Shown piece after piece: positions 1 through 55,260 of a stretch of 55,260 nucleotides of DNA. The stretch is from Candidatus Bathyarchaeia archaeon. Lineage in GTDB: Archaea > Thermoproteota > Bathyarchaeia > JBHIEI01. Positions within the stretch are counted from its first letter, which is position 1; each line of letters opens with the position of its first letter. The translations under genes and the position numbers were made by a program. Location: positions 1 to 55,260 of the forward strand of contig JBHIEI010000001.1 of assembly GCA_046760555.1 (NCBI GenBank), written 5' to 3'. Under the pieces are notes generated by a model. It was not told the DNA's origin, made no database searches, and worked only from the letters and a program-made list of their open reading frames with translations.

Positions 1-186
1 AGTCAGACTCATAGCGTTGACCTCTTTCACCTTCTTGGTCACCAGATCGACGGTGTGTCTCCCTGGGGGCTTGAGGTCGGGGCGTTCTGAAAGCAGCTTC
101 CCGATCACCGGCTCGACCTTGGCCCTGCCCCCGTGCTTTACGGCGTTCAAGAGCGCCGACTTCAGGACGACCTCTTCAACGCTCAA
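1..186 (-). CDS. gltX: glutamyl-tRNA synthetase, N-terminal 62 codons (gene runs off the left edge)
   Basis: Not in the ORF track because there is no stop in the window. The minus-strand frame is open from TTG at 186 to position 1 and reads MSVEEVVLKSALLNAVKHGGRAKVEPVIGKLLSERPDLKPPGRHTVDLVTKKVKEVNAMSLT. The ALLNAVKHGG-A...V-GK...E-P-L pattern matches the N-terminal extension of archaeal GluRS. The start lies 6 nt after the idsA stop. Confidence 0.5.
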   Translation of the reverse strand, partial: MSVEEVVLKSALLNAVKHGGRAKVEPVIGKLLSERPDLKPPGRHTVDLVTKKVKEVNAMSLT

Positions 187-191
187 CTCAA

Positions 192-1193
192 TTAGTACTC
201 ACGGGAGACGAAGAAATCGGCCAACTCGGCCAGATCACGCCTGGCCTTGGACGGTTGGAGTGCTCTCAGCGAACGCTTAGCCTCGGCAACGTAGGATCTC
301 GCCCTATCAAGGGTGAAGTCTATGGATCCCAGCGATCGTACGATCTCAATCACCTCGCTGACCTCCGAGGACTTGGCCTTCATGTCGCCGAGCGTTTTCC
401 CGATCCTCTCTCTCTGCGAGGGATCTCCACGCTTCAAGGCATGAATGATCATAAGAGTCATCTTTCCCTCCCGAACATCGCTTCCGATGGGCTTTCCCAA
501 TGCGCTCTCATCCCCCGTCATCCCCAGCACGTCATCCACGAGCTGGAAGGCGATCCCGGCATTGAGACCGTATTGACCCAAGGCCTCAACCTGCTCGGCT
601 GATCCACCACCCACCAGCCCTCCCACCTCGGCGGATACCTCGAACAGGGCAGCCGTTTTCCTCTCGATGACCTTGAGATAGTCCTCTTCGGTGGCATCGA
701 GTCTTCTCTCGTAGGAGAAGTCCAGCATCTGCCCCTCACATATCCTTACCACCGCATCGGTAACCCTCTTCAGCATCTCTGACACGGTTGAGGGGGGCAG
801 AGATCTGGATTCGAGGTACTGGATCAGGGCTTCATAGACCTTCGCGAACAACAAGTCCCCCGCGACGATGGCCATCGGGATCCCCCAAACCTTATGGACG
901 GTGGGAACTCCCCTCCTCGTCTCATCTCGATCCATTATGTCGTCATGGATCAGGGTGAACGTATGAAGTAGCTCGAGCCCAGCGGCCACGCGGAGAGCAT
1001 CCCTTGGGTCCCCTCCCACGGCCTCACAGGACCTTACGACGATGAACGGCCTGACCCTCTTTCCTCCAACCCGGATCACGTGTTTGGCCGCCTTGTAGAG
1101 CTCCTCCACCTCCTTACTTCCTCCGACTATCCCCTCAAGAAGATCGTCGACCTCCTTCCCCACGCCCCTGACTTGAGAGAGAAGATCAGCCAT
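192..1193 (-). CDS. idsA: geranylgeranyl diphosphate synthase (trans-polyprenyl synthetase)
   Basis: 333 aa. Both aspartate-rich motifs are present: LIHDDIMDRDETRRG and FQLVDDVLG. Sits next to the type-2 IPP isomerase. Confidence 0.9.
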   Translation of the reverse strand: MADLLSQVRGVGKEVDDLLEGIVGGSKEVEELYKAAKHVIRVGGKRVRPFIVVRSCEAVGGDPRDALRVAAGLELLHTFTLIHDDIMDRDETRRGVPTVHKVWGIPMAIVAGDLLFAKVYEALIQYLESRSLPPSTVSEMLKRVTDAVVRICEGQMLDFSYERRLDATEEDYLKVIERKTAALFEVSAEVGGLVGGGSAEQVEALGQYGLNAGIAFQLVDDVLGMTGDESALGKPIGSDVREGKMTLMIIHALKRGDPSQRERIGKTLGDMKAKSSEVSEVIEIVRSLGSIDFTLDRARSYVAEAKRSLRALQPSKARRDLAELADFFVSREY

Positions 1194-1196
1194 AGA

Positions 1197-2294
1197 TCAT
1201 CGCCTCACGTACCTTTCTGGGTTAAAACCCCTTAATCGAAGCCATTCACCCGTCCTAGCAGTTATGACGATCGGCGTCCTCTTCAATTCCTCTATGGATC
1301 TCGCTCCTACGAGGAACATGACCGTCCTTAACTCCTCGATGATTGACTGAAGGAAGCCCATTACGGCTCGTGTGCCCCTGACCGAGCACCGTAGCAGCGG
1401 GAGAGCCATCCCGACGCAGTCCGCTCCTAGAGCGATGGCCTTCGCTACGTCTATCCCGCTTCTGATCCCCCCCGAAGCAATAACGGTTCCATCAAACGAC
1501 TCCGCGACCTCCACTATGCTGACCGTTGTGGGGATCCCCCAGTTCCAGAAAGATCGACCCAGCCTCCTCTTGACTTCATCGCTCCTACTTTTCGCCCTAT
1601 AGTATTCAACCGCCGCCCAGCTCGTTCCTCCGCAGCCTGCCACATCGATCCCATGGATGCCGATCTTCTTCAGCAACTCGGCGTCCTCTTTCGACACTCC
1701 CGACCCTGTTTCCTTCACTATGGTTGGAACCCTAACCTCAGGGATTAGATCGGCCAATCTCTCCGCCACTCCCCGATAGCAGGTCTCGCCGCCCGGCTGA
1801 ACCACCTCCTGGAGGGGATTGGCGTGAAAGGCGATGGCGTCAGCGTCTATCATATCCACGATCTCATTCACTTCCTTGGCTCCGAATCCTCTGGATATCT
1901 GGGGGAAACCGACGTTGGCTACGATAAAGGCGTCCGGAGCTTTTTCCCTCACCGATCGGAATGAGGAGGCGAGTCTCCGCTCAGCCACGGCCATGCGTTG
2001 ACTTCCGACGCCCATGGCGATCTCGAGCCTCTCGGCTGACTCCGCGAGGGCAGCGTTGATCCTCTCTGCCTCCTTTACGCCCCCGGTCATCCCCTCGATG
2101 ATGATCGGGGCTCTGAGTTTCCGCCCAAAAAAAGGGGAGGAGATACCAACATCGTCTAGGTCCATCTCGGGAAGAGCTCGATGCACGAAGTGAATGTCGC
2201 TGAACCAATTCTTGTTAAGCGACTCTACGTATTCGTGAAGGCAGATTTCGATATGTTCCCGCTTTCTCTCTCTCGCGCTCGCCACCCTAATCAC
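1197..2294 (-). CDS. fni: isopentenyl-diphosphate delta-isomerase, type 2 (FMN-dependent)
   Basis: 365 aa TIM-barrel flavoprotein. N-terminus RKREHIEICL, then GCGGTSWAAVE and ASGGIRSG motifs typical of IDI-2. Confidence 0.9.
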   Translation of the reverse strand: MIRVASARERKREHIEICLHEYVESLNKNWFSDIHFVHRALPEMDLDDVGISSPFFGRKLRAPIIIEGMTGGVKEAERINAALAESAERLEIAMGVGSQRMAVAERRLASSFRSVREKAPDAFIVANVGFPQISRGFGAKEVNEIVDMIDADAIAFHANPLQEVVQPGGETCYRGVAERLADLIPEVRVPTIVKETGSGVSKEDAELLKKIGIHGIDVAGCGGTSWAAVEYYRAKSRSDEVKRRLGRSFWNWGIPTTVSIVEVAESFDGTVIASGGIRSGIDVAKAIALGADCVGMALPLLRCSVRGTRAVMGFLQSIIEELRTVMFLVGARSIEELKRTPIVITARTGEWLRLRGFNPERYVRR

Positions 2295-2389
2295 ACTAGC
2301 TTCTGGAACTTGTTAATGAGCATAATGCTGGGGCCTCCTTAAGGTTAACGGAACGCTGGAAGGATGCCTTCGCGACTAGCTTTGGTTGC

Positions 2390-2953
2390 TCACCTCTTCA
2401 GGATTCGAGTGGGACTCCCGCCGACAGAATAAGCGAGGCACCAACAAACGACGAGATAGGCGACCCCCACCACGAATTGGCTCGCCCAAGCGGTCATTCC
2501 ACGGTAGTGCGAAAGCACAAACAGCACGATGCCGAGACCGTACAGTGCTAGGGCGATCACCCTTCTACCTGCACTAACCCCTCTGACTCCTCCCCTCTCG
2601 GCCTCTGGAACGGATGGCAGCAGGGCAGGTGGGTATTTGGGGGTCGGAAGCAATAAGCGCTTCCCTTCCACCTCCTCCAGGTAGGAGTCCATTCCGCCCG
2701 CGAGGTAACCCATGACTCGAGAGGATAGTATAAACATCGTTCTACCCTTGTTCTGGTATTTCATGACAAAGCCCTTCTTCAGGAGCTCACCGATCCTGTA
2801 GTAGATGGATGAACGCGCTACACCGAGTTCGTTCGCTAGATCCCGAGCGCTCTTTGGGCCTTCCCACAGTTTCAGAGCGATGTCCAGACCCAGCCTATCG
2901 GGAAAGATGGTCGTGAGGAACTCCTGATACCGCTCCCTCGCCCCTTCCACCAT
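2390..2953 (-). CDS. winged-helix transcriptional regulator with C-terminal transmembrane helices
   Basis: 187 aa. The wHTH segment is SARDLANELGVARSSIYYRIGELLKKGFV. The C-terminus has two hydrophobic helices (VIALALYGLGIVLFVL; FVVGVAYLVVCWCLAY). Confidence 0.55.
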   Translation of the reverse strand: MVEGARERYQEFLTTIFPDRLGLDIALKLWEGPKSARDLANELGVARSSIYYRIGELLKKGFVMKYQNKGRTMFILSSRVMGYLAGGMDSYLEEVEGKRLLLPTPKYPPALLPSVPEAERGGVRGVSAGRRVIALALYGLGIVLFVLSHYRGMTAWASQFVVGVAYLVVCWCLAYSVGGSPTRILKR

Positions 2954-3095
2954 CTCTTGATTAGGATATGCTCGCTAAATGCTCTTTCGACGGTCGATGT
3001 GCCAAAGTGAGGAATGGTATCTCCCGATCCTCCAGATCAGGATGCATAGAAGCCAAGGACCTCGAATGAGAAAAATCCTCCCGACGTTATCGGGT

Positions 3096-3494
3096 CTACT
3101 TCTCGACCCTCATGATGAGCCTTCTTCCCATGAGTTGCCAGTACTCCACGTTGATTCCCGACGTGAGCTCCCCCTTCAGCTCGTCTTGGATAGGCATTTC
3201 GAAGGTCTCGTAGGTCTCCAGATCCATCAGCTGAACGATGCCTCGACCAGTGTCCATATACGTGACGGTAGCCTTGCCCTTGGCGATGATGGGTACGTCG
3301 ACCTTGGTATCCACGGGATAAACCACGCTACGCTTCTTGCTATCCAATAGACCGATGGCTACGATCCTTACCTTAGCGCCCCCGTGCTTTCCTGGGGCCG
3401 ATCTGGCGACCTCAACCACCCGGCAGGGCTCACCTTCTAGCACGATGAAACCACCCCTCTTCATGCTCCCGGCGGTTACTAACTTGGTCGACAC
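3096..3494 (-). CDS. eif5a: translation initiation factor 5A (aIF5A)
   Basis: 132 aa. Hypusination loop APGKHGGAKVR, with SH3-like and OB architecture. Confidence 0.9.
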   Translation of the reverse strand: MSTKLVTAGSMKRGGFIVLEGEPCRVVEVARSAPGKHGGAKVRIVAIGLLDSKKRSVVYPVDTKVDVPIIAKGKATVTYMDTGRGIVQLMDLETYETFEMPIQDELKGELTSGINVEYWQLMGRRLIMRVEK

Positions 3495-3520
3495 CCGAAT
3501 CGTGAATATATATCCCGTTT

Positions 3521-4378
3521 ATGTTAAAGTTACTTCGAGTGTCGAGGCAAGCTAAAAGCGTGGGTATCGTTTCCCGGGTGGATCTGGATCGAGCGATCGA
3601 TCTATCAACCAAGATTTTCCACCACCTCAAGTCCAGAGGGGTCTCCATCGCCTGCGAGCCCAAAGTGGCCTCGATCCTCGGTGCCCAGCCCGTCAAGGTG
3701 GAGGACATGGACGTGGACTTTGTGCTAGCCATAGGCGGTGACGGGACGATTCTCAGAACAAACATGTCGATACCAAAACCGACGCCGATCTTGGGCGTTA
3801 ACTTGGGCTTTCGTGCCTTTCTCGCGACCGTCAGTCCCGAAAAGGCCATTGAAGCCGTGGATCAAGCACTTGCAGGAGGCTACACCCTAGAGGAGCACAT
3901 CCTTCTAGCCTGTGAGGTGGATGGTGCCCCCCAACCCAACGCTCTTAACGAGGTGCTCATAGGCTCGAGATCCCGATCCAAGATCATCCAGATCGAAGTC
4001 CTAAAGAACGGGATCGAGGTCTTTAGGCGATTCGCCGACGGCATCATCGTAGCCACCCCCACTGGATCCACGGCATACTCATTATCAGCTGGTGGCTCGG
4101 TACTCGATCCCGAAATCGAGGGTTTTGTTCTTACACCACTGTGCCCCATCCCCTTCATGCCCCCCATCGTTGTTCCCACAGATAGCAAAATCGAGGTTGA
4201 GCTCCTTGGACCGGGAGGGGGCGTGTTGGTGGTGGATGGACGGCAAACCAAGGTACTAAGGCCCGCCGAAACCGTAACCCTGACGAAGGCTGAGCGAAAA
4301 GCCTCATTCATCCGATTAGAGAGAAGGGACTTCTACGGCGATTTTCAGGATCGTGTTCTTCACTCCAAGAGGGAGTAA
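3521..4378 (+). CDS. nadK: NAD kinase
   Basis: 285 aa with GGDGTILR, NEVLI and TPTGSTAYSLSAGG motifs. Confidence 0.85.
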   Translation: MLKLLRVSRQAKSVGIVSRVDLDRAIDLSTKIFHHLKSRGVSIACEPKVASILGAQPVKVEDMDVDFVLAIGGDGTILRTNMSIPKPTPILGVNLGFRAFLATVSPEKAIEAVDQALAGGYTLEEHILLACEVDGAPQPNALNEVLIGSRSRSKIIQIEVLKNGIEVFRRFADGIIVATPTGSTAYSLSAGGSVLDPEIEGFVLTPLCPIPFMPPIVVPTDSKIEVELLGPGGGVLVVDGRQTKVLRPAETVTLTKAERKASFIRLERRDFYGDFQDRVLHSKRE

Positions 4379-4537
4379 ATGAAGATCTGAACAATCGCGG
4401 ACGATGCGAGGAGAAGTCGAGGTATTTACACAGAGGGTTCGCGTACATCCCCGCTTCTGCGTGCAACGACAAGTTTCTGTGGAGTCTCACCACTCCAATT
4501 CAACAAGGTTGGCGGTGGCTGTTAGGAAGGGGAAGAG

Positions 4538-5239
4538 TCATGAAGCCTCCTTGCCCCGTCCTCTCCTCCTCGCCATCTCCTCGGCTAGTTCACTCACCGA
4601 TTTGCCCTCTGTCTCTATCCCCAACCTCTTCGCGGCTTCCTTGATCGCTGCCTCGTATTCTTCCTCTGTTTTCCCTTCAATCCCAGTTACTTCCTTTTTG
4701 ATCGTGTATATCGCCTTCCCGATAGACCTAGCGATCTCCGGGATTCTAGAGGGCCTGGCGACCTCATGGGTTCTAGTGGGTCTAGCGATCTCCGGGATTC
4801 TGGTGTAAGCCAGGGAGCCTAGGAACGTCAACATCAAGCCGATGACTGTCATGATAAGAGGGTCGACCAACTCTACAAGGGTTGCTCTTCCCTGCATCAA
4901 ATGGGGAATGATCAGTACGGCCAATGACAGTATCACCATCACAGCTCCTGTGAGAGCGGCAGCGGGTGACGCCCATTTCCTACCTCTCCAACAGTGAGGA
5001 ATGAGGAAACCCCAGAGTGCGATGATGGACATGACTATGAGCGGAACCATGCTCACCTCCAGAACAGCCCTCGACTCTATCGAGAAGAGATAGATCATCC
5101 AGACTATCCCTATCAGTAGGGTGGTAGAGACCAGCTTACTCCAGATTCCAGAATTTTCGGGTGGTATACAAAAAATCGAAACGAGAGCTAAAATCTTTTG
5201 ACAGAATCTCCCATAGATCTGCGCTAATTCCCTTAGCAT
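4538..5239 (-). CDS. integral membrane protein with repeat linker and charged helical C-terminal domain
   Basis: 233 aa. About five hydrophobic helices, then RIPEIAR...RIPEIAR repeats, then the tail EEEYEAAIKEAAKRLGIETEGKSVSELAEEMARRRG. No family recognised. Confidence 0.5.
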   Translation of the reverse strand: MLRELAQIYGRFCQKILALVSIFCIPPENSGIWSKLVSTTLLIGIVWMIYLFSIESRAVLEVSMVPLIVMSIIALWGFLIPHCWRGRKWASPAAALTGAVMVILSLAVLIIPHLMQGRATLVELVDPLIMTVIGLMLTFLGSLAYTRIPEIARPTRTHEVARPSRIPEIARSIGKAIYTIKKEVTGIEGKTEEEYEAAIKEAAKRLGIETEGKSVSELAEEMARRRGRGKEAS

Positions 5240-5590
5240 CTATCAGAGAGCGTGCCCATGCCTCGCTCGAGCGATGGTCCCTAGGTCATCAACTGCCATT
5301 AAAGGTTGAGCCTAGGGGCAAATTGGTCCCAAAGTGCTCTGGATCCCTGACGTTATTGGGGGTGAGTGTCACATACGCAACCATCCCGAAGGCTCATCGA
5401 TCGATGGACCAATTTACGAAGGGTGACAGAGAAGAGAGTGGGCAAGGCACGAGCTCGAAAGTTAGTATCATATCATAAACATCCTGGGCATGGTCGCGGT
5501 GTAGCGGAGGGCTCGTTGCTGCACTGTTCCTGTGGAAAGGTGCCATTAGGGAATGACGTTTGGATTAGAGGTGTCTTTCGGCATTATACC

Positions 5591-7357
5591 TTAGTTTCTA
5601 GACTCGTTGGAGCGATGTCTAGCCAGTTCATGCCCCTTGATTATGTCTCTCTTGGTTAATATCCCGACCAGCTTCTTGGGATCCTGAAGATCCACCACAG
5701 GTAGATGCCCATATCCACTCTCATCTATCATATGCAGAGCGGTGTCGAGCCGTTCCTCAGGGGTTAGGGTGAGAAGCTTCGTCGACATGGTGTCCTCCAC
5801 TTTTTTCTTATCTATCTCATCATCGGGTACTCGGAGGTAATCCCTCAGGGAAACGATGCCGACCAGCTGCCCGTTTTTCAGTACAGGATAGGCTAGATGA
5901 CCTTCTGATCTAAGAAGCTTACCGAATTCCCTTACGGATGTGCTGGGCGAGACCGTCACCACTTTGTCGGTCATAACGTCCTTGACCTTCATCTGCTCCA
6001 GTAGGTCGATGCTGTATTCTCCCCGATGGGCGGGGGATTCCGCGCGATTCAAGGTTTGATTTTCATAGATCGTCCATCTTCCCGAAATTATGTAGGAAAG
6101 AGCACATGCCACCATTAATGGCGCAAGCAAGGTGTAGTCCCCTGTCATTTCGGACACCATGATCAAGGCTGCTATTGGGACCTTTGCTGCGCCAGAGAAA
6201 AGAGCGGCCATCCCGACAAGTACAAATGCACCAGGCTCGACGGCTGGGAGGATTGCCCTAAAAACTGTGCCCAAAACTCCACCCAGCATGGCTCCGATAA
6301 CCAAAGATGGCGCAAAGACACCTCCACTCCCTCCCGAGCTGATGGTAAAACTGGTGGCAAAGATCTTCGCAAAACATAGGATGATCATGGCTGATAATGC
6401 CAGCTGACCATAAATTGCCATCTGGATCCAACCGTAGCCCATTCCAAGGGCTTCGGGCACAAACAATGCCAAAATACCAAGCATGCCTCCACCTATAGCC
6501 GGCTTCAGGTGATTTGGCAGGTTTATTCTTCTAAATAATTTGTCTCGCAGTCCATAGAAGACGTAGACATAAAACCTCGAAACTGGGCCGCATATCAACC
6601 CCAAAATTGCGTAGAAAACGATCTCAAGGGGATGACCGAACACAAACTTGGGCGTAGTGAAAATTGGTGTGAAGCCCACTCCTGGAAAGGACGCAAAGAC
6701 GCAATATGCTACTACGGAAGATATAAAAACGGGAATCAATGCCTCAGCTTCGAAGTCGCGTCTATAAAGCACCTCAGTGCCAAAAATAGCCCCACCCAGT
6801 GGAGCCTTAAAAATGCTGCCGATACCTGCTGCTGCTCCGCAAACCATCACCAGCTCTCGGTCGCGGACGCCAAGCTTTAACGCTGAAGCAAGCCACGAAC
6901 CGAATCCGCCTCCAATCTGAGCTATTGGCCCTTCCCTCCCAGCACTACCACCGGAACCTATAGTTATCAGAGAAGCCACCGTCTTGACCAGAGGAACCCT
7001 TTTTCTGATTACTCCGTGTAACCTGTGGAAAGAGGCTATGACCGCATCGGTTCCATGTCCCTCGGCCTCAGGGGCACAAGAATATATGATTATACCAGAA
7101 ATTAACCCTCCGATTGCTGGCAGAAAAGCAAGCACCCACCAGGGCGACATACTACTTTGCCCCAGAAACGTCGAACTACTCTCCCCTCCTGGTAAAGGGG
7201 GATGATAGCCACCTAAAAATCCAAGAAAGAATTCACTGCTCAGCCTGAGAAGGAAATAGAAGGCTGTGGATCCGATACCGCTGACTATGCCCACTATTGT
7301 TCCGAAAAGAACCCAACGTTGGAGAAATGTTAGGTATGCGGGCAATCTACTCTTCAT
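5591..7357 (-). CDS. ClC-type voltage-gated chloride channel/antiporter with C-terminal CBS pair
   Basis: 588 aa. ClC selectivity motifs GSGGSAGREGP and GGVFAPSL, followed by two CBS repeats (VKDVMTDKVVTV..., VEDTMSTKLLTL...). Confidence 0.9.
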   Translation of the reverse strand: MKSRLPAYLTFLQRWVLFGTIVGIVSGIGSTAFYFLLRLSSEFFLGFLGGYHPPLPGGESSSTFLGQSSMSPWWVLAFLPAIGGLISGIIIYSCAPEAEGHGTDAVIASFHRLHGVIRKRVPLVKTVASLITIGSGGSAGREGPIAQIGGGFGSWLASALKLGVRDRELVMVCGAAAGIGSIFKAPLGGAIFGTEVLYRRDFEAEALIPVFISSVVAYCVFASFPGVGFTPIFTTPKFVFGHPLEIVFYAILGLICGPVSRFYVYVFYGLRDKLFRRINLPNHLKPAIGGGMLGILALFVPEALGMGYGWIQMAIYGQLALSAMIILCFAKIFATSFTISSGGSGGVFAPSLVIGAMLGGVLGTVFRAILPAVEPGAFVLVGMAALFSGAAKVPIAALIMVSEMTGDYTLLAPLMVACALSYIISGRWTIYENQTLNRAESPAHRGEYSIDLLEQMKVKDVMTDKVVTVSPSTSVREFGKLLRSEGHLAYPVLKNGQLVGIVSLRDYLRVPDDEIDKKKVEDTMSTKLLTLTPEERLDTALHMIDESGYGHLPVVDLQDPKKLVGILTKRDIIKGHELARHRSNESRN

Positions 7358-7925
7358 CGTTTCGGTCGCACCCTATCCCTTCTCCCCTTCAGTCTGCTCA
7401 ATAACCATTATGCCACCGCGTAATCCCAACACGTAACATAAGGTGTGTGGATGAGTGACATGATCCAGCAAAGCATCTTCTGCTCTGAGATTTCACCGTT
7501 CATTATTTTTACTTCTGAGTCTCTTCATTTTGTCTTGGCTTCCTAAGCTCTATAAGGTGGAACCTCCAGCTGCCATATCAATTTGCACTATAAGAAAATT
7601 CATCGTGAAACATAGTAAAAAATCTAGTCCCTCCTAAACCCTCATACAGTAAGGGGCTGCGGAGGTAACCTCTCCTCATTCTACGCGGGCACTCCCGGAT
7701 AGCTCTATTCACCGAACAAAGCCTGAAGCTTCAAAGGACCTCTGTCCATTGGCATTTTGATGGCGGGCGGAGGCTCGATCGGATGGAAACCGGTCTGGAG
7801 CGCCGAACAAGACACTACAACGCTGAAATCACGTCAGGAATCGAAGCATTTGGAACGGAAAAGGATCGTGGCTAGGCTTTCGTCCAAATACTGAATAGCT
7901 ACCGCGTACGTTCTAGAATAAGTGG

Positions 7926-8429
7926 ATGCCCATGACAAAAGTTGGGATCATCGCGGATACCCATGACAACATCGTCGCCGCTGATAGCGCCATAGATCTC
8001 TTTAACTCCAGGGGCGTCGAACTCGTCATCCATGCTGGGGACTGGAATGCTCCGTTTACCCTAGCGAGGTTCGCGAAGTCAAAGACAAGGGTGATAGGGG
8101 TCTTTGGCAACATCGATGGTGATCGGGACGCGCTCCTCTCTAGGGCCGAAAGGATAGGGGTGCAGATCCTAGGGAACTTGGCAGAGGTCGAGGTCGGAGG
8201 AGTAAAGATCGCGGTTATCCATGGGAAGGACGAAAGGGTTGTGGAAGCCCTAGCCAAGAGCGGTACGTACGGCATCGTGATCCGAGGACACACCCATAGG
8301 CCCGATGTCAGATCAATGGGACCGACGCTGGTGATAAATCCTGGAGAGGCATGCGGTTACTTAACGGGTAAGAGAACGATCGCTGTGCTGGACACGGACA
8401 CACTCGGGACAGAGATCGTCGAGATATGA
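7926..8429 (+). CDS. MJ0936/YfcE-family metallophosphoesterase
   Basis: 167 aa with IIADTHDN, HAGDW, VFGNIDG, VIHG and RGHTH metal-ligand motifs. Confidence 0.8.
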   Translation: MPMTKVGIIADTHDNIVAADSAIDLFNSRGVELVIHAGDWNAPFTLARFAKSKTRVIGVFGNIDGDRDALLSRAERIGVQILGNLAEVEVGGVKIAVIHGKDERVVEALAKSGTYGIVIRGHTHRPDVRSMGPTLVINPGEACGYLTGKRTIAVLDTDTLGTEIVEI

Positions 8430-8437
8430 GTGACGAC

Positions 8438-9511
8438 TCAGGATACGATCTCCATCTTCTCCGGTATGTACTTGTCAACCACGTAGGTGAGCCCGTAGCG
8501 GGCGAACGCCTCTTGCTCCGCCTTCTTCTTTATCTTGAAGAACGTATCTATCTCTCGCTTCCATAGCTCGCCACCATATCGGGGATCCCTCCTTAACTCC
8601 TGGAGTCGCTTGATATCCAGGTTGGTCAGCGGGTCGGTCGGCAGGTCGTACTTGACTATATCGCTTGCCCAGACACCAGCCCATTTGGCCGAAGGAGTCG
8701 CGAGCTCCGGTATGTGTGCTGCTAACGCCGAACCCGATATGATGACCATCGCGATGTGAACCCCCCACGGATCGCTGTCGGTATAGATGTAGACGGGCAG
8801 CCCAAGCTCATCGTTAAGCCTATGAATCAGTGCTCTCGATGCCCTGGGAGCCTGTCCCGCTGTGTGAACCACGAGGGCGTTGAACCTCTCATGTGCCCTC
8901 TCCTCCACGAGGCGGGTAAACAGGGCGCCCTTCTCAACCACGATAACCTTGTCCGCGCTCGTCTCCACGAACTCAGAGGTCGACAGGGCGGGTCCGATCA
9001 TCACCCCGTCCGGGTGAATGGTGAGGTTTATCTGCTTCCCCTCGTACCCCTTCGTCGTGTACTCGATGGTCAAGTCTCCAAAGATGGCGCTCCTTTGCTC
9101 GGGGTAGACATTGAAGTCCTCCCTAGGGTGGGAGATAACGGTCTCGAGATCGGTGATAATGTTATTCGACTCGCTCTGGTCCTTGAACTTCATGCCGTAC
9201 GCCTGTGCGGAATAGAATACATCCCTAAGGGTACTGGTCTTCGATTTCTTCATGAGATCGTGGACGAAGTGGGCGGCCCACGCTAACTGGCTGAAGGGCC
9301 TCAGGTGGCGTAAGTTTCGGGTGCTCCTTCTGACCCGTCTGTCACCCAAGACGAAATGTTTCAGCTCACCGTCGTAGCGAATATTGTCGATGGACCTGCT
9401 AGGAAATGTTACCCATGGGAAGTTTCCGTTCGTCATGTCATCATACCAGGTCTCTCCGAGTCCCCTGAGTCTCCTAAGGGTATCCGTCCTTCTCAGCTCA
9501 GCCTTCTTCAT
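8438..9511 (-). CDS. top6A: DNA topoisomerase VI subunit A (Spo11 homologue)
   Basis: 357 aa. Has the 5Y-CAP region and Toprim motifs VIVVEKGALF and YIYTDSDPWG. Lies directly downstream of top6B. Confidence 0.92.
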   Translation of the reverse strand: MKKAELRRTDTLRRLRGLGETWYDDMTNGNFPWVTFPSRSIDNIRYDGELKHFVLGDRRVRRSTRNLRHLRPFSQLAWAAHFVHDLMKKSKTSTLRDVFYSAQAYGMKFKDQSESNNIITDLETVISHPREDFNVYPEQRSAIFGDLTIEYTTKGYEGKQINLTIHPDGVMIGPALSTSEFVETSADKVIVVEKGALFTRLVEERAHERFNALVVHTAGQAPRASRALIHRLNDELGLPVYIYTDSDPWGVHIAMVIISGSALAAHIPELATPSAKWAGVWASDIVKYDLPTDPLTNLDIKRLQELRRDPRYGGELWKREIDTFFKIKKKAEQEAFARYGLTYVVDKYIPEKMEIVS

Positions 9512-9512
9512 G

Positions 9513-11042
9513 TCAACCCTCCATTACCTTCCTTAGCAATGGGGAGATATCAGGTTCCTTCTCTCTCTCGGCGAGGTCCGTCGAGAACCTCGCTATCTTC
9601 TGGAGATACTTCATGAAGATCCCCATCCTCTCCCTCTCCCTCTTGATGCGTTCCTTCCTGTGAAGGTGCCTGCGCAAGCTTCGGGCAACCTCTCTAATCC
9701 CCTTCTCCACCTCCCTCATTATCTCAGGTCGATCGGCGATGAACTCCTTGCCCACTGTTTTGTAGGGGATCTTGGTCGAGCAGATGTGGGTGATCACGGC
9801 CAGCGGGGTGTCCTGCTTGACGCGATAGCTATTCCAGTTAATGACCTCGTTGACCACCTTCCACGTAGCATCACTGGCCTCATCGTAAACGAGGGGTATC
9901 TTATTCGCGTACCTATACAGGCTGATCCCGGGAGGGAGGCCTCCCCCATAGGCCAGTCCCCCCTCCGCGATGAATGGATGCCCTGAGTAGGTGGAGGGTC
10001 TCCTGCTGAACGTCCAGGTGGCTTCAGGGTGCAGCTCCTTACGGACGCCAAGGCTCAGCAATTGTTTTCCCAGGGAGGACAAGCAGTCAGCCTTTGGAGA
10101 CAGAAACCCATCGAAAGTGCTGAACCCATCAACCATCCTCGCGACATCCCTGGCCGAAAGCTTACTCGGGTCCAGATCAAGTGGGATGTCAACGGATTTT
10201 AAGAAACGTGTGGCCGTTTTCTTCCCGATCCTTTGGAAGTATCCGGTCATGAAGTTCACCATTGATTTGCACCCGTCCCTCACGGCAAGGTCGACCAATC
10301 TCTTCAACATCTCAACATCTACCCCTTTGGGATGCGGCTTAGTCGGAAAGGGAGGTTTTGGGACCCTTGTGGTAACCCTCCTAAACCTATACAGCCTCCC
10401 CTTGGGGTCAACAAGAGTTATGGTGGCATAGGGGTTCACCATGGCGGTTCTCTTAAGGTACTCTAAAATCTTCGACTCTGCTCGGTAGAAATCTCCAGAG
10501 AGGCGTATCTCGACGATCGTGCCGTGCCATCCAGATCTATTCCTGTGCCGCTTCGGGTATCCCTCCAGGACCATGGGCTCGTTCCTCTCGATATCGATGT
10601 AGAGCGCATACTCCGAGATCCAGGCTCCACCCACGCTCGATACGACGCGTGCCGGGGTGTTCGTGGTTATCTGAGCGTACAGGATCGCCATCGTCCCACC
10701 AAGTCCGAAGGTTCCCCTGGTTTGCTGGAGGAGGTATTTCGACCCGAAAAGCACTCGTCCGAAGCACCTTGGAACCTCTTCGTGTGGAACCCCAGATCCG
10801 TTGTCATACACGGATATGATGCACTTGGTGGGACCGGTGTCTGTCGCTGCCCCGTCCTCGAAAGTTACCCGGATATAGATCTCGGGTGTGGATCGGATAG
10901 CCTCGCAGGCATCCAGCGAATTCTCCACCAGCTCCCTGACCGATGCGTAAATTGCCCGGGTTGGATTGCTGAATCCCGCTATGTCGCGGTTTCTGTAGAA
11001 GAAATCCGCGGGGCTTATCTGCTTATATTCTACTTCGGTCAC
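9513..11042 (-). CDS. top6B: DNA topoisomerase VI subunit B (GHKL ATPase)
   Basis: 509 aa. Bergerat-fold motifs ELVENSLDA, DNGSGV and TRGTFGLGG. Confidence 0.92.
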   Translation of the reverse strand: MTEVEYKQISPADFFYRNRDIAGFSNPTRAIYASVRELVENSLDACEAIRSTPEIYIRVTFEDGAATDTGPTKCIISVYDNGSGVPHEEVPRCFGRVLFGSKYLLQQTRGTFGLGGTMAILYAQITTNTPARVVSSVGGAWISEYALYIDIERNEPMVLEGYPKRHRNRSGWHGTIVEIRLSGDFYRAESKILEYLKRTAMVNPYATITLVDPKGRLYRFRRVTTRVPKPPFPTKPHPKGVDVEMLKRLVDLAVRDGCKSMVNFMTGYFQRIGKKTATRFLKSVDIPLDLDPSKLSARDVARMVDGFSTFDGFLSPKADCLSSLGKQLLSLGVRKELHPEATWTFSRRPSTYSGHPFIAEGGLAYGGGLPPGISLYRYANKIPLVYDEASDATWKVVNEVINWNSYRVKQDTPLAVITHICSTKIPYKTVGKEFIADRPEIMREVEKGIREVARSLRRHLHRKERIKRERERMGIFMKYLQKIARFSTDLAEREKEPDISPLLRKVMEG

Positions 11043-11596
11043 TCTTCCCAGATTTCCATGACTCGTCTTCTTTTTAACTCCCTCCGTTTTTTGAACAAAA
11101 AGCGGAGCAGGGTTCTATGCGAACAACCCTTTATCAACATGAAAATGGCTTCCTTGCTCATCCTGATCTGCTCCGGGTCGCCGATCAGGCCTATCGTGTG
11201 CCCATAAACCGAGACGTAGGTGCCCGTAAGCTCCTCTATCAGAGCTCTAATTTTTCCACCCTTCCCAATTATCCTTCCCTTCACACGCTCTTGTTGTGAT
11301 CTAGACTTCCCCAGAAGCTGTCTGAGGTCGATGACCTCGTACATCGCCTCCCCCTCATCAAAAAGTCGGAATGCCCGACGGGCAGAAAAGCCCCGTCCAA
11401 TGGCCTTGACCACGTTGATCCCTCGGAGAGATCTTATGAGATCGGCATCCGGTCTCGGTGATACCTCCGCCTCACCCGTGTCGCTATCGATCCGGAGGAT
11501 CACGTCTCCCTTTTCCTCTATCATCCTCTTGACCTCACCATCGTGACCAACCAGAACCCCTATCCTCTCGTTTGGGATCTTGATGTACGTGCTCAT
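11039..11596 (-). CDS. KH-domain RNA-binding protein (Dim2/Pno1-like)
   Basis: 185 aa with two KH modules (IGVLVGHDGEVKRMIE; GRIIGKGGKIRALIEE). Overlaps both neighbours by 4 nt. aIF1A-Rio-Dim2 is a conserved archaeal neighbourhood. Confidence 0.75.
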   Translation of the reverse strand: MSTYIKIPNERIGVLVGHDGEVKRMIEEKGDVILRIDSDTGEAEVSPRPDADLIRSLRGINVVKAIGRGFSARRAFRLFDEGEAMYEVIDLRQLLGKSRSQQERVKGRIIGKGGKIRALIEELTGTYVSVYGHTIGLIGDPEQIRMSKEAIFMLIKGCSHRTLLRFLFKKRRELKRRRVMEIWEE

Positions 11597-12378
11597 CCTC
11601 TACGGATCCACTTCTCTAGAACTTCCACGGGATCAACCTCGACACCCAGATCCCCGAAGTAGCTGGTGAGGTTATCCAGATCCCTGCGCAGCAGTTCGTT
11701 AGCCCTCGGGTGTCGAAGAGAGATCGATTGGGAGAGGTCGAAGAGGACGGGCTTCCCATCCTGTATCATCACGTTGTACTCGCTAAAGTCCCCATGGACC
11801 AGTTGCGCCCGGGTGTAGAGGCGCCTCAAGTAAACCTTCAGGGATCTGTAAACCAAGCCTGGATCCTCCAGATCCACCTCCCTTAAGAGCGGAGCGGGGA
11901 CCCCTTCCTCCCCAACGAACTCCATAACGAGAACGTTTCTCAAAACGGCTAAGGGCTTGGGAACCCTCACACCGGCCGTAAGAGCCCTCTTCAGGTTCTT
12001 GAACTCCTTGGTGGCCCACGCGTATACGAGTGCCCTGCGACTGTGCCTCAACCTATCGAATCGGGGGTCCCCCTCTATGTATGGTAGCATCCCCCTCCTG
12101 AACTCGGCCGAGGACACGAGGTAGATCTTCACGGCAAGGTCCTCATCCTCCCTGCCCTTACCCCAATAGATTCTGGACTCCTTTCCGGCCTTAACTACCC
12201 CGATCATCGAGGATATCACGCCCCTCTTGAGTAGTCTGTATACGGACATGAGGGTTGGATAATCAAATACCTCTTCGAGGACCTTATAGTCCTCGGAAAA
12301 CTTGGTCTTGATTAGTTGCTCAACTTCGTATCGCTTCTCCTTTAGCTTAAGCCTCCTCTCGACCCTGCTGGTCACCAT
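11593..12378 (-). CDS. rio1: RIO-type serine/threonine protein kinase
   Basis: RIO motifs GKESRIY, AVKIY, LVHGDFSEYNVM and FDLSQS. I chose the start at the ATG that overlaps the aIF1A stop (TGATG at 12376-12380) rather than the track start at 12450. Confidence 0.85.
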   Translation of the reverse strand: MVTSRVERRLKLKEKRYEVEQLIKTKFSEDYKVLEEVFDYPTLMSVYRLLKRGVISSMIGVVKAGKESRIYWGKGREDEDLAVKIYLVSSAEFRRGMLPYIEGDPRFDRLRHSRRALVYAWATKEFKNLKRALTAGVRVPKPLAVLRNVLVMEFVGEEGVPAPLLREVDLEDPGLVYRSLKVYLRRLYTRAQLVHGDFSEYNVMIQDGKPVLFDLSQSISLRHPRANELLRRDLDNLTSYFGDLGVEVDPVEVLEKWIRRG

Positions 12379-12695
12379 CAGGCGATGAACTCGCTCTTTA
12401 TGTGCCCCTGCTTCCTCAGCCAATCGATCTGGCTCTTTCTGTACCTCCAAAAAATGTCTCCTCGGGTTTCCGGCTGAAAGTCCCAGGGTGAGACGAGAAC
12501 CACATCACCAGTCCTTATCCAGACCTTCCTCTTCAGCTTCCCGCGTATCCTGCATAGCCTTGTGTATCCATCGTCACACTTCACTAGCACCCGATCGTAA
12601 CCCAGAAGCTGGAGGACTACCCCTACGACGTCACCGGAGGCGGGGACGACCAACCTCTTGAGTTCTTGTTCTGTGAGGACCTTCTTCTTTCCCAT
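12378..12695 (-). CDS. eif1a: translation initiation factor 1A (aIF1A)
   Basis: 105 aa S1/OB fold. RGKLKRKVWIRTGDVVLVSPWDFQ..RGDIFWRY is typical of eIF1A. Confidence 0.9.
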   Translation of the reverse strand: MGKKKVLTEQELKRLVVPASGDVVGVVLQLLGYDRVLVKCDDGYTRLCRIRGKLKRKVWIRTGDVVLVSPWDFQPETRGDIFWRYRKSQIDWLRKQGHIKSEFIA

Positions 12696-12760
12696 CCTAC
12701 GTTACAGTGGGGTATCTATCATATTTTGCGGTCCCATCCTCCAGCCCTCCGATGAGTCAA

Positions 12761-13063
12761 CTAAAGAATGTGAACGATCTGGGCATGGGCAATTTTACCA
12801 ATCCTGATCACCGCATCTGGATGCACGAGTTTATGGCTCACCGCGAGGTCCACGATTTCGTTGCCGATCAGGTTGATTATCGTCCCTCTTCGGATGATCT
12901 CGATGGCCTCTTGAGATCCCAGCTTCTCCCCCATGTAGAACCCCTCCTGGACCTTCACGCAGAAGTCGCCATCCTCGATCCTCATCCCGATCATGTCTTC
13001 ATCGCAAGCGGCCACCATCAGATGCTTCCCGTGACGGGTCACCTTTACCCAGAAGCCCCTCAT
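12761..13063 (-). CDS. DUF424-like small archaeal protein
   Basis: Start taken at MRGFWVKVTRHGKHLMVAACDEDMIG, an ATG overlapping the aIF2-beta stop (ATGA at 13060-13063). The pattern resembles the archaeal DUF424 family. The family call comes from memory of that pattern only. Confidence 0.45.
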   Translation of the reverse strand: MRGFWVKVTRHGKHLMVAACDEDMIGMRIEDGDFCVKVQEGFYMGEKLGSQEAIEIIRRGTIINLIGNEIVDLAVSHKLVHPDAVIRIGKIAHAQIVHIL

Positions 13064-13476
13064 CGGAGGTAACCTAACGATGACTTGGCCCCACAAGCCT
13101 CGCACAGGAGAAACTGTAACCGCTTCTCCCTCGTGATTCGCGTATCCGGTCGCTTGCATATGGGGCAGATGACGAAATCACCGACGTATCGTTCAAACAC
13201 CTTCGAAATCGACTCTCTAGTGAACTGGCCATGCAGAACCGCCCGAGTACCATCGAACGATCCAGCGGTTCCTAGCTCCTTGAGCATGAAGGTCAGTATA
13301 TGCTTGGGATCACGGTCGAGTTCCTTGGAGATCTTATCAAGATTCTCGATCACAGTTCTAGACCCAGATGACCTGAGTACTGGTCGAGGGGGCTCAAACC
13401 TCGTCCGTTCGAGGGTCGTGGCCGGTATCGCAGAATAAGCCCGATCGAGAAGCTTCTCGTATCTTTTCAAGTTCAC
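13060..13476 (-). CDS. eif2b: translation initiation factor 2 beta subunit (aIF2-beta)
   Basis: 138 aa. Has the central eIF2B/eIF5 domain and the C-terminal zinc ribbon CPICKRPDT...CEACGA. Confidence 0.9.
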   Translation of the reverse strand: MNLKRYEKLLDRAYSAIPATTLERTRFEPPRPVLRSSGSRTVIENLDKISKELDRDPKHILTFMLKELGTAGSFDGTRAVLHGQFTRESISKVFERYVGDFVICPICKRPDTRITREKRLQFLLCEACGAKSSLGYLR

Positions 13477-13512
13477 TTATGATCGAACCCCCCGATATAA
13501 CTTGGCAGTTCC

Positions 13513-14826
13513 CTATTCCTCCTTTGCCCTCTCAAGTAGTGCATTTGAAACGCGCTCAGCCTCCTCCAACACATCGCCCTCATCCACCGTCAAGACCCTA
13601 CGATCCTCCATAACGAGTTTTCCATCGATCACAACCGTCTCAACGTCGCTTCCCCTCGCCGCATAGACTATCTGTGAAACGGGATGATGAAGTGGGGTTA
13701 GTCTAGGTCGCTTGAGATCCAGAATCACAAGATCCGCCTTCTTCCCCTTCCTTATCGAGCCAAGATCGTCCAGATGGAGGGCTTCGGCACCGTCTACCGT
13801 CGCCATCCCAAGGGCTTGAGGGGCCGTAACCATCGTAGGATCACCCAATACGACCTTGTGGATGAGGGCAACCGTCTTCATCGCCTCGAACATATCAAGG
13901 GAGTTGTTGCTAGCCGCCCCATCAGTTCCCAGTCCGACTCTGACCCCCTTAGCGAGCATCTTAGGGACGGGTGCTATTCCATCGGCCAGCTTCATGTTGC
14001 TCACTGGGTTGTGAGCGACACTCACCCCTCGCTTGGCGAGAATGGCCACATCGTCCTCGGTCAACCAGACGCAATGAGCAGCGAGGACGTTATCCCCGAG
14101 AAAGCCTATCTCATCCAAAAACTCCGTTATGGTCCTTCCCCCCAGCCTGAGGTGGAAGGCCTTCTCGACATCGCTCCTCTCTCCCTTGGTCTCGGCTAGG
14201 TGTGTATGTATGGTCACACCGTAGCGATCGGCCAGTTCCCTAACCTTGCACAGGAACCGAGGACTGCAAGAATAAGGTGCATGAGGGCCGAATGAACAGA
14301 GAACCCGTCCATACCGTCGATGGAACCTTCGAACGACCCTCTCCCCTTCTCTAAGGTCCTTCTCTCCCCTGCTCTCGTCCCCCAACTCGATCAAAGGGTA
14401 GGCGACCACGCCCCGCATCCCCGATTCTCCGATGGCCTTAACCACGGCATCCATGAAAAAGTACATGTCGTTGAAGCACGTCGTTCCACTCCTGATCATC
14501 TCTAGGCACGCCAGCAGGGTACCTATGTAAACATCGTGCTTTCGGAGTCCCCTTTCGATGGGCCATATCTTACCTAGCCACTCTTCCAATGTCATGTCAT
14601 CGGCCGTTCCCCTCATCAACGTCATGGCCGCATGAGTGTGAGCATTCAGTAAACCGGGGATCACCATACCGTCTCCAGCTTCGATCTTCTCATATCTCGG
14701 ATACTTCTTTTTCAGCCTCTCCTTTCCCACATCGATGATCCGATTGCCCTCAACGACGACGCACGCGTCCTTGATGACCCTCGTGGGCTCGGTTACGGCG
14801 AACTTCGCAAGGATCCTCCACTCCAT
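13513..14826 (-). CDS. mtaD: amidohydrolase, 5'-methylthioadenosine/S-adenosylhomocysteine deaminase type
   Basis: 437 aa. NAHTHAAMTLMRGTADDMTLEEWL, EMIRSGTTCFNDMYFF, HTHLAETK and GTDGAASNN match the MtaD/DadD subgroup. Confidence 0.8.
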   Translation of the reverse strand: MEWRILAKFAVTEPTRVIKDACVVVEGNRIIDVGKERLKKKYPRYEKIEAGDGMVIPGLLNAHTHAAMTLMRGTADDMTLEEWLGKIWPIERGLRKHDVYIGTLLACLEMIRSGTTCFNDMYFFMDAVVKAIGESGMRGVVAYPLIELGDESRGEKDLREGERVVRRFHRRYGRVLCSFGPHAPYSCSPRFLCKVRELADRYGVTIHTHLAETKGERSDVEKAFHLRLGGRTITEFLDEIGFLGDNVLAAHCVWLTEDDVAILAKRGVSVAHNPVSNMKLADGIAPVPKMLAKGVRVGLGTDGAASNNSLDMFEAMKTVALIHKVVLGDPTMVTAPQALGMATVDGAEALHLDDLGSIRKGKKADLVILDLKRPRLTPLHHPVSQIVYAARGSDVETVVIDGKLVMEDRRVLTVDEGDVLEEAERVSNALLERAKEE

Positions 14827-14946
14827 CTCTAGATGTCATTCACGAGCGTGAAAATAGTTACCCCGTCCGGTTTACCTCGCCGCGTGAGCTAAACCCCATC
14901 CAAAAGCCATTTAACCGATCCCATCGAACAGTGTAGAGGCGACAGT

Positions 14947-16155
14947 TTGCGGGATATCCTTATTGAGGAACTCAAACAGGTGGCTGTGGAAGACCAGCGA
15001 ATGGAGATCTGTGAGAGAAAGGGCGTGGGTCATCCGGACTCCATCTGCGATGCCATAATGGACAGAGTCTCTATAGCCCTTTCCAAGGAGTACCTCAAGC
15101 GGTTCGGCTACGTAATGCACCACAACATCGATAAGGGTCTCCTCGCCGCTGGTGAGGTAGACACCAAGTTCGGAGGGGGAGAGGTCAGGAGACCCATGCT
15201 ATTGGTTTTCGGCGATCGGGCGACCTTCAGGGTTGGCGATGAAACCATACCCGTGGAGGAGATAGCCATCTCGACGGCCAAAGAGTGGATCAAGGAGAAC
15301 CTTAGGTTCGTGGACCCAGAAAGGCACGTGAATTATCAGGTTGAGCTCAAACATGGAGCCGAATCGCTGGTGGACATCTTCGAACGGAAGGGCAAATACC
15401 TAGGGGCAAATGACACCTCAGCGGCCGTCGGTTTTGCTCCCTTGACCCAAACCGAGAAGATCGTTCTGGAAACCGAGAGATTCCTCAACTCCAAGGACTT
15501 CAAGAGGAGCTTCCCCGACTCGGGGGAGGACGTGAAGGTCATGGGGTTACGAAAGGATCGCGAGCTCTTTCTCACTATCGCCATGCCCCTAGTAGATAGA
15601 TTCGTGGATGATGAAGAAACCTACTTCCAGAGGAAGGAGGAAATGATGGAGGAGGTGAAACGCTTCGTCACCTCCAACTTTGGCATGGAAAAGATACACC
15701 TTTTCCTGAACACCCTCGATAAGATCGGTCGAGGCACCGCAGGTCTTTATCTGACTGTCTTAGGCACGTCGGCGGAGGGTGGAGATTGCGGCCAGGTGGG
15801 TAGAGGAAACACCGTAAAGGGCATAATCCCGCTCAATAGACCAACTTCATCGGAGGCCGCCGCGGGGAAGAATCCCGTGAGCCATGTCGGAAAAATATAC
15901 AACGTATTGAGCTACCACATAGCACAAAGGATTCACGAGAATGTTCCGGGGATAAGGGAGGTCTACGTGTGGCTCCTAAGCCAGATCGGGCAACCCATAA
16001 ACAAACCGATGACGACCTCCGCTGAGCTCATTCTGGAGCCTGGGACTAGCATCGCAGAGATATCCCCCCAAGCCAACGAGATCATCGAATCCGAGCTGGA
16101 TAGCATAGACAAATTTTGCATGGATTTGGCACATGGGCGAATCCCAATATGCTGA
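14947..16155 (+). CDS. metK: S-adenosylmethionine synthetase, archaeal type
   Basis: 402 aa with a TTG start. The ERKGVGHPDSICD motif and overall layout fit the archaeal MAT family. Confidence 0.9.
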   Translation: MRDILIEELKQVAVEDQRMEICERKGVGHPDSICDAIMDRVSIALSKEYLKRFGYVMHHNIDKGLLAAGEVDTKFGGGEVRRPMLLVFGDRATFRVGDETIPVEEIAISTAKEWIKENLRFVDPERHVNYQVELKHGAESLVDIFERKGKYLGANDTSAAVGFAPLTQTEKIVLETERFLNSKDFKRSFPDSGEDVKVMGLRKDRELFLTIAMPLVDRFVDDEETYFQRKEEMMEEVKRFVTSNFGMEKIHLFLNTLDKIGRGTAGLYLTVLGTSAEGGDCGQVGRGNTVKGIIPLNRPTSSEAAAGKNPVSHVGKIYNVLSYHIAQRIHENVPGIREVYVWLLSQIGQPINKPMTTSAELILEPGTSIAEISPQANEIIESELDSIDKFCMDLAHGRIPIC

Positions 16156-16241
16156 AATGCTCTCAGCCTAACCATTCAATCTAGGTCCGGGGCATAGAAG
16201 ATCACTTTTTACGTCGTACGATCGATTAGTGAGAGTCAGGG

Positions 16242-17510
16242 GTGATCGAGTCGGTGGAGGATCATAGAGTAAAGGACATGAGTCTAGCCGGACTTGGAGA
16301 GAAGAGAATACTATGGTCAGAGAAGGGCATGCCTGTTCTCCTGAAAATCAGGGATAGATTCTCAAGGGAGAAGCCCCTATCTGGGCTGTCTATATCCGCC
16401 TGCCTTCACGTGACAACGGAGACGGCTGCGCTGGTGAAGACCCTTCGGGCGGGAGGTGCAGAGGTTGCTCTTTGCGGCTCTAACCCACTGTCGACCCAGG
16501 ATGACGTCGCGGCTTGGTTGGCCAGGGCCGGTTTCCATGTCTACGCGTGGAAAGGCGAGAGCGAAAAGGAGTATTATGAGTGCATAGACGATGTTCTGTC
16601 TTTCAACCCGAGCATCGTCCATGACGACGGTGCGGATCTGATTGTCCGAATCCACAACAAGAGACCGGAGCTTACGGATAAGATCCTCGGAGGTCTTGAG
16701 GAAACTACGACGGGCGTCATAAGACTGAAGGCTATGGAAAGAGATGAAACTCTAAGGGTCCCGGTCATCGCCGTGAACGATACAAGGACCAAACGAATGT
16801 TCGATAACGTGTTCGGCACCGGGCAGTCGACCCTAGACGGCGTGATCAGAGCCACAGGGATGTTGCTGGCAGGGAAGCAGATCGTGATCTGTGGCTACGG
16901 ATATTGTGGACGCGGGATCGCTAAAAGAGCGGACGGGATGGGGGCGAAAGTCATCGTATGCGAGGTCGATCCAGTCAAGGCCTTGGAGGCGGCCATGGAG
17001 GGCTACCGGGTGATGTCCCTCTCGAAGGCCTCTGAGATCGGGGACATATTCATCACCGCTACGGGTTGTAAGGATGTGGTGAGGAAGGAGCATATGGCGC
17101 AGATGAAGGACGGAGCCATCCTCGCGAACGCGGGTCACTTCAACGTCGAGATCAGCATACCGGACCTCGACGAGATCAGCGTTGAGAAGAGGAGGATCGA
17201 TCACTGCGTTGAAGAATATCGAAGGAGTGACGGAACGAGACTCTATCTTTTGGGAGAAGGTCGATTGGTGAATCTGGTGTGTGGAGTGGGGCATCCACCG
17301 GAAGTCATGGATATGTCGTTTGCCGACCAGGCTCTCTGTGCCGAGTATCTCGCCAAAAACAAGGAAAAGCTAAATCCAAGGGTCTACGATGTTCCAGAAG
17401 CCATCGACCTCTCGGTGGCGAGATTGAAGCTCGAAGCCATGGGCATAACGATCGATCGGCTCACCGATGAGCAACTGGAGTATCTGAAGAGCTGGCAACT
17501 CGGGGTCTAG
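16242..17510 (+). CDS. ahcY: adenosylhomocysteinase family (SAH or S-inosylhomocysteine hydrolase)
   Basis: 422 aa. HRVKDMSLAGLGEKRILW at the N-terminus, Rossmann motif GYGYCGRGIA, and HFNVEI. Confidence 0.9.
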   Translation: MIESVEDHRVKDMSLAGLGEKRILWSEKGMPVLLKIRDRFSREKPLSGLSISACLHVTTETAALVKTLRAGGAEVALCGSNPLSTQDDVAAWLARAGFHVYAWKGESEKEYYECIDDVLSFNPSIVHDDGADLIVRIHNKRPELTDKILGGLEETTTGVIRLKAMERDETLRVPVIAVNDTRTKRMFDNVFGTGQSTLDGVIRATGMLLAGKQIVICGYGYCGRGIAKRADGMGAKVIVCEVDPVKALEAAMEGYRVMSLSKASEIGDIFITATGCKDVVRKEHMAQMKDGAILANAGHFNVEISIPDLDEISVEKRRIDHCVEEYRRSDGTRLYLLGEGRLVNLVCGVGHPPEVMDMSFADQALCAEYLAKNKEKLNPRVYDVPEAIDLSVARLKLEAMGITIDRLTDEQLEYLKSWQLGV

Positions 17511-18151
17511 TCCGCTTTACGGGTGAGGCGGGGTAGCAACCGCCCGGTGCGCCTCATGTAATCACGGTACTCGTCGCCGAATCGCTCCACCATCATCGCC
17601 TCCTCCTTGCCGATCCGAGCGTAGACCGAAATGATCGTTATCACGGTCAGCAGCGATAACAGCCAGTTGGCTGACACGATAGAGAGAGCGATAAATAGTG
17701 TGAAGGACACCGAATACATCGGGTGCCTGACCCAGCGATACGGCCCACTTGTAACCAGCTCGTGCCCTTCCTTTACTACCAGTTCTGTGGACCAGTACCT
17801 ACCGAGGCTACGATGGACCCAGAGCAGTAAGAGAAGGCTTGATATCCCCACCCCTACCCCGACCCAACGCAACAATGTGGGAAGCGGAAGTGCGGACCAT
17901 GCCACCCACTGGGGATAGATCGGATAGAGGATCACAACAGCGACAAAGAAGGGAGCAGTGATGAGCCGTAGGGCCATGCTTAGCTTCCCTTCCCGCTTTA
18001 CTCCCTCCCTCAGACGTTTCGATAGTGAGGTCTTTTCACCAGCTTTTCGGACACGAATGGCATAATAGGCCCTCACGGAGGAGGCCAGAATGACCAGAGC
18101 GGCAAAGATGGCTCTGAAGGTTAGTTCGCTATTCATGCTTCTTCTCCCCAT
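17507..18151 (-). CDS. isoprenylcysteine carboxyl methyltransferase (ICMT)-family membrane methyltransferase
   Basis: 214 aa, multi-pass. LVTSGPYRWVRHPMY and EEAMMVERFGDEY are the family signature. Confidence 0.8.
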   Translation of the reverse strand: MGRRSMNSELTFRAIFAALVILASSVRAYYAIRVRKAGEKTSLSKRLREGVKREGKLSMALRLITAPFFVAVVILYPIYPQWVAWSALPLPTLLRWVGVGVGISSLLLLLWVHRSLGRYWSTELVVKEGHELVTSGPYRWVRHPMYSVSFTLFIALSIVSANWLLSLLTVITIISVYARIGKEEAMMVERFGDEYRDYMRRTGRLLPRLTRKAD

Positions 18152-18341
18152 GGGCGGGTATCCCTCATATACGTTGTCCCTAATTTTGGTAGTTCTCTGC
18201 CAAAGGGCTCTCTACTGTGCGGATGTCGAACACTCCGTAGTCTTTCGGATCATGAGAGCTGGAATACACTTGTGAGAGCAAAACCACAACAAATCTCAAG
18301 AGGAAAGAGGACAGTTATACGTAGGATCAAGAGGTGTACGA

Positions 18342-19439
18342 TTGATCGTTTCGGCGGATAGGGTCCAGACATACCTCAGGGATATCCTTGGGAAGAAGAT
18401 CAAGCTCAGGCGCATGTCAAGGTTAGGCGTCGAGGCCAGGGAGGAAGGTCTTAGGGAGATAAAGGGGTATGGATACGGTGAACCTCTGCTTCTTGAGGTG
18501 GAAGTCAACGACGAAATGAGGAAGCTGGTGCTCCACACCGTCAAGCCAGGGGGCTTCGGCCACGAGTACCCATCGGACCGGGCAAAGATGCTTCTTTGGG
18601 CTCACTCGGCTTACAACAAGATCCCTAGGCATGCTCGCTCGTTAGACGTGGGCGTCTTCCGAGGAGACGGATCCCTAATAACGTTGGGAGGAGCTGAGGA
18701 GTTCTTTCTGCTCACAGAGTACGTGGAGGGGGAGGAGTATTTCAAGGATCTCGAGAGGATCAGGATGGATGGGGAGCTGACCGAACTCGACGAGGATCGA
18801 GCAACCATATTGGCGGATTACATATCACTTATACATTCGAGCAAAGGGGAGGACCCAGAGCTATACGTCAGGAGGATCAGGGAACTACTTGGGCACGGCG
18901 AAGCGATCATGGGGCTCCTCGATTCCTACGACCCAAACGCCGAGTTTCTTGAGCCCCGGGAGCTGATCGAGATAGAAAAGAGATGCGTTGAGTGGAGATG
19001 GAAGATGAAGAAGTTAACACATCGACTCTGCCAGGTTCACGGTGACTACCATCCCTGGAATGTGAAGTTCAGGAGTAACCTAGACTTCACGGTTTTGGAC
19101 AGGAGTAGGGGAGAGTGGGGAGAGGCGGCGGATGATGTGAGCTGCATGGCGATCAACTACCTCTTCTTCTCGATCCAGGAGTTCGGCAGATTGGAGAGGC
19201 CCTTTGAAAGACTCTGGAACCTATTCCTTGAGAGGTACCTGGCCAACACCCGAGATCAGGAGATCATGGAGGTTGTGGCCCCATTCTTTGCGTGGAGGGG
19301 CTTGGTTATAGCTAGCCCGATTTGGTATCCCAAGCTGAAGCATGAGACCAGGAGGAAGATATTCAACTTCATCGGCAACGTCTTGGAAGTGGACATCTTC
19401 GAACCTCAAGACGTGAACTCCTACCTGAAGGGGAAATAG
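18342..19439 (+). CDS. APH/choline-kinase-like phosphotransferase
   Basis: 365 aa. Brenner motif VHGDYHPWNV plus the downstream LDRSRGEWGEAADD, on a kinase-like fold. Substrate unknown. Confidence 0.7.
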   Translation: MIVSADRVQTYLRDILGKKIKLRRMSRLGVEAREEGLREIKGYGYGEPLLLEVEVNDEMRKLVLHTVKPGGFGHEYPSDRAKMLLWAHSAYNKIPRHARSLDVGVFRGDGSLITLGGAEEFFLLTEYVEGEEYFKDLERIRMDGELTELDEDRATILADYISLIHSSKGEDPELYVRRIRELLGHGEAIMGLLDSYDPNAEFLEPRELIEIEKRCVEWRWKMKKLTHRLCQVHGDYHPWNVKFRSNLDFTVLDRSRGEWGEAADDVSCMAINYLFFSIQEFGRLERPFERLWNLFLERYLANTRDQEIMEVVAPFFAWRGLVIASPIWYPKLKHETRRKIFNFIGNVLEVDIFEPQDVNSYLKGK

Positions 19440-19963
19440 TGAAAGAAGGCTTCGCTTTGTGGATAACAGGGTTACCTGCATCGGGTAAGTCCACGATCGC
19501 GAAGGCACTCGCCGAGAGGCTTAACGAGTTAGGCCTCACCGTCCAGATCCTTGAGAGTGATGAGCTTAGAAGGATCTTGACACCCAAACCCACATACTCA
19601 GCGAGGGAGCGGGATCACTTCTATAGCACACTAGTCTTCATAGGGGAGCTTCTCGCGAGGAATGGCGTTAACGTGGTCTTCGATGCTACAGCTCACAAGA
19701 GAAGCTACAGGGAGAGAGCCCGTAAGAGGTTTCGTAGATACCTAGAGGTCCACGTCAAGTGTCCACTAGAGATGTGTAGGTCAAGGGATCGAAAGGGACT
19801 TTACAAAATGGCCGAGGAAGGTAAAATCTCGGCCCTCCCAGGTCTCCAAGTGCCCTATGAGGAACCGCTAAACCCTGAGGTCACGGTGAACACCGAGATC
19901 CAGAGTGTTCGGGAATGTGTGGACAAGATCATGGAGAAGATCGGCAAGGAATTGGTGGCATAA
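19439..19963 (+). CDS. cysC: adenylyl-sulfate (APS) kinase
   Basis: 174 aa. P-loop ITGLPASGKSTIA and the RDRKGLY...PGLQVPYEEP motif. The GTG start overlaps the upstream TAG. Confidence 0.85.
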   Translation: MKEGFALWITGLPASGKSTIAKALAERLNELGLTVQILESDELRRILTPKPTYSARERDHFYSTLVFIGELLARNGVNVVFDATAHKRSYRERARKRFRRYLEVHVKCPLEMCRSRDRKGLYKMAEEGKISALPGLQVPYEEPLNPEVTVNTEIQSVRECVDKIMEKIGKELVA

Positions 19964-20760
19964 TGTATTCGAGAACCCCCCTAGATTACCTCTCCGCAGT
20001 GGGAGAGGAGTACGCGAAGCGTTTAAGGGCGGCGATTCGAGAGAGGAAAGACGCCAGGAAGATAAGGAGAATAACCCCTGATGGAAACGTCGTCGCCGAG
20101 ATAGACCTCATCGCTGAGAGGATCCTTCGGGACGTTTTACTGGATCTCGGGACACCTGTGATCATCGTCAGCGAGGATGCGAGGATGAGCAAGTTAGGCG
20201 AGAGGCCCGAGTTCACCATCATCGCAGATCCGCTTGATGGTACCACGAACTTCATAAGGGGCGTCCCCTTCTACAGCTTTTCCCTGGCCTTGGCCAAGCC
20301 TGAAGCTCGACCTCGGCTGAGTGACGTCTTTGCCGGCTTGGTCATGGATCTCTGCCACAATGAAGTATTTCTCGCCCAGTACGAAGAAGGAAGTCGAGGT
20401 CTCAAAGCTCGGACGAACGATCTCCAAACAAAGCCCTTGGTTAGCCTGTACGCCTATGGAGTGAAAATCGACCCCAAGCACTTCAACGCATACCAGCATC
20501 TCATCGGAAGGGGCCTGGGGAGTCTGGCTCTCGAAACCTGTTACGTCGCCAGGGGGCGAATCGATGCCGTGGTAGACATTCGCGGCGTCGCCCGGGCCGT
20601 TGACATAGCTGGTGCCATACCGATATTGAAGGAGGCGGGGGGGAAGATAACCGACCCTAGAGGTAGAGATCTGGATGTCCTGCTTGATGCCTTACCCAAG
20701 CTATCCTTCATAGCTGCTCGAAGCGATTCCGTGCTGAAGAGGATAGTTAGCCTCCTTTAG
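19963..20760 (+). CDS. inositol monophosphatase-family phosphatase (IMPase/FBPase/CysQ-like)
   Basis: The ATG overlaps the cysC stop (TAATG). Motifs are IADPLDGTTNF and VDIAGAIPILKEAGG. Confidence 0.8.
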   Translation: MYSRTPLDYLSAVGEEYAKRLRAAIRERKDARKIRRITPDGNVVAEIDLIAERILRDVLLDLGTPVIIVSEDARMSKLGERPEFTIIADPLDGTTNFIRGVPFYSFSLALAKPEARPRLSDVFAGLVMDLCHNEVFLAQYEEGSRGLKARTNDLQTKPLVSLYAYGVKIDPKHFNAYQHLIGRGLGSLALETCYVARGRIDAVVDIRGVARAVDIAGAIPILKEAGGKITDPRGRDLDVLLDALPKLSFIAARSDSVLKRIVSLL

Positions 20761-20784
20761 AGCCCTTCGGGATTCGGCAGGATT

Positions 20785-21216
20785 TCATGCTTTTGGGGGT
20801 TTGATCATCGTCAATACCTTGTTGAGCTGGGATGTGGCATAGCAAGCAAGGTCATAGTCTGTAACTATCCCAACAACCCTGTCACCATCGGTGATGGGAA
20901 CGTGTCTTATCCTATTTTTCTGCATCAAATGGATAATTTCCAGCACCGTCTTATCCGGTCCGCAAGTTATCACCGGGGCGCTCATGACTTCTTTGACCTT
21001 ATTAGGCACCTCAGTCTTCGGCGCAATCCTGACGAAGTCACTTTTAGTTAGAATTCCGATTAGCCTATTCCCCCTCATGACCAGAACGCTTCCCACATCT
21101 CGCCTTACCATGAGCCTTGCAGCCGCTGTGAGGGTAGTCTCTGGGGATACTCTCACGAGCTTCTTGATCATCACGTCCTTTGCCGCTAAGCTCGCCATCG
21201 CAAAGTCCCGAATCAT
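20785..21216 (-). CDS. CBS-domain pair protein
   Basis: 143 aa made of two CBS repeats (AKDVMIKKLVRVSP...; VKEVMSAPVITCGP...). Confidence 0.8.
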   Translation of the reverse strand: MIRDFAMASLAAKDVMIKKLVRVSPETTLTAAARLMVRRDVGSVLVMRGNRLIGILTKSDFVRIAPKTEVPNKVKEVMSAPVITCGPDKTVLEIIHLMQKNRIRHVPITDGDRVVGIVTDYDLACYATSQLNKVLTMIKPPKA

Positions 21217-21248
21217 AAGAGAAAATAAGTCTTTTGTAATCTCCGGCT

Positions 21249-21572
21249 CTATCCCTTCCTAAAGCCCAAGGCAAACCCCGTCACGAAACCTCCTGCAAAC
21301 GGAAGATTGGAAAACAGGAAGGTTGAGATGGTGCTCTGGAGTCCAAGCAGCCCATTGAGGTATTGTATAAGCTTGTCGTAATGGATGTCGATTATCCCCG
21401 TATAGGCGAGGTACTGAAGACCAACGAACACCAATCCCAACAAAACGGCGACGATCTTCGCGATCTGCTTTGCGGCAAATCCGACTAGATACCCTCCAAT
21501 GCCGCCGATACCCAGCTGTACAACCACCGGACTCAAAACCGTGATGGGTAGGGCGGGAAGCTCCATGATCAC
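21249..21572 (-). CDS. small membrane protein (FUN14-like)
   Basis: 107 aa with three hydrophobic, Gly-rich helices (GIGGIGGYLVGFAAKQ...). The family call is tentative. Confidence 0.45.
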   Translation of the reverse strand: MIMELPALPITVLSPVVVQLGIGGIGGYLVGFAAKQIAKIVAVLLGLVFVGLQYLAYTGIIDIHYDKLIQYLNGLLGLQSTISTFLFSNLPFAGGFVTGFALGFRKG

Positions 21573-21760
21573 TTTCTAAGTTTACACACGGAATAATTAT
21601 CCTTCTTATCGCTTCACAAGGCCCTACTACCTTTTACGTTGTTCTCGTTTTTGTTCGCTGGTGCATCGAGATCCTCAAACGTTATTCCATTGATCATTTT
21701 TGCTTGTCGAGGGCCCCAGCACTACGCCATTCGGTGATCGTTTTTCGATAGGATCTGTAA

Positions 21761-22111
21761 CTAACCAGTTGGGAGCTCGAAGATCTGCACTTCAGGAGGA
21801 AGAACAAAATAGTCGTCGGGAACGTCGCCGATCTCGACGTTCTTCAGCTCCCAAGAGAATGTGCCCTCAGGGGTCATCGACACCACTTTCAGAGTGATGC
21901 CGTATTGGGTCCAGATCCATAGTTTAGTCGTAGTCGGGGGCTCGGTCAAAGTATACTGATAAACCCAACAGGGTTTTCCATCCACTACTTCCGTGCCGAG
22001 GAATGCGTGTTCAAATTGCACAATTTCTTCCACTTCCTCGACTGGGGTGGCTATATCGGGAATAGTGATTTTAAATGCCGTGTTTGTCGCCGGGGTATAC
22101 GTATAGGCCAC
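21761..22111 (-). CDS. C-terminal half of a LolA/DUF4367-like beta-sheet protein (same frame as 22121-22480)
   Basis: 116 aa from a GTG start. The tail FSWELKNVEIGDVPDDYFVLPPEVQI is typical of the LolA-like superfamily. Only a TGA and three codons separate it from the upstream ORF. Confidence 0.5.
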   Translation of the reverse strand: MAYTYTPATNTAFKITIPDIATPVEEVEEIVQFEHAFLGTEVVDGKPCWVYQYTLTEPPTTTKLWIWTQYGITLKVVSMTPEGTFSWELKNVEIGDVPDDYFVLPPEVQIFELPTG

Positions 22112-22120
22112 ATTCTCATT

Positions 22121-22480
22121 TCAATTAACCAAGGTTATGACTGTCTCTCCCTCTACCGTTGCTTCCGTCCTCAATTTGTAATCCTCCCACCAATACTTCA
22201 CTGTGAACGTTTCCCCCTCCCACGTCGTTGTGACCATATCTGCCTTCACTCCTGCTACACCGAGAGCCTTCTGAAGAAGATCCTCAAGCGTTTCAGTTGG
22301 GGCGGGTGCTGGAGTAGGTGTTGGGGTGGGTGTGGGTGTCGGTGTTGGGGTGGGTGTTGGGGTTGGCGTCGGGGTTGGCGTGGGTGTGGGTGTTGGGGTT
22401 GGAGTGGGCCGTTGAGCTCCTGGGGAGACGATCATGAAATATCCTACTAATCCACCGATGACTACAACTACAGCTACCAA
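22121..22480 (-). CDS. membrane-anchored Pro-Thr-repeat protein, N-terminal half of the LolA-like protein
   Basis: 119 aa. N-terminal TM or signal anchor [17 protein letters not shown], a 38-aa (PT)n/(PA)n linker, then beta-rich sequence. Confidence 0.55.
22295..22408 (-). repeat. tandem hexanucleotide (CCN-ACN) repeat encoding (Pro-Thr)16-(Pro-Ala)2-Pro-Thr
   Basis: 114 nt of ggtgt(t/g)gg(g/t)-type units on the plus strand, which translate to the PTPT... linker on the minus strand. Confidence 0.9.
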
Positions 22481-22627
22481 GACAGAATAAGAGCCGAGAC
22501 TCCGAATTTGTCCTTCAAATCAGTCCTCACTAGGTGTGAGGTTGTTATAAAAGCTTGGTGCAAATCGCAGGGCATGCATAGAGGAGTTGTTAACTCGTTT
22601 TGAGGAGAGAACTGGGTAGTTTGCGTG

Positions 22628-24076
22628 CTATCTCCAATAAAATAGGTAGAAGTAGGCTAACAGAAAAGCCAAGACCAAGAGAAGTAACATCGAGAACGTT
22701 CGCCAGTGTTTGCTGCTCTCGATGGCCTTTAATGTCGATTGTGCCCTGAGCTGACCCAGGGTGTGCTCCAATTCCCCCTCACTCTCAACCCTCCTGACCC
22801 TGGTCTCCATGTCCTGCTTCCAAACCATCACGTTGTTTCTGGGCTCACTCGCATCCACGAAAACGGGAGAATGGGTGGTGAGTATTATCTGGGTAGCCCT
22901 GCTCTCCTCCCTTAGAAGCTCCAGCAAATTGCTGGATAGCTTGGGGAATAGGTGGATCTCGGGCTCCTCAATTCCGATCGCGACCTTTCCCTCCTCGGAG
23001 TAGAGATGCCAGACCAGACCGATCACCTCCTGTTCCCCGCCACTCATGCAAGCTACGGGAAGGCGCAAGCCGCCATCCCACACGCTGATCTCTGGGGTCA
23101 CGTCAACCCTTTTATTGATCAGCTTCTCGATGGCCCGCCTAATTTTGTCCCACTTCCTCTCATCCGGTACCTGAAAGCCAAGAGGCAGACTGGAGAGTGG
23201 CTCGAGGATGGTTGTTTTATCGAGTAGTGATTTCCGAACGGCGGGAGTTATCCTTACATCTCTCGCCGCCATCACCAACTTGAACTGTCCCTTAACCATA
23301 TCCACCATGCGTCTACACGCATCCCCCAGGACCCTGGGGACTATGAGACGTGGGGGGAGAAATTCTAGCAGCTCCTCATTTGTTGGAGGTCTTTCCATAA
23401 GTTCTATCCCCTTCTCTACAACCCAATCCCGATGATCCACGCCAGCTAGATTCTTAACCGGAATCTGCCTCTCTTGAACCAGACCATCGATGAACGGGTC
23501 TAGCTGGTAAGCCCTCCCCCCAAATACGATCAACCTATCAGAGACGAGCGTTGAGACCCCCTCCTTTCTCTCTCGATAGGGTAATGCCGCCCCAAATTGG
23601 TACACTGCTGGGGTCTTGTCAGTTTCGAGCTGAGCGAGCTCTTCAGGCGCCAGTGCTTGATCGTTTTTAACCACGGGAATGTCTCCCCACTTGATATAGC
23701 GTGTGCTCCATTTTTCACCAGGTTTAGAGATTCTTCGGCAGATGGTCAGCTCCCTATACCTTCGTCCGGTCTCCTTGGCAATCCTGAGAAGTCTCTTCCC
23801 AAACAACTCGCCACACTCCTCCTCCATCATTTCTAATGTCACGGTGATCTCTATGGGTATCTCGGTGTTCTTCTCGAACCAGCAGTATGCCTCGTTGAGA
23901 AATGGTGAAGGAGATCCATCCACGTACTCGAGATCCTTGAAGAACAGATACAGCGCCTCCAAGATGTTTGTTTTACCGACGCCGTTTTCTCCAACGAGGA
24001 TCGTGAAATCACTCAGTTCGAACTCCACATCCGACAAACTCTTATATCCCCTGATCCTCGCCTTATGGACCCTCAC
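22628..24076 (-). CDS. ABC/SMC-like (AAA_15/21, OLD-N-terminal-type) ATPase with C-terminal membrane anchor
   Basis: 482 aa. Walker A GENGVGKTN, signature MSGGEQE, Walker B IGIEEPEIHL, H-loop TTHSP. The final 25 aa, FSMLLLLVLAFLLAYFYLFYW, are hydrophobic. Confidence 0.7.
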   Translation of the reverse strand: MRVHKARIRGYKSLSDVEFELSDFTILVGENGVGKTNILEALYLFFKDLEYVDGSPSPFLNEAYCWFEKNTEIPIEITVTLEMMEEECGELFGKRLLRIAKETGRRYRELTICRRISKPGEKWSTRYIKWGDIPVVKNDQALAPEELAQLETDKTPAVYQFGAALPYRERKEGVSTLVSDRLIVFGGRAYQLDPFIDGLVQERQIPVKNLAGVDHRDWVVEKGIELMERPPTNEELLEFLPPRLIVPRVLGDACRRMVDMVKGQFKLVMAARDVRITPAVRKSLLDKTTILEPLSSLPLGFQVPDERKWDKIRRAIEKLINKRVDVTPEISVWDGGLRLPVACMSGGEQEVIGLVWHLYSEEGKVAIGIEEPEIHLFPKLSSNLLELLREESRATQIILTTHSPVFVDASEPRNNVMVWKQDMETRVRRVESEGELEHTLGQLRAQSTLKAIESSKHWRTFSMLLLLVLAFLLAYFYLFYWR

Positions 24077-24151
24077 ATGGTTAGTGAGGGGCAGTAGTAG
24101 TTAAAAATGACTGCAGAGGATCTCCCGAATTAGAGGGATATTAAGGAGCCG

Positions 24152-24406
24152 TCATTCACTCTTTACCACTTCGTACCATCGCCTGGCGTAGAGAAACATG
24201 GTGAGGTTATAAATGGCCCCTCCGGTCAACCAAGCGGCCGTGTACGCGTCGATGAAAAGTAGTGGCAGTAGAAGGTATATCCTCCCTGAAACGACGTTAA
24301 CGCCGTATCCCAGTATCCCGGTTAGTCCCTCGCCCGCGGCGATTCCTGCTAGGAACTTCTTCGGCTCGCAGTCGCCAAAAACGCCCTTGATCACAAAATA
24401 GTACAT
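24152..24406 (-). CDS. small membrane protein (possibly N-terminally longer)
   Basis: 84 aa and hydrophobic. The frame stays open for 64 more codons upstream (to 24598) and encodes another TM-like helix, but contains no ATG, GTG or TTG. Confidence 0.4.
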   Translation of the reverse strand: MYYFVIKGVFGDCEPKKFLAGIAAGEGLTGILGYGVNVVSGRIYLLLPLLFIDAYTAAWLTGGAIYNLTMFLYARRWYEVVKSE

Positions 24407-24668
24407 ACCGAGGAAGTAGGCTAGTAGGGCGATCGATGTGTGGATGGCGAATCCGATCTCGAGCCAGAATCCAGATAGGAACAGGGACTCACCTACGGCA
24501 TAGCCGACGATCTGGGAAGCACCCTGACTTACGAGTCGGGCGATATCCTGACGCGAGAGTATGGGGATTCTCAGTTGGATCTCGTTCCCTTCGAACCATC
24601 ACCTAAAAACTGTTTTCATTCGTGCCTCGGCAAGAAACACTGAAATCGTTCCCGATCTTTGCTAACGG

Positions 24669-26345
24669 ATGTGCTCGGAGATCATCGATGAGCGGGAGCA
24701 GATAGTGGTGACTTGTGGCTTGCCCTACGTCAATGGCCCGATGCATGTAGCCCACCTGCGCACATACGTTCCCGCAGACATGTACGTTCGATTCTTGAGA
24801 AAGCTCGGGAAAAGGATCGTGTTCGTCTGTGGGTCGGACACCCATGGGAGCCCCATCACCGTCGAGGCGGAAAGGCGAGGCATCAAACCTAAACAGCTAG
24901 TCGAGATCTACCATGAGCACTATCAGAGGCTCTTTGAGGAGCTATCAGTCGAATTCGATAACTATGGCTCAACGGATGATCCCATCAACCACAGGTTAGC
25001 CCAAGACTTCGTCAGAGCCAACATGAAAAAGGGCCTCATCTATCCCAAGGAGGCCGAGTTCCCCTACTGCCCCAAGGAGGAAAGATTCCTCCCTGATCGG
25101 TATGTTGTTGGTGTCTGCCCCCACTGTGGGACGGCAAACGTCAGGGGCGACGAGTGTGACATTGGCTGTGGTCGTTACCTGGCGCCTGGTGAGATACTGG
25201 ACCCCCACTGCGCGATCTGTAGAACGCCAGCGGTGATGAAAAGGCGAACACACTACTTCTTCAGGCTATCGGCCTTTAGCGACTTTTTGAAGTCATATCT
25301 GAAGCACCTCAGAGGCACCCAAATCGCTACGAAATATGCTTTAACGTGGCTCAGGGCTGGTTTAAGAGACTGGTGCATAACGAGGGATCTCTACTGGGGA
25401 GTGAAATTTCCCGATGAGACCGATCTGGTCGTCTACGTGTGGTGGGATGCACCAATTGGGTACATCAGCTCAACGATCGAGTGGTCTAAGAAAAAGGGAG
25501 GTGATTGGGAACACAACTGGAAGGGCAAGGGTAAAATAGTCCACTTTATCGGTCCAGGGATCATATATCACCACTGCCTCTTTTGGCCCTCGATGCTCAA
25601 GGGCGCTGATTTCAACCTTCCCTGGGCGATAGTTTCATCGGCGGCGGTCAAGATCGAGGATAAGCCCTTCTCCAAGACTAGGGGCAATGTGGTGTGGGTT
25701 GAGGAAGACTTTCTGAAGATGGGGTTCGAAACAGATTCCCTCCGATACTACATCCTCTCCTACACCGATCATACAAGAGACCTGAACTTCTCATGGCAGG
25801 GCTACCAGGCTAAGGTGAACGGGGAACTGGTGGCGACGCTTGGAAACTTCGTCTACAGGACGCTCGTCTTCACTCATAGGCACTGGGGCAGAGTCCCTGA
25901 GGGTAAACTCGATGATCAGGTAAAGGAGAAGATAGACGAAACTATCTCAAGGGTCACGAGACAGGTGGTTCGATATCACTTCAAGAGAGCCATCGACGAT
26001 GTGCTCAACCTAGCGAGCTTCGGGAACAAGTACTTACAGGACCATAAGCCGTGGGATCTCGTCAAAACCGACAGGGCGAAGTGTGCAGATGTGATCTATA
26101 ACTGCTTACAAATCACTAAGGCCCTCGCCATCCTCTTCGAACCGATTATGCCAAAGAAGGCGGAATTGCTCTGGAGGCAACTCGGGGAGAAGGGTAGCAT
26201 TCACGACGCCAGGATCGACGAATCCCTCGAGGCCTTAAAGCCAAACAAACTCACTAGACCCCACACGCTCTTTCCGAAGGTTTCTGATGAAAAAATCGAG
26301 AGCATAACGAGGGTTATGCAGAGGCGTTTGAAGTCTAATCGATGA
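24669..26345 (+). CDS. metG: methionyl-tRNA synthetase
   Basis: 558 aa. HIGH-type motif PYVNGPMHVAHL, zinc knuckle CPHCGTANVRGDECDIGCG, KMSKS-type FSKTRG, and the anticodon-binding helical domain. Confidence 0.92.
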   Translation: MCSEIIDEREQIVVTCGLPYVNGPMHVAHLRTYVPADMYVRFLRKLGKRIVFVCGSDTHGSPITVEAERRGIKPKQLVEIYHEHYQRLFEELSVEFDNYGSTDDPINHRLAQDFVRANMKKGLIYPKEAEFPYCPKEERFLPDRYVVGVCPHCGTANVRGDECDIGCGRYLAPGEILDPHCAICRTPAVMKRRTHYFFRLSAFSDFLKSYLKHLRGTQIATKYALTWLRAGLRDWCITRDLYWGVKFPDETDLVVYVWWDAPIGYISSTIEWSKKKGGDWEHNWKGKGKIVHFIGPGIIYHHCLFWPSMLKGADFNLPWAIVSSAAVKIEDKPFSKTRGNVVWVEEDFLKMGFETDSLRYYILSYTDHTRDLNFSWQGYQAKVNGELVATLGNFVYRTLVFTHRHWGRVPEGKLDDQVKEKIDETISRVTRQVVRYHFKRAIDDVLNLASFGNKYLQDHKPWDLVKTDRAKCADVIYNCLQITKALAILFEPIMPKKAELLWRQLGEKGSIHDARIDESLEALKPNKLTRPHTLFPKVSDEKIESITRVMQRRLKSNR

Positions 26346-26414
26346 AGGGTGCATCAGAAAGGCAAAGGCAGATCTCGTCAGATCAATTGGGCTCCTTTGC
26401 CGCTAATCCTCTCA

Positions 26415-26759
26415 TCAACCATCACGCCTTATTCTTACAATGGTTTTGGGCGTGACCTGGACTTCCCCATCAGGGTCCGTACCCTCGACCCTTATGAGAA
26501 TGCGATCAGGGGCAGCAGAGGATTCAACCCCCAGAAAAATACAAGCCGGGGCGTACAGCTCCATCCCCTTCGTCACCACTCGAATCTTGTCGAGCAGAAA
26601 GTCGTATTTGAGCATAGTTTCGGCCGTTTTGATCCTATTCTCCGAAAAACACGATGCGTCGAGGATAGTGTCGCGGGCGCTACGATCAGGTGGCAGCGAG
26701 ACTACAATCCTCTTCGCTGCCCTGACCCCCCTGATCCGCTGGTAGGTCATGTTACTCAA
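26415..26759 (-). CDS. hypothetical protein
   Basis: 114 aa with coding-like composition. It lies 55 nt downstream of the RHH gene on the same strand. No family recognised. Confidence 0.4.
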   Translation of the reverse strand: MSNMTYQRIRGVRAAKRIVVSLPPDRSARDTILDASCFSENRIKTAETMLKYDFLLDKIRVVTKGMELYAPACIFLGVESSAAPDRILIRVEGTDPDGEVQVTPKTIVRIRRDG

Positions 26760-26814
26760 TCACGTCGAAAGTTTATGATACCATCTAGGGTGTAGCGTTG
26801 AAATAAGAGAGGTC

Positions 26815-27051
26815 CTAATCCACCTTAACTCGTGTGGGCTTTTTGGCTCGGGCAGACTTCGGCTTAGGAACAACTGCTCCATGAAACTTGTCTATAGCCA
26901 TCTTCACAATAGCTGACTTGCTCAGGTCGATCCGTACGTCGGGGATCTCGGACAATATCTGCTTCCTTAAGGCATCTCTTATCTCGCCGAGCTTTCTCTC
27001 CTGCTCATCACCCAGGTACACGGTTAGCTTTCCCATCCTCAAAGTAGGCAT
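26815..27051 (-). CDS. ribbon-helix-helix (CopG/antitoxin-like) DNA-binding protein
   Basis: 78 aa. Beta strand KLTVYLGDEQ, helix ERKLGEIRDAL, helix SKSAIVKMAIDKF, and a basic tail. Confidence 0.55.
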   Translation of the reverse strand: MPTLRMGKLTVYLGDEQERKLGEIRDALRKQILSEIPDVRIDLSKSAIVKMAIDKFHGAVVPKPKSARAKKPTRVKVD

Positions 27052-27161
27052 ATAACCTATAAAGACTTATCTTAACTTACAATAGCTTATTCTATTTGGC
27101 TCATGAAAGCACCGTCTTTCGGTAAAAGATTTTAAAAGAGTCACAGAAGATTCGTTTTCGA

Positions 27162-27434
27162 ATGTCCTATAAGTGTCCTTTCTGTGACAAGGCATTCGAA
27201 TCCGATCAGTACGAAAAATTCAGGAGACACATGGAGATAGAGGCGATCACGCGAGGAGGACTGAGAAGGGTGAAATTCGACATCGGCTTCGGGACCACGG
27301 TTAAGCTAGGCTTTGGAATTGGACTCGGCATGCTCATCCTTTACTCCATAGTTGGCCTGGTATTTGGGTACATGCTCATGCCGAGAATCATACCGCTTCT
27401 CATGCGGTTTGTTATACCTGGACTGGCACAATAG
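27162..27434 (+). CDS. C2H2 zinc-finger protein with C-terminal transmembrane segments
   Basis: 90 aa. YKCPFCDKAFESDQYEKFRRHME is a classical C2H2 finger. Two hydrophobic helices follow. Confidence 0.55.
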   Translation: MSYKCPFCDKAFESDQYEKFRRHMEIEAITRGGLRRVKFDIGFGTTVKLGFGIGLGMLILYSIVGLVFGYMLMPRIIPLLMRFVIPGLAQ

Positions 27435-27492
27435 ATCGGAGCGGTTCACAACGAATGGATCTTAGCGATGTCCCTAATGGGGACAAGTATAT

Positions 27493-28242
27493 ATGACCAC
27501 GTCATTGAATCCTGACATGGACGTGCAAAAAGGAGAAGAGTTGAAGAGATTCAGAATAGTCCACAAACCAGTATACTCAGCACTAGAAGTCACCCTAGAG
27601 GAGGGAGAGAAGGTCGTTGGCGAGGCGGGGGGCATGGCGTTCATGGACTCCACGGTTGGAATTGAAACGTCGGCTCGAGGAGGTATTTTCAATGCGTTCA
27701 AGAGGGCGCTTGTCGGAAGAGAAGCCTTCTTCATGAACACCTTTCATGGTCCAGGGAAGATCGTATTCGCGCCACCTTACGATGGTGACATCTTCCACAT
27801 TCCCTTAAAAGAGGATGAGACCTGGCTAGTCCAAGGAGGCTCCTACATGGCCTCCTCATCCTCCGTGAAGATAGACACTAAGTGGGGGGGCTTCAAAGGC
27901 CTTCTGGCCGAAGGCAACCTCTTCTTCCTGAAGATCGACGGTCCAGGGGATCTGTTTCTCTCCGTTTATGGGGCCATCGACGAGCGCACCCTGGTTCCGG
28001 GTGAGAGGTTCATCATCGATACGGGTCACTTGGTTGGCTTCAAAGGTAAAGAAGTAAAATTCGACATCAGGAGAGTTGGTGGGTGGAAGTCCACCTTCCT
28101 GAGCGGTGAGGGAATCGTCACACAGCTCTACGGCCCCTGCAGGCTTCTCACTCAGACTCGCAGCATCGACTCCTTCGTGACATGGCTCATCAAGATGTTG
28201 CCCACGGAACGCGGACGAGTTACCTTTAGAGTCGGAAGATAG
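27493..28242 (+). CDS. AIM24/DUF124 (TIGR00266-type) family protein
   Basis: 249 aa. Beta-rich repeats GEAGGMAFMD, LVQGGSYMASS, DTGHLVGF and GEGIVTQLYGPC are typical of this family. Confidence 0.7.
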   Translation: MTTSLNPDMDVQKGEELKRFRIVHKPVYSALEVTLEEGEKVVGEAGGMAFMDSTVGIETSARGGIFNAFKRALVGREAFFMNTFHGPGKIVFAPPYDGDIFHIPLKEDETWLVQGGSYMASSSSVKIDTKWGGFKGLLAEGNLFFLKIDGPGDLFLSVYGAIDERTLVPGERFIIDTGHLVGFKGKEVKFDIRRVGGWKSTFLSGEGIVTQLYGPCRLLTQTRSIDSFVTWLIKMLPTERGRVTFRVGR

Positions 28243-28343
28243 CTCGATCCCTCGGCGCGTTCCCAGTAACTCAAATCATCGCTCCATGAAACTTCGACCG
28301 GGAACCCTCTGAAAATTAATAGTAAGGTGTCGTAGTTTGAAGC

Positions 28344-28760
28344 ATGGGCGGAGAGGCACCCAGATTATTCGTTCCTAACAGAGTGAACATTAGGTGGGAC
28401 ATCCTAGAAGATGGGCGTATGGATCTCACCTATAGAGAGCATTTCGCGTACCTTCCCGAGGACATTTTCGAGATCGTGGTACCCCAGTCCTTGGAGGCCG
28501 TAGGGAAAGCCTTTAGCAAGTTTCTGGTAAGCAAGAAGCTGCTGCCCGATGGGCTGAGCGTTCACTTGAGAGGGGATCCCATGCCATTGGTGATCTGCGT
28601 ACTCGGTGAGCTCATGATGACGGCCATAAAGAACACCAACGACACCAGAAAGTTCATCTTGTCCGTCCATCGGATCATTCAAACCGTCAATTGGGAAAAG
28701 CTCGTTCGGCAAGAGGACCGAAAGCTATTCGACGAGATCAGAAAGAAAGCCAAACGATAG
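28344..28760 (+). CDS. hypothetical protein
   Basis: 138 aa. Ends 3 nt before the next gene. No family recognised. Confidence 0.45.
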   Translation: MGGEAPRLFVPNRVNIRWDILEDGRMDLTYREHFAYLPEDIFEIVVPQSLEAVGKAFSKFLVSKKLLPDGLSVHLRGDPMPLVICVLGELMMTAIKNTNDTRKFILSVHRIIQTVNWEKLVRQEDRKLFDEIRKKAKR

Positions 28761-28763
28761 AAA

Positions 28764-29489
28764 GTGCGAGTCTACATCTTAACCGCAGGGGACGCTTACG
28801 GGCGTAGGGTTGTGAGAAACATCACAGACCGAGGTTTCACTCGGTGGATCTGTGGCATCCATGAGTACTGCTCCGCTCCATCTATGCTAGACCTTTTGGA
28901 TGAACCTGAAAGGTGTCTACCGAAAGGGATTCCAAAATCCGACTTGGTGCTGTCAATCGGGCTGCCAGCCGGCGTGTCGTCCATTCTGCCTCTCATCGTA
29001 GAGAAGGCGAATGCCAAAGCCTTGCTCGTTCCGATTTCTAACCCCGCTTGGATCCCACCGGGATTACAGAAGCAGATAGAGAGGGAGATCGTGGAGTTGG
29101 GGGCTGAGTCGGCGTTCCCTCGACCCTTCTGCTCCCTGGAGGAAACAGGTTCTCGTTACTTGGATGCCTTCACGAAAAGGTTCGGGAAACCGAGGCTTGA
29201 GGTGGATCTAGAAGAGGGTAAGATTATGAAAGTGGAGGTCAAGCGAGGTGCGCCCTGCGGGTCGACGCGGTTCGTCGCGGAGAGGATCAGGGGGCTCAAT
29301 ATCAGAAAGGCGGTTCATGAGGCTGGCTTTGCGCTTCACAACTATCCCTGTCTAGCTTCAATGCAAAACGATCCCATGCTAGGAGACACTTCAATGCATA
29401 TTGCTGGCTATATCATCAAAGACGCAACCAGAAGAGCCCTATCACAAGCTTCGGATAACGCCCAGAGGCGAGCTAAACTTCTATCCTGA
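28764..29489 (+). CDS. DUF166-like archaeal protein
   Basis: 241 aa with a GTG start. EPERCLPKGIPKSDLVLSIG...ALLVPISNPAWIPPGLQKQ...FPRPFCSLEE resembles the archaeal DUF166 family. The call is from memory of that pattern. Confidence 0.45.
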   Translation: MRVYILTAGDAYGRRVVRNITDRGFTRWICGIHEYCSAPSMLDLLDEPERCLPKGIPKSDLVLSIGLPAGVSSILPLIVEKANAKALLVPISNPAWIPPGLQKQIEREIVELGAESAFPRPFCSLEETGSRYLDAFTKRFGKPRLEVDLEEGKIMKVEVKRGAPCGSTRFVAERIRGLNIRKAVHEAGFALHNYPCLASMQNDPMLGDTSMHIAGYIIKDATRRALSQASDNAQRRAKLLS

Positions 29490-29808
29490 TTAATCTGAAG
29501 GCGAACTTAGCAAGTGCCGACTCTAGGCTTCTGAGTTCCATATCTGATAACCTCTCCGGGAATGAAAGCTCAAAGATTCCTCCGGAGAAGTCGTAGAGTA
29601 TCGCACTCTCTGGTTTCTTGCTAAATCCCCTCAGCGCCACGTCTTTGATCTCCTTTGCGTCAGGACCCTGGAATACGTATACAGGCATCTCTATTAATTC
29701 AGTAAGTCGATTGATAACCTTGGTGGTAATCTTGGGCCTTCGCGCTACTTTGTCCATCAAATGATTTGCGATATCTATCCCGATTTGTGAAACAAATAGG
29801 AAAACCAC
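29473..29808 (-). CDS. hypothetical protein
   Basis: 111 aa. The start may be the internal Met at 29757. Overlaps the convergent DUF166 gene by 17 nt. Confidence 0.4.
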   Translation of the reverse strand: MVFLFVSQIGIDIANHLMDKVARRPKITTKVINRLTELIEMPVYVFQGPDAKEIKDVALRGFSKKPESAILYDFSGGIFELSFPERLSDMELRSLESALAKFAFRLIRIEV

Positions 29809-29820
29809 CTAGATTGTTTG

Positions 29821-29982
29821 GTGGGTGCATCGCCCTTCGACTCCGTAGTTCGTCTGGCATTAAGGGTCAACTATCGAATCATCGGTTTGGCCCTTCTGAT
29901 TGCGGGGGCTGTTCTCTTGACAGCCTCCTTCATCATCAGGGCCAGAAGGGGAGAGCGCCAAATCGAAGATGAGGGATTCTGA
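29821..29982 (+). CDS. possible small single-pass membrane protein
   Basis: Not in the ORF track (53 aa, GTG start). Reads ...RVNYRIIGLALLIAGAVLLTASFIIRARRGERQIEDEGF, a clean TM helix followed by a positive-inside tail. Confidence 0.25.
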   Translation: MGASPFDSVVRLALRVNYRIIGLALLIAGAVLLTASFIIRARRGERQIEDEGF

Positions 29983-30020
29983 TCTCTCTCGTTCGTAATT
30001 TTTATCGATGGAATGGGTCA

Positions 30021-30203
30021 TTGATTTCTTGTGGGAGGAACATGGTACCAAGGGCATCCAAGGGAGCCCGAGGGGGACGATCGAAACCGATACTGAAGGT
30101 CTTCGGCATCGAGTTTCGCAACATCTGGGACTTCTGGTGGGTAATCTTTGGAGTGACCATCATCCTGATGATAGCACTCTTCTTGACCCTTATTTGGGAG
30201 TAG
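30021..30203 (+). CDS. possible small single-pass membrane protein
   Basis: 60 aa with a basic N-terminus and then the TM helix FWWVIFGVTIILMIALFLTLIW. Confidence 0.3.
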   Translation: MISCGRNMVPRASKGARGGRSKPILKVFGIEFRNIWDFWWVIFGVTIILMIALFLTLIWE

Positions 30204-30332
30204 GTCTCTCAAATCCTTTATGCTGGTACGAGGAGGATGTACCGTCATTCACATGGATCTTTTACTCACGCGCGTACCAAACCAGTTTCACGCTTTCCCA
30301 TCGAGCTGATCAAAACCCTTCTAGGACCGAGA

Positions 30333-30893
30333 TTATAAACGCGGTTTAACGATCTCCGGGGCTAGGGTCACGAAATTGTCTCCTCCCATGTGAAAAACGG
30401 GTTTGTATGCCTCCACCTTGAATCTTTTATCGAATATGCCCTCATTCGCGTGGGCTGCGAGAACGTCCCCTATGAAGATCGTGTGATCCCCGGTTGTGAG
30501 CTGTTGTCTCAGTCTGCATTCCAGATGGGCTACACACTCCTTGATGAGAGGAGGTCGAACAGTTTTCGCTGATATGGGTGTAAAACGAGCCTCCTCAAAC
30601 TTATCGTATCTCGCCCCAGTTATCCGTCCGCATAGGAGGCTCTCCCTGACGATCTTCATCGTGGGAATATTGATCACGAACTCCCTGGTCTCCTTGATGA
30701 TCAAGTGGGAATGTCTTTTCGGAGCGACGCCTATCGCTGCCATGGGGGGCTTCATGGAAACGGGCATGGACCAAGCCAGAGTTATGATATTGGTCTTGCC
30801 TACCTCATCCGCACAGCTCACCAGAACCACGTTTCTTGGATACATCAACCGGTAAGCCCAGGATAGATTCACTTCGAGCTTCCGACTTCTCAA
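30333..30893 (-). CDS. flavin reductase-like FMN-binding (split-barrel) protein
   Basis: 186 aa. NIITLAWSMPVS..PPM and GDHTIFIGDVL motifs of the flavin reductase domain. Confidence 0.8.
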   Translation of the reverse strand: MRSRKLEVNLSWAYRLMYPRNVVLVSCADEVGKTNIITLAWSMPVSMKPPMAAIGVAPKRHSHLIIKETREFVINIPTMKIVRESLLCGRITGARYDKFEEARFTPISAKTVRPPLIKECVAHLECRLRQQLTTGDHTIFIGDVLAAHANEGIFDKRFKVEAYKPVFHMGGDNFVTLAPEIVKPRL

Positions 30894-30941
30894 GTCACAA
30901 GATATCCGTGCAAACTTTTAGAACCCTTTTGCTAATGGAGA

Positions 30942-31355
30942 GTGGCACACATGTTTTGGCCATTCAGGAGGAGGAGACTGAGGCGTGCGGACGACCACCT
31001 CAAGTTGGCGCATGAGTACACACGAAAGGGTATGCTAGATGAAGCCATTGAGGAGTACAAGAGGGCAATTGAAATAGACCCAAAATTCGCCTATTCTTAC
31101 TTGAACCTTGGGGTGGCATACGGATCGAAGGGGATGATCAAGGAGGCGATATCCGAACTCGAAACGGCTGTGAGGCTTAACCCCAGATACGGAAAGGCAC
31201 ACGCCAATCTCGCGAATGCCTACTTCCTCGACGAGCAGTACGATCTTGCTTGGAAACACGTCAGGGAGGCGGAGAGATTAGGTGAGGAAGTCGACGCGTT
31301 GATCGAGTCGTTAAAGTTGGTTTCCAAAGAACCCCGAAAAAACAGCGGGGGATAA
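30942..31355 (+). CDS. TPR-repeat protein
   Basis: 137 aa with three consecutive TPR units (AIEEYKRAIEIDPKFAYSYLNLGVAY; AISELETAVRLNPRYGKAHANLANAY; ...). Confidence 0.8.
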   Translation: MAHMFWPFRRRRLRRADDHLKLAHEYTRKGMLDEAIEEYKRAIEIDPKFAYSYLNLGVAYGSKGMIKEAISELETAVRLNPRYGKAHANLANAYFLDEQYDLAWKHVREAERLGEEVDALIESLKLVSKEPRKNSGG

Positions 31356-31356
31356 A

Positions 31357-31934
31357 CTATCGACATACCCCATCGAGATGGCGCTGGGCCCACGAGCGCC
31401 TCTCGTGTCTCCTTGTACCGTGCTTCGGAAGAAACCAGTCCAATCTCTTCGCTATCCAATCCATGTGAGTGTCGACCGCGATAACATTCCTTCTAGCGAT
31501 GAAAGACAAGAAGACATCGGCGGTTTTATTGCCTATGCCGGGAAGCTCCATCAGCCTTTCCCTGACCTCCTCTTTCGGCAGTCTTGCGAGCGGACTCAGG
31601 TCGCCCTTGTACTTTTCCAGAACGATCTTCGCGATCTCCTTCAGGCGTCTTGCCTTGATATTCTACAATCCACCCGACCTTATGGCATCTCTTATGTCCT
31701 CAACATTAGCGTGTGCGAGGGCCTGCGGGGTGATATCGAACCTCTTTGATAGCTGACTGAACGCTCTAGTGGTGTTCTCGTGGCTCGTGTTCTGCGACAG
31801 AACCGTGATGATCAGACTGTTGAATGGCTCGCGATAGAACTCGTTGTCCTCCGGCAGGGTCAGAGCGGACCGTATCGCCTCTCCAAGGAGTCAAAGAGCG
31901 ATTTCGAAAGGATCCTCTTGATTTTCGCCACCAC
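31357..31934 (-). pseudogene. nth: endonuclease III (Nth/HhH-GPD) pseudogene
   Basis: The minus strand reads VVAKIKRILSKSLFDSLERRYGP, then a frameshift, then ALTLPEDNEFYREPFNSLIITVLSQNTSHENTTRAFSQL...IRSGGL, then an in-frame TAG (31663-31665), then NIKARRLKEIA...LMELPGIGNKTADVFLSFIARRNVIAVDTHMDWIAKRL, then a second frameshift, then GLVSSEARYKETREAL. It ends at the TPR gene with no 4Fe-4S Cys cluster. Confidence 0.7.
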
Positions 31935-31948
31935 GAATCTTTGAGGAC

Positions 31949-32689
31949 CTAGGTTAGTTTATAGTTGCCTACTACCCTCTTCGTGATCCTACCCTCGAGA
32001 AGCTTAACGATCTCAACCTTGATCCATCTGCCAGCTATCGAGATCAGGTTGAAGGAGTGACCGTGGTATCCCCTTGTCTTCACCGAGGAGAGGGTTCCAG
32101 CATTGACCAATATGGTGTTCTCGACTCGGGCCACATTCGGTACGTGCCTGTGCCCCATGAGGACAAGCTCGGCACCCTTTTTCGTGATCACCTTTAGGAC
32201 ATCCCCAGCATCATCGATGAGGTTCCTTTCCCTGCCCGCCTCAGGGACGGGGATCAGATGGTGGTGTATCATGACTATTCTTATCGAACCATCGAATCTG
32301 TTTAGATACCTAACGAGGTGCCTCTGACCGGATCTCCCGAGTCTCCCGGTGTCCAGATCGGGAACTGTGGTGTCGAGCGCTATGATGCCGAATCCCTCAA
32401 ACCCCTTGCACTTGTATCGTTTTCCAAAAAACCTCGGAAATAACAGATTCCCCAGATTCCTGCTGTCATGGTTGCCGGGTATGACTATGGTTTCTGCTTC
32501 TATCAGCTTCATCGCATCTCTGGCTAACTTATAATCCTCCAAGAAACCCCAGTCGGTTACGTCCCCAGAATGCACAACAATATCCGGTTCTACGGCGTTA
32601 ACCTCGCTGATCAATCTATCATAGATATTTTCCATGAACCTACCATAGGGAGTGATGTGGGTATCTGAGATCTGTGCGATCTTTAACAA
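31949..32689 (-). CDS. calcineurin-like metallophosphoesterase
   Basis: 246 aa with ISDTH, HSGDVTDWG, PGNHD, MIHHH and GHRH motifs. Confidence 0.85.
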   Translation of the reverse strand: MLKIAQISDTHITPYGRFMENIYDRLISEVNAVEPDIVVHSGDVTDWGFLEDYKLARDAMKLIEAETIVIPGNHDSRNLGNLLFPRFFGKRYKCKGFEGFGIIALDTTVPDLDTGRLGRSGQRHLVRYLNRFDGSIRIVMIHHHLIPVPEAGRERNLIDDAGDVLKVITKKGAELVLMGHRHVPNVARVENTILVNAGTLSSVKTRGYHGHSFNLISIAGRWIKVEIVKLLEGRITKRVVGNYKLT

Positions 32690-32818
32690 CTTCCCTTGTA
32701 ACCAAGTCTCCCTTTTTAATCTTCTAGAAGGGGTTCATGCAGTTTGGAATCTATTGATCTTTGATCTGGGGCTTGGATTTTAATTCTCCTTTGTGGATAA
32801 GCGAGAGGGCGCGAGCGC

Positions 32819-33475
32819 ATGAGGGCTAAACCTGAGGACCAAGAATTCCCAAAGCTAGATCTACACGTCCACACCCTTTACTCCAAAGATGGATCGATGT
32901 CCCCCAGGGAGGCAGTAAAGGCGGCTAGGAGGGCGGGGCTCCAAGGTCTAGCCATTACTGACCACAACTCGGTCGGGGCTCTTCGGCACCTCCCTAGGTG
33001 CCCCGACATCTTGGTTGTCCCGGGTATAGAGGTTAGCAGCAGTGATGGTCACATACTGGGGTTGGATGTCACCGAAGAGATCCCTGGAAAGCTGTCCGCC
33101 GAGGAGACGATGGAGAAGATCCGCGACGCAGGAGGAATAGGCGTTGTCGCTCACCCCTACTCCTTGGGGAAGAGCTCCGTCAGGGGCGGTCTCATCCCCC
33201 TAATACGACCAGATGCTCTAGAGGTCGTAAATTCCTCCAGCTTCCCCTTCTTTATCTCGACGAGACTGAGCCGCGAGCGAGCAAGAAGCTTGGGGCTGCC
33301 GGTCACAGGGGGAAGCGATGCCCACCTGCCGAACACGGTCGGGTTGGCCTACACGGTGGTCTACGGGAACCCGGAGAGCGCTGATGACCTCATCGAGGCA
33401 GTGAGAGAGGGTCGATGTGAAGCTTATGGGAGGTCGCGCGGTCTACTTTATTGGGTTAGGAAGTGGACGATGTAG
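32819..33475 (+). CDS. PHP-domain phosphoesterase
   Basis: 218 aa with LDLHVHTLYSKDG, ITDHN, VVAHP and GGSDAH motifs. Confidence 0.85.
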   Translation: MRAKPEDQEFPKLDLHVHTLYSKDGSMSPREAVKAARRAGLQGLAITDHNSVGALRHLPRCPDILVVPGIEVSSSDGHILGLDVTEEIPGKLSAEETMEKIRDAGGIGVVAHPYSLGKSSVRGGLIPLIRPDALEVVNSSSFPFFISTRLSRERARSLGLPVTGGSDAHLPNTVGLAYTVVYGNPESADDLIEAVREGRCEAYGRSRGLLYWVRKWTM

Positions 33476-33481
33476 GAACGC

Positions 33482-34588
33482 CTATAACAATTGAACGAGT
33501 CCCAAATCGAGACCTAGAGGTCTCTCGGGACCAGCGTAGGGCTCTAGCTCTGTGATGTGTATCGTGGATCGGTTATAGCCCGGAAGTATGTTGCTGGACT
33601 TTGCGCCTGTGAGTACTAAGGTGACCTTGAGAGCGCCATTCAACTTGGGGTCAATCCTTGGCCCCCAGAAGACCTTAGCATCCTCGTTGAGGTATTCATG
33701 GATGATCTCTGGCACCCTAACCGCCTCCTGTAGGGTCATGCCTTCGTCTCCCGCCACATGAATCAGAGCGCCTGTCGCTCCGGTGTAATCGATCGGTGAG
33801 AGCAGGGGGCAGCTCATGGCCTCGCGGACCGCCTCCTCGGCCCTCTCAGGGGCCTCTGACTCCCCCACCCCGATCACAGCGACGCCACCGTTCTCCATCA
33901 CGGCCTTGAAGTCGTTGAAGTCTAGGTTTATGAGGGAGGGAGCGGAGATCGCTTCCACCACACCCTTTATCATGTCCGCCATCACTCGGTCGGCGATCTC
34001 GAAGGCGTCGTCGACAGGCAGCTGTGGAACCAATTCCATGAGCCTGTCGTTCTGGATCACGACGATGGTGTCACAGTACCTCCGCATATCGCCAAGTCCC
34101 TGAGCGGCCACCGACATCCGCACCCCTCCCTCGTGGCGAAAGGGCAGAGTCACGATCCCTATCACGAGCGCTCCCACGTCCTGACATATCTTGGAGATGA
34201 TTGGGGCGGCACCAGTTCCGGTACCACCACCTAGACCAGTGATCACATACGCGATATCCACTCCCTTCATGGCGTTTATAACGGAGTCCATGGACTCCTC
34301 TATAGCCTCTCTCCCTAATCTGGGGTTCCCACCAGCACCTAGACCCCTCGTCGTCTTCGGCCCTATCTGAATCTTCAGGTCGCTGGCCACAAGATCCAGC
34401 TGCTGGGCATCGGTGTTAATCGAGATAGTTCGCGCCCCCTCAACGCCCACTCTCGTCAGTCTGTTGCAGGTGTTACATCCAGCCCCTCCAACGCCGGTCA
34501 CGAACACCCGGGCTCCCCTCCATCTGGTCTCCCCTCGAATTCCCTCAGGTTTAAAAGCATCCGTTATAGCAGACATCTGGTTAGTCAA
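33482..34588 (-). CDS. ftsZ: cell division GTPase FtsZ
   Basis: 368 aa. GVGGAGCNTCNRL and the tubulin signature GLGGGTGTGAAPI. Confidence 0.92.
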   Translation of the reverse strand: MTNQMSAITDAFKPEGIRGETRWRGARVFVTGVGGAGCNTCNRLTRVGVEGARTISINTDAQQLDLVASDLKIQIGPKTTRGLGAGGNPRLGREAIEESMDSVINAMKGVDIAYVITGLGGGTGTGAAPIISKICQDVGALVIGIVTLPFRHEGGVRMSVAAQGLGDMRRYCDTIVVIQNDRLMELVPQLPVDDAFEIADRVMADMIKGVVEAISAPSLINLDFNDFKAVMENGGVAVIGVGESEAPERAEEAVREAMSCPLLSPIDYTGATGALIHVAGDEGMTLQEAVRVPEIIHEYLNEDAKVFWGPRIDPKLNGALKVTLVLTGAKSSNILPGYNRSTIHITELEPYAGPERPLGLDLGLVQLL

Positions 34589-34837
34589 AAACTCTAGACC
34601 AGAACATGAAGTAGACGTAAGCGATTAAGAATACAATTAGAATACAAACATTCGTTTAACTGGTGTTTTCATGGTAGATTTTACCTGATTTATAAGTCGT
34701 TTTGGATTTTCACTCTATTTTTCTTGACAAAATTATGACCGTTCCCGATCAACGTGGCGAATGTCTTGATCGTTTTACGGTTTTGGGGCCATCATCTTTT
34801 TTAGCTTTATATGGCAAAATAACCCCTTTTCGGAGGA

Positions 34838-36136
34838 ATGGGGCAGACGTTCTACATCGAGACATTTGGGTGTTCTGCAAATAAAGCCGATAGCGAGATA
34901 ATCGTCGGCCTCCTCAGAAATCACGGTCTCAATCTGGTCGACGATCCGCTCGGCGCCGACTTCATTATTGTTAACACCTGCGCTGTTAAGGCACCAACCG
35001 AGCAGAAAGTTCTTAGAAGACTCAGCGATCTCAGCAAGCTGAAAGGTAAGCTGGTGGTGGGCGGCTGTCTGCCCGCTATATCGATGGAGAGCATCAGGGA
35101 CGTCGTACCCGAATTCTGCGCTGCCTTTTGTCCCAGATCACTGGACAGAATCGCTGAGATCATCGATGCGGTGAGGGCCGATCAGACAAGCCTCGTATAT
35201 CTCTCGACAGGGGCAATTGAAAAGCCCGTCTTGCCCCGACTCAGACAAAACAGAAACCGTGGAATAATCGAGATCGCGGAGGGGTGCTTGGGATCCTGCT
35301 CCTATTGCTGCGTTCGGTTCGCCCGAGGTCCCCTACACAGCTACCACTCCGACGCTCTGGTTTCACAGGCGAGGTCCATGCTGGATGATGGCTGCAGGGA
35401 GTTGTGGATAACCGCTCAGGATACCGCCGCATATGGACTGGACATCGGGTCCAGTCTTCCAGAATTGCTCGAAAGGATCTGCGATCTCCCCTACAGGTTC
35501 AAGATCAGAGTTGGGATGATGAACCCCAAGAACGTTCTACCGATTCTGGATGAACTGGCTAGGGTCTACGATAACCCCAAGATCTACAAGTTCCTGCATC
35601 TGCCGGTTCAGTCGGGTGATAACGACATTCTGTCAGCGATGAGAAGGGGGTACACGGTTGAAGATTTCACCGACATCCTAGACCGGATCTGTAGACCATC
35701 GATAAGAATGACCCTGGCCACAGACATCATCGTAGGCTTCCCTGGGGAGACCGAAAACCAGTTCCAACTTTCGGTAGAACTCATGAAAAGGGTCAAGCCC
35801 GACATCGTTAACGTTTCGAGGTTCGGCAAAAGACCCAAGGCAGCCGCCTCATCCTACTCTGATCAGCTGCATGGAATGGAGAAGAAGCGGCGCAGCCGTA
35901 AGCTTTCCGCTATCGCACGTGAGATCAGCCTCAGGAGAAACAGGGATTGGATCGGCTGGAGCGGTGAAGCCCTAGTTACGGAGGCGGGACCAAAAGGTGG
36001 ATGGATCGCCCGGAACTACGCGTACAAACCAATCCTATTGAGGAGCGGCGGGGATCTCTTAGGAAGACACGTTAACGTCGCCGTTACGTCAGCGACATAC
36101 GGATATCTACTCGGGGATCGGTCCCTCTTTGATTAG
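34838..36136 (+). CDS. radical-SAM methylthiotransferase, MiaB-like archaeal type (CDKAL1/e-MtaB-like)
   Basis: 432 aa. The UPF0004 N-domain FYIETFGCSANKADSE, the radical-SAM motif CLGSCSYCC, and a TRAM-like C-terminus. Confidence 0.85.
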   Translation: MGQTFYIETFGCSANKADSEIIVGLLRNHGLNLVDDPLGADFIIVNTCAVKAPTEQKVLRRLSDLSKLKGKLVVGGCLPAISMESIRDVVPEFCAAFCPRSLDRIAEIIDAVRADQTSLVYLSTGAIEKPVLPRLRQNRNRGIIEIAEGCLGSCSYCCVRFARGPLHSYHSDALVSQARSMLDDGCRELWITAQDTAAYGLDIGSSLPELLERICDLPYRFKIRVGMMNPKNVLPILDELARVYDNPKIYKFLHLPVQSGDNDILSAMRRGYTVEDFTDILDRICRPSIRMTLATDIIVGFPGETENQFQLSVELMKRVKPDIVNVSRFGKRPKAAASSYSDQLHGMEKKRRSRKLSAIAREISLRRNRDWIGWSGEALVTEAGPKGGWIARNYAYKPILLRSGGDLLGRHVNVAVTSATYGYLLGDRSLFD

Positions 36137-36418
36137 CTTGTTGATGGCGTCCCCCATCATGTGATCGTGTACCTGAACCGTAGCCTCCTTTACCCCTTCG
36201 ACATTCGATGCGGCTTTCTTGACGTCGTAGGCCATTTTCAGTGCAATGGGACAGAAGGGTGAGGATGGAGTGAAGTCGATATGCACGACTCCCTTTTTCA
36301 CCTCCTTCACACCCTTGATCAGTCCCATTTGGGCGTACGAGAGTCCTGTCTCCGGATCGATGAGTGCCTCGACTTCCATCCTTACTTGCTTAGATAGTTC
36401 GGTTGTCTTCTTACCCAT
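36107..36418 (-). CDS. DUF59/MIP18-family Fe-S assembly-related protein
   Basis: 103 aa with DPETGLSYAQMGLI and DFTPSSPFCP motifs. Overlaps the convergent gene by 30 nt. Confidence 0.7.
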   Translation of the reverse strand: MGKKTTELSKQVRMEVEALIDPETGLSYAQMGLIKGVKEVKKGVVHIDFTPSSPFCPIALKMAYDVKKAASNVEGVKEATVQVHDHMMGDAINKLIKEGPIPE

Positions 36419-36492
36419 GCCGTTCCACCGTTAGTAGACAGAAAAACAAAATAAGCTTATCAATATGCTCCCCGATCGATTCCCTTAGCTGG

Positions 36493-36933
36493 CTACTCAT
36501 TCTCGGCGGAATAAAATCTGCGAAGCTTCTGCAACAATCGTCTAAACGTCTTCGTAAGGGGGTACTGGTCAACCTTATCGATGTCGATCCATTGAGCATC
36601 TTGTGCATCAGAGGCAACCTTCAACCTTCCGCCTGTGGGGTGAGCGAGAAAATCAACCAAAACGTAATGATAGCGGATTTTGCCCCTCTCATCGTAGATC
36701 ACGTTGTCCAGCACATCTAGCAGCCCATCGATCTCGATCTCTAGACCTGTCTCCTCTCTAACCTCTCGTTTGCCAGCCTCCTCTACCTGCTCTCCCAGTT
36801 TTACCACACCCCCAGGAATAGACCACAATCCCAGACCTGGCTCTACCCCCCTTTTAATCAGAAGAACCCGCGAGCCCCTCTTGATGGCAACTCCTACTCC
36901 AACGATGGGTCGGTCCGGGTAAGTTCGCCCCAT
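36493..36933 (-). CDS. NUDIX hydrolase
   Basis: 146 aa with the Nudix box GGVVKLGEQVEEAGKREVREETGLE. Confidence 0.88.
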   Translation of the reverse strand: MGRTYPDRPIVGVGVAIKRGSRVLLIKRGVEPGLGLWSIPGGVVKLGEQVEEAGKREVREETGLEIEIDGLLDVLDNVIYDERGKIRYHYVLVDFLAHPTGGRLKVASDAQDAQWIDIDKVDQYPLTKTFRRLLQKLRRFYSAENE

Positions 36934-36990
36934 TACAGTGATAAATCGTGATGGAATATCTTTTTTTAAAAACCTTCGATAAACAATGAG

Positions 36991-37311
36991 ATGTCTGAAA
37001 AAACCGCTAAGGTTAAGATCTTCAGCCGAGGAGAGATCACCAGCGAGGAGGAATGTGGAGTTAACCCCCAGACATTGGTCGATATAGGAGCCGGACCTGG
37101 AGACCTGATAGATCTACGGACGAGGAGCAGAGGGTGGAGGCTGAGGGCCAAGAAATTCGACATCGGCCCGGGAGTGATTCTGGTCAACGAAAATGTCCTC
37201 GTGCGACTTGATGTACCAGACGGTGCAAGGGTGACCCTCAGTAAGGCGGTACTGAGGCCAAAGGAGGAGGCCTTGGAGGCCGGAACAGAGATCTTCGGCA
37301 CCGAGGAATAA
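36991..37311 (+). CDS. stand-alone Cdc48/VAT-N-like (double-psi barrel or AbrB-like) small protein
   Basis: 106 aa. GVNPQTLVDIGAGPGDLIDLRT and GVILVNENVLVRLDVPDGARVTL resemble the two halves of the Cdc48 N-subdomain. Acidic tail. Confidence 0.45.
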   Translation: MSEKTAKVKIFSRGEITSEEECGVNPQTLVDIGAGPGDLIDLRTRSRGWRLRAKKFDIGPGVILVNENVLVRLDVPDGARVTLSKAVLRPKEEALEAGTEIFGTEE

Positions 37312-37545
37312 CCAAAAGTCGCGACTTTCGAGGATAGCGGACCAGAACACCTATTTAGGGTCCTATCCCCTAAAACTAGTCACTTTTCTAAAAATGATAG
37401 ACAAATTCAAAATATTTTCATTCAAAAAATTGGATTATAACCTATAATGACTTAACACTGTGAATTTCGATGAATTACAACCCGCTCGCGTGATAAACCA
37501 TGATAGAATACCTTTTTTTAGAATCCCCCTAACATTACCATTGAA

Positions 37546-37842
37546 TTGGCGGAAAAGGAAATTGAAGTAACCGTCAAATCGAGTAAAAAACTCAAAGAGG
37601 ATTCTGCCATAGTGAGCAAAGCAACGCTGGACGAACTTGGCGCTAAAAGCAGGGAGGACATCGAGCTCATCACGCCAGAGAGGAGCTGGACCGTCACTGT
37701 TGACGTCGGCGACATCCCCGCGGGTGAGGTTCACGTCTCACCCGAGGTCCTTACGATGAGGCTGGCTGTCGACGAAGGCACCAAGGTACACGCTGTCAGA
37801 ATCGTTCCGACGGCTGAGGAGGAGTACGTGCCGCCGCCATAG
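37546..37842 (+). CDS. paralogue of 36991-37311 (Cdc48-N-like small protein)
   Basis: 98 aa with a TTG start and the same two-half pattern (IVSKATLDELGAKSREDIELIT; GEVHVSPEVLTMRLAVDEGTKVHA). Ends 8 nt before the oxidoreductase gamma gene. Confidence 0.45.
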   Translation: MAEKEIEVTVKSSKKLKEDSAIVSKATLDELGAKSREDIELITPERSWTVTVDVGDIPAGEVHVSPEVLTMRLAVDEGTKVHAVRIVPTAEEEYVPPP

Positions 37843-37850
37843 GTGATGCG

Positions 37851-38465
37851 ATGGGAGTAAGATACGTAGAGGTTAATGGAAGAGGAGTTGACCACACCCC
37901 TTATCTTCGAGCGATCACGCTATTGCTCTGCGATGCAGCCGAACGGGACGGAAAATCGACCATCTCCTTCGAGAGGTACGGCGATGCTCCTGACAGGGTG
38001 GGCATCCCCATGAAGTCCTTCGCCCTCGTAGGAGACACCTGGGAGGATCTGGAGGGCGACGCTTTGCTCTACGACCCGCCGTATGCGGACGCTGCGGTTC
38101 TCATAGATGCGACATCGATTAAGGGGAACGAGCCCTGGGGATTCGAGGGATTGGTCTTAGCCACCGATCCTCTGAAGGAAGGCTCCACCCTAATCGTAAA
38201 TTCCCCAGAGAATCCGGATTTCTTCCTTAGGTACCTACCTAAGGTGGACTTCAAATACAAAATCGCCACTATCGACGCATATGGGATCGATCCGCTCATC
38301 CCGGTCCCTCTAGCAGGTGCCGTTGGCAAGGTACTACCCGATCTCGTAACCTACCAGTCGCTGGAGGCGGCTGTCAGGGACCGATACAAGGTGGTCGCCG
38401 ATAGGGAGGCCGCGAACCTGAAGAAGGCAACTCAAAGCGTAAAGATATCGGAGGTGCTGCCATGA
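37851..38465 (+). CDS. 2-oxoacid:ferredoxin oxidoreductase gamma subunit-like (divergent)
   Basis: 204 aa. Its position and length fit PorG/VorG, but the canonical GRGGQG reads GRGVDH. Overlaps delta by 4 nt. Confidence 0.55.
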   Translation: MGVRYVEVNGRGVDHTPYLRAITLLLCDAAERDGKSTISFERYGDAPDRVGIPMKSFALVGDTWEDLEGDALLYDPPYADAAVLIDATSIKGNEPWGFEGLVLATDPLKEGSTLIVNSPENPDFFLRYLPKVDFKYKIATIDAYGIDPLIPVPLAGAVGKVLPDLVTYQSLEAAVRDRYKVVADREAANLKKATQSVKISEVLP

Positions 38466-38860
38466 GCAAGAAAGAATGGAAAGCTCCCTTGGAGAAGAAG
38501 AAACACGAGGTTCCATACAGAGTCGGTGCGTACGGACTTCCGGGATGGAAGAAAATGGGGCTAGGACCCGGAACAGGCATCGCAAACGTGATTCCGGCCG
38601 TGCCATTCGGCCAAGGGAATCCCTCCTTCAAGACGGGCAGCACACGAACGCAAAGACCGATCACCGACACCGAAAAGTGCAACCTGGACAAGCTCTGCTG
38701 GCTCTACTGCCCCGACGGGGCACGAAGTCCGGACCCCGACACTTACTTCGCGGTGGACCTGGACTACTGCAAGGGCTGCGGGGTCTGCGCCGCGGTTTGT
38801 CCCGAGAAGGCGATCACGATGCAGGATGAGTTGAAGTGGACGACGTGGGGTGAGAAATAA
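38462..38860 (+). CDS. porD: 2-oxoacid:ferredoxin oxidoreductase delta subunit (ferredoxin-like)
   Basis: 132 aa. One complete CKGCGVCAAVCP motif and one CNLDKLCWLYCP motif, where Asp sits at the second Cys position. Confidence 0.75.
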   Translation: MSKKEWKAPLEKKKHEVPYRVGAYGLPGWKKMGLGPGTGIANVIPAVPFGQGNPSFKTGSTRTQRPITDTEKCNLDKLCWLYCPDGARSPDPDTYFAVDLDYCKGCGVCAAVCPEKAITMQDELKWTTWGEK

Positions 38861-38861
38861 A

Positions 38862-40049
38862 ATGCCAAGAAGAGAAATCCTAACAGGTTCAGGGGCGGTC
38901 GCTTTCGCCGTTAAGATGGCCGATGTCGATGTGGTAGCGTCCTACCCGATCCGACCGTACACGGGGGTCATGAACTGGCTATCAAAGTTCATCGCTGATG
39001 GAGAGCTTGACGCTGAGATCATGTACGCCGACTCGGAGCATTCCCAGTTTGAGATTGTCAAGCACGCCTCAGCTGCAGGTGCACGAACCTTCGTCGGAAG
39101 CTCAGGGGTTGGGATCGAGTTCGCCATGGAGCCAATAGTCATCATCCCGAGCAACAGACTTCCTGTTGTGGCCATGATCGCGAACCGGATGCTCGACGAT
39201 CCCGGTTCCTTCGGTACGGAGCACAACGAGTCACTCGCCATCAGAGATCTTGGCTGGATGCTGCGCTGGCCCGAGAGCGCGCAAGAGGCACTTGACTTCA
39301 CACTTATCGCCTACAGGGTTTCCGAGGACCACAGGGTGCTTTTACCCTCGGGTCTATGCTGTGAGGGCAACTTCGTTACGCACCACCGTTTCAGTGTCGA
39401 GATACCTGATCAGGAACAGGTGGACGAGTTCCTCCCGCCGCTAGACCTGCCGCATGCACTGCACCCGGATCATCCATGGACGATCGCCCCTCAGGTCGAC
39501 GACCGATTCGGGTTTGAGATCAGGAGACAGCACACGGAGGGTATGAGGAATGCCAAAAAGGTCTATGCAGAAGCCCACAAGGACTTCGCCCGAATCTTCG
39601 GAAGAAACGAAGAGCCGTTCCTCGATGAATACATGACCGAAGACGCGGACCTCGCCTTCGTGTCTTGGGGTGGCACATGCACAGTGGCAAGGGCGGCCGT
39701 TCGTTCGTTGAGAAAGGAAGGTCTGAAGATTGGCTTGGTGAGGATGAAAGTCACCATCCCCTTCCCAGACGCCGAACTACAAAAGAGCCTCGCCCGGTTC
39801 AAGGCGGTAGCAACCCTAGACTGCAACTTCCCATCCGGTTCACCTCACGACGGAGGTGTGCTATTCAGGGAGGCCAGAGCGAGCATGTACGAGGTTCCCG
39901 AAAGACCTCACCTCATCGGTGCCCTAGTGGGCCTCGGTGGTCGGACGGTCTTCGTGGACGACCTAAAGGTGATCGGCAGAGAGCTAGCCAAGGTCGCGAA
40001 GGAGGATAAGGTGACGCGAGATACCATGTTCGTTGGAGTGAGGGAGTGA
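38862..40049 (+). CDS. porA: 2-oxoacid (pyruvate/ketoisovalerate):ferredoxin oxidoreductase alpha subunit
   Basis: Start taken at the ATG 1 nt after the delta stop. GSGAVAFAVKMADVDVVASYPIRPYT matches the POR alpha N-terminus. Confidence 0.85.
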   Translation: MPRREILTGSGAVAFAVKMADVDVVASYPIRPYTGVMNWLSKFIADGELDAEIMYADSEHSQFEIVKHASAAGARTFVGSSGVGIEFAMEPIVIIPSNRLPVVAMIANRMLDDPGSFGTEHNESLAIRDLGWMLRWPESAQEALDFTLIAYRVSEDHRVLLPSGLCCEGNFVTHHRFSVEIPDQEQVDEFLPPLDLPHALHPDHPWTIAPQVDDRFGFEIRRQHTEGMRNAKKVYAEAHKDFARIFGRNEEPFLDEYMTEDADLAFVSWGGTCTVARAAVRSLRKEGLKIGLVRMKVTIPFPDAELQKSLARFKAVATLDCNFPSGSPHDGGVLFREARASMYEVPERPHLIGALVGLGGRTVFVDDLKVIGRELAKVAKEDKVTRDTMFVGVRE

Positions 40050-40984
40050 AAATGTCGACGTTATGGCCTAAGGTTGAGATAAGGTACATAGGTGAGGTTC
40101 CAACTGACGAGTACTACGCGAAGGGTCACAGGACGTGCCGGGGCTGCGGTCCGGCGCTCTGTATGAGGTACATAGCTCTGGCGGCTGGTCCGAGGACGAT
40201 CCAGTTCAACGCCACGGGCTGCATGTACGTCGCCAACACGAGCTACTGGACCACACCGTGGGTGTATCCCTGGATGCACACGCAACTCGGAGCCTTCGGC
40301 TCCACCGGAACCGGAACGGCAGCAGCCCTCAAAGCACTGATGCGAAAGGGTAAGATCAAGAAGGAAGAGATCAACGTGGTCAGCTGCGCGGGCGATGGCG
40401 GAGGCGCGGACATCGGGTTCGGTCCGCTATCTGGCGCCTTTGACATGGGCTACGATGCGCTCTGGGTGATCTACGACAACGAGTCCTACGCGAACACGGG
40501 CATCCAGGCCTCGAGCCTAACGCCTTGGGGTGCATGGACCACGTTCACCCCACCGGGCAAGATGCTCAGGCTTGGGAACGTCAGGTACAAGAAGGACGTG
40601 GCCAGAATCGCAGCCGCGCATCAGATACCTTACGTGGCAACGGCCTGCCCCTCCTACCCATACGACTTCATGACGAAGATCCGGAAGGGGCTGGCGGCCA
40701 AGGGTCCAGGCTTCGTCCACATCCTCGCCCCCTGCCCCAAGGGCTGGCTGTTCCCAGCATCCCAGCTGATCGAGGTGGGGAAGAGGGCTGTGGAATCCGG
40801 CATCTGGGTCCTATACGAGGTCGAGGCAGGCAAGTTCAAGATAACCTACAAGCCCAAGAAGAAGATTCCGGTTAAGGACTACATACGGATGCAGGGACGC
40901 TTTAAGCACCTAAGGGACATGGACATTCGCTACATCCAAGAGAGGACCGACACAGCGGCCGAGGAAATAGGCCTCTGGAAATAG
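40046..40984 (+). CDS. porB: 2-oxoacid:ferredoxin oxidoreductase beta subunit (TPP-binding)
   Basis: 312 aa with CRGCGPAL and GDGGGADIG...NESYANTG TPP/Fe-S motifs. Overlaps alpha by 4 nt. Confidence 0.88.
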   Translation: MKMSTLWPKVEIRYIGEVPTDEYYAKGHRTCRGCGPALCMRYIALAAGPRTIQFNATGCMYVANTSYWTTPWVYPWMHTQLGAFGSTGTGTAAALKALMRKGKIKKEEINVVSCAGDGGGADIGFGPLSGAFDMGYDALWVIYDNESYANTGIQASSLTPWGAWTTFTPPGKMLRLGNVRYKKDVARIAAAHQIPYVATACPSYPYDFMTKIRKGLAAKGPGFVHILAPCPKGWLFPASQLIEVGKRAVESGIWVLYEVEAGKFKITYKPKKKIPVKDYIRMQGRFKHLRDMDIRYIQERTDTAAEEIGLWK

Positions 40985-41005
40985 ACACCAAACCCAAGAT
41001 CTGAC

Positions 41006-41026
41006 GGTTAGGGGCTACCCCTAACC
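41006..41026. terminator. perfect 9-bp hairpin between convergent operons
   Basis: GGTTAGGGG-cta-CCCCTAACC. It lies 22 nt after the porB stop and about 110 nt after the stop of the 41-codon ORF. Its function as a terminator is inferred. Confidence 0.4.
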
Positions 41027-41134
41027 CCAAAGACCGTGCAGAGTCGTAGATTTCAGTCCGAATACATAAAAAAGCTAGGGTTGGTTACGCTTCTAAGACT
41101 CTAACTTCATAAGATCGGTACGGAAAATCCTTCG

Positions 41135-41260
41135 TTACTCTCCAGAAGGGGCAACAACCTGTGTGTGCTCTTTCTTCACCTTCCTCTTCTTACCCTTTAT
41201 TACAGGCTTCTTAAAGATGGGAAAGCGAGGCTTGCTCTCTTTCTGCCCACGCCTGCTCAT
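41135..41260 (-). CDS. 41-aa basic low-complexity peptide ending Ser-Gly-Glu; candidate Pup-like modifier or substrate
   Basis: Not in the ORF track (under 60 aa). The ATG at 41260 is 1 nt after the upstream TAA (TAAgATG), with GGAGG 10 nt upstream. Translation is MSRRGQKESKPRFPIFKKPVIKGKKRKVKKEHTQVVAPSGE, with the stop at 41135-41137. Confidence 0.5.
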   Translation of the reverse strand: MSRRGQKESKPRFPIFKKPVIKGKKRKVKKEHTQVVAPSGE

Positions 41261-41261
41261 C

Positions 41262-42872
41262 TTACTTCTTCCTCCCCAATTCCGTCAATAGCTCACCCGC
41301 GGAACTCGCCTTCTCAACTAGTTCTCGGCTCTCTTGCTTATTTAGATCGAAGGGCTCTGGGAGTTCTATCACTTCCCCCTCGAAATACACCTTCCACCAG
41401 GATATCTTGCGTATATCGTTTGGAAATTTTTTCAATACGGAGCTTCTGAAGTATTCTCTTGTATCGCTTGGTCCTTCCGTCAGTCCAGTCTGGATTCTAT
41501 CTATAAGTCTGTCCCAGTCGGGGATTGGTGCAGCGTCTTTAGCGAAGGCTAGCGACTCTCTGGGATCAAATCTGGAATCGCACTCATCGAAATTTACGCC
41601 CTTTCCAACGTAGAATTCGACGCAATCGTCGACAAGGCTGAACTCGTTACACAAACCTATCGCCTCCATTGTTGTCGACGGTTCGTACTCGACCACTAAC
41701 AACTTCTTCGTTATCCAATCTATTCCATTGAACAGGTATTCCAGACTTCTCTCGCTCAGTTTCTGGACCGTGGCCTTCAGGATGTCAAGAGCCATCTTAT
41801 CTTGGGCACTGGCTTCTTCTTGGCTCACCATCTCCTCGATCTTCGCCAGATAGAAACCATCTAGGATCTCTGATACGCAGTCCACCCTTCTCCCATCCGC
41901 TAGTTCCACCCTCCAATTGTAATCCTCAGTGTCCAGGGAGACTTCCATAGCCGAGTTTAGGGGATCCCGTAGCCGTGGTGCATCGTCGAGTAATCCCCTC
42001 TCAAACGCACACATCACGAAAACCTGTAGCACATCCCTCACGAAGATGTGGAACTCGTTCCTCGCGGCCTCCCAATTTATGTCGTGGAGCCTCCAGTACT
42101 TCTCCGGATTGGCGTGAGGCTCATCTCTCAGGTTAAGAATCCCCCGCATGAGGCTCGTGTCAAGAGCGGAGATTCTTTTGAGGAAAGCCGATCTCGGCGA
42201 GATCGTAAATACCGCCGAATTCCCCGCGACTGTAGGCGCTCCCAGATGGGGGAAGACGAATTCCAGTTTTTTACCCTCCTTCGTGCATGTCACGTATTCC
42301 CCTCCACCGATCAGGGGTATGCGAGAGACCATGTACGGAACCAAGGCCCTTTCCACCTCATCCCACCTGTCGATGTTGCACACCCTTCTATCGAGACTTA
42401 TACAGCTGTGGGTGCCGTATGTTACGGATTCGAACCTACCGTCACTAACGGTGGTGGACACGTTGTTCTTGTAGGCGAAGACCCTGCGAAACTCCTTCTC
42501 GGTAGCCTTTGCTCCCCAGTAGGCGAATATTTCGCCAACCTTGTCGTAGACCACGGCGTCAAATGGGGTCCGATAGGCGGGAGTGGACACCTCAAAGTGT
42601 TCCGCATCGTTGTAGACCCTCGATCCGTTCAGAGCAGCCTCGAAGGGACCCACCGGTGCCATCCAGAGCGCCGGTAACCCCTGCTCGTACTCTAGGTTCC
42701 CAATTTCATCGTCGATGCTCCAATCGACCTCGCTGATGTATCCCTGTTCCTTCAGCCCCATTATGGCGGAGCTGATTACGCGGTTCCTCAGTATGCTACT
42801 CGTGAGGGAAGGGTGCGTGTCGATAGCGTACTCGTACTCTATGCCACGGATTCTGCCGTCGATGAATCCCAT
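41262..42872 (-). CDS. PafA/Dop-family (Pup ligase/deamidase fold) protein, larger divergent paralogue
   Basis: 536 aa. Family landmarks GIEYEYAI, LNGSRVYNDAEHFEVSTP, FAYKNN...TYGTHSCIS, NLRDEPHANPEKYWRLH, LRDPLNSAMEVS and IDWITKKLL are collinear with actinobacterial PafA/Dop. Confidence 0.8.
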   Translation of the reverse strand: MGFIDGRIRGIEYEYAIDTHPSLTSSILRNRVISSAIMGLKEQGYISEVDWSIDDEIGNLEYEQGLPALWMAPVGPFEAALNGSRVYNDAEHFEVSTPAYRTPFDAVVYDKVGEIFAYWGAKATEKEFRRVFAYKNNVSTTVSDGRFESVTYGTHSCISLDRRVCNIDRWDEVERALVPYMVSRIPLIGGGEYVTCTKEGKKLEFVFPHLGAPTVAGNSAVFTISPRSAFLKRISALDTSLMRGILNLRDEPHANPEKYWRLHDINWEAARNEFHIFVRDVLQVFVMCAFERGLLDDAPRLRDPLNSAMEVSLDTEDYNWRVELADGRRVDCVSEILDGFYLAKIEEMVSQEEASAQDKMALDILKATVQKLSERSLEYLFNGIDWITKKLLVVEYEPSTTMEAIGLCNEFSLVDDCVEFYVGKGVNFDECDSRFDPRESLAFAKDAAPIPDWDRLIDRIQTGLTEGPSDTREYFRSSVLKKFPNDIRKISWWKVYFEGEVIELPEPFDLNKQESRELVEKASSAGELLTELGRKK

Positions 42873-42881
42873 GCTAACGTA

Positions 42882-44294
42882 CTAGATCGAGTCCCTCACT
42901 ATTTTAACTTCCTTCTCTATCTTCTTCCAGTCCCACCCATCCAATACCGAGTAAAGAAATTGTTTTCCGGCAATGGTGACCCCCTCCCAGCTGATGTCGT
43001 CCAGTCTATCTCTGAACCGACTCGCAAGAGTGACCCTCAGCTCTGCCCTAGAACCCCTTGGGGGTTGAAAAACCGCCTCTGAGATAGATTCATCGCTTAC
43101 CACTCTCCTTATCCCAAGTTCTTCCTCCAGTTCGTCAAACAGGGACTCGGTCACGGCCATGTATTGGAAGTTCGCGGCCTCCCTCTTCTCTTCATCGCTT
43201 ATCCCACTCTCGAACTCAAAGAAATCGTCGACCCTCTCCTCTATCAGGCCGAGCTTAATAGCCCATTCGACTCTCTTGTCAAGTTCCTCGAAACGGCCTT
43301 CCTCAAGTTTTGTTGAGATGTCCTTGAGCTCATTGAAGGCGAGTCTATCGTGGTCCTTGGTCTCGCCCTCCTCGAGAAGAGCCTCGATCGGAGCGATGTA
43401 GTAAGACTCCAGGTACTCTATAGCATCCATGCGCTCCCCATTTTCCAAGGTGACCTTCCAGTCCCCTGCAACGTTTTTTGATATCCTCCTCGTCTCCGCA
43501 ACGGGATCCCTCAGCTTGGGTACATTCTGGATGAAACCCCTCTCTATACCGAGGATCACGTAGGAAGTAATGCTGTGCCTAAGAAACGTCGTTAACTGTG
43601 AGCGGGTACCCTCCCCGTTCACCACCTGACACCTGTAGTACTTCGTCCCCGCCAGGGGCTCGTCCCTTGTGGAGATCATCGGCCACACCTCAAAGATCTC
43701 CTTGGAGTAGAGGCCCCTTACGAACATCTGTCGGGGGGATAGAACAAACTGCCCCCTGTAATACCCGCCAGCGCCACAGAAGAGCTGACGACAGGTGAGG
43801 AATGGGATCAAGAGATCTGTTTTTTCGGCGAAGAGCGATCTCTCAGTCAGATAGTTCTCATGTGTCCCTCGCGTGGCATACTTTCTCGACTCCGGCTCGG
43901 CCATCGTAATGCTGGTCTTGTAGATGTGCACCCTCTTACCGATCTTCTCCTCCAACCGCCGAGAAGCGAGGTACGCGTATATCTCGGAAGCCTTGTCGTA
44001 GGCTACGAGTTCTAGGGCATTTCTGCATTCGGGAGTCGTGATCTCGAAGATGTCGTATATCCCTGGGCGGGTCCCTATGTCCCCATAGGCCCTTCCCCCG
44101 TTCCTCAGGAACTGGCAGGGGTTCCCCTTCCGGTTGAACAGAAAAGCCGGTCCAGAGAAATCGCCCGAAAATCGGTACTCGCCCAGGGCATCCAACAGGT
44201 CATTCACATAGGTCAAGCCAGGAGCTTTGAAGGGGACCCCGTATTCGATCTCTCCTCCTTGCCACATGTCCAACGTCGGCTTCATGGCAGGCAT
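42882..44294 (-). CDS. PafA/Dop-family protein, PafA-like paralogue
   Basis: 470 aa. GGEIEYGV, FLRNGGRAYGD, HIYKTS...RGTHENYL, LIPFLTCRQLFCGAG, ISTRDEPLAGTKYYRCQ, LRDPVAETRRIS, VEWAIKLGL and FQPPRGSRAELR match PafA (GIETEFG, FLRNGARLYLD, LFKNN..GCHENYL, LLPFLVTRQLICGAG, NTRDEPHADAEKYRRLH, IDWVIKRKL, QPPQTTRA). Confidence 0.85.
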   Translation of the reverse strand: MPAMKPTLDMWQGGEIEYGVPFKAPGLTYVNDLLDALGEYRFSGDFSGPAFLFNRKGNPCQFLRNGGRAYGDIGTRPGIYDIFEITTPECRNALELVAYDKASEIYAYLASRRLEEKIGKRVHIYKTSITMAEPESRKYATRGTHENYLTERSLFAEKTDLLIPFLTCRQLFCGAGGYYRGQFVLSPRQMFVRGLYSKEIFEVWPMISTRDEPLAGTKYYRCQVVNGEGTRSQLTTFLRHSITSYVILGIERGFIQNVPKLRDPVAETRRISKNVAGDWKVTLENGERMDAIEYLESYYIAPIEALLEEGETKDHDRLAFNELKDISTKLEEGRFEELDKRVEWAIKLGLIEERVDDFFEFESGISDEEKREAANFQYMAVTESLFDELEEELGIRRVVSDESISEAVFQPPRGSRAELRVTLASRFRDRLDDISWEGVTIAGKQFLYSVLDGWDWKKIEKEVKIVRDSI

Positions 44295-44337
44295 GGGGTC
44301 AAGAACCTTTTTAGCACCCTAGTATAAAGCTTACCAG

Positions 44338-45273
44338 ATGAAAGCCCTAGTCACCGGGGGAGCGGGATTCATTGGATACCCCGTGGTGAAATCGCTGCTC
44401 GAGAAGGGTTACGAAGTCAAGGTTCTGGATAAGGTTGCGGGCGATTTGGAGAAGGTAGAGGATCCCAGATTGAAGGTAATAATCGGAGGCCTCGAGGATA
44501 CCGATAGGGTTCAACAGGCGGTTAAGGGCGTGGACGTGGTGTATCACTCGGCTTGGGGCTTTGCCCCAAAGGCCAAGGAGGCGTTCAGGACCGATGTGGA
44601 GGGGTATATCAACGTGCTCGACGCCTGCGTGGAGAATGGTGTGAAGCACTTCCTCTTCTTCAGCAGTAGCGTGATCTATGGAGTACCCACATACACACCA
44701 ATAGACGAGGATCATCCCCTCCTTGTCGAAAAATCCAGAGCCCCTCTGCACGCGCTTACAAAGCTCGCTGCTGAGAATCTGTCACATCTCTACTACAAGG
44801 AGCACAACCTACCATTCACGATCTTCAGGTTTTGGTGGGCGTTCAGCGACGAACGAGTACCAGGTGGAACGCTGAGAGGGATCATCGATAGGATACTGAA
44901 AGGCGAGACGATCGAAGTCCCCAAGGGTAACGGGGGCAGCCTGGTGTATACGGGTGACGTGACCAACGCGACCCATCTGGCAACTCTAAACGAAAAGGCC
45001 TTTGGTCAGGTGTTCAACCTGGCGAGCTTCTTCATTACCTGGGAGGAGTTCATCGACCGCCTGATCACCCTGGCGGAGTCGGGATCAAAAATTAAGGTAG
45101 TTCCCCCCGAGAAATGGACCGGTCCCGGTCTGCTGGAGGGGGTCTGGGAGCACAGCATAGCAAAGGCTGAGCGCCTGCTGGGATACAAGCCGCCTGAGGA
45201 GGAGAGGAAAAAACTATTCGGAAGGGTACTGATCCGCAACATAGAGGCCAGAAGGAAGTTACAAGAGTCCTAG
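44338..45273 (+). CDS. NAD-dependent epimerase/dehydratase (extended SDR)
   Basis: 311 aa with VTGGAGFIG. The position expected for YxxxK reads HALTK. Confidence 0.8.
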   Translation: MKALVTGGAGFIGYPVVKSLLEKGYEVKVLDKVAGDLEKVEDPRLKVIIGGLEDTDRVQQAVKGVDVVYHSAWGFAPKAKEAFRTDVEGYINVLDACVENGVKHFLFFSSSVIYGVPTYTPIDEDHPLLVEKSRAPLHALTKLAAENLSHLYYKEHNLPFTIFRFWWAFSDERVPGGTLRGIIDRILKGETIEVPKGNGGSLVYTGDVTNATHLATLNEKAFGQVFNLASFFITWEEFIDRLITLAESGSKIKVVPPEKWTGPGLLEGVWEHSIAKAERLLGYKPPEEERKKLFGRVLIRNIEARRKLQES

Positions 45274-45383
45274 AATCACGTTAGAGAGCCCAGCTTCGAA
45301 TAGTCGATCGTTTCTCGGGGTTTAGCCCCAACTCCTCAGCCTGGTAGCTTTTTACGATGATCGATCGGACTATTTAACAGACG

Positions 45384-46670
45384 ATGAAACCACTGCTCAT
45401 CCAAAAGGGAGGGACCGCGATCGTGAATGGGCCCGCGAGGGGGGAGGTTCTTTCTGGGACCGTTGAGGCCTTCGGAAATCCTCTGACAAGGGGACGCAAG
45501 TTTGTGATCAGGCTAGGAGACTCATTACCGCTCGTGGCGAGGACTGCAGCCAAACTCGCGGTAACTGCGGACGAAAATCGGGTTAGTCTGTTTGCGGATT
45601 CTGCAATTCCGGGCGCCTGGGAGGAATTAGCCAGAGATGTCATGGGCTTAGAAAAACCCTCAATCGTCCTGTTCCTGGGTGATGTTAATACTGGAAAAAC
45701 AGGACTGATCACCTACGTCGCAAACACGGTCTTTCTTCAAGGATGTAAGCTCGCGGTGGTGGACTTGGACGTTGGACAGCATAACATAGGACCGCCAACA
45801 ACCTTGGGAGTTGGATTCTTGCAGAGATCAGTTACTGATATGGCCGAGATCAGTCCCACCTGCCTATGGTTCGTTGGCTCGACATCGCCCTATGGTCACA
45901 CACTTCCCATAATCGTGGGTGCCAAGAGGCTGGTCGACAGAGCCAAACGAATGGGAGCCGAGGTGATTCTGATGGATACCACGGGTTGGGTCCATGGAAG
46001 GGAGGCTCGTGCCTTCAAGATCGAGAAGACATTGGCCATCGAACCAAGCATGATCGTTGGTTTGCAGAGGGAAAATGAGCTCGAGCCGATCCTAAGGGCC
46101 TTTAGGCACACGATAACCTCCGTGAGGAGAATGAAGGTCCCTTCATACGTTGATTCGAGAACGCCAAGCGTGAGGAAAACAAGAAGGGAGGGCTCCTTCT
46201 TCCGCTATTTCTCTGCCGCCCGCCCTTTGGACTTTCCCTTCCGGGACATAGACTTCATCTCCTCGACGTTAGGCAACGGTCACCCTATCTCCAAAGAGGT
46301 CGTAGCCGCGATTGAGGGGATGCTGAACGCGAAGGTGGTTCACTGCGAGGTTACGGGAACGGAATGCTTGATCACAACCTCCGCAGCTGTATCGTTGACC
46401 AACGATCTGATGGAAGCCATCAGTGATTTGATCGGTGTAAGAGATGTGGTGATCATTTCAGAGGGAGATGAGGATGGATTGATTACAGGCTTGTTCGACA
46501 GAAGATCCGAAACTCTTGGCATCGGCGTGGTTCAGCGCATTGACTATAGGAGTGAAAGAATTCGCATACTCACCCCGGCCGATAGGACCAAAGTGGTCGG
46601 GATCCGTTTTGGATCGATGAAAATCAGCAAAGAGGGAATGGAGATCGGGCGCGTTGCCTTCAAGTTGTAG
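45384..46670 (+). CDS. Clp1/Grc3-family polynucleotide 5'-hydroxyl kinase
   Basis: 428 aa. P-loop GDVNTGKTG, VVDLDVGQ and ILMDTTGW, with the Clp1 three-domain layout. Confidence 0.7.
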   Translation: MKPLLIQKGGTAIVNGPARGEVLSGTVEAFGNPLTRGRKFVIRLGDSLPLVARTAAKLAVTADENRVSLFADSAIPGAWEELARDVMGLEKPSIVLFLGDVNTGKTGLITYVANTVFLQGCKLAVVDLDVGQHNIGPPTTLGVGFLQRSVTDMAEISPTCLWFVGSTSPYGHTLPIIVGAKRLVDRAKRMGAEVILMDTTGWVHGREARAFKIEKTLAIEPSMIVGLQRENELEPILRAFRHTITSVRRMKVPSYVDSRTPSVRKTRREGSFFRYFSAARPLDFPFRDIDFISSTLGNGHPISKEVVAAIEGMLNAKVVHCEVTGTECLITTSAAVSLTNDLMEAISDLIGVRDVVIISEGDEDGLITGLFDRRSETLGIGVVQRIDYRSERIRILTPADRTKVVGIRFGSMKISKEGMEIGRVAFKL

Positions 46671-46755
46671 GATGTCACTTTCATAACGGGGTGTTCAACT
46701 GATCGAAGAGCTGCTCGCCTTTTTAACCAGATATGGTTACATCGGCATCCTCTCA

Positions 46756-47295
46756 TTGAGCTTCTTAGGCGCCTTATCCGTCATCTTTCCCATCCCGTAC
46801 GCGATCTTCATTTATCTTATGGGAGCCTCTACCTCCTTCGATCCATTAATCACTGCATTGGCAGCAGGCTTGGGTTCTGCGCTGGGCGAATTATCTGGCT
46901 ACGGGTTAGGATACATCGGGAAAAGGGTCGTCAGCGTAAAATACGAGGGCCGTCTAAGGGCATTCGTGAAATTGTTCGACCGTTATGGTCCCTTGGCGAT
47001 CTTCCTTTTCGCATTAACCCCGTTGCCTGACGACCTTCTTTTCATCCCTCTAGGTCTTCTTCGTTACGACTTATTGAAAACCTTCGTCTCCAGTCTCATC
47101 GGAAAATTCCTCATGAGCCTGGTCCTCGCCTACGGTGGACGATTCTCATTGGGCTTTTTGCGTGAGATCTATGGGACGGGTGTGGGTTGGATCGGAGCCC
47201 TGATCACCGCGTCCGTTCTCCTCATTGTCATCATCGCGATCATGAAGATCGATTGGGAGGGGGTTGTCGAGAGACACCTCGCCAAGGCGATGTAG
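46756..47295 (+). CDS. DedA/VTT (SNARE-associated) family membrane protein
   Basis: 179 aa from the track's TTG. The frame is open from 46687, and the upstream residues LIEELLAFLTRYGYIGILSL look like the true DedA N-terminus, so the start is uncertain. Confidence 0.65.
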   Translation: MSFLGALSVIFPIPYAIFIYLMGASTSFDPLITALAAGLGSALGELSGYGLGYIGKRVVSVKYEGRLRAFVKLFDRYGPLAIFLFALTPLPDDLLFIPLGLLRYDLLKTFVSSLIGKFLMSLVLAYGGRFSLGFLREIYGTGVGWIGALITASVLLIVIIAIMKIDWEGVVERHLAKAM

Positions 47296-47380
47296 TTCAA
47301 GTGAAAATCTCCCGACCGATCCGGTCGCATTGTACTAATGTTTAAGAAAATTGAAGAGGAGTAGAAGAGAAGTGGCGGGT

Positions 47381-47785
47381 ATGTCTAAGGAGCCGGAACT
47401 GGCAAAGGTTATGCATCTGAGCCCCACGTCCAGGAGGGTGAACATCGTCGTGAAAGTCGTCGAAATCGGCGAAGAAAGAGAGGTCACCTTTAGGTCAGAT
47501 GGGTCGAAACACAGAGTCGCGGAGGCTTTGGTGGGAGATGAAACCGGGTCGATTCTCCTGACCCTATGGGATGATATGATCGAAAGGCTCGAGGTCGGCA
47601 ATGTCTACAGGATTGAAAATGGATACGTTTCCGTCTTCCGGGATCAGATGAGGCTTAACATCGGACGATATGGAAGCGCCTCGCCGGTAGGACGCGAGGG
47701 TTTTCCCGAGGTGAACACGAAGAACAATCTATCCGAAAGAACGGTTGGGGGACCATTGTACGGGGGCTACACTAGAAGATACTAG
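47381..47785 (+). CDS. ssb: single-OB-fold ssDNA-binding protein (crenarchaeal SSB type)
   Basis: Start taken at ATG 47381 (MSKEPEL), about 35 nt after a TTTAAGAAAA TATA-like box. VNIVVKVVEIGE...HRVAEALVGDETGSILLTLWDD...YRIENGYVSVFRDQMRLNIG parallels Sulfolobus SSB. Confidence 0.75.
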   Translation: MSKEPELAKVMHLSPTSRRVNIVVKVVEIGEEREVTFRSDGSKHRVAEALVGDETGSILLTLWDDMIERLEVGNVYRIENGYVSVFRDQMRLNIGRYGSASPVGREGFPEVNTKNNLSERTVGGPLYGGYTRRY

Positions 47786-47906
47786 GTCACGGTCCTCAGT
47801 CTATGCAGGCTGGCTGGAAAGTCAGCTTAAATTTCGAATGTATTCTCATCGCGATCCACGCTCCCTAACATTGATCCCCGTGCGACGCGGAAAATCGCCT
47901 CTAGAT

Positions 47907-48773
47907 TCATCGAGGATACTTCTCGTAGAGCTCCCTCCTTCTCGCCTCAAGGAGATCGATGGGTCTTCTCACATACTCGGCCGCTGAGATCACCTCGATA
48001 CCCCTCTCCTCGGCTGCTTCATACACGGGGATAATTCTCGAACGATAATTCAGATCGCGCATGAAATGATGCTCGATTACGAGTTTGCTGACACAGGTAT
48101 TTTCGATGAACCCAACGAGATTCCGATTAGCGAGTTCCAGGCTTCTTTGGGAGTAACGAAACCCGAGCATGTAGGTCATCGGCCCATCTACTAGTAGGGT
48201 CTGCGGATCTCCCTCCGTGATGAAACTGGCCTGTTCAGGGACCGTGGGCCCTTCCACGTCCGATGTGTAGATGAAGCGCTCGCTGCCCTCGGAGATGAGC
48301 ACCTCTATCACATAGCCCAGCCTCGGATTCGTGCCGTGATAGACCGGATTCGAGAATCTAATGGTCGTGTCCCCGACCTTGAAATCCCTTCCATCTGCGA
48401 ACTCGATGCTCTTAGGAATTTTTTCCAACTTAGATAGAAAGTATGCAGCCCTATTCTCCTGACTCCTGTTGATCATTTTAGTTGGGTGCTTGATGTACAC
48501 GTCCTTCCCACGATAGATCTCCGGCTCCTCGGGATTGTGATGGTCGTAGTGATAGTGGGTGACTACGAGGATGTCTGCGCTCTGAGAGTGCCCTTTGATG
48601 GCGTTCCAGCACACTTTCTCCCTTTCCAGCTCCACTGGGTGGGGTGGGAGCCCATACCTTTTTGGTGCCAGGGAAACGCCAGGGTCAACGCATACCCCTA
48701 CAGAGTCCGTTTCCACATAGGTGGCCATTGACCGGACACCGAAACTTTCGTGAGCCAGTGGGACGATCTTCAT
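47907..48773 (-). CDS. metallo-beta-lactamase-fold protein (UPF0282-like)
   Basis: 288 aa. KIVPLAHESFGVRSMATYVETD at the N-terminus and the THYHYDHH motif. Confidence 0.65.
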   Translation of the reverse strand: MKIVPLAHESFGVRSMATYVETDSVGVCVDPGVSLAPKRYGLPPHPVELEREKVCWNAIKGHSQSADILVVTHYHYDHHNPEEPEIYRGKDVYIKHPTKMINRSQENRAAYFLSKLEKIPKSIEFADGRDFKVGDTTIRFSNPVYHGTNPRLGYVIEVLISEGSERFIYTSDVEGPTVPEQASFITEGDPQTLLVDGPMTYMLGFRYSQRSLELANRNLVGFIENTCVSKLVIEHHFMRDLNYRSRIIPVYEAAEERGIEVISAAEYVRRPIDLLEARRRELYEKYPR

Positions 48774-48841
48774 CTACTACCGCACTTTATAAGAGAACTA
48801 AAAAGGTGATGGTACCCCTACGGGGATATACGTCGCCGCGT

Positions 48842-49045
48842 TCACTCCTCAACAGTGATGGCTTCCTCTGGACATTGATTAACACACGCCATACAGAGTA
48901 TACAATCCTCCTCAGCCACGGGAACCGACTTTTGGCTGCCAGGATAGTCGTCGAGATCTCGCATCTCAAAGACCTCAACGGGACAGACACTTACGCATAC
49001 GGCGTTTCCGATGCACTTTTTCCAGTCCACCCTGACTTTCGGCAT
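48842..49045 (-). CDS. fdx: ferredoxin (7-Cys, 3Fe-4S/4Fe-4S type)
   Basis: 67 aa. CIGNAVCVSVCP (three Cys) plus CILCMACVNQCP (four Cys). Confidence 0.8.
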   Translation of the reverse strand: MPKVRVDWKKCIGNAVCVSVCPVEVFEMRDLDDYPGSQKSVPVAEEDCILCMACVNQCPEEAITVEE

Positions 49046-49106
49046 CTGATTTCCCCTGTTTTTGAATAATAAGATGCGTGCTGCTTTAATTTAAGGATTA
49101 ATCAGG

Positions 49107-50381
49107 CTACCAAAAATCCTCCAGTGTAAGGCGACTTTCTCGAGCAGTTTCGGTCCCTTCCTCGAATATCTCGAGTTTGCCGTATTCTCCATCGTACCCC
49201 GGCTCGATTTTGACAAGACCCTCTCGAACCCTGAGTATGGCTTCGGCCACCCTCGGCCCCACAACATCGCCCATCTTCTTAGCGGAAGCTTCCATGAGCA
49301 CACTATATTCGTTACCGAATCTCCCGATTAGGGTGTTGTAGATCCTCCACACCGTCTTATTCGTGAAGGATGAAACCTTTACGGCGTTCGCGATTATCTC
49401 GTGTAGTGGTAGAAGGTGAGTGAAACTTATGGCCCCTTCTGGCTTGAAACCAGGGGGGCGGTCGGCGAGTTCCTCGATCCGTTCCTCCACCCCTTTTGTG
49501 AGCTTCAGATGGCAGACTGGACAAAAGTCTTGGAGGGACATCGCCTTCTGAGGAGGCATCGAGATTCCACAACCCCGATGCCCTGTCCAGTGATACTTTC
49601 CATAGGCAGGATTGACCTCGATGGTGCCCTTGAATCTAGCGGCATCCTTACTTCTAATGGCGTCTACGATCTCCTCGTAGGAGAGTCGCTCTAGCTCCAA
49701 TAGGTTCGCCTCACGTCCCAGCCGCCAAGGCCAAGCGCTGTGACAGTCAGAGTTCGACACCAAAGCGAATCTATCAAGCTCGGAAAGCCTCCAATTCATA
49801 GGAGGATCCGACGAAAGCCCAGTCTCGAGAGCGAAGATGTGCTCGGTCTGGTCCTGGTAGCAGTCCTCTATTCGATCAAATCCGCTGAAGGCACCAAAGA
49901 GGGAGAACCAAGGCGTCCAAACGTGGGCTGGGATTATGACGTTCCTCGCCGATGTTTCCATGATCACCTCGGCTATCTCCGGAGCGGACGCGTTGAAAAC
50001 CGGGCGCCCGTCCGACGATAGATCCCCGAACCCAGCTAGGCGGTCATTTATCTGCTCCCCCGTCTCGATGTTCGGGGTCCAGATCACATGGTGAACTTTC
50101 CTTACTCGGTTCTCATACGTGAATATGGTTGAAACCTCCCCGGTTATCATAAACCTAACCGGAGATTTGAGATCAACTCTGGGCCTATAAATATCTGCGT
50201 CGGGCACCTCCTCTAAGTTCTCTTTGATTTCGGCTAACCATCTGGGATTGGTGAAATCGCCCGTACCAACTAGATTCAAGCCCTTAGCTTCAGCGAACTT
50301 GGTTATCTCGGGAATGGCCATACGAAAGCTTGTAGCCCTGCTATATCTGCCATGGATGTGCAAATCGGCGATTATCCGCAA
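49107..50381 (-). CDS. endoQ: endonuclease Q (PHP-domain, deaminated-base endonuclease)
   Basis: 424 aa with a TTG start. DLHIHGRYSRA, KGLNLVGTGD, NSDCHS..RLGRE, GKYHWTGH, the zinc ribbon CPVCH and KGVEERIEELAD parallel Pyrococcus EndoQ. Confidence 0.75.
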   Translation of the reverse strand: MRIIADLHIHGRYSRATSFRMAIPEITKFAEAKGLNLVGTGDFTNPRWLAEIKENLEEVPDADIYRPRVDLKSPVRFMITGEVSTIFTYENRVRKVHHVIWTPNIETGEQINDRLAGFGDLSSDGRPVFNASAPEIAEVIMETSARNVIIPAHVWTPWFSLFGAFSGFDRIEDCYQDQTEHIFALETGLSSDPPMNWRLSELDRFALVSNSDCHSAWPWRLGREANLLELERLSYEEIVDAIRSKDAARFKGTIEVNPAYGKYHWTGHRGCGISMPPQKAMSLQDFCPVCHLKLTKGVEERIEELADRPPGFKPEGAISFTHLLPLHEIIANAVKVSSFTNKTVWRIYNTLIGRFGNEYSVLMEASAKKMGDVVGPRVAEAILRVREGLVKIEPGYDGEYGKLEIFEEGTETARESRLTLEDFW

Positions 50382-50567
50382 TCTAACAGATTACTTCCGC
50401 CTCCAAATAATTGAGTCTATTCGGGCTCAATTTATGTCGAGGTCGCCCTGAGAATCTCAGTGCAGAATGGTTCTGGCGTAAAATAGGTTCCTCGACGAAT
50501 ACCTCAGTTTGGTCAAGTGGTACTGTCGCTAGACAGCACGCCTTAGGCATACCTGCACAGAAATGAG

Positions 50568-50795
50568 CTACTCTACAGGGAGATGCTCGACGATGGAGAG
50601 GTTCTGAATTGTCTCGTTTTTCACAACAAAACGCAATAATATACGGTCGATTGCATTCTTTTTCGTACTAAAGGTTAGGTGGCATTTTCCGCATTCTATG
50701 TCCGATCCTATCTCGATGACGTACCAGGCAGAATCGATGTAAACCGTCCCACATTTTGGACATCGCGTCGCTGCAGCATCCAACCAAGCTTGCAT
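50568..50795 (-). CDS. small zinc-ribbon protein
   Basis: 75 aa with CPKCG...CGKCH. Confidence 0.45.
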   Translation of the reverse strand: MQAWLDAAATRCPKCGTVYIDSAWYVIEIGSDIECGKCHLTFSTKKNAIDRILLRFVVKNETIQNLSIVEHLPVE

Positions 50796-50804
50796 ATCTT
50801 TCAG

Positions 50805-51719
50805 TTAAGAAAAGGGGACTTCTATCTTTTGCAGATCGTCGACCAAGGATGTATTGGGGAATACCTCCTTAGCTTCCAACAGTAATCTCTGGGGATCCTT
50901 GTATCGTGGGCTGATGTGAAACAACACCAATCGTTTAACCCTGGCGAGCTTAGCAACTTTCGCTGCTTGACTTGCCGTGGAGTGACCGCTCTCCCACGCC
51001 TTTTCGCTTAGCTCGGCGTCCAGGGTGGCGTCGTGGATTAAGACATCGGCGCCTCTCGCCAAACTTTGCACCGATTTGCATGGCCTGGTATCCCCACTGT
51101 ATACGATCTTCCTCCCCGGCTGGGGGGGCCCGAGAACCTGTCTCGGTCTAATAGCCTTATCGCCAAGCATGATCATCTTACCATTTTGGAGATCTCGCCA
51201 CAAGGACCCCCTAGGTATCCCGAGTTTTCTCGCCCTCTCAACGATGAACTTTCCCGGTCGATCTTTCTCGATCAAGGCGTAGGCTAGGGTGGGAATATCT
51301 CCGTGATCCGCCCAGACCCCCTCGACGGTATACTCCTTACCATCTACGATCACCCCCGCCTCCCTAACCTCATGAGTGTATATGGGGAACGTGAGTTTGA
51401 ACGCTACGGTATCCAGAATAGCCCGAACAAATTTCTCAGTACCCGAGGGTCCATGGATGTCGACCCTCCTTTCCCTCCCCAACAGGGACATGGTCTGAAT
51501 GATCCCAGGGAGCCCTAGGATATGGTCCCCGTGCGAGTGGGTGATAAATATCGTGGTTTTCCGGTTGAAACCAACCTTGGCCTCGAACATCCGGGCCTGA
51601 GTCCCCTCGCCGCAATCAAAGAGGATGAGCTCCGCCTTCCTCCTGATGGCTATCGAGGGTAGACTGCGCTTTGGAGTCGGCATGCTACCAGAGGTTCCGA
51701 GGAAGGTGATGGTGAGCAA
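50805..51719 (-). CDS. rnz: ribonuclease Z (tRNA 3' endonuclease)
   Basis: 304 aa with FLGTSGSMP and THSHGDHILGLPG (HxHxDH), plus a C-terminal HIS motif. Confidence 0.9.
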   Translation of the reverse strand: MLTITFLGTSGSMPTPKRSLPSIAIRRKAELILFDCGEGTQARMFEAKVGFNRKTTIFITHSHGDHILGLPGIIQTMSLLGRERRVDIHGPSGTEKFVRAILDTVAFKLTFPIYTHEVREAGVIVDGKEYTVEGVWADHGDIPTLAYALIEKDRPGKFIVERARKLGIPRGSLWRDLQNGKMIMLGDKAIRPRQVLGPPQPGRKIVYSGDTRPCKSVQSLARGADVLIHDATLDAELSEKAWESGHSTASQAAKVAKLARVKRLVLFHISPRYKDPQRLLLEAKEVFPNTSLVDDLQKIEVPFS

Positions 51720-51722
51720 GGC

Positions 51723-52751
51723 CTATCTCCTAAATACACAGATCTCACGTGTGAGCCTTCGGTGTACGTATACCAGGTAGGTCTCGACCAAGTAAAGGCC
51801 CAAACCGACTCCAATTTCGCTCAGCCGCACCTGCTGTGGAGCAGATAAACAGACGAACCTCCTTCTCGGAAGGACTCGGTCGATATTCGATAGGAAATCC
51901 GCGACGAGATCGCCCATAGAGGCTCCGAATGTCTTGGTGGATTTTCTGAATGGGGTATCGGTTGCTACCGCATCGGCGTGAAGAAAGGGCAGCCTCCTGG
52001 CATCGGAGATGGTGACCGATTCGGGGGACATACCATAATGGGCCAAGTTCATCTTACACCCCCTGACCATCCTGGGATCGATATCCGAGCTCACTGTCTT
52101 GCACCCGATCAACTCGCCCTCTATGGAAAGCCCTCCCGTCCCACAAAATGGATCGAGAAGGATTTCATCGGCTCTCGGTCTCGCCAGATTCACCATACAC
52201 CTCGCAAACTTCGGTATCAGGGCGGACGGATGGAAAAACGGACGTTTGCTCGGTCTCCTATCCTCGAAGGTCTTTGCTGGTATGGTGGCCCCCACGAGTC
52301 CAAAAACGAATTTATCCGAAGTTAACAGCCCCAGAAATTGGTGATCGGCTCCCTCCAGTTGGACCCTAAGGTTTGGATGGATCCTCTCGATGAGTCTTCC
52401 CACCAACCTCTCCAGATCCATGGATGAAATTTCGGGAGAACTCCCCAGGATTCTCCTCACGCGCACCTCAAACGTTCCCTTTCTAGGGAGCCTTATTCCC
52501 GTTTCAAGTATCTCTCTAATCTCCTCTATCTTGGCGTTACAGGAGAACAGCTCCTCTCCACACACGTGTGTCATCCCAGCCCTTTTCCCGACGATGGGCA
52601 CCGCTTTCAGATCTGTCGATAGCCTTAACACCTGAGGGAAGCTCATCCTGATGGCGTAATCTATACCCTCAGCTTGGAGGATCGCCTTTACCTCGGCCTC
52701 AGGGAGAGCCGGATGTTCTCCTGACAGGTAGAAAAAGACGTTTTTCGTCAA
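51723..52751 (-). CDS. THUMP-domain tRNA (guanine10-N2)-methyltransferase (Trm11/Trm-G10 family)
   Basis: 342 aa. An N-terminal THUMP-like region, SAM motif LDPFCGTGG, and the catalytic-type motif ATDTPF. Confidence 0.72.
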   Translation of the reverse strand: MTKNVFFYLSGEHPALPEAEVKAILQAEGIDYAIRMSFPQVLRLSTDLKAVPIVGKRAGMTHVCGEELFSCNAKIEEIREILETGIRLPRKGTFEVRVRRILGSSPEISSMDLERLVGRLIERIHPNLRVQLEGADHQFLGLLTSDKFVFGLVGATIPAKTFEDRRPSKRPFFHPSALIPKFARCMVNLARPRADEILLDPFCGTGGLSIEGELIGCKTVSSDIDPRMVRGCKMNLAHYGMSPESVTISDARRLPFLHADAVATDTPFRKSTKTFGASMGDLVADFLSNIDRVLPRRRFVCLSAPQQVRLSEIGVGLGLYLVETYLVYVHRRLTREICVFRR

Positions 52752-53620
52752 CCCTTGATCTCCTCGGCGATGAGTGGTGCCAACGATACGATGCTCACGG
52801 GGCTAGGAACAGAATCCGTTCCAACGATCCCCCTTACCTTCTCTCGCATTATCCTATATAGTGCGTCGCCCACCAGCAGGGGATGAACGCATCCGACGTA
52901 TACGCTCTTCGCCCCCTGCCCATTGAGGATGGCCGTAGCGGATGCGACCGTCCCACCTGTGCTGATGATGTCGTCAAATACGATAGCCCTTCTCCCTTGC
53001 ACATCAAGCTCCCTTTGCTCGAATTGGATTTCGCCAGTCTCTCTATCTCTCTCCTTCACGATCCAGCCGAAACCTCCACCGAGGACCTCACTGGCTTCCC
53101 TTGCCCCTTCAACCGCGCCTTGGTCGGGAGCGAATGCCAGCGCCCCATCGAGCCCCCTACCCTTGAAGTACTTTGCGAGCAAAGGAAAGGCCGATAAATC
53201 CTCAACTTCCATGCTGAACTTCTTGAGACTTCTTTCGTCGTGGGTATTAAACGTGATAAATCTGTCGATGCTGAGGTTGTTCAAAATCCGTATGATCGTA
53301 TCTATGCTAACTGCCTCGCCTCTAAGAAAACGCTTGTCCTGACGGGCGTAGGCCAGATAAGGGACTACGGCCGTCACGCTCTTGGCTCCAATATCCCTCG
53401 CGGCATCGATCAGAAGGAAAAGCTCGAGGAGTCTCGTATTCTGGGAGGGTGCAGTCGTGTGTACTATCACGATGTCTTCCCCCTCCACTTTCCCCAGGAT
53501 CCTGACGTAGACCTCCCCATCGGGAAAGGTCTTCGACTTAACATCTACGAGCGAGGCTCCGGATAGTCTGGCTACTTCGACTGCAAGCTCCTTGGATGTG
53601 GGTCCAGGTATGATTATCAT
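52748..53620 (-). CDS. prs: ribose-phosphate pyrophosphokinase
   Basis: 290 aa with FPDGE, YARQDK and the PRPP loop VFDDIISTGGT. Confidence 0.9.
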   Translation of the reverse strand: MIIIPGPTSKELAVEVARLSGASLVDVKSKTFPDGEVYVRILGKVEGEDIVIVHTTAPSQNTRLLELFLLIDAARDIGAKSVTAVVPYLAYARQDKRFLRGEAVSIDTIIRILNNLSIDRFITFNTHDERSLKKFSMEVEDLSAFPLLAKYFKGRGLDGALAFAPDQGAVEGAREASEVLGGGFGWIVKERDRETGEIQFEQRELDVQGRRAIVFDDIISTGGTVASATAILNGQGAKSVYVGCVHPLLVGDALYRIMREKVRGIVGTDSVPSPVSIVSLAPLIAEEIKG

Positions 53621-53700
53621 CCAAACACAATGACGGCTCCGTTAAACAACGTTTCCCACCTCACTGGTCGCTTTTTCAAGTTGGAGTCGCTTTATTAGAT

Positions 53701-54747
53701 GTGCTTAGGGAAGCCCTCCTAGGTGAAAGTCTTGCCGGGAAGAATGTGCGATGTAGCCTTTGCCCTCTACGGTGCGTGATAAAACCCGGCAAGAAGGGTG
53801 TATGCAAGACACGGGAGAATAGGGACGGGAAGCTCTACACAGTTATCTATGGAGAGGTCGTGTCCATGGCGATTGATCCGATCGAGAAGAAACCACTCTT
53901 TAACTTTTGGCCCGGAAGTCTGGCTTTCTCGATCGCCAATCCTGGTTGCAACATGAAGTGTAGAAACTGCCAGAATTGGTCGATCAGCCAAGTGGCTCCG
54001 GAAGACGCAGCGACGACGTACTACGATCCCGAAGTCATCGTGGAAAAAGCCAAGGAGAGCGGATGCAGGAGCATCGCCTACACGTACACCGAACCCATCA
54101 TCTGGTTCGAGTATGTCCTAGATACGGCAAGGATAGCAAGAAGGGAGGGAATATTCAACATCCTCGTGACGAACGGTTTCATCACCCTCGAGGCCCTGAA
54201 TATATTGGCCCCACTTATCGACGCGGCGAACGTTGATCTCAAATCCTTTAGCGACAGTTTCTACCGCAAAAACTGTGGCGCCATGCTGGAGCCCGTGCTC
54301 GAGGCGACCAAGTTCATGAAGAAGAAAGGGATCTTTTTGGAGATAACCAACCTGATCATACCTGGGTACAATGACAACGAAACCGAGACAAAACAGTTAG
54401 CTCGGTGGATAAAGGGGAACTTGGGTCCCGACACCCCCCTCCACTTCAGTCGATTCTATCCGCACTATAGGATGACACATGTAGCCCCGACCCCAATCAG
54501 AACTCTCACTAGGGCGAGGAGGATTGCCATGGAGGAGGGGATGTACTACGTTTACGTTGGGAATGTTCCTGGACACGAGGCTGAAAATACGTATTGTCAG
54601 AAATGTGGGGAGCCTCTTGTTAGAAGATTTGGATATGAAATCGGGGATTATAAGGTCAAAGAAGATGGCACCTGCCCAATTTGTAAGGCGAAGATCGGCA
54701 TCGTTGGTCGCTACGAGGCGACCGGACGAAAAGCATGGTTTTTGTGA
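53701..54747 (+). CDS. amrS: AmmeMemoRadiSam-system radical SAM enzyme (PFL-activase-like)
   Basis: 348 aa with a GTG start. The N-terminal Cys cluster CSLCPLRC..GVC, the radical-SAM motif GCNMKCRNCQNW, and the C-terminal CQKCG...CPIC. Confidence 0.8.
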   Translation: MLREALLGESLAGKNVRCSLCPLRCVIKPGKKGVCKTRENRDGKLYTVIYGEVVSMAIDPIEKKPLFNFWPGSLAFSIANPGCNMKCRNCQNWSISQVAPEDAATTYYDPEVIVEKAKESGCRSIAYTYTEPIIWFEYVLDTARIARREGIFNILVTNGFITLEALNILAPLIDAANVDLKSFSDSFYRKNCGAMLEPVLEATKFMKKKGIFLEITNLIIPGYNDNETETKQLARWIKGNLGPDTPLHFSRFYPHYRMTHVAPTPIRTLTRARRIAMEEGMYYVYVGNVPGHEAENTYCQKCGEPLVRRFGYEIGDYKVKEDGTCPICKAKIGIVGRYEATGRKAWFL

Positions 54748-54806
54748 TCCATTCTAAATCAGTCCGACAGGACGTTCCCTTTGGCTTAGCTGAGTTGTAA
54801 AGAGAG

Positions 54807-54947
54807 CTACTCCAAGTACTTCTCTGGATCCTCTTTGAACTGCTCCATACATGTCGAGCAGCAAAAGTAGTACATCTCGCCCTTGTGCTCCATTTTGTAT
54901 TCGCTGCCCTCACCTACTTCCATACCACATACCGGATCTTTCGCCAT
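54807..54947 (-). CDS. YHS-domain small metal-binding protein
   Basis: Not in the ORF track (46 aa). MAKDPVCGMEVGEGSEYKMEHKGEMYYFCCSTCMEQFKEDPEKYLE is a textbook YHS/TRASH pattern (DPVCGM...YYFCS..C...F). Confidence 0.7.
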   Translation of the reverse strand: MAKDPVCGMEVGEGSEYKMEHKGEMYYFCCSTCMEQFKEDPEKYLE

Positions 54948-55043
54948 GACTATTCACTCGTTCTTGAGTACTAGATAAAAACCTTTTAGCTCCGGAAACG
55001 AGCTCCTTCAGCTTCTAAATAATGGTGATTCATTGTGACTTGG

Positions 55044-55260
55044 ATGTTTCCGAAGAAGCGGTCCATCAATCCGGTTAGCAGGAGCAGATCCTTCTACACG
55101 CCCCTGGCATTTCAACCGGAGTGGGAACGGTTTGTCGAACTTTGCAGACATGATGGGGTGAGCGCGTCGAGCCGCATCCGTGAATTGGTCGGGAAATACG
55201 TACGATCTCACGAACCGGTGAGATATGGGAGAATTGCTAGGCGTCAGCTTCGACTTGAGG
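55044..55260 (+). CDS. ribbon-helix-helix protein, partial (runs off the right edge)
   Basis: Not in the ORF track because there is no stop. Reads MFPKKRSINPVSRSRSFYTPLAFQPEWERFVELCRHDGVSASSRIRELVGKYVRSHEP..., which fits a strand-helix-helix pattern. Confidence 0.45.
   Translation, partial: MFPKKRSINPVSRSRSFYTPLAFQPEWERFVELCRHDGVSASSRIRELVGKYVRSHEPVRYGRIARRQLRLE

Follow-up and report, generated by a model that had tools for sequence, protein, structure and literature searches.

A conserved mini-gene directly downstream of paired PafA/Dop-family genes in Thermoproteota encodes a candidate Pup-like modifier

Within a 55,260-nt stretch of Bathyarchaeia DNA (contig JBHIEI010000001.1; hereafter the window), a gene for a Dop-like enzyme is followed at once by an open reading frame of just 41 codons, which raises the question of whether archaea could possess a counterpart of the bacterial protein tag Pup. 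Pupylation in actinobacteria relies on Pup, the ligase PafA and the deamidase/depupylase Dop, which mostly occur together with Mpa/ARC and the 20S proteasome. In Archaea, to our knowledge, protein tagging is known only via β-grasp modifiers of the SAMP/ubiquitin type. Our search of the published literature returned no relevant account of archaeal PafA/Dop/Pup systems or of the peptide motif described here. Whereas the host in this case is archaeal, a phylogenetic survey reports pupylation in bacterial phyla only and places its origin in the Actinobacteria (PMC7947786), and a 2025 review likewise treats it as bacterial (PMC12288473).

An original prediction, made from the window's sequence, had proposed that the ORF encodes a Pup analogue, and named a LysW-like carrier or a Lys-rich acceptor as alternatives. 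Our results support the first of these proposals, since the genomic features expected of a Pup analogue (conserved synteny, purifying selection, coupling to the upstream gene and an invariant Gly-Glu or Gly-Gln end) were all found; a LysW-like carrier and an acceptor have become less likely. The mini-gene is real, and we think it probable that the two PafA/Dop-family enzymes encoded upstream have its product, a small, basic and probably unstructured peptide, as their dedicated substrate.

The mini-gene and its signals

The mini-gene lies on the minus strand at positions 41135..41260 and consists of 41 codons and a TAA stop; its product is the basic peptide MSRRGQKESKPRFPIFKKPVIKGKKRKVKKEHTQVVAPSGE. 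Its ATG (41258-41260) begins one base past the TAA of a 536-aa gene (...gaagTAAgATG), and a Shine-Dalgarno-like GGAGG (41271..41275, minus strand) is located at -15 to -11 within the 3' end of this Dop-like gene, so that 10 nt separate the 3' end of the motif from the mini-gene ATG. The ORF, the junction and the spacing of the GGAGG are exactly as first described. The position of the GGAGG inside the preceding gene indicates translational coupling to the Dop-like gene, and in relatives the peptide start is found -1 to +6 nt from the Dop-like stop (-4 nt at the unrelated-looking small ORF of locus L005). About 60 nt past the mini-gene stop there is an oligo-T run (TTTTTT, 41068..41073, minus strand) that may serve as an archaeal transcription stop, and T-rich tracts also lie 3' of the gene in Methanomethylicales loci. 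At the other end of the gene set, a TTTATA (44323..44328, minus strand) is a possible archaeal TATA box; its centre lies ~31 nt upstream of the ATG of the second enzyme gene (P470, below), in the 43-nt gap between that gene and a divergent epimerase gene.

The basic make-up claimed for the peptide was confirmed, with 14 Lys or Arg residues and 3 acidic residues among the 41, no Cys, Trp or Tyr, and a pI of 11.2. Its C-terminal residue, directly before the stop, is Glu. Because 14 kb of the window contain 137 ORFs that encode 30 aa or more, a bare 41-codon ORF is in itself uninformative, and it is the comparative evidence (membership in a family, dN/dS, conserved position and SD-like motifs) that lifts the mini-gene above chance.

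The peptide family and its loci

The peptide belongs to a family of 93 protein clusters, called independently in metagenomes, which range from 31 to 63 aa with most members at 36-40 aa; not one of the 93 carries a functional name. The family core reads [LF]xPxFK[KR]...K[KE]EHxx[VI][VI]AP[PS]G[QE]-stop, the window peptide being a divergent member. Lys and Arg make up a mean of 31% of residues and the pI is about 11, but single lysine positions are variable and often occupied by Arg instead, while invariance is concentrated in the PPG[QE]-stop end and the KEH..VVAP segment. The terminal dipeptide at the stop is Gly-Gln in 52 of the 93 clusters and Gly-Glu in 41, with no other ending, and the last four residues are PPG[QE] in 88, PSGE in 4 and QPGQ in 1, which leaves a single Gly in every case. 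By comparison, no more than 1.6% of the small ORFs at the loci retrieved have a G[QE] ending, true pup genes included. The terminal residue toggles between Gln and Glu even in the near-identical peptides of L030 and L033, as it also does in Pup orthologues. It had been suggested that such a modifier would need no deamidation, and this is correct for the Glu-ended window peptide but not for the family, given the 52 clusters that end in Gln.

Selection on the reading frame is strong. In-frame dN/dS was 0.097 and 0.045, with dS >1, against values of 1.4-2.1 in the other two frames, and the start codon, SD-like motif and stop are kept across classes, with SD-like motifs 8-15 nt upstream of the peptide gene in most loci. 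The mini-gene is thus a real gene under purifying selection. As the original prediction had anticipated, a short ORF ending in Gly-Glu or Gly-Gln was found downstream of the PafA/Dop-like genes in syntenic loci of relatives, and the frame is intact in all of these except one locus, L034, in which both enzyme genes are deleted and the peptide gene has lost its stop.

To define the distribution of the peptide by its motif only, we scanned 185,579 species genomes and obtained 21 loci, of which 19 belong to Thermoproteota (two of them second copies of contigs already in our locus set) and 2 to bacterial MAGs. Wherever flanks exist, the Thermoproteota motif loci adjoin the enzymes, and in all archaeal loci with flanks the peptide gene is directly 3' of the Dop-like gene. 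The order P470-type, D536-type, peptide is conserved in Bathyarchaeia, in Methanomethylicales and in the window's own clade, where P470 and D536 denote the two enzymes of the window. Among the bacterial loci, L020 offers no upstream sequence, and the Tectomicrobia MAG locus has the order peptide, P470-type, D536-type. We had considered whether the Tectomicrobia match was unlinked to any Pup_ligase gene, and rejected this on finding that L035 bridges the two contigs concerned and joins the peptide to the enzymes. Linkage of the peptide gene to the enzyme pair is obligate.

Beyond these three genes the surroundings vary. A POR operon neighbours them in the window and in L008, L011 and L013, and other loci have different neighbours; those in Bathyarchaeia include amidohydrolases, an M55 peptidase, DUF3830, penicillin amidase and gamma-glutamyltranspeptidase. 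The enzyme pair and the peptide form the only gene set that is invariant across clades. No proteasome, PAN or Cdc48 genes were found within ~12 kb of the mini-gene in the window, and genes for proteasome subunits or proteasomal ATPases were absent from the Thermoproteota peptide loci examined.

A further locus search with the D536 alignment recovered mostly actinobacterial dop loci, which we kept as positive controls, together with the new non-canonical loci L040 and L041. When applied to 77 bacterial loci, the same small-ORF test found Pup- or UBact-type ORFs beside dop in 51. The description of the candidate modifier as short and basic holds for Thermoproteota and Tectomicrobia, but fails at other archaeal loci, where the same enzymes are accompanied by proteins of 83-109 aa with acidic N-terminal halves. 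In L005, L038 and L039 the enzyme pair is followed by small ORFs that cannot be aligned with the family and that end in ...VEGE, ...EAGQ and ...TSGE. An AAA ATPase of the PAN/Mpa/Cdc48 group is encoded solely in the operons of the divergent loci L038 and L039.

The two PafA/Dop-family enzymes

Upstream of the mini-gene on the same strand are D536, a 536-aa Dop-like enzyme (41262..42872, minus strand), and P470, a second, 470-aa paralogue (42882..44294, minus strand). Both match Pfam Pup_ligase (PF03136) far above its gathering score of 25 bits, at 178.8 bits (E = 2.4e-52) and 225 bits (E = 2.4e-66) respectively, and they share 27% identity. Neither reaches the equivalog level of the canonical enzymes: D536 scored 148.5 against Dop (TIGR03688) and 94.5 against PafA (TIGR03686), and P470 scored 167.5 and 169.5, relative to cutoffs of 492.3 for Dop and 551.3 for PafA and to the 528-578 reached by canonical Dop representatives. 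In Foldseek, AF2 models of the two enzymes (pLDDT 94.7 each) matched Dop and PafA over their full length (TM 0.59-0.81, E 1e-13 to 1e-28), with GCS2/YbdK as the next-best match at TM ~0.4. Both models include the glutamine synthetase (GS)-like N-terminal domain as well as the C-terminal domain specific to the PafA/Dop family, and the fold of P470 is equally near to Dop and to PafA.

In the Dop enzyme AcelDop, the Mg ligands and catalytic residues are E8, E10, Y92, D94, E99, H155, R227 and H241 (PMC8599861). Their equivalents in D536 (E12, E14, Y87, D89, E94, H155, R249 and H263) are invariant across 57-58 orthologues, leaving the active site of D536 intact. We had entertained the possibility that D536 is a dead enzyme, as the Glu of its 'HEN' motif is replaced family-wide, but dropped it because the Mg ligand is His155 and not Glu156 (PMC8599861). 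D536 also has an ordered insertion at the site of Dop's loop.

P470 is more variable. The window copy carries D72, R210 and Q223 at the catalytic positions, the last being a Gln in place of the His241 equivalent. Bathyarchaeia have His at the Asp94 equivalent, and two Methanomethylicales loci, L003 and L016, have Ile at the Arg227 equivalent. Owing to this variation at PafA/Dop catalytic positions, a clean split into ligase and hydrolase is not evident. A correlation between the Asp/His state of P470 and the Glu or Gln end of the peptide fitted 13 loci but failed at the Bathyarchaeia locus L036, which combines a -GE end with His; the Asp/His difference is clade-specific. A neighbour-joining tree of 146 family representatives suggests that the two archaeal paralogues are sisters and stand apart from canonical Dop, although it is indicative only because canonical PafA is absent from the sample.

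Tag, carrier or acceptor

How close is this arrangement to pupylation? The archaeal and actinobacterial loci both encode two paralogues of the PafA/Dop fold, the Dop-like gene being followed immediately by a small ORF; D536 resembles Dop in its conserved Mg ligands and its catalytic Asp, Arg and His; both small proteins have Gln or Glu at the stop, varying between lineages; and the AAA ATPase (PAN/Mpa-type) upstream in some divergent archaeal operons recalls the actinobacterial order mpa-dop-pup. The differences are also clear. The archaeal peptide is 31-63 aa long (41 here) and basic, whereas Pup is ~64 aa and acidic; it ends in P-[PS]-G-[QE] with a single Gly, as opposed to the G-G-[QE] of Pup (QKGG[QE] in the control actinobacterial pup ORFs). 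The archaeal enzymes score 95-170 bits compared with canonical equivalog cutoffs of 492-551, the second paralogue is catalytically variable, and the window lacks the proteasome gene linkage of the usual actinobacterial setting. Furthermore, Pfam and NCBIfam scans of the window peptide and of five relatives, taken to E-values as high as 10, gave no match that would signal Pup homology.

The single Gly had been put forward as a distinguishing feature. It does set the peptide apart from Pup, but it is not unique, as the UBact-type ORFs next to dop in our Poribacteria control loci end in ...RYRQRTGE. UBact, reportedly introduced by Lehmann et al. in 2017 as a Pup-like tag of Gram-negative phyla, is similar to the window peptide in its single Gly and terminal Glu, in its Arg/Lys-rich C-terminal region and in its place beside dop-type genes. 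However, the motifs differ (...K[KE]EHxxVVAP[PS]G[QE] versus ...RYRQRTGE), UBact occurs with enzyme subfamilies and in phyla other than those of the archaeal system, and UBact loci are reported with proteasome subunits, which were not seen at the archaeal peptide loci. With the SAMPs, Urm1-like proteins and the Caldiarchaeum ubiquitin, whose type of conjugation is partly linked to proteasomal degradation, the peptide may share the theme of archaeal small-protein conjugation to lysines. Those β-grasp modifiers are folded, end in Gly-Gly and depend on E1-like adenylating enzymes that activate the α-carboxylate (PMC2948915), whereas the window peptide is far below β-grasp length, ends in Glu or Gln within its family and is partnered by GS-fold enzymes.

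The invariant Gly-Glu or Gly-Gln end marks the peptide as the likely tag of an archaeal counterpart of pupylation. By analogy, the side-chain carboxylate of the C-terminal Glu would enter the glutamine synthetase-like active site and be phosphorylated by ATP, after which attack by an amine, most likely a lysine of a target protein, would yield an isopeptide bond; one paralogue would ligate and the other would reverse the bond. In relatives with a Gln-ending peptide the second enzyme would first deamidate Gln to Glu, and the Glu-ended window peptide would be ligation-ready. Binding of the peptide by the enzymes, its ligation, the lysine acceptors, the roles of the paralogues and the downstream function of the tag are all points that we infer by this analogy.

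More tentatively, it is possible that Thermoproteota, with Bathyarchaeia, Methanomethylicia and their relatives, and divergent archaea have a pupylation-type pathway in which the PafA/Dop pair writes and erases the tag and an AAA unfoldase reads it in some lineages. In such a pathway the modifier would be a basic 'mini-Pup' of 31-63 residues with a PPG(Q/E) end, replaced by longer tags in divergent archaea, and the paralogue pair would be deep-branching. A route through an AAA unfoldase and proteasome is suggested by the AAA ATPases of just two divergent operons, L038 and L039, where an ATPase of the unfoldase type fits protein targeting rather than metabolism. If this proposal is true, Pup-type tagging would extend beyond bacteria and need not have been invented by actinobacteria, and the question of its origin would be reopened with respect to the archaeal-type proteasome taken up by that phylum. 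Archaea would then have a second lysine-tagging system, mechanistically distinct from and unrelated to ubiquitin, whose key component is systematically overlooked or left nameless by gene callers. At 31-41 aa the peptide would also be the smallest known candidate protein tag and a potential ligation tool.

Alternatively, the peptide might be a carrier or scaffold for small-molecule chemistry in the manner of LysW/AmCP or TglA, with an amine metabolite tethered to its Glu, processed and then released. A likeness to LysW had indeed been proposed: LysW is also small, and ATP-dependent ligation joins its C-terminal Glu carboxylate to an amine, much as is envisaged for the window peptide. The amidohydrolase, peptidase and other genes noted above as neighbours of the Bathyarchaeia operon would suit such a role, as would the lack of proteasome linkage at most loci. 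We nevertheless regard a carrier as unlikely. LysW has a globular Zn-finger domain, is served by the ATP-grasp ligases LysX/ArgX and is encoded in lysine or arginine biosynthesis operons, whereas the window peptide is devoid of Cys and has GS-fold PafA/Dop enzymes as partners, and no biosynthetic genes are conserved around the three genes in related loci. Nor did we find a tailoring enzyme conserved across clades, as the neighbours differ and only the three genes are invariant. Both enzymes retain the pupylation-specific C-terminal domain, and two divergent loci encode an unfoldase-type ATPase.

It is also conceivable, albeit quite improbable in our estimation, that the peptide is not a donor. 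It might then be an acceptor rich in Lys, or a substrate that polymerises with itself, or else it might regulate the enzymes, or act as their cofactor, by plugging or activating the active site via its terminal Glu/Gln while not being transferred itself. The terminal residue of Pup is itself a co-catalyst of phosphate formation in Dop (PMC8599861), the family is high in Lys/Arg, and the relaxed catalytic positions of P470 would agree with a role that is non-canonical or non-catalytic. Yet an acceptor sits poorly with a family in which lysine positions vary while the extreme C-terminus and KEH..VVAP are invariant. The toggling between Gln and Glu fits a reactive C-terminus, as does the disappearance of the free end solely at the locus that has also lost the enzymes, and a pure regulator would have no obvious need for both forms. 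Finally, that the ORF is non-coding (a chance ORF, an RNA or terminator element, or a by-product of conservation at the 3' end of the Dop-like gene) is effectively refuted: its small size puts it under the usual annotation cutoffs and it lacks any Pfam, NCBIfam or Rfam match, but synonymous change is near-saturated with amino acids conserved in this frame only, start, SD-like motif and stop persist across classes, overlap with the upstream gene is at most 1 nt in the family (4 nt at the L005 small ORF), and the 93 metagenomic clusters were called independently.

Returning to the tag reading, ligation to lysine would leave a predicted tryptic remnant of ~+1131.52 Da (EHSEVVAPPGE), of +1200.59 Da (EHREVVAPPGE) or +778.39 Da (EVVAPPGE), or of +1134.53 Da (EHTQVVAPSGE) in the window organism. 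Methanomethylicia are reportedly now in culture.

A coding mini-gene behind the Dop-like gene

The peptide mini-gene occupies positions 41135-41260 of the minus strand (41 codons plus TAA; product MSRRGQKESKPRFPIFKKPVIKGKKRKVKKEHTQVVAPSGE), and its ATG lies one base past the TAA of the gene for D536, a 536-aa Dop-like enzyme (41262-42872, minus strand), with the 3' end of a GGAGG motif 10 nt ahead of the start codon. The product carries 14 Lys/Arg and 3 acidic residues, possesses no Cys, Trp or Tyr, and has a pI of 11.2. Coordinates, junction, GGAGG, composition and ending are all present in the sequence as the original prediction described them. By itself an ORF of 41 codons is no evidence of a gene, since a 14-kb part of the window contains 137 ORFs of 30 aa or more; we take it as real because related loci from other genomes settle the question.

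The first five D536 relatives found in archaeal MAGs all possessed a small ORF ending in G-Q or G-E directly downstream (5/5). A profile built from these peptides retrieved 72 protein clusters, and a broader one 93, spanning 31-63 aa and ending in G-Q (52/93) or G-E (41/93), with the C-terminal tetrapeptides PPGQ (51), PPGE (37), PSGE (4) and QPGQ (1). None of the 93 has a functional name, all being labelled 'hypothetical protein' or left nameless. The divergent -QVVAPSGE end of the window peptide is common to its nearest relative, locus L011, where the two enzymes share 58% and 56% identity with those of the window. The proposed conservation of a short G-E/G-Q ORF behind PafA/Dop-like genes was observed, both in the 93 clusters and in recurrent gene order. 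Nei-Gojobori dN/dS, suggested as a further check, was 0.097 for six Bathyarchaeia peptide genes and 0.045 for six Methanomethylicales genes (dS >1), versus 1.4-2.1 for the other two reading frames of the same DNA. Shine-Dalgarno-like motifs are found 8-15 nt 5' of the peptide gene in most loci, and the distance from Dop-like stop to peptide start is -1 to +6 nt across the family.

Judged from these sequence comparisons, the mini-gene is translated, experiences strong purifying selection and is coupled to the Dop-like gene; its coding is real, and its terminus is invariant and of a reactive type. The peptides of loci L030 and L033 are almost identical, yet one ends in E and the other in Q, the same toggle known for Pup, where PupQ requires deamidation by Dop and PupE does not (PMC8599861).

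Linkage to the enzyme pair and genomic surroundings

The order P470-type, D536-type, peptide (P470 being the second, 470-aa paralogue at 42882-44294, minus strand) was found in Bathyarchaeia, Methanomethylicales and the clade of the window. A neighbour-independent scan, in which the back-translated C-terminal motif was searched against 185,579 species, each represented by a single genome, returned 21 loci: 19 from Thermoproteota (two of which are further copies of contigs already among the related loci) and 2 from bacterial MAGs. Every archaeal scan locus with upstream DNA possesses a D536-type gene. The linkage of peptide and enzymes is obligate across the loci with flanking sequence; the second bacterial match (L020, a similar 55-aa peptide) lies on a sequence without upstream DNA. 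In the Tectomicrobia MAG JACPSX01 (L035 1-2905; L032 216-577; L041 355-3326) the order is peptide, P470-type (39% identical) and D536-type (43% identical), and the peptide (53 aa, ending ...KEHAAIVSPSGE) has a longer and acidic N-terminus; this three-component set points to a possible horizontal transfer linking archaea and Tectomicrobia. That the Tectomicrobia peptide is unlinked to the enzymes was ruled out by a Logan contig joining two MAG contigs with 99% identity to both.

A natural deletion was found in the Bathyarchaeia locus L034 (CAYPNN010000005.1, 3968-4400). Compared with the intact locus L017, to which its flanks are about 90-92% identical, it has cleanly lost ~2.8 kb, so that the P470-type gene is missing entirely and the D536-type gene for the most part. 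The peptide stop has changed from TGA to TGG, whereby the free -GQ end is lost and readthrough adds 24 codons. This is what co-dependence of peptide and enzymes predicts, in a single case from a MAG.

Spacing between the P470-type and D536-type genes is 1-110 nt elsewhere and ~350 nt in L016, and in L003 (Methanomethylicaceae JBMFMY010000016.1, 4588-5919) 1.3 kb without a long ORF, conceivably an RNA gene or a decayed insertion, separates the two. A D536-type gene (38% identical) also occurs in L040, contig CAZXYJ010000215.1 labelled uncultured Halobacteria archaeon, which at 1.8 kb is too short for neighbours and whose binning as Halobacteria may be wrong.

The window is otherwise ordinary archaeal chromosome, with genes for FtsZ, a MiaB-like radical-SAM enzyme, NUDIX, NAD-epimerase, a Clp1-like P-loop kinase, an SSB-like OB-fold protein, tRNase Z and PRPP synthetase. 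Genes for the proteasome, PAN, Cdc48 or beta-grasp/E1 proteins are absent for ~12 kb around the locus; the window yielded no tRNA or Rfam element, and a 424-aa ORF (49107-50381, minus) had no Pfam match. Convergent with the peptide locus is a four-subunit 2-oxoacid (pyruvate/oxalate):ferredoxin oxidoreductase operon (37851-40984, plus), whose best NCBIfam match, oxalate oxidoreductase alpha/beta, is below cutoff. It lies near the locus, in both orientations, both in the clade of the window and among Methanomethylicales (L008 2077-5540; L011 4381-7477; L013 1-1379), and adjoins it in the window, L008 and L011; this proximity is probably synteny. Its 204-aa ORF (37851-38465, plus) had no Pfam match at E up to 1e-3 and occupies the position expected of the POR gamma subunit (PF01558 in L011). 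In Bathyarchaeia the genes that recur beside the locus are different ones, encoding amidohydrolases, an M55 peptidase and DUF3830. Since neighbours vary between clades, only the three genes form a conserved unit.

The two enzymes

Both proteins match Pfam Pup_ligase (D536, E = 2.4e-52; P470, E = 2.4e-66), and their AlphaFold2 models (pLDDT 94.7 for both; pTM 0.95 and 0.94) place them in the family fold. They score 95-170 bits against the NCBI Dop and PafA equivalog models, versus cutoffs of 492-551, and so are family members by Pfam and fold and not PafA or Dop equivalogs. The D536 model is nearest to Dop structures (A. cellulolyticus entries, TM 0.72-0.74, E ~1e-26) and more distant from PafA (TM 0.59-0.65), and its sequence matches Dop with 110 bits and PafA with 31. 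The P470 model is as close to Dop as to the PafA-Pup complex (TM ~0.80 each).

In A. cellulolyticus Dop, Mg is bound by Glu8, Glu10, Tyr92, Glu99, His155 and His241, while Asp94 is catalytic and Arg227 binds phosphate (PMC8599861). The D536 equivalents (E12, E14, Y87, E94, H155 and H263; D89; R249) are invariant across 57-58 orthologues. The sole replaced residue is the Glu beside His155 ('HEN'), which is replaced family-wide, and an ordered helix-containing insertion is modelled at the place of the Dop loop. At the level of sequence the D536 active site is intact. Since D536 is always retained, even with a Glu-type peptide, and has an invariant active site, it may be more than a deamidase and perhaps the principal catalyst.

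By analogy P470 may be the ligase, but its catalytic positions (residues 72, 210 and 223 in the window) are variable. At the position of Asp94, the window, L011-L013 and Methanomethylicales have Asp, and all Bathyarchaeia examined (L002, L004, L006, L017, L022, L033, L036) have His; Arg227 corresponds to Ile in a pair of Methanomethylicales (L003, L016), and His241 to Gln in the window. These substitutions are unusual, the family being otherwise invariant at these residues. The idea that Asp or His tracks a Q or E peptide ending was rejected by L036; the difference follows clade. In a rough neighbour-joining tree the two archaeal clades are sisters apart from canonical Dop, a grouping that is only a lead because canonical PafA was left out of the sample.

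A candidate pupylation-type system

We consider a pupylation-type system the best-supported reading. In the GS-like active site the side chain of the peptide's terminal Glu would be activated as an acyl phosphate and then joined to an amine, that of protein lysines being the most plausible; Gln-form peptides would be deamidated before ligation, and a hydrolase-type paralogue would reverse the bond. The original prediction of a Pup analogue is borne out in gene order, selection, G-E/G-Q end and enzyme pair; its conjugation part we infer, as we do peptide binding, ligation, the acceptor, the role of each paralogue and a downstream reader. A LysW-like carrier peptide serving small-molecule chemistry, or a peptide that is acceptor or regulator and not donor, are both weakened by the lack of a conserved tailoring gene, by conservation concentrated at the peptide C-terminus, and by AAA ATPases in divergent operons.

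In three more divergent loci, D536-type and P470-type genes accompany a small ORF ending in G-E or G-Q that does not align with the window peptide. In L005 (Aenigmatarchaeota JBMSAV010000089.1, 2-2761) an acidic 86-aa ORF ending ...VTVEGE sits between the D536-type and P470-type genes, with a gap of -4 nt ahead of it; it had no Pfam Pup match, and its ...EEELDIIDKVKKIL... recalls the helical region of Pup. L038 (archaeal by uS10; 1693-7084) encodes an ORF of 109 aa as called, ending ...KGEAGQ, and L039 (486-5959) one of 83 aa, ending ...YATSGE. N-terminal halves are acidic and C-terminal halves Lys-rich in all three. The first gene of the L038 and L039 operons encodes an AAA ATPase from the classical PAN/Mpa/Cdc48 group, and two Pup_ligase genes follow, echoing the actinobacterial mpa-dop-pup order. 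Both ATPases score far below all curated cutoffs, that of L039 aligning near full length with the pup_AAA (Mpa/ARC) model (positions 33-471 of 512).

The archaeal system would work like Pup/PafA/Dop, but the peptide has no match to Pup in Pfam or NCBIfam scans. It also lacks Gly-Gly, is basic and is half the size of Pup, differences already noted in the original prediction and confirmed for the window peptide. In the literature PafA/Dop is reported from bacterial phyla alone, with an origin placed in Actinobacteria (PMC7947786), and no archaeal PafA-linked Pup was described by Iyer et al. 2008 or Makarova and Koonin 2010. Full-text literature searches, including for the peptide motif itself, returned nothing on an archaeal Pup-type system. 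The enzymes are already annotated, since the NCBI pipeline names them 'PafA2 family protein'; what appears to be new is the gene for the modifier, together with the idea that archaea have such a system.

As a control, taking the first small ORF after the Dop-type gene at 77 bacterial dop loci recovered a canonical Pup (...FVRAYVQKGG[QE]) or UBact-type ORF at 51; among all small ORFs of the fetched loci, G[QE] endings make up at most 1.6%. The archaeal peptide is not UBact. UBact-type ORFs were recovered at three Poribacteria control loci (L065, L074, L102), ~65-170 nt 3' of dop, with 65-90 aa and a ...RYRQRTGE or ...NYRQRTGE end, in which only one Gly precedes the terminal Glu. Two further Poribacteria loci (L062, L116) possess ORFs ending ...ENYIQRGGQ, and so this one phylum has both tag types.

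Follow-up and report, generated by a model that had tools for sequence, protein, structure and literature searches.

In the prevailing view, Archaea tag proteins with beta-grasp modifiers that are activated by an E1, whereas reviews and surveys treat pupylation as a system found in Bacteria only: archaea are never mentioned in the text of the RefSeq survey of Hecht 2020 (PMC7947786), and an archaeal system is likewise missing from the 2025 'Pupdates' review. A contig from a Candidatus Bathyarchaeia archaeon, on which two adjacent genes resemble those of the bacterial tagging enzymes PafA and Dop, raises the question of whether a Pup-like system also exists in archaea and, if so, what its tag could be. 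No description of an archaeal Pup-like operon was found in the literature surveyed; a search combining pupylation and ANME returned no paper, and none surfaced for Bathyarchaeia or Methanomethylicia. The window that we analyzed is the whole stretch of 55,260 nucleotides, and the features relevant to this question are the following.

42882..44294, minus strand: gene A, encoding a 470-aa Pup_ligase-family protein, putative tag ligase (PF03136, Foldseek, motif table)
41262..42872, minus strand: gene B, encoding a 536-aa Pup_ligase-family protein, putative tag deamidase and de-tagging hydrolase (PF03136, Foldseek, PDB matches)
41135..41260, minus strand: gene C, unannotated, encoding a putative 41-aa basic tag, MSRRGQKESKPRFPIFKKPVIKGKKRKVKKEHTQVVAPSGE (open reading frame 1 nt after the stop of gene B, ending ...APSGE)
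41271..41275, minus strand: GGAGG, a Shine-Dalgarno-like motif 10 nt 5' of the tag start, within the 3' end of gene B (read from the sequence)
44323..44328, minus strand: TTTATA, a TATA-box-like putative promoter 28 nt 5' of the gene A ATG (read from the sequence)

The three genes form one operon in the order A-B-C, with gaps of 9 nt between A and B and 1 nt between B and C; the coordinates that a first-pass annotation had given for two same-strand open reading frames of 470 and 536 aa, 9 nt apart, were verified on the minus strand. The tag gene (41135-41260) was not described there as a third component. In several related loci the start codon of the tag overlaps the stop codon of gene B, and GGAGG or GAGGTG precedes the tag open reading frame in 16 of 17 Thermoproteota-type loci, the exception being L025, which has an annotated GTG start. 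The TTTATA sequence is located within the 43-nt divergent intergenic region between gene A and an epimerase gene and probably serves as the operon promoter, which would imply a leaderless or short-leader transcript. The survey of related archaeal genomes that had been proposed retrieved the same gene pair from more than 80 archaeal species genomes of at least three lineages, on contigs of up to 1.19 Mb. The related loci belong to Bathyarchaeia, Methanomethylicia and ANME-1, and A and B occur together in essentially every one of them.

Both large proteins belong to the Pup_ligase family, as had been proposed from their motifs. The Pfam model PF03136, which has a gathering cut-off of 25 bits, matches A with 225 bits (E 2.4e-66) and B with 178.8 bits (E 2.4e-52), in both cases over essentially the full length, and Dop and PafA are the sole significant sequence matches of the two proteins in the PDB. 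The landmark motifs quoted in the first-pass annotation are present in the translations, except that GTHENYL occurs in the 470-aa protein only; the 536-aa protein has GTHSCIS at this place. It lacks the Glu of the H-E-N motif common to PafA and Dop. The AF2 models of A and B (pLDDT 92-93; 92.9 for A) combine a GS-like beta-sheet cradle with the C-terminal domain that is specific to the family, and superpose on the Dop and PafA structures (Foldseek TM 0.68-0.86), whereas TM values are 0.4-0.58 to YbdK/gamma-GCS and about 0.3 to glutamine synthetase. In the GS/gamma-GCS superfamily, of which the Pup_ligase family is itself a part, small amines are the normal substrates of ligation (PMC2588565). 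Since the best sequence and structure matches are to Dop and PafA, assignment of A and B to the glutamine synthetase or gamma-GCS families was rejected, in line with the earlier expectation.

Membership of the family does not amount to orthology with its bacterial members. Full-length significant matches to the TIGRFAM models of PafA and Dop had been anticipated, but the scores fell far below the equivalog cut-offs: the PafA model TIGR03686 (equivalog cut-off 551.3 bits) scored 169.5 bits with A and 94.5 bits with B, and the Dop model TIGR03688 (cut-off 492.3 bits) scored 167.5 and 148.5 bits, respectively. As positive controls, a true PafA (P0057) reached 701.7 bits and two true Dops (P0183 and P0184) 529-537 bits. 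We rejected, on these scores, both the possibility that A or B is a PafA ortholog and the possibility that either is a Dop ortholog. The phylogenetic comparison with bacterial homologs that had been suggested showed, in the tree as well as in the profile scores, that the archaeal pair clusters internally and that the bacterial pair does likewise. In databases these enzymes carry only an automatic label, 'PafA2 family'.

How, then, do the two paralogs compare with PafA and Dop at the positions that matter for catalysis? The nucleotide and metal site of AcelDop comprises the Mg ligands and GhExE residues E8, E10, Y92, E99, H155 and H241, together with the catalytic D94 (PMC8599861), and the positions that discriminate PafA from Dop were taken from Table 1 of Hecht 2020 (PMC7947786). 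By these standards B is Dop-like. The AcelDop equivalents E12, E14, Y87, D89, E94, H155 and H263 are present in all 68 B sequences, and so is an unchanged Y-[ND]-D-x2-H-x-E-x-S-T-P motif (68/68); its form in the window, Y-N-D-A-E-H-F-E-V-S-T-P, has the Dop-type D-x4-E spacing and S-T-P. The best PDB sequence matches of B are Dop at E 6e-31 versus PafA at E 5.5e-7, its hhalign score is 380 with Dop versus 276 with PafA, and its model gives TM values of 0.82-0.86 to Dop versus 0.68-0.71 to PafA. The alpha-loop of B, ALDTSLMR (GLETTLKR in Dop), is modelled as a loop. In Dop, the Dop-loop spans about 40 aa between GhExE and the catalytic Asp; in B, 75 residues separate E14 from D89 at the same place, with residues 51-80 at low pLDDT, and as the sequence of the spacer could not be aligned with the Dop-loop consensus, the two are analogous in position only. 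By homology, B would be the hydrolase that removes the tag.

Gene A, on the other hand, encodes a divergent, loop-less paralog whose residues at the discriminating positions agree with those of neither enzyme. Thus, of the suggestion that the two protein sizes mirror PafA and Dop, the part concerning B stands and that concerning A does not. The model of A is similar to both Dop (4b0r, TM 0.81/0.84) and the PafA-Pup structure (4bjr, 0.79/0.76). Its ATP/Mg site consists of E15, E17, Y70, E84, H145 and Q223, and E15, E17, N65, G66, Y70, E84, H145, E146, R169, R221 and R231 are invariant among 27 archaeal A homologs; of these, E15, E17, Y70, E84 and H145 recur in every A sequence compared. The GhExE, Y, E and H-E elements of this site are unchanged down to 35-40% identity, and such invariance over deep divergence argues for retained ATP chemistry. 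The acceptor side is different. PafA is characterized by D-V-G-S-H-P-E, with a one-residue insertion after the catalytic Asp, by a helical alpha-loop (HIWEGVSSATTRSR), by an Asp before the C-terminal Trp and by the absence of a Dop-loop. Of these features A has only the last: the Asp at the catalytic-base position of the window protein, D72, is followed by a 7-residue insertion, a Ser precedes the Trp, and the alpha-loop, FVRGLYSKEIFEVW, is modelled by AF2 as helix, strand and loop, with no PafA-type alpha-loop helix predicted. Among A orthologs the catalytic Asp is replaced by Cys in 59 of 81 and by His in 8 of 81 sequences, and the ANME-1 orthologs combine Cys with a PafA-like spacing (I-C-T-G-G-H-L-E). 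The window protein has Gln (Q223) where the His241-equivalent metal ligand is expected. With the catalytic Asp replaced in most orthologs, the ligase mechanism of A cannot equal that of PafA. A is the probable tag ligase.

A Pup-like system also requires a tag, and gene C is the candidate. Of 63 related archaeal loci, 56 have, right after gene B, a small open reading frame with Gly-Glu or Gly-Gln at its end, versus a chance background of 0.84% of small open reading frames and 3.7% of equal-sized windows; in seven loci no recognisable tag was found near A and B. A leave-one-out HMM built from 16 other loci found gene C as its sole match in the window (E 4e-6). The differences among tag open reading frames fall mostly at third codon positions and are mostly synonymous (synonymous to nonsynonymous ratios of 760:444 and 9201:3168), an excess from which it follows that the frame is under purifying selection. 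The tag of the window is probably disordered and strongly basic, with a net charge of +11, and the tags have a pI of 9.2-11.2. Those of the window type are 27-41 aa long and end in A-P-[SP]-G-E; the tags of L018, L019, L020, L023, L025 and L080 end in Gln. Neither the window tag nor those of L003 and ANME-1 matched any Pfam family, Pup (PF05639) included, at E values up to 1. Gene C had no match in Rfam or PADLOC, and it is unannotated and absent from a collection of 5.8 billion proteins.

We consider it likely that the operon encodes an archaeal system for the reversible, Pup-like tagging of proteins, whose basic tags constitute a new family. Several observations weigh against this reading: the tag is basic and matches no Pup model, A departs from PafA at the catalytic Asp, at a metal ligand and in the alpha-loop helix, B has lost the Glu of H-E-N, the window has no linked proteasome or unfoldase gene, and a tag was not recognised in seven of the loci. 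By analogy with PafA and Dop, the side-chain carboxylate of the C-terminal Glu of the tag would be activated with ATP to a gamma-glutamyl phosphate, A would join the activated tag to target proteins at the epsilon-amino groups of their lysines, and B, as a Dop-like hydrolase, would remove it again. Tags ending in Gln would first be deamidated by B to the ligation-competent Glu form. The chemistry, the division of ligation and hydrolysis between A and B, and protein lysines as acceptors are all predictions from this homology.

The proposed system resembles the Pup-proteasome system of Actinobacteria and Nitrospirae (Pup, PafA, Dop, Mpa/ARC and PrcAB) in several ways: two paralogous Pup_ligase-family enzymes, one of them (the archaeal B) with Dop hallmarks and both with the family-specific C-terminal domain, accompany a small tag gene, and the last two residues of the tag are Gly-Glu or Gly-Gln, a Glu/Gln dimorphism that varies by lineage. 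However, the host is archaeal, the enzymes are not PafA/Dop orthologs, no proteasome genes are linked, and in most lineages the ligase-like paralog has Cys or His where the catalytic Asp is expected, with Gln for the His metal ligand in the window protein. The sequence of the tag bears no relation to that of Pup. It is basic, whereas Pup is acidic (pI about 4), it is only 27-41 aa long in the window type, and it ends in A-P-[SP]-G-E instead of G-G-[QE], with Ser or Pro, not Gly, at the antepenultimate position. UBact of Gram-negative bacteria, for example Nitrospirae, Verrucomicrobia and Armatimonadetes, is reportedly a second tag family, unrelated in sequence, whose members end in Glu or Gln and are encoded beside homologs of PafA/Dop (Lehmann et al. 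2017), which would mean that this enzyme family can work with divergent tags. By its description it differs from the archaeal system in being bacterial, in usually having Mpa and proteasome genes linked, and in having enzymes close to canonical PafA/Dop.

Within Archaea, SAMP1/2/3, the Urm1-like proteins and the Caldiarchaeum ubiquitin are likewise small modifiers attached through a C-terminal carboxylate to lysines. Unlike the short, probably disordered peptide proposed here, which enzymes of GS-like fold would link through its C-terminal Glu, at the gamma-carboxylate, they are beta-grasp proteins with a C-terminal Gly-Gly whose alpha-carboxylate is adenylated by E1 (UbaA). At least some of these E1-dependent modifiers are tied to proteasomal degradation (PMC2948915, PMC4569737). 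The single-copy PafA/Dop homologs of Planctomycetes, the outgroup in Hecht et al. 2020 (PMC7947786), are comparable in that they are deep-branching, about 30% identical to both PafA and Dop, and partially alignable to the Dop-loop; they point to an ancestral state resembling Dop, with which the Dop-like B agrees. In contrast to the two specialised archaeal paralogs with their tag, they are single-copy and bacterial, and some have membrane insertions (PMC2588565).

Other explanations of the locus have to be weighed against this one. As the enzyme family was known before only from bacteria, and as two related loci lie in MAGs labelled Desulfobacteria and Nitrosotalea, the operon might stem from contaminating bacterial DNA, from a chimeric assembly or from an island recently acquired from bacteria, with the small open reading frame a chance frame. 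The contig, however, is archaeal and the composition of the operon native. The window contains Topo VI A and B, archaeal AdoMet synthetase (PF01941), RIO1 with a KH protein, POR, FtsZ and a Clp1-like protein; the operon has archaeal housekeeping flanks, and in codon usage and tetranucleotide composition it does not stand out from the contig; independent assemblies of two runs contain the identical locus. The closest bacterial proteins are only about 30% identical, the tag frame is conserved and under purifying selection, and the locus recurs in more than 80 archaeal species genomes. The artefact is refuted as far as sequence analysis allows, in agreement with the first-pass annotation, and we give it next to no chance. 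It is also conceivable that B alone ligates and hydrolyses or deamidates, in the manner of a promiscuous ancestral enzyme, A being a non-catalytic, regulatory or adaptor paralog engaged, for example, in substrate recruitment. B keeps every catalytic residue, whereas 67 of the 81 A sequences have lost the catalytic Asp, and A varies at canonical positions (the R210 and H223 equivalents); moreover, both models have a Dop-type alpha-loop conformation, and the PafA/Dop ancestor has been argued to be promiscuous in a study that also mentions the single-copy homologs of Planctomycetes (Hecht 2020, PMC7947786). Yet the ATP/Mg site of A is invariant across its deep divergence, A accompanies B in essentially every locus, and the ANME-1 A has a PafA-like one-residue insertion with Gly after the catalytic position, which leaves a one-enzyme arrangement rather unlikely in our view.

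A different product altogether would be expected if the operon served peptide or small-molecule biosynthesis, the small open reading frame encoding a RiPP-like scaffold or precursor peptide whose C-terminal Glu A would convert to the amide of a small amine (an amino acid, a polyamine or a cofactor precursor) and which B would process; it would not become attached to proteins. A short conserved peptide does adjoin ATP-dependent carboxylate-amine ligases of a superfamily that normally uses small amines (PMC2588565), the acceptor side of A is unusual (Cys or His for Asp, and a variable insertion), and no proteasome gene is linked in the window. But no conserved protease, transporter or further tailoring enzyme adjoins the operon, whose neighbours vary by lineage, the ANME-1 operon is tightly linked to an AAA+ unfoldase-type ATPase and has longer tags, and the closest solved relatives, down to the extra C-terminal domain, are protein-tag enzymes and not small-molecule ligases. 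We hold a biosynthetic role to be improbable.

If the operon is a Pup-like tagging system, the fate of the tagged proteins may differ between lineages. Neither annotation nor tblastn detected proteasome, PAN, Cdc48 or Mpa genes in the 55-kb window, so the earlier remark that proteasome and unfoldase genes are missing holds there; it does not extend to ANME-1, where the gene of a dedicated AAA+ ATPase lies directly upstream in at least 47 loci, resembling the bacterial Mpa arrangement. This ATPase, which is closest to the D2 domain of VAT/Cdc48 and weakly similar to the PAN N-domain (E 0.09), has a helical segment at its N-terminus, possibly an OB domain, and a conserved tail at its C-terminus. 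The tail ends in G-M-H-[FY], unlike the HbYX-type G-Q-Y-L. Long tags are confined to ANME-1 loci and, together with the ATPase, suggest tag-directed unfolding or degradation. The lineage of the window has short tags and lacks a linked ATPase; here a general unfoldase such as PAN or Cdc48 may recognise the tag, or the tag may act in a non-degradative way.

A wider reading, which we put forward only tentatively and regard as doubtful, is that of an archaeal Pup-type pathway that either diverged anciently or was independently duplicated. It would include the smallest protein modifier proposed so far (a basic peptide of 27-41 aa joined to its targets by a C-terminal Glu), a ligase in which the catalytic Asp is replaced in most lineages, and, in ANME-1, a dedicated PAN-like AAA+ unfoldase reading a longer tag. 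A Dop-like ancestor would have given rise twice, in parallel, to the split between ligase and hydrolase. The replacement of Asp by Cys or His in the ligase paralog could imply a different activation of the acceptor, even a thioester intermediate. If this reading is true, tagging by GS-fold ligases would be a two-domain phenomenon, not a bacterial invention.

Because pupylation has been reconstituted in E. coli with just PafA and PupE (cited in PMC7947786), and methanogens of the class Methanomethylicia are now cultured (PMC12244365), the proposal of an archaeal tagging system is directly testable. If it is true, archaeal proteostasis would include a further tagging route with an unrelated mechanism, and a new family of very short tags missed by gene callers would come to light. 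It would also bear on the origin of the functional split between PafA and Dop, and would amount to a natural experiment in which the ligase has Asp, Cys or His as its catalytic base. The hosts are globally important methane- and alkane-cycling archaea, in which regulated protein turnover would be of physiological interest.

On the minus strand, the window carries two open reading frames (ORFs), A and B, that are separated by a 9-nt gap, as the first-pass annotation had claimed, and a third, short ORF, C, which directly follows B:

42882 to 44294, minus strand: A, ORF of 470 aa, the putative tag ligase
41262 to 42872, minus strand: B, ORF of 536 aa, the Dop-like putative hydrolase
41135 to 41260, minus strand: C, ORF of 41 codons that starts 1 nt past the B stop codon, the putative Pup-like tag

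Both A and B match the Pfam Pup_ligase model PF03136, whose gathering score is 25 (A, 225 bits, E 2.4e-66; B, 178.8 bits, E 2.4e-52), and Dop and PafA, the bacterial depupylase-deamidase and Pup ligase, are their sole significant sequence relatives in the PDB (for A, Dop 9e-32 and PafA 1e-25; for B, Dop 6e-31 and PafA 5.5e-7). AlphaFold2 models, based on input alignments of 26-27 archaeal homologs, had pLDDT values of 92.9 (A) and 92.0 (B) and a pTM of 0.93 each. Superposition with Foldseek gave TM scores of 0.81-0.84 with Dop and 0.74-0.79 with PafA for the A model, and of 0.82-0.86 and 0.68-0.71, respectively, for the B model; for both, the scores were at most 0.58 with YbdK/gamma-GCS and about 0.3 with glutamine synthetase. 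Thus, because HMM, PDB and structural results all point to Dop/PafA, the proposal that the two genes belong to the Pup_ligase family stands, and the Foldseek and HMM results rule out that they encode generic glutamine synthetases or gamma-GCS enzymes. The motifs quoted for that proposal were all found in the translations, but GTHENYL is present in A only, B reading GTHSCIS there.

Membership of the family does not make A and B orthologs of PafA or Dop. Both proteins match the TIGRFAM PafA and Dop models, as had been anticipated, but only at 95-170 bits, under the equivalog cut-offs (551 bits for PafA and 492 bits for Dop; control proteins score as expected), which rules out such orthology. In an NJ tree (423 columns, 200 bootstrap replicates) A and B are each monophyletic, and the split between A+B and PafA+Dop appears in all replicates. 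The archaeal pair therefore groups apart from the bacterial pair, but the archaeal-bacterial distances of about 1.9-2.0 are saturated and leave both independent duplication and long-branch attraction conceivable. Profile-profile scores obtained with hhalign agree with the grouping: 492 for A vs B, 661 for PafA vs Dop, 363 for A vs PafA, 360 for A vs Dop, 380 for B vs Dop and 276 for B vs PafA. Two histories are possible: the ligase/hydrolase pair originated on two occasions from a Dop-like ancestor, or the archaeal pair branched off very early and evolved fast.

In homolog searches, A and B each fell in an archaeal clade that was set off from bacterial proteins by a wide margin. For A, the first bacterial PafA (about 31% identical) scores 138 bits, down from 262, and for B the drop is from 202 to 115 bits. 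The A clade comprises Methanomethylicota, Bathyarchaeia, Methanophagales/ANME-1, Methanospirareceae, Alkanophaga and Syntrophoarchaeum, and the database labels of the A and B homologs are automatic only ('proteasome accessory factor PafA2 family protein' or 'proteasome accessory factor A'). A survey of one genome per species (GTDB r232) yielded 116 relatives. The best 80 of the 116 loci, which were examined, are essentially all from archaeal MAGs, on contigs of up to 1.19 Mb, and among them the gene pair seen in the window, A then B in tandem on one strand, recurs in every locus that reaches far enough. The loci are of two types, an ANME-1 type and a Thermoproteota type, the window belonging to the latter. 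Two typical ANME-1-type AAA-A-B-tag loci, L044 (DYFG01000031.1, 'Nitrosotalea sp.') and L059 (DATKXZ010000079.1, 'Desulfobacteria bacterium'), are binned in a thaumarchaeal and a bacterial MAG, respectively; these contigs are probably mis-binned. In Methanophagales AOM70-1, B is split in two ORFs (L043:7832-9774; ORFs 7832-9142 and 9139-9774), owing to either a frameshift or an assembly error, and the tag is still present at 9767-10111. Another contig of AOM70-1 holds a second, orphan A-like paralog (L083:5878-7383, 34% identity) without an adjacent B.

Pfam scans and precomputed annotations characterize the window as an ordinary archaeal chromosome segment, in line with the earlier claim of archaeal neighbours. 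Its genes include those for Topo VI A and B, an archaeal-type AdoMet synthetase (PF01941), AdoHcy hydrolase, MetRS, a RIO1 kinase together with a KH protein, a four-subunit POR, FtsZ, a Clp1-like kinase and an OB Ssb-like protein. The statement that neither a proteasome subunit nor an unfoldase lies in the window also held, as the 55 kb contain no gene for a proteasome subunit, PAN, Cdc48 or an Mpa-like protein. Few genes come as near to the window average in codon usage as A and B (distances of 0.56 and 0.63; mean 0.84 ± 0.18), the tetranucleotide profile of 41135-44294 lies at the median of windows of equal size, and the locus was obtained independently in assemblies from two sequencing runs. 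Flank annotation, composition and the wide archaeal distribution rule out contamination or a recent island, of which there is no sign at the A-B-C locus. A divergently oriented NAD-dependent epimerase/dehydratase gene (44338-45273, plus strand) adjoins A, as it also does in 9 Methanomethylicia loci (51-55% identity), and the four-subunit POR cluster (37851-40984, plus strand) adjoins the tag gene, likewise in the related locus L003; these adjacencies may reflect simple synteny or a functional link. Elsewhere in the window, a gene at 22628-24076 (minus strand), whose surroundings have a slightly lower G+C, encodes a 482-aa AAA_15/AAA_21 (ABC/OLD-like) ATPase that may serve in defence or belong to a mobile element, and a 233-aa ORF (4538-5239, minus strand) has no Pfam match at E <=1e-5 and the second most deviant codon usage.

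The division of roles between A and B was assessed from the active-site residues. In Acidothermus Dop, Mg is liganded by E8, E10, Y92, E99, H155 and H241, and the catalytic residue is D94 (Cui et al. 2021, PMC8599861). Dop and PafA are discriminated by the region of the catalytic Asp (Y-V-D-H-A-H-P-E-Y-S-T-P in Dop, Y-L-D-V-G-S-H-P-E-Y-A-T-A in PafA), by the alpha-loop, a loop in Dop and a helix in PafA, and by the Dop-loop of about 40 aa (Hecht et al. 2020, PMC7947786). B retains every ligand and the Asp (E12, E14, Y87, D89, E94, H155, H263) in 68/68 sequences, and has Dop-type spacing, the S-T-P motif, an alpha-loop (ALDTSLMR) similar to that of Dop (GLETTLKR), and a 75-residue spacer at the place of the Dop-loop, residues 51-80 of which have low model confidence. 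Furthermore, B scores higher with the Dop than with the PafA equivalog model (148.5 vs 94.5 bits) and is nearer Dop in both structure and profile comparison (380 vs 276). The H-E-N common to PafA and Dop reads H-S-C in the window B and H-G-N in most B orthologs. B is thus Dop-like.

A, a divergent paralog, has no Dop-loop, and the AlphaFold2 model does not predict a PafA-type helix at its alpha-loop. E15, E17, Y70, E84, H145 and E146 are kept in all sequences, and the variation concerns the catalytic-Asp position, which was tallied in 81 A-type sequences, one of them gapped there. This position is Asp in 13/81, comprising the window and the Methanomethylicia group; Cys in 59/81, those of ANME-1, which have otherwise PafA-like spacing (I-C-T-G-G-H-L-E); and His in 8/81, those of one Bathyarchaeia group. 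In the window A, the Asp (D72) is followed by a 7-residue insertion, and in 11 of the 13 Asp-type sequences, the window included (Q223), the equivalent of His241 is Gln. On balance we lean, if only slightly, towards A being the ligase, an assignment that rests on elimination and on the intact ATP/Mg site of A; the rival explanation is that B is bifunctional and A an adaptor.

A Pup-type tag must have a Gly-Glu ending. The product of C, MSRRGQKESKPRFPIFKKPVIKGKKRKVKKEHTQVVAPSGE, ends in Gly-Glu and has a net charge of +11, and a GGAGG motif precedes the start of C by 10 nt. Among 63 testable loci, a small ORF with a Gly-Glu or Gly-Gln end directly follows B in 55, often overlapping the B stop codon, and a 56th tag, in L043, where B is frameshifted, was recovered by HMM. 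For comparison, the background frequency of G[EQ] endings is 0.84% among the 11,483 small ORFs at these loci, and 3.7% of 710-nt windows include such an ORF. The tags form two families. Those of the Thermoproteota type, including that of the window, are 27-41 aa long and basic (pI 9.2-11.2), with the consensus ...LPSFK(R/K)K...KKEHxEV(V/I)AP(P/S)G(E/Q), and 16/17 of their ORFs have GGAGG or GAGGTG 6-10 nt upstream. Those of the ANME-1 type are 81-123 aa long; their N-terminal half is acidic (mean net charge -14.5), and the C-terminal part, ...MERLKKREKKEKAADLVSKLKGKKKxNKKIMPYEIYATSGE, is basic and nearly invariant. Homology between the two families could not be demonstrated by HMM (E >=0.17).

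In both families, differences between tag genes are concentrated at third codon positions (positions 1/2/3, 381/149/1059 in Thermoproteota tags and 2180/1769/10179 in ANME-1 tags; synonymous:nonsynonymous, 760:444 and 9201:3168, respectively), a pattern as would be expected of a translated gene under purifying selection. With an HMM of the 16 other tags, the window ORF was the sole significant match among 2,331 six-frame pieces (leave-one-out E 4e-6; next best 1.5). Gly-Gln endings occur in five Bathyarchaeia loci (L018, L019, L020, L023, L025) and one ANME-1-type locus (L080). The same Glu/Gln dimorphism is known from bacterial Pup, whose Gln form Dop must deamidate prior to ligation (PMC8599861). 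The tag region had no match in Rfam, which argues against a known RNA. No tag homologs were found in a collection of 5.8 billion proteins, a result of little weight, as short ORFs are seldom annotated and the search depends on 5-residue words in common. In seven loci (L026, L027 of Alkanophaga, L030, L031, L042, L051, L062), no tag ORF could be recognised in the 1.2 kb downstream; inspection of tag-less loci by eye and with both tag HMMs recovered only the tag of L043. The seven do carry A and B, plus the AAA gene if the contig extends far enough; their tag gene may lie elsewhere, or the tag may represent a third family that escaped recognition.

At least 47 loci of the ANME-1 type have, directly upstream of A and on the same strand, a gene for an AAA+ ATPase of 541-547 aa (for example, L004:6356-7984 and L028:2797-4431). 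Its single AAA domain is closest to VAT/Cdc48 D2 (E 1.5e-74). The N-terminal 190 residues contain no Pfam domain; they start with a heptad-like helix followed by 'SRSPPLDCGFVVEK', a segment that aligns weakly (E 0.09) with the coiled-coil/OB junction of archaeal PAN. The C-terminus is invariant, ...ETGMH[F/Y], and this G-M-H-F/Y tail rules out a canonical HbYX tail. Tags that are long and carry an acidic N-terminal extension are confined to loci with this ATPase, which in turn is seen only alongside the long ANME-1 tags; Thermoproteota-type loci, the window included, have short tags and no linked ATPase. Because of this co-occurrence, we suggest that the ANME-1 ATPase reads the tag. A reading of the system as anti-phage defence was rejected, as A, B and the tags had no match in PADLOC and the ANME-1 AAA protein matches generic AAA models only.

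From the observed fold, residues and conserved tag, a scheme can be proposed whose chemistry, acceptor and downstream fate we infer rather than observe. A TATA-like sequence, TTTATA, 28 nt upstream of A is probably the operon promoter, and the operon probably has internal translational coupling. Its products would be the tag, short and basic, together with a ligase and a Dop-like hydrolase. Judged by homology, the tag's C-terminal Glu would, on its side chain, be phosphorylated from ATP in the beta-sheet cradle and the activated Glu passed to a lysine of the target; B would take the tag off, Gln-ending tags first being deamidated by B.

Within the freely accessible literature, we found no paper on pupylation and ANME together, and none of the top-ranked papers on Bathyarchaeia, Thermoproteota or Methanomethylicia mentions pupylation. 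A large ANME comparative-genomics study makes no mention of Pup, PafA or proteasomes, the RefSeq survey in Hecht 2020 covers bacterial phyla only (PMC7947786), in Iyer et al. 2008 archaea come up only in connection with proteasomes and PAC2 (PMC2588565), and a 2025 review ('Pupdates') describes no archaeal system. The enzyme family and its presumed chemistry are already known. Relative to this literature, the tag families are new, and so are the host domain, the altered active site of the putative ligase and the ATPase partner in ANME-1.
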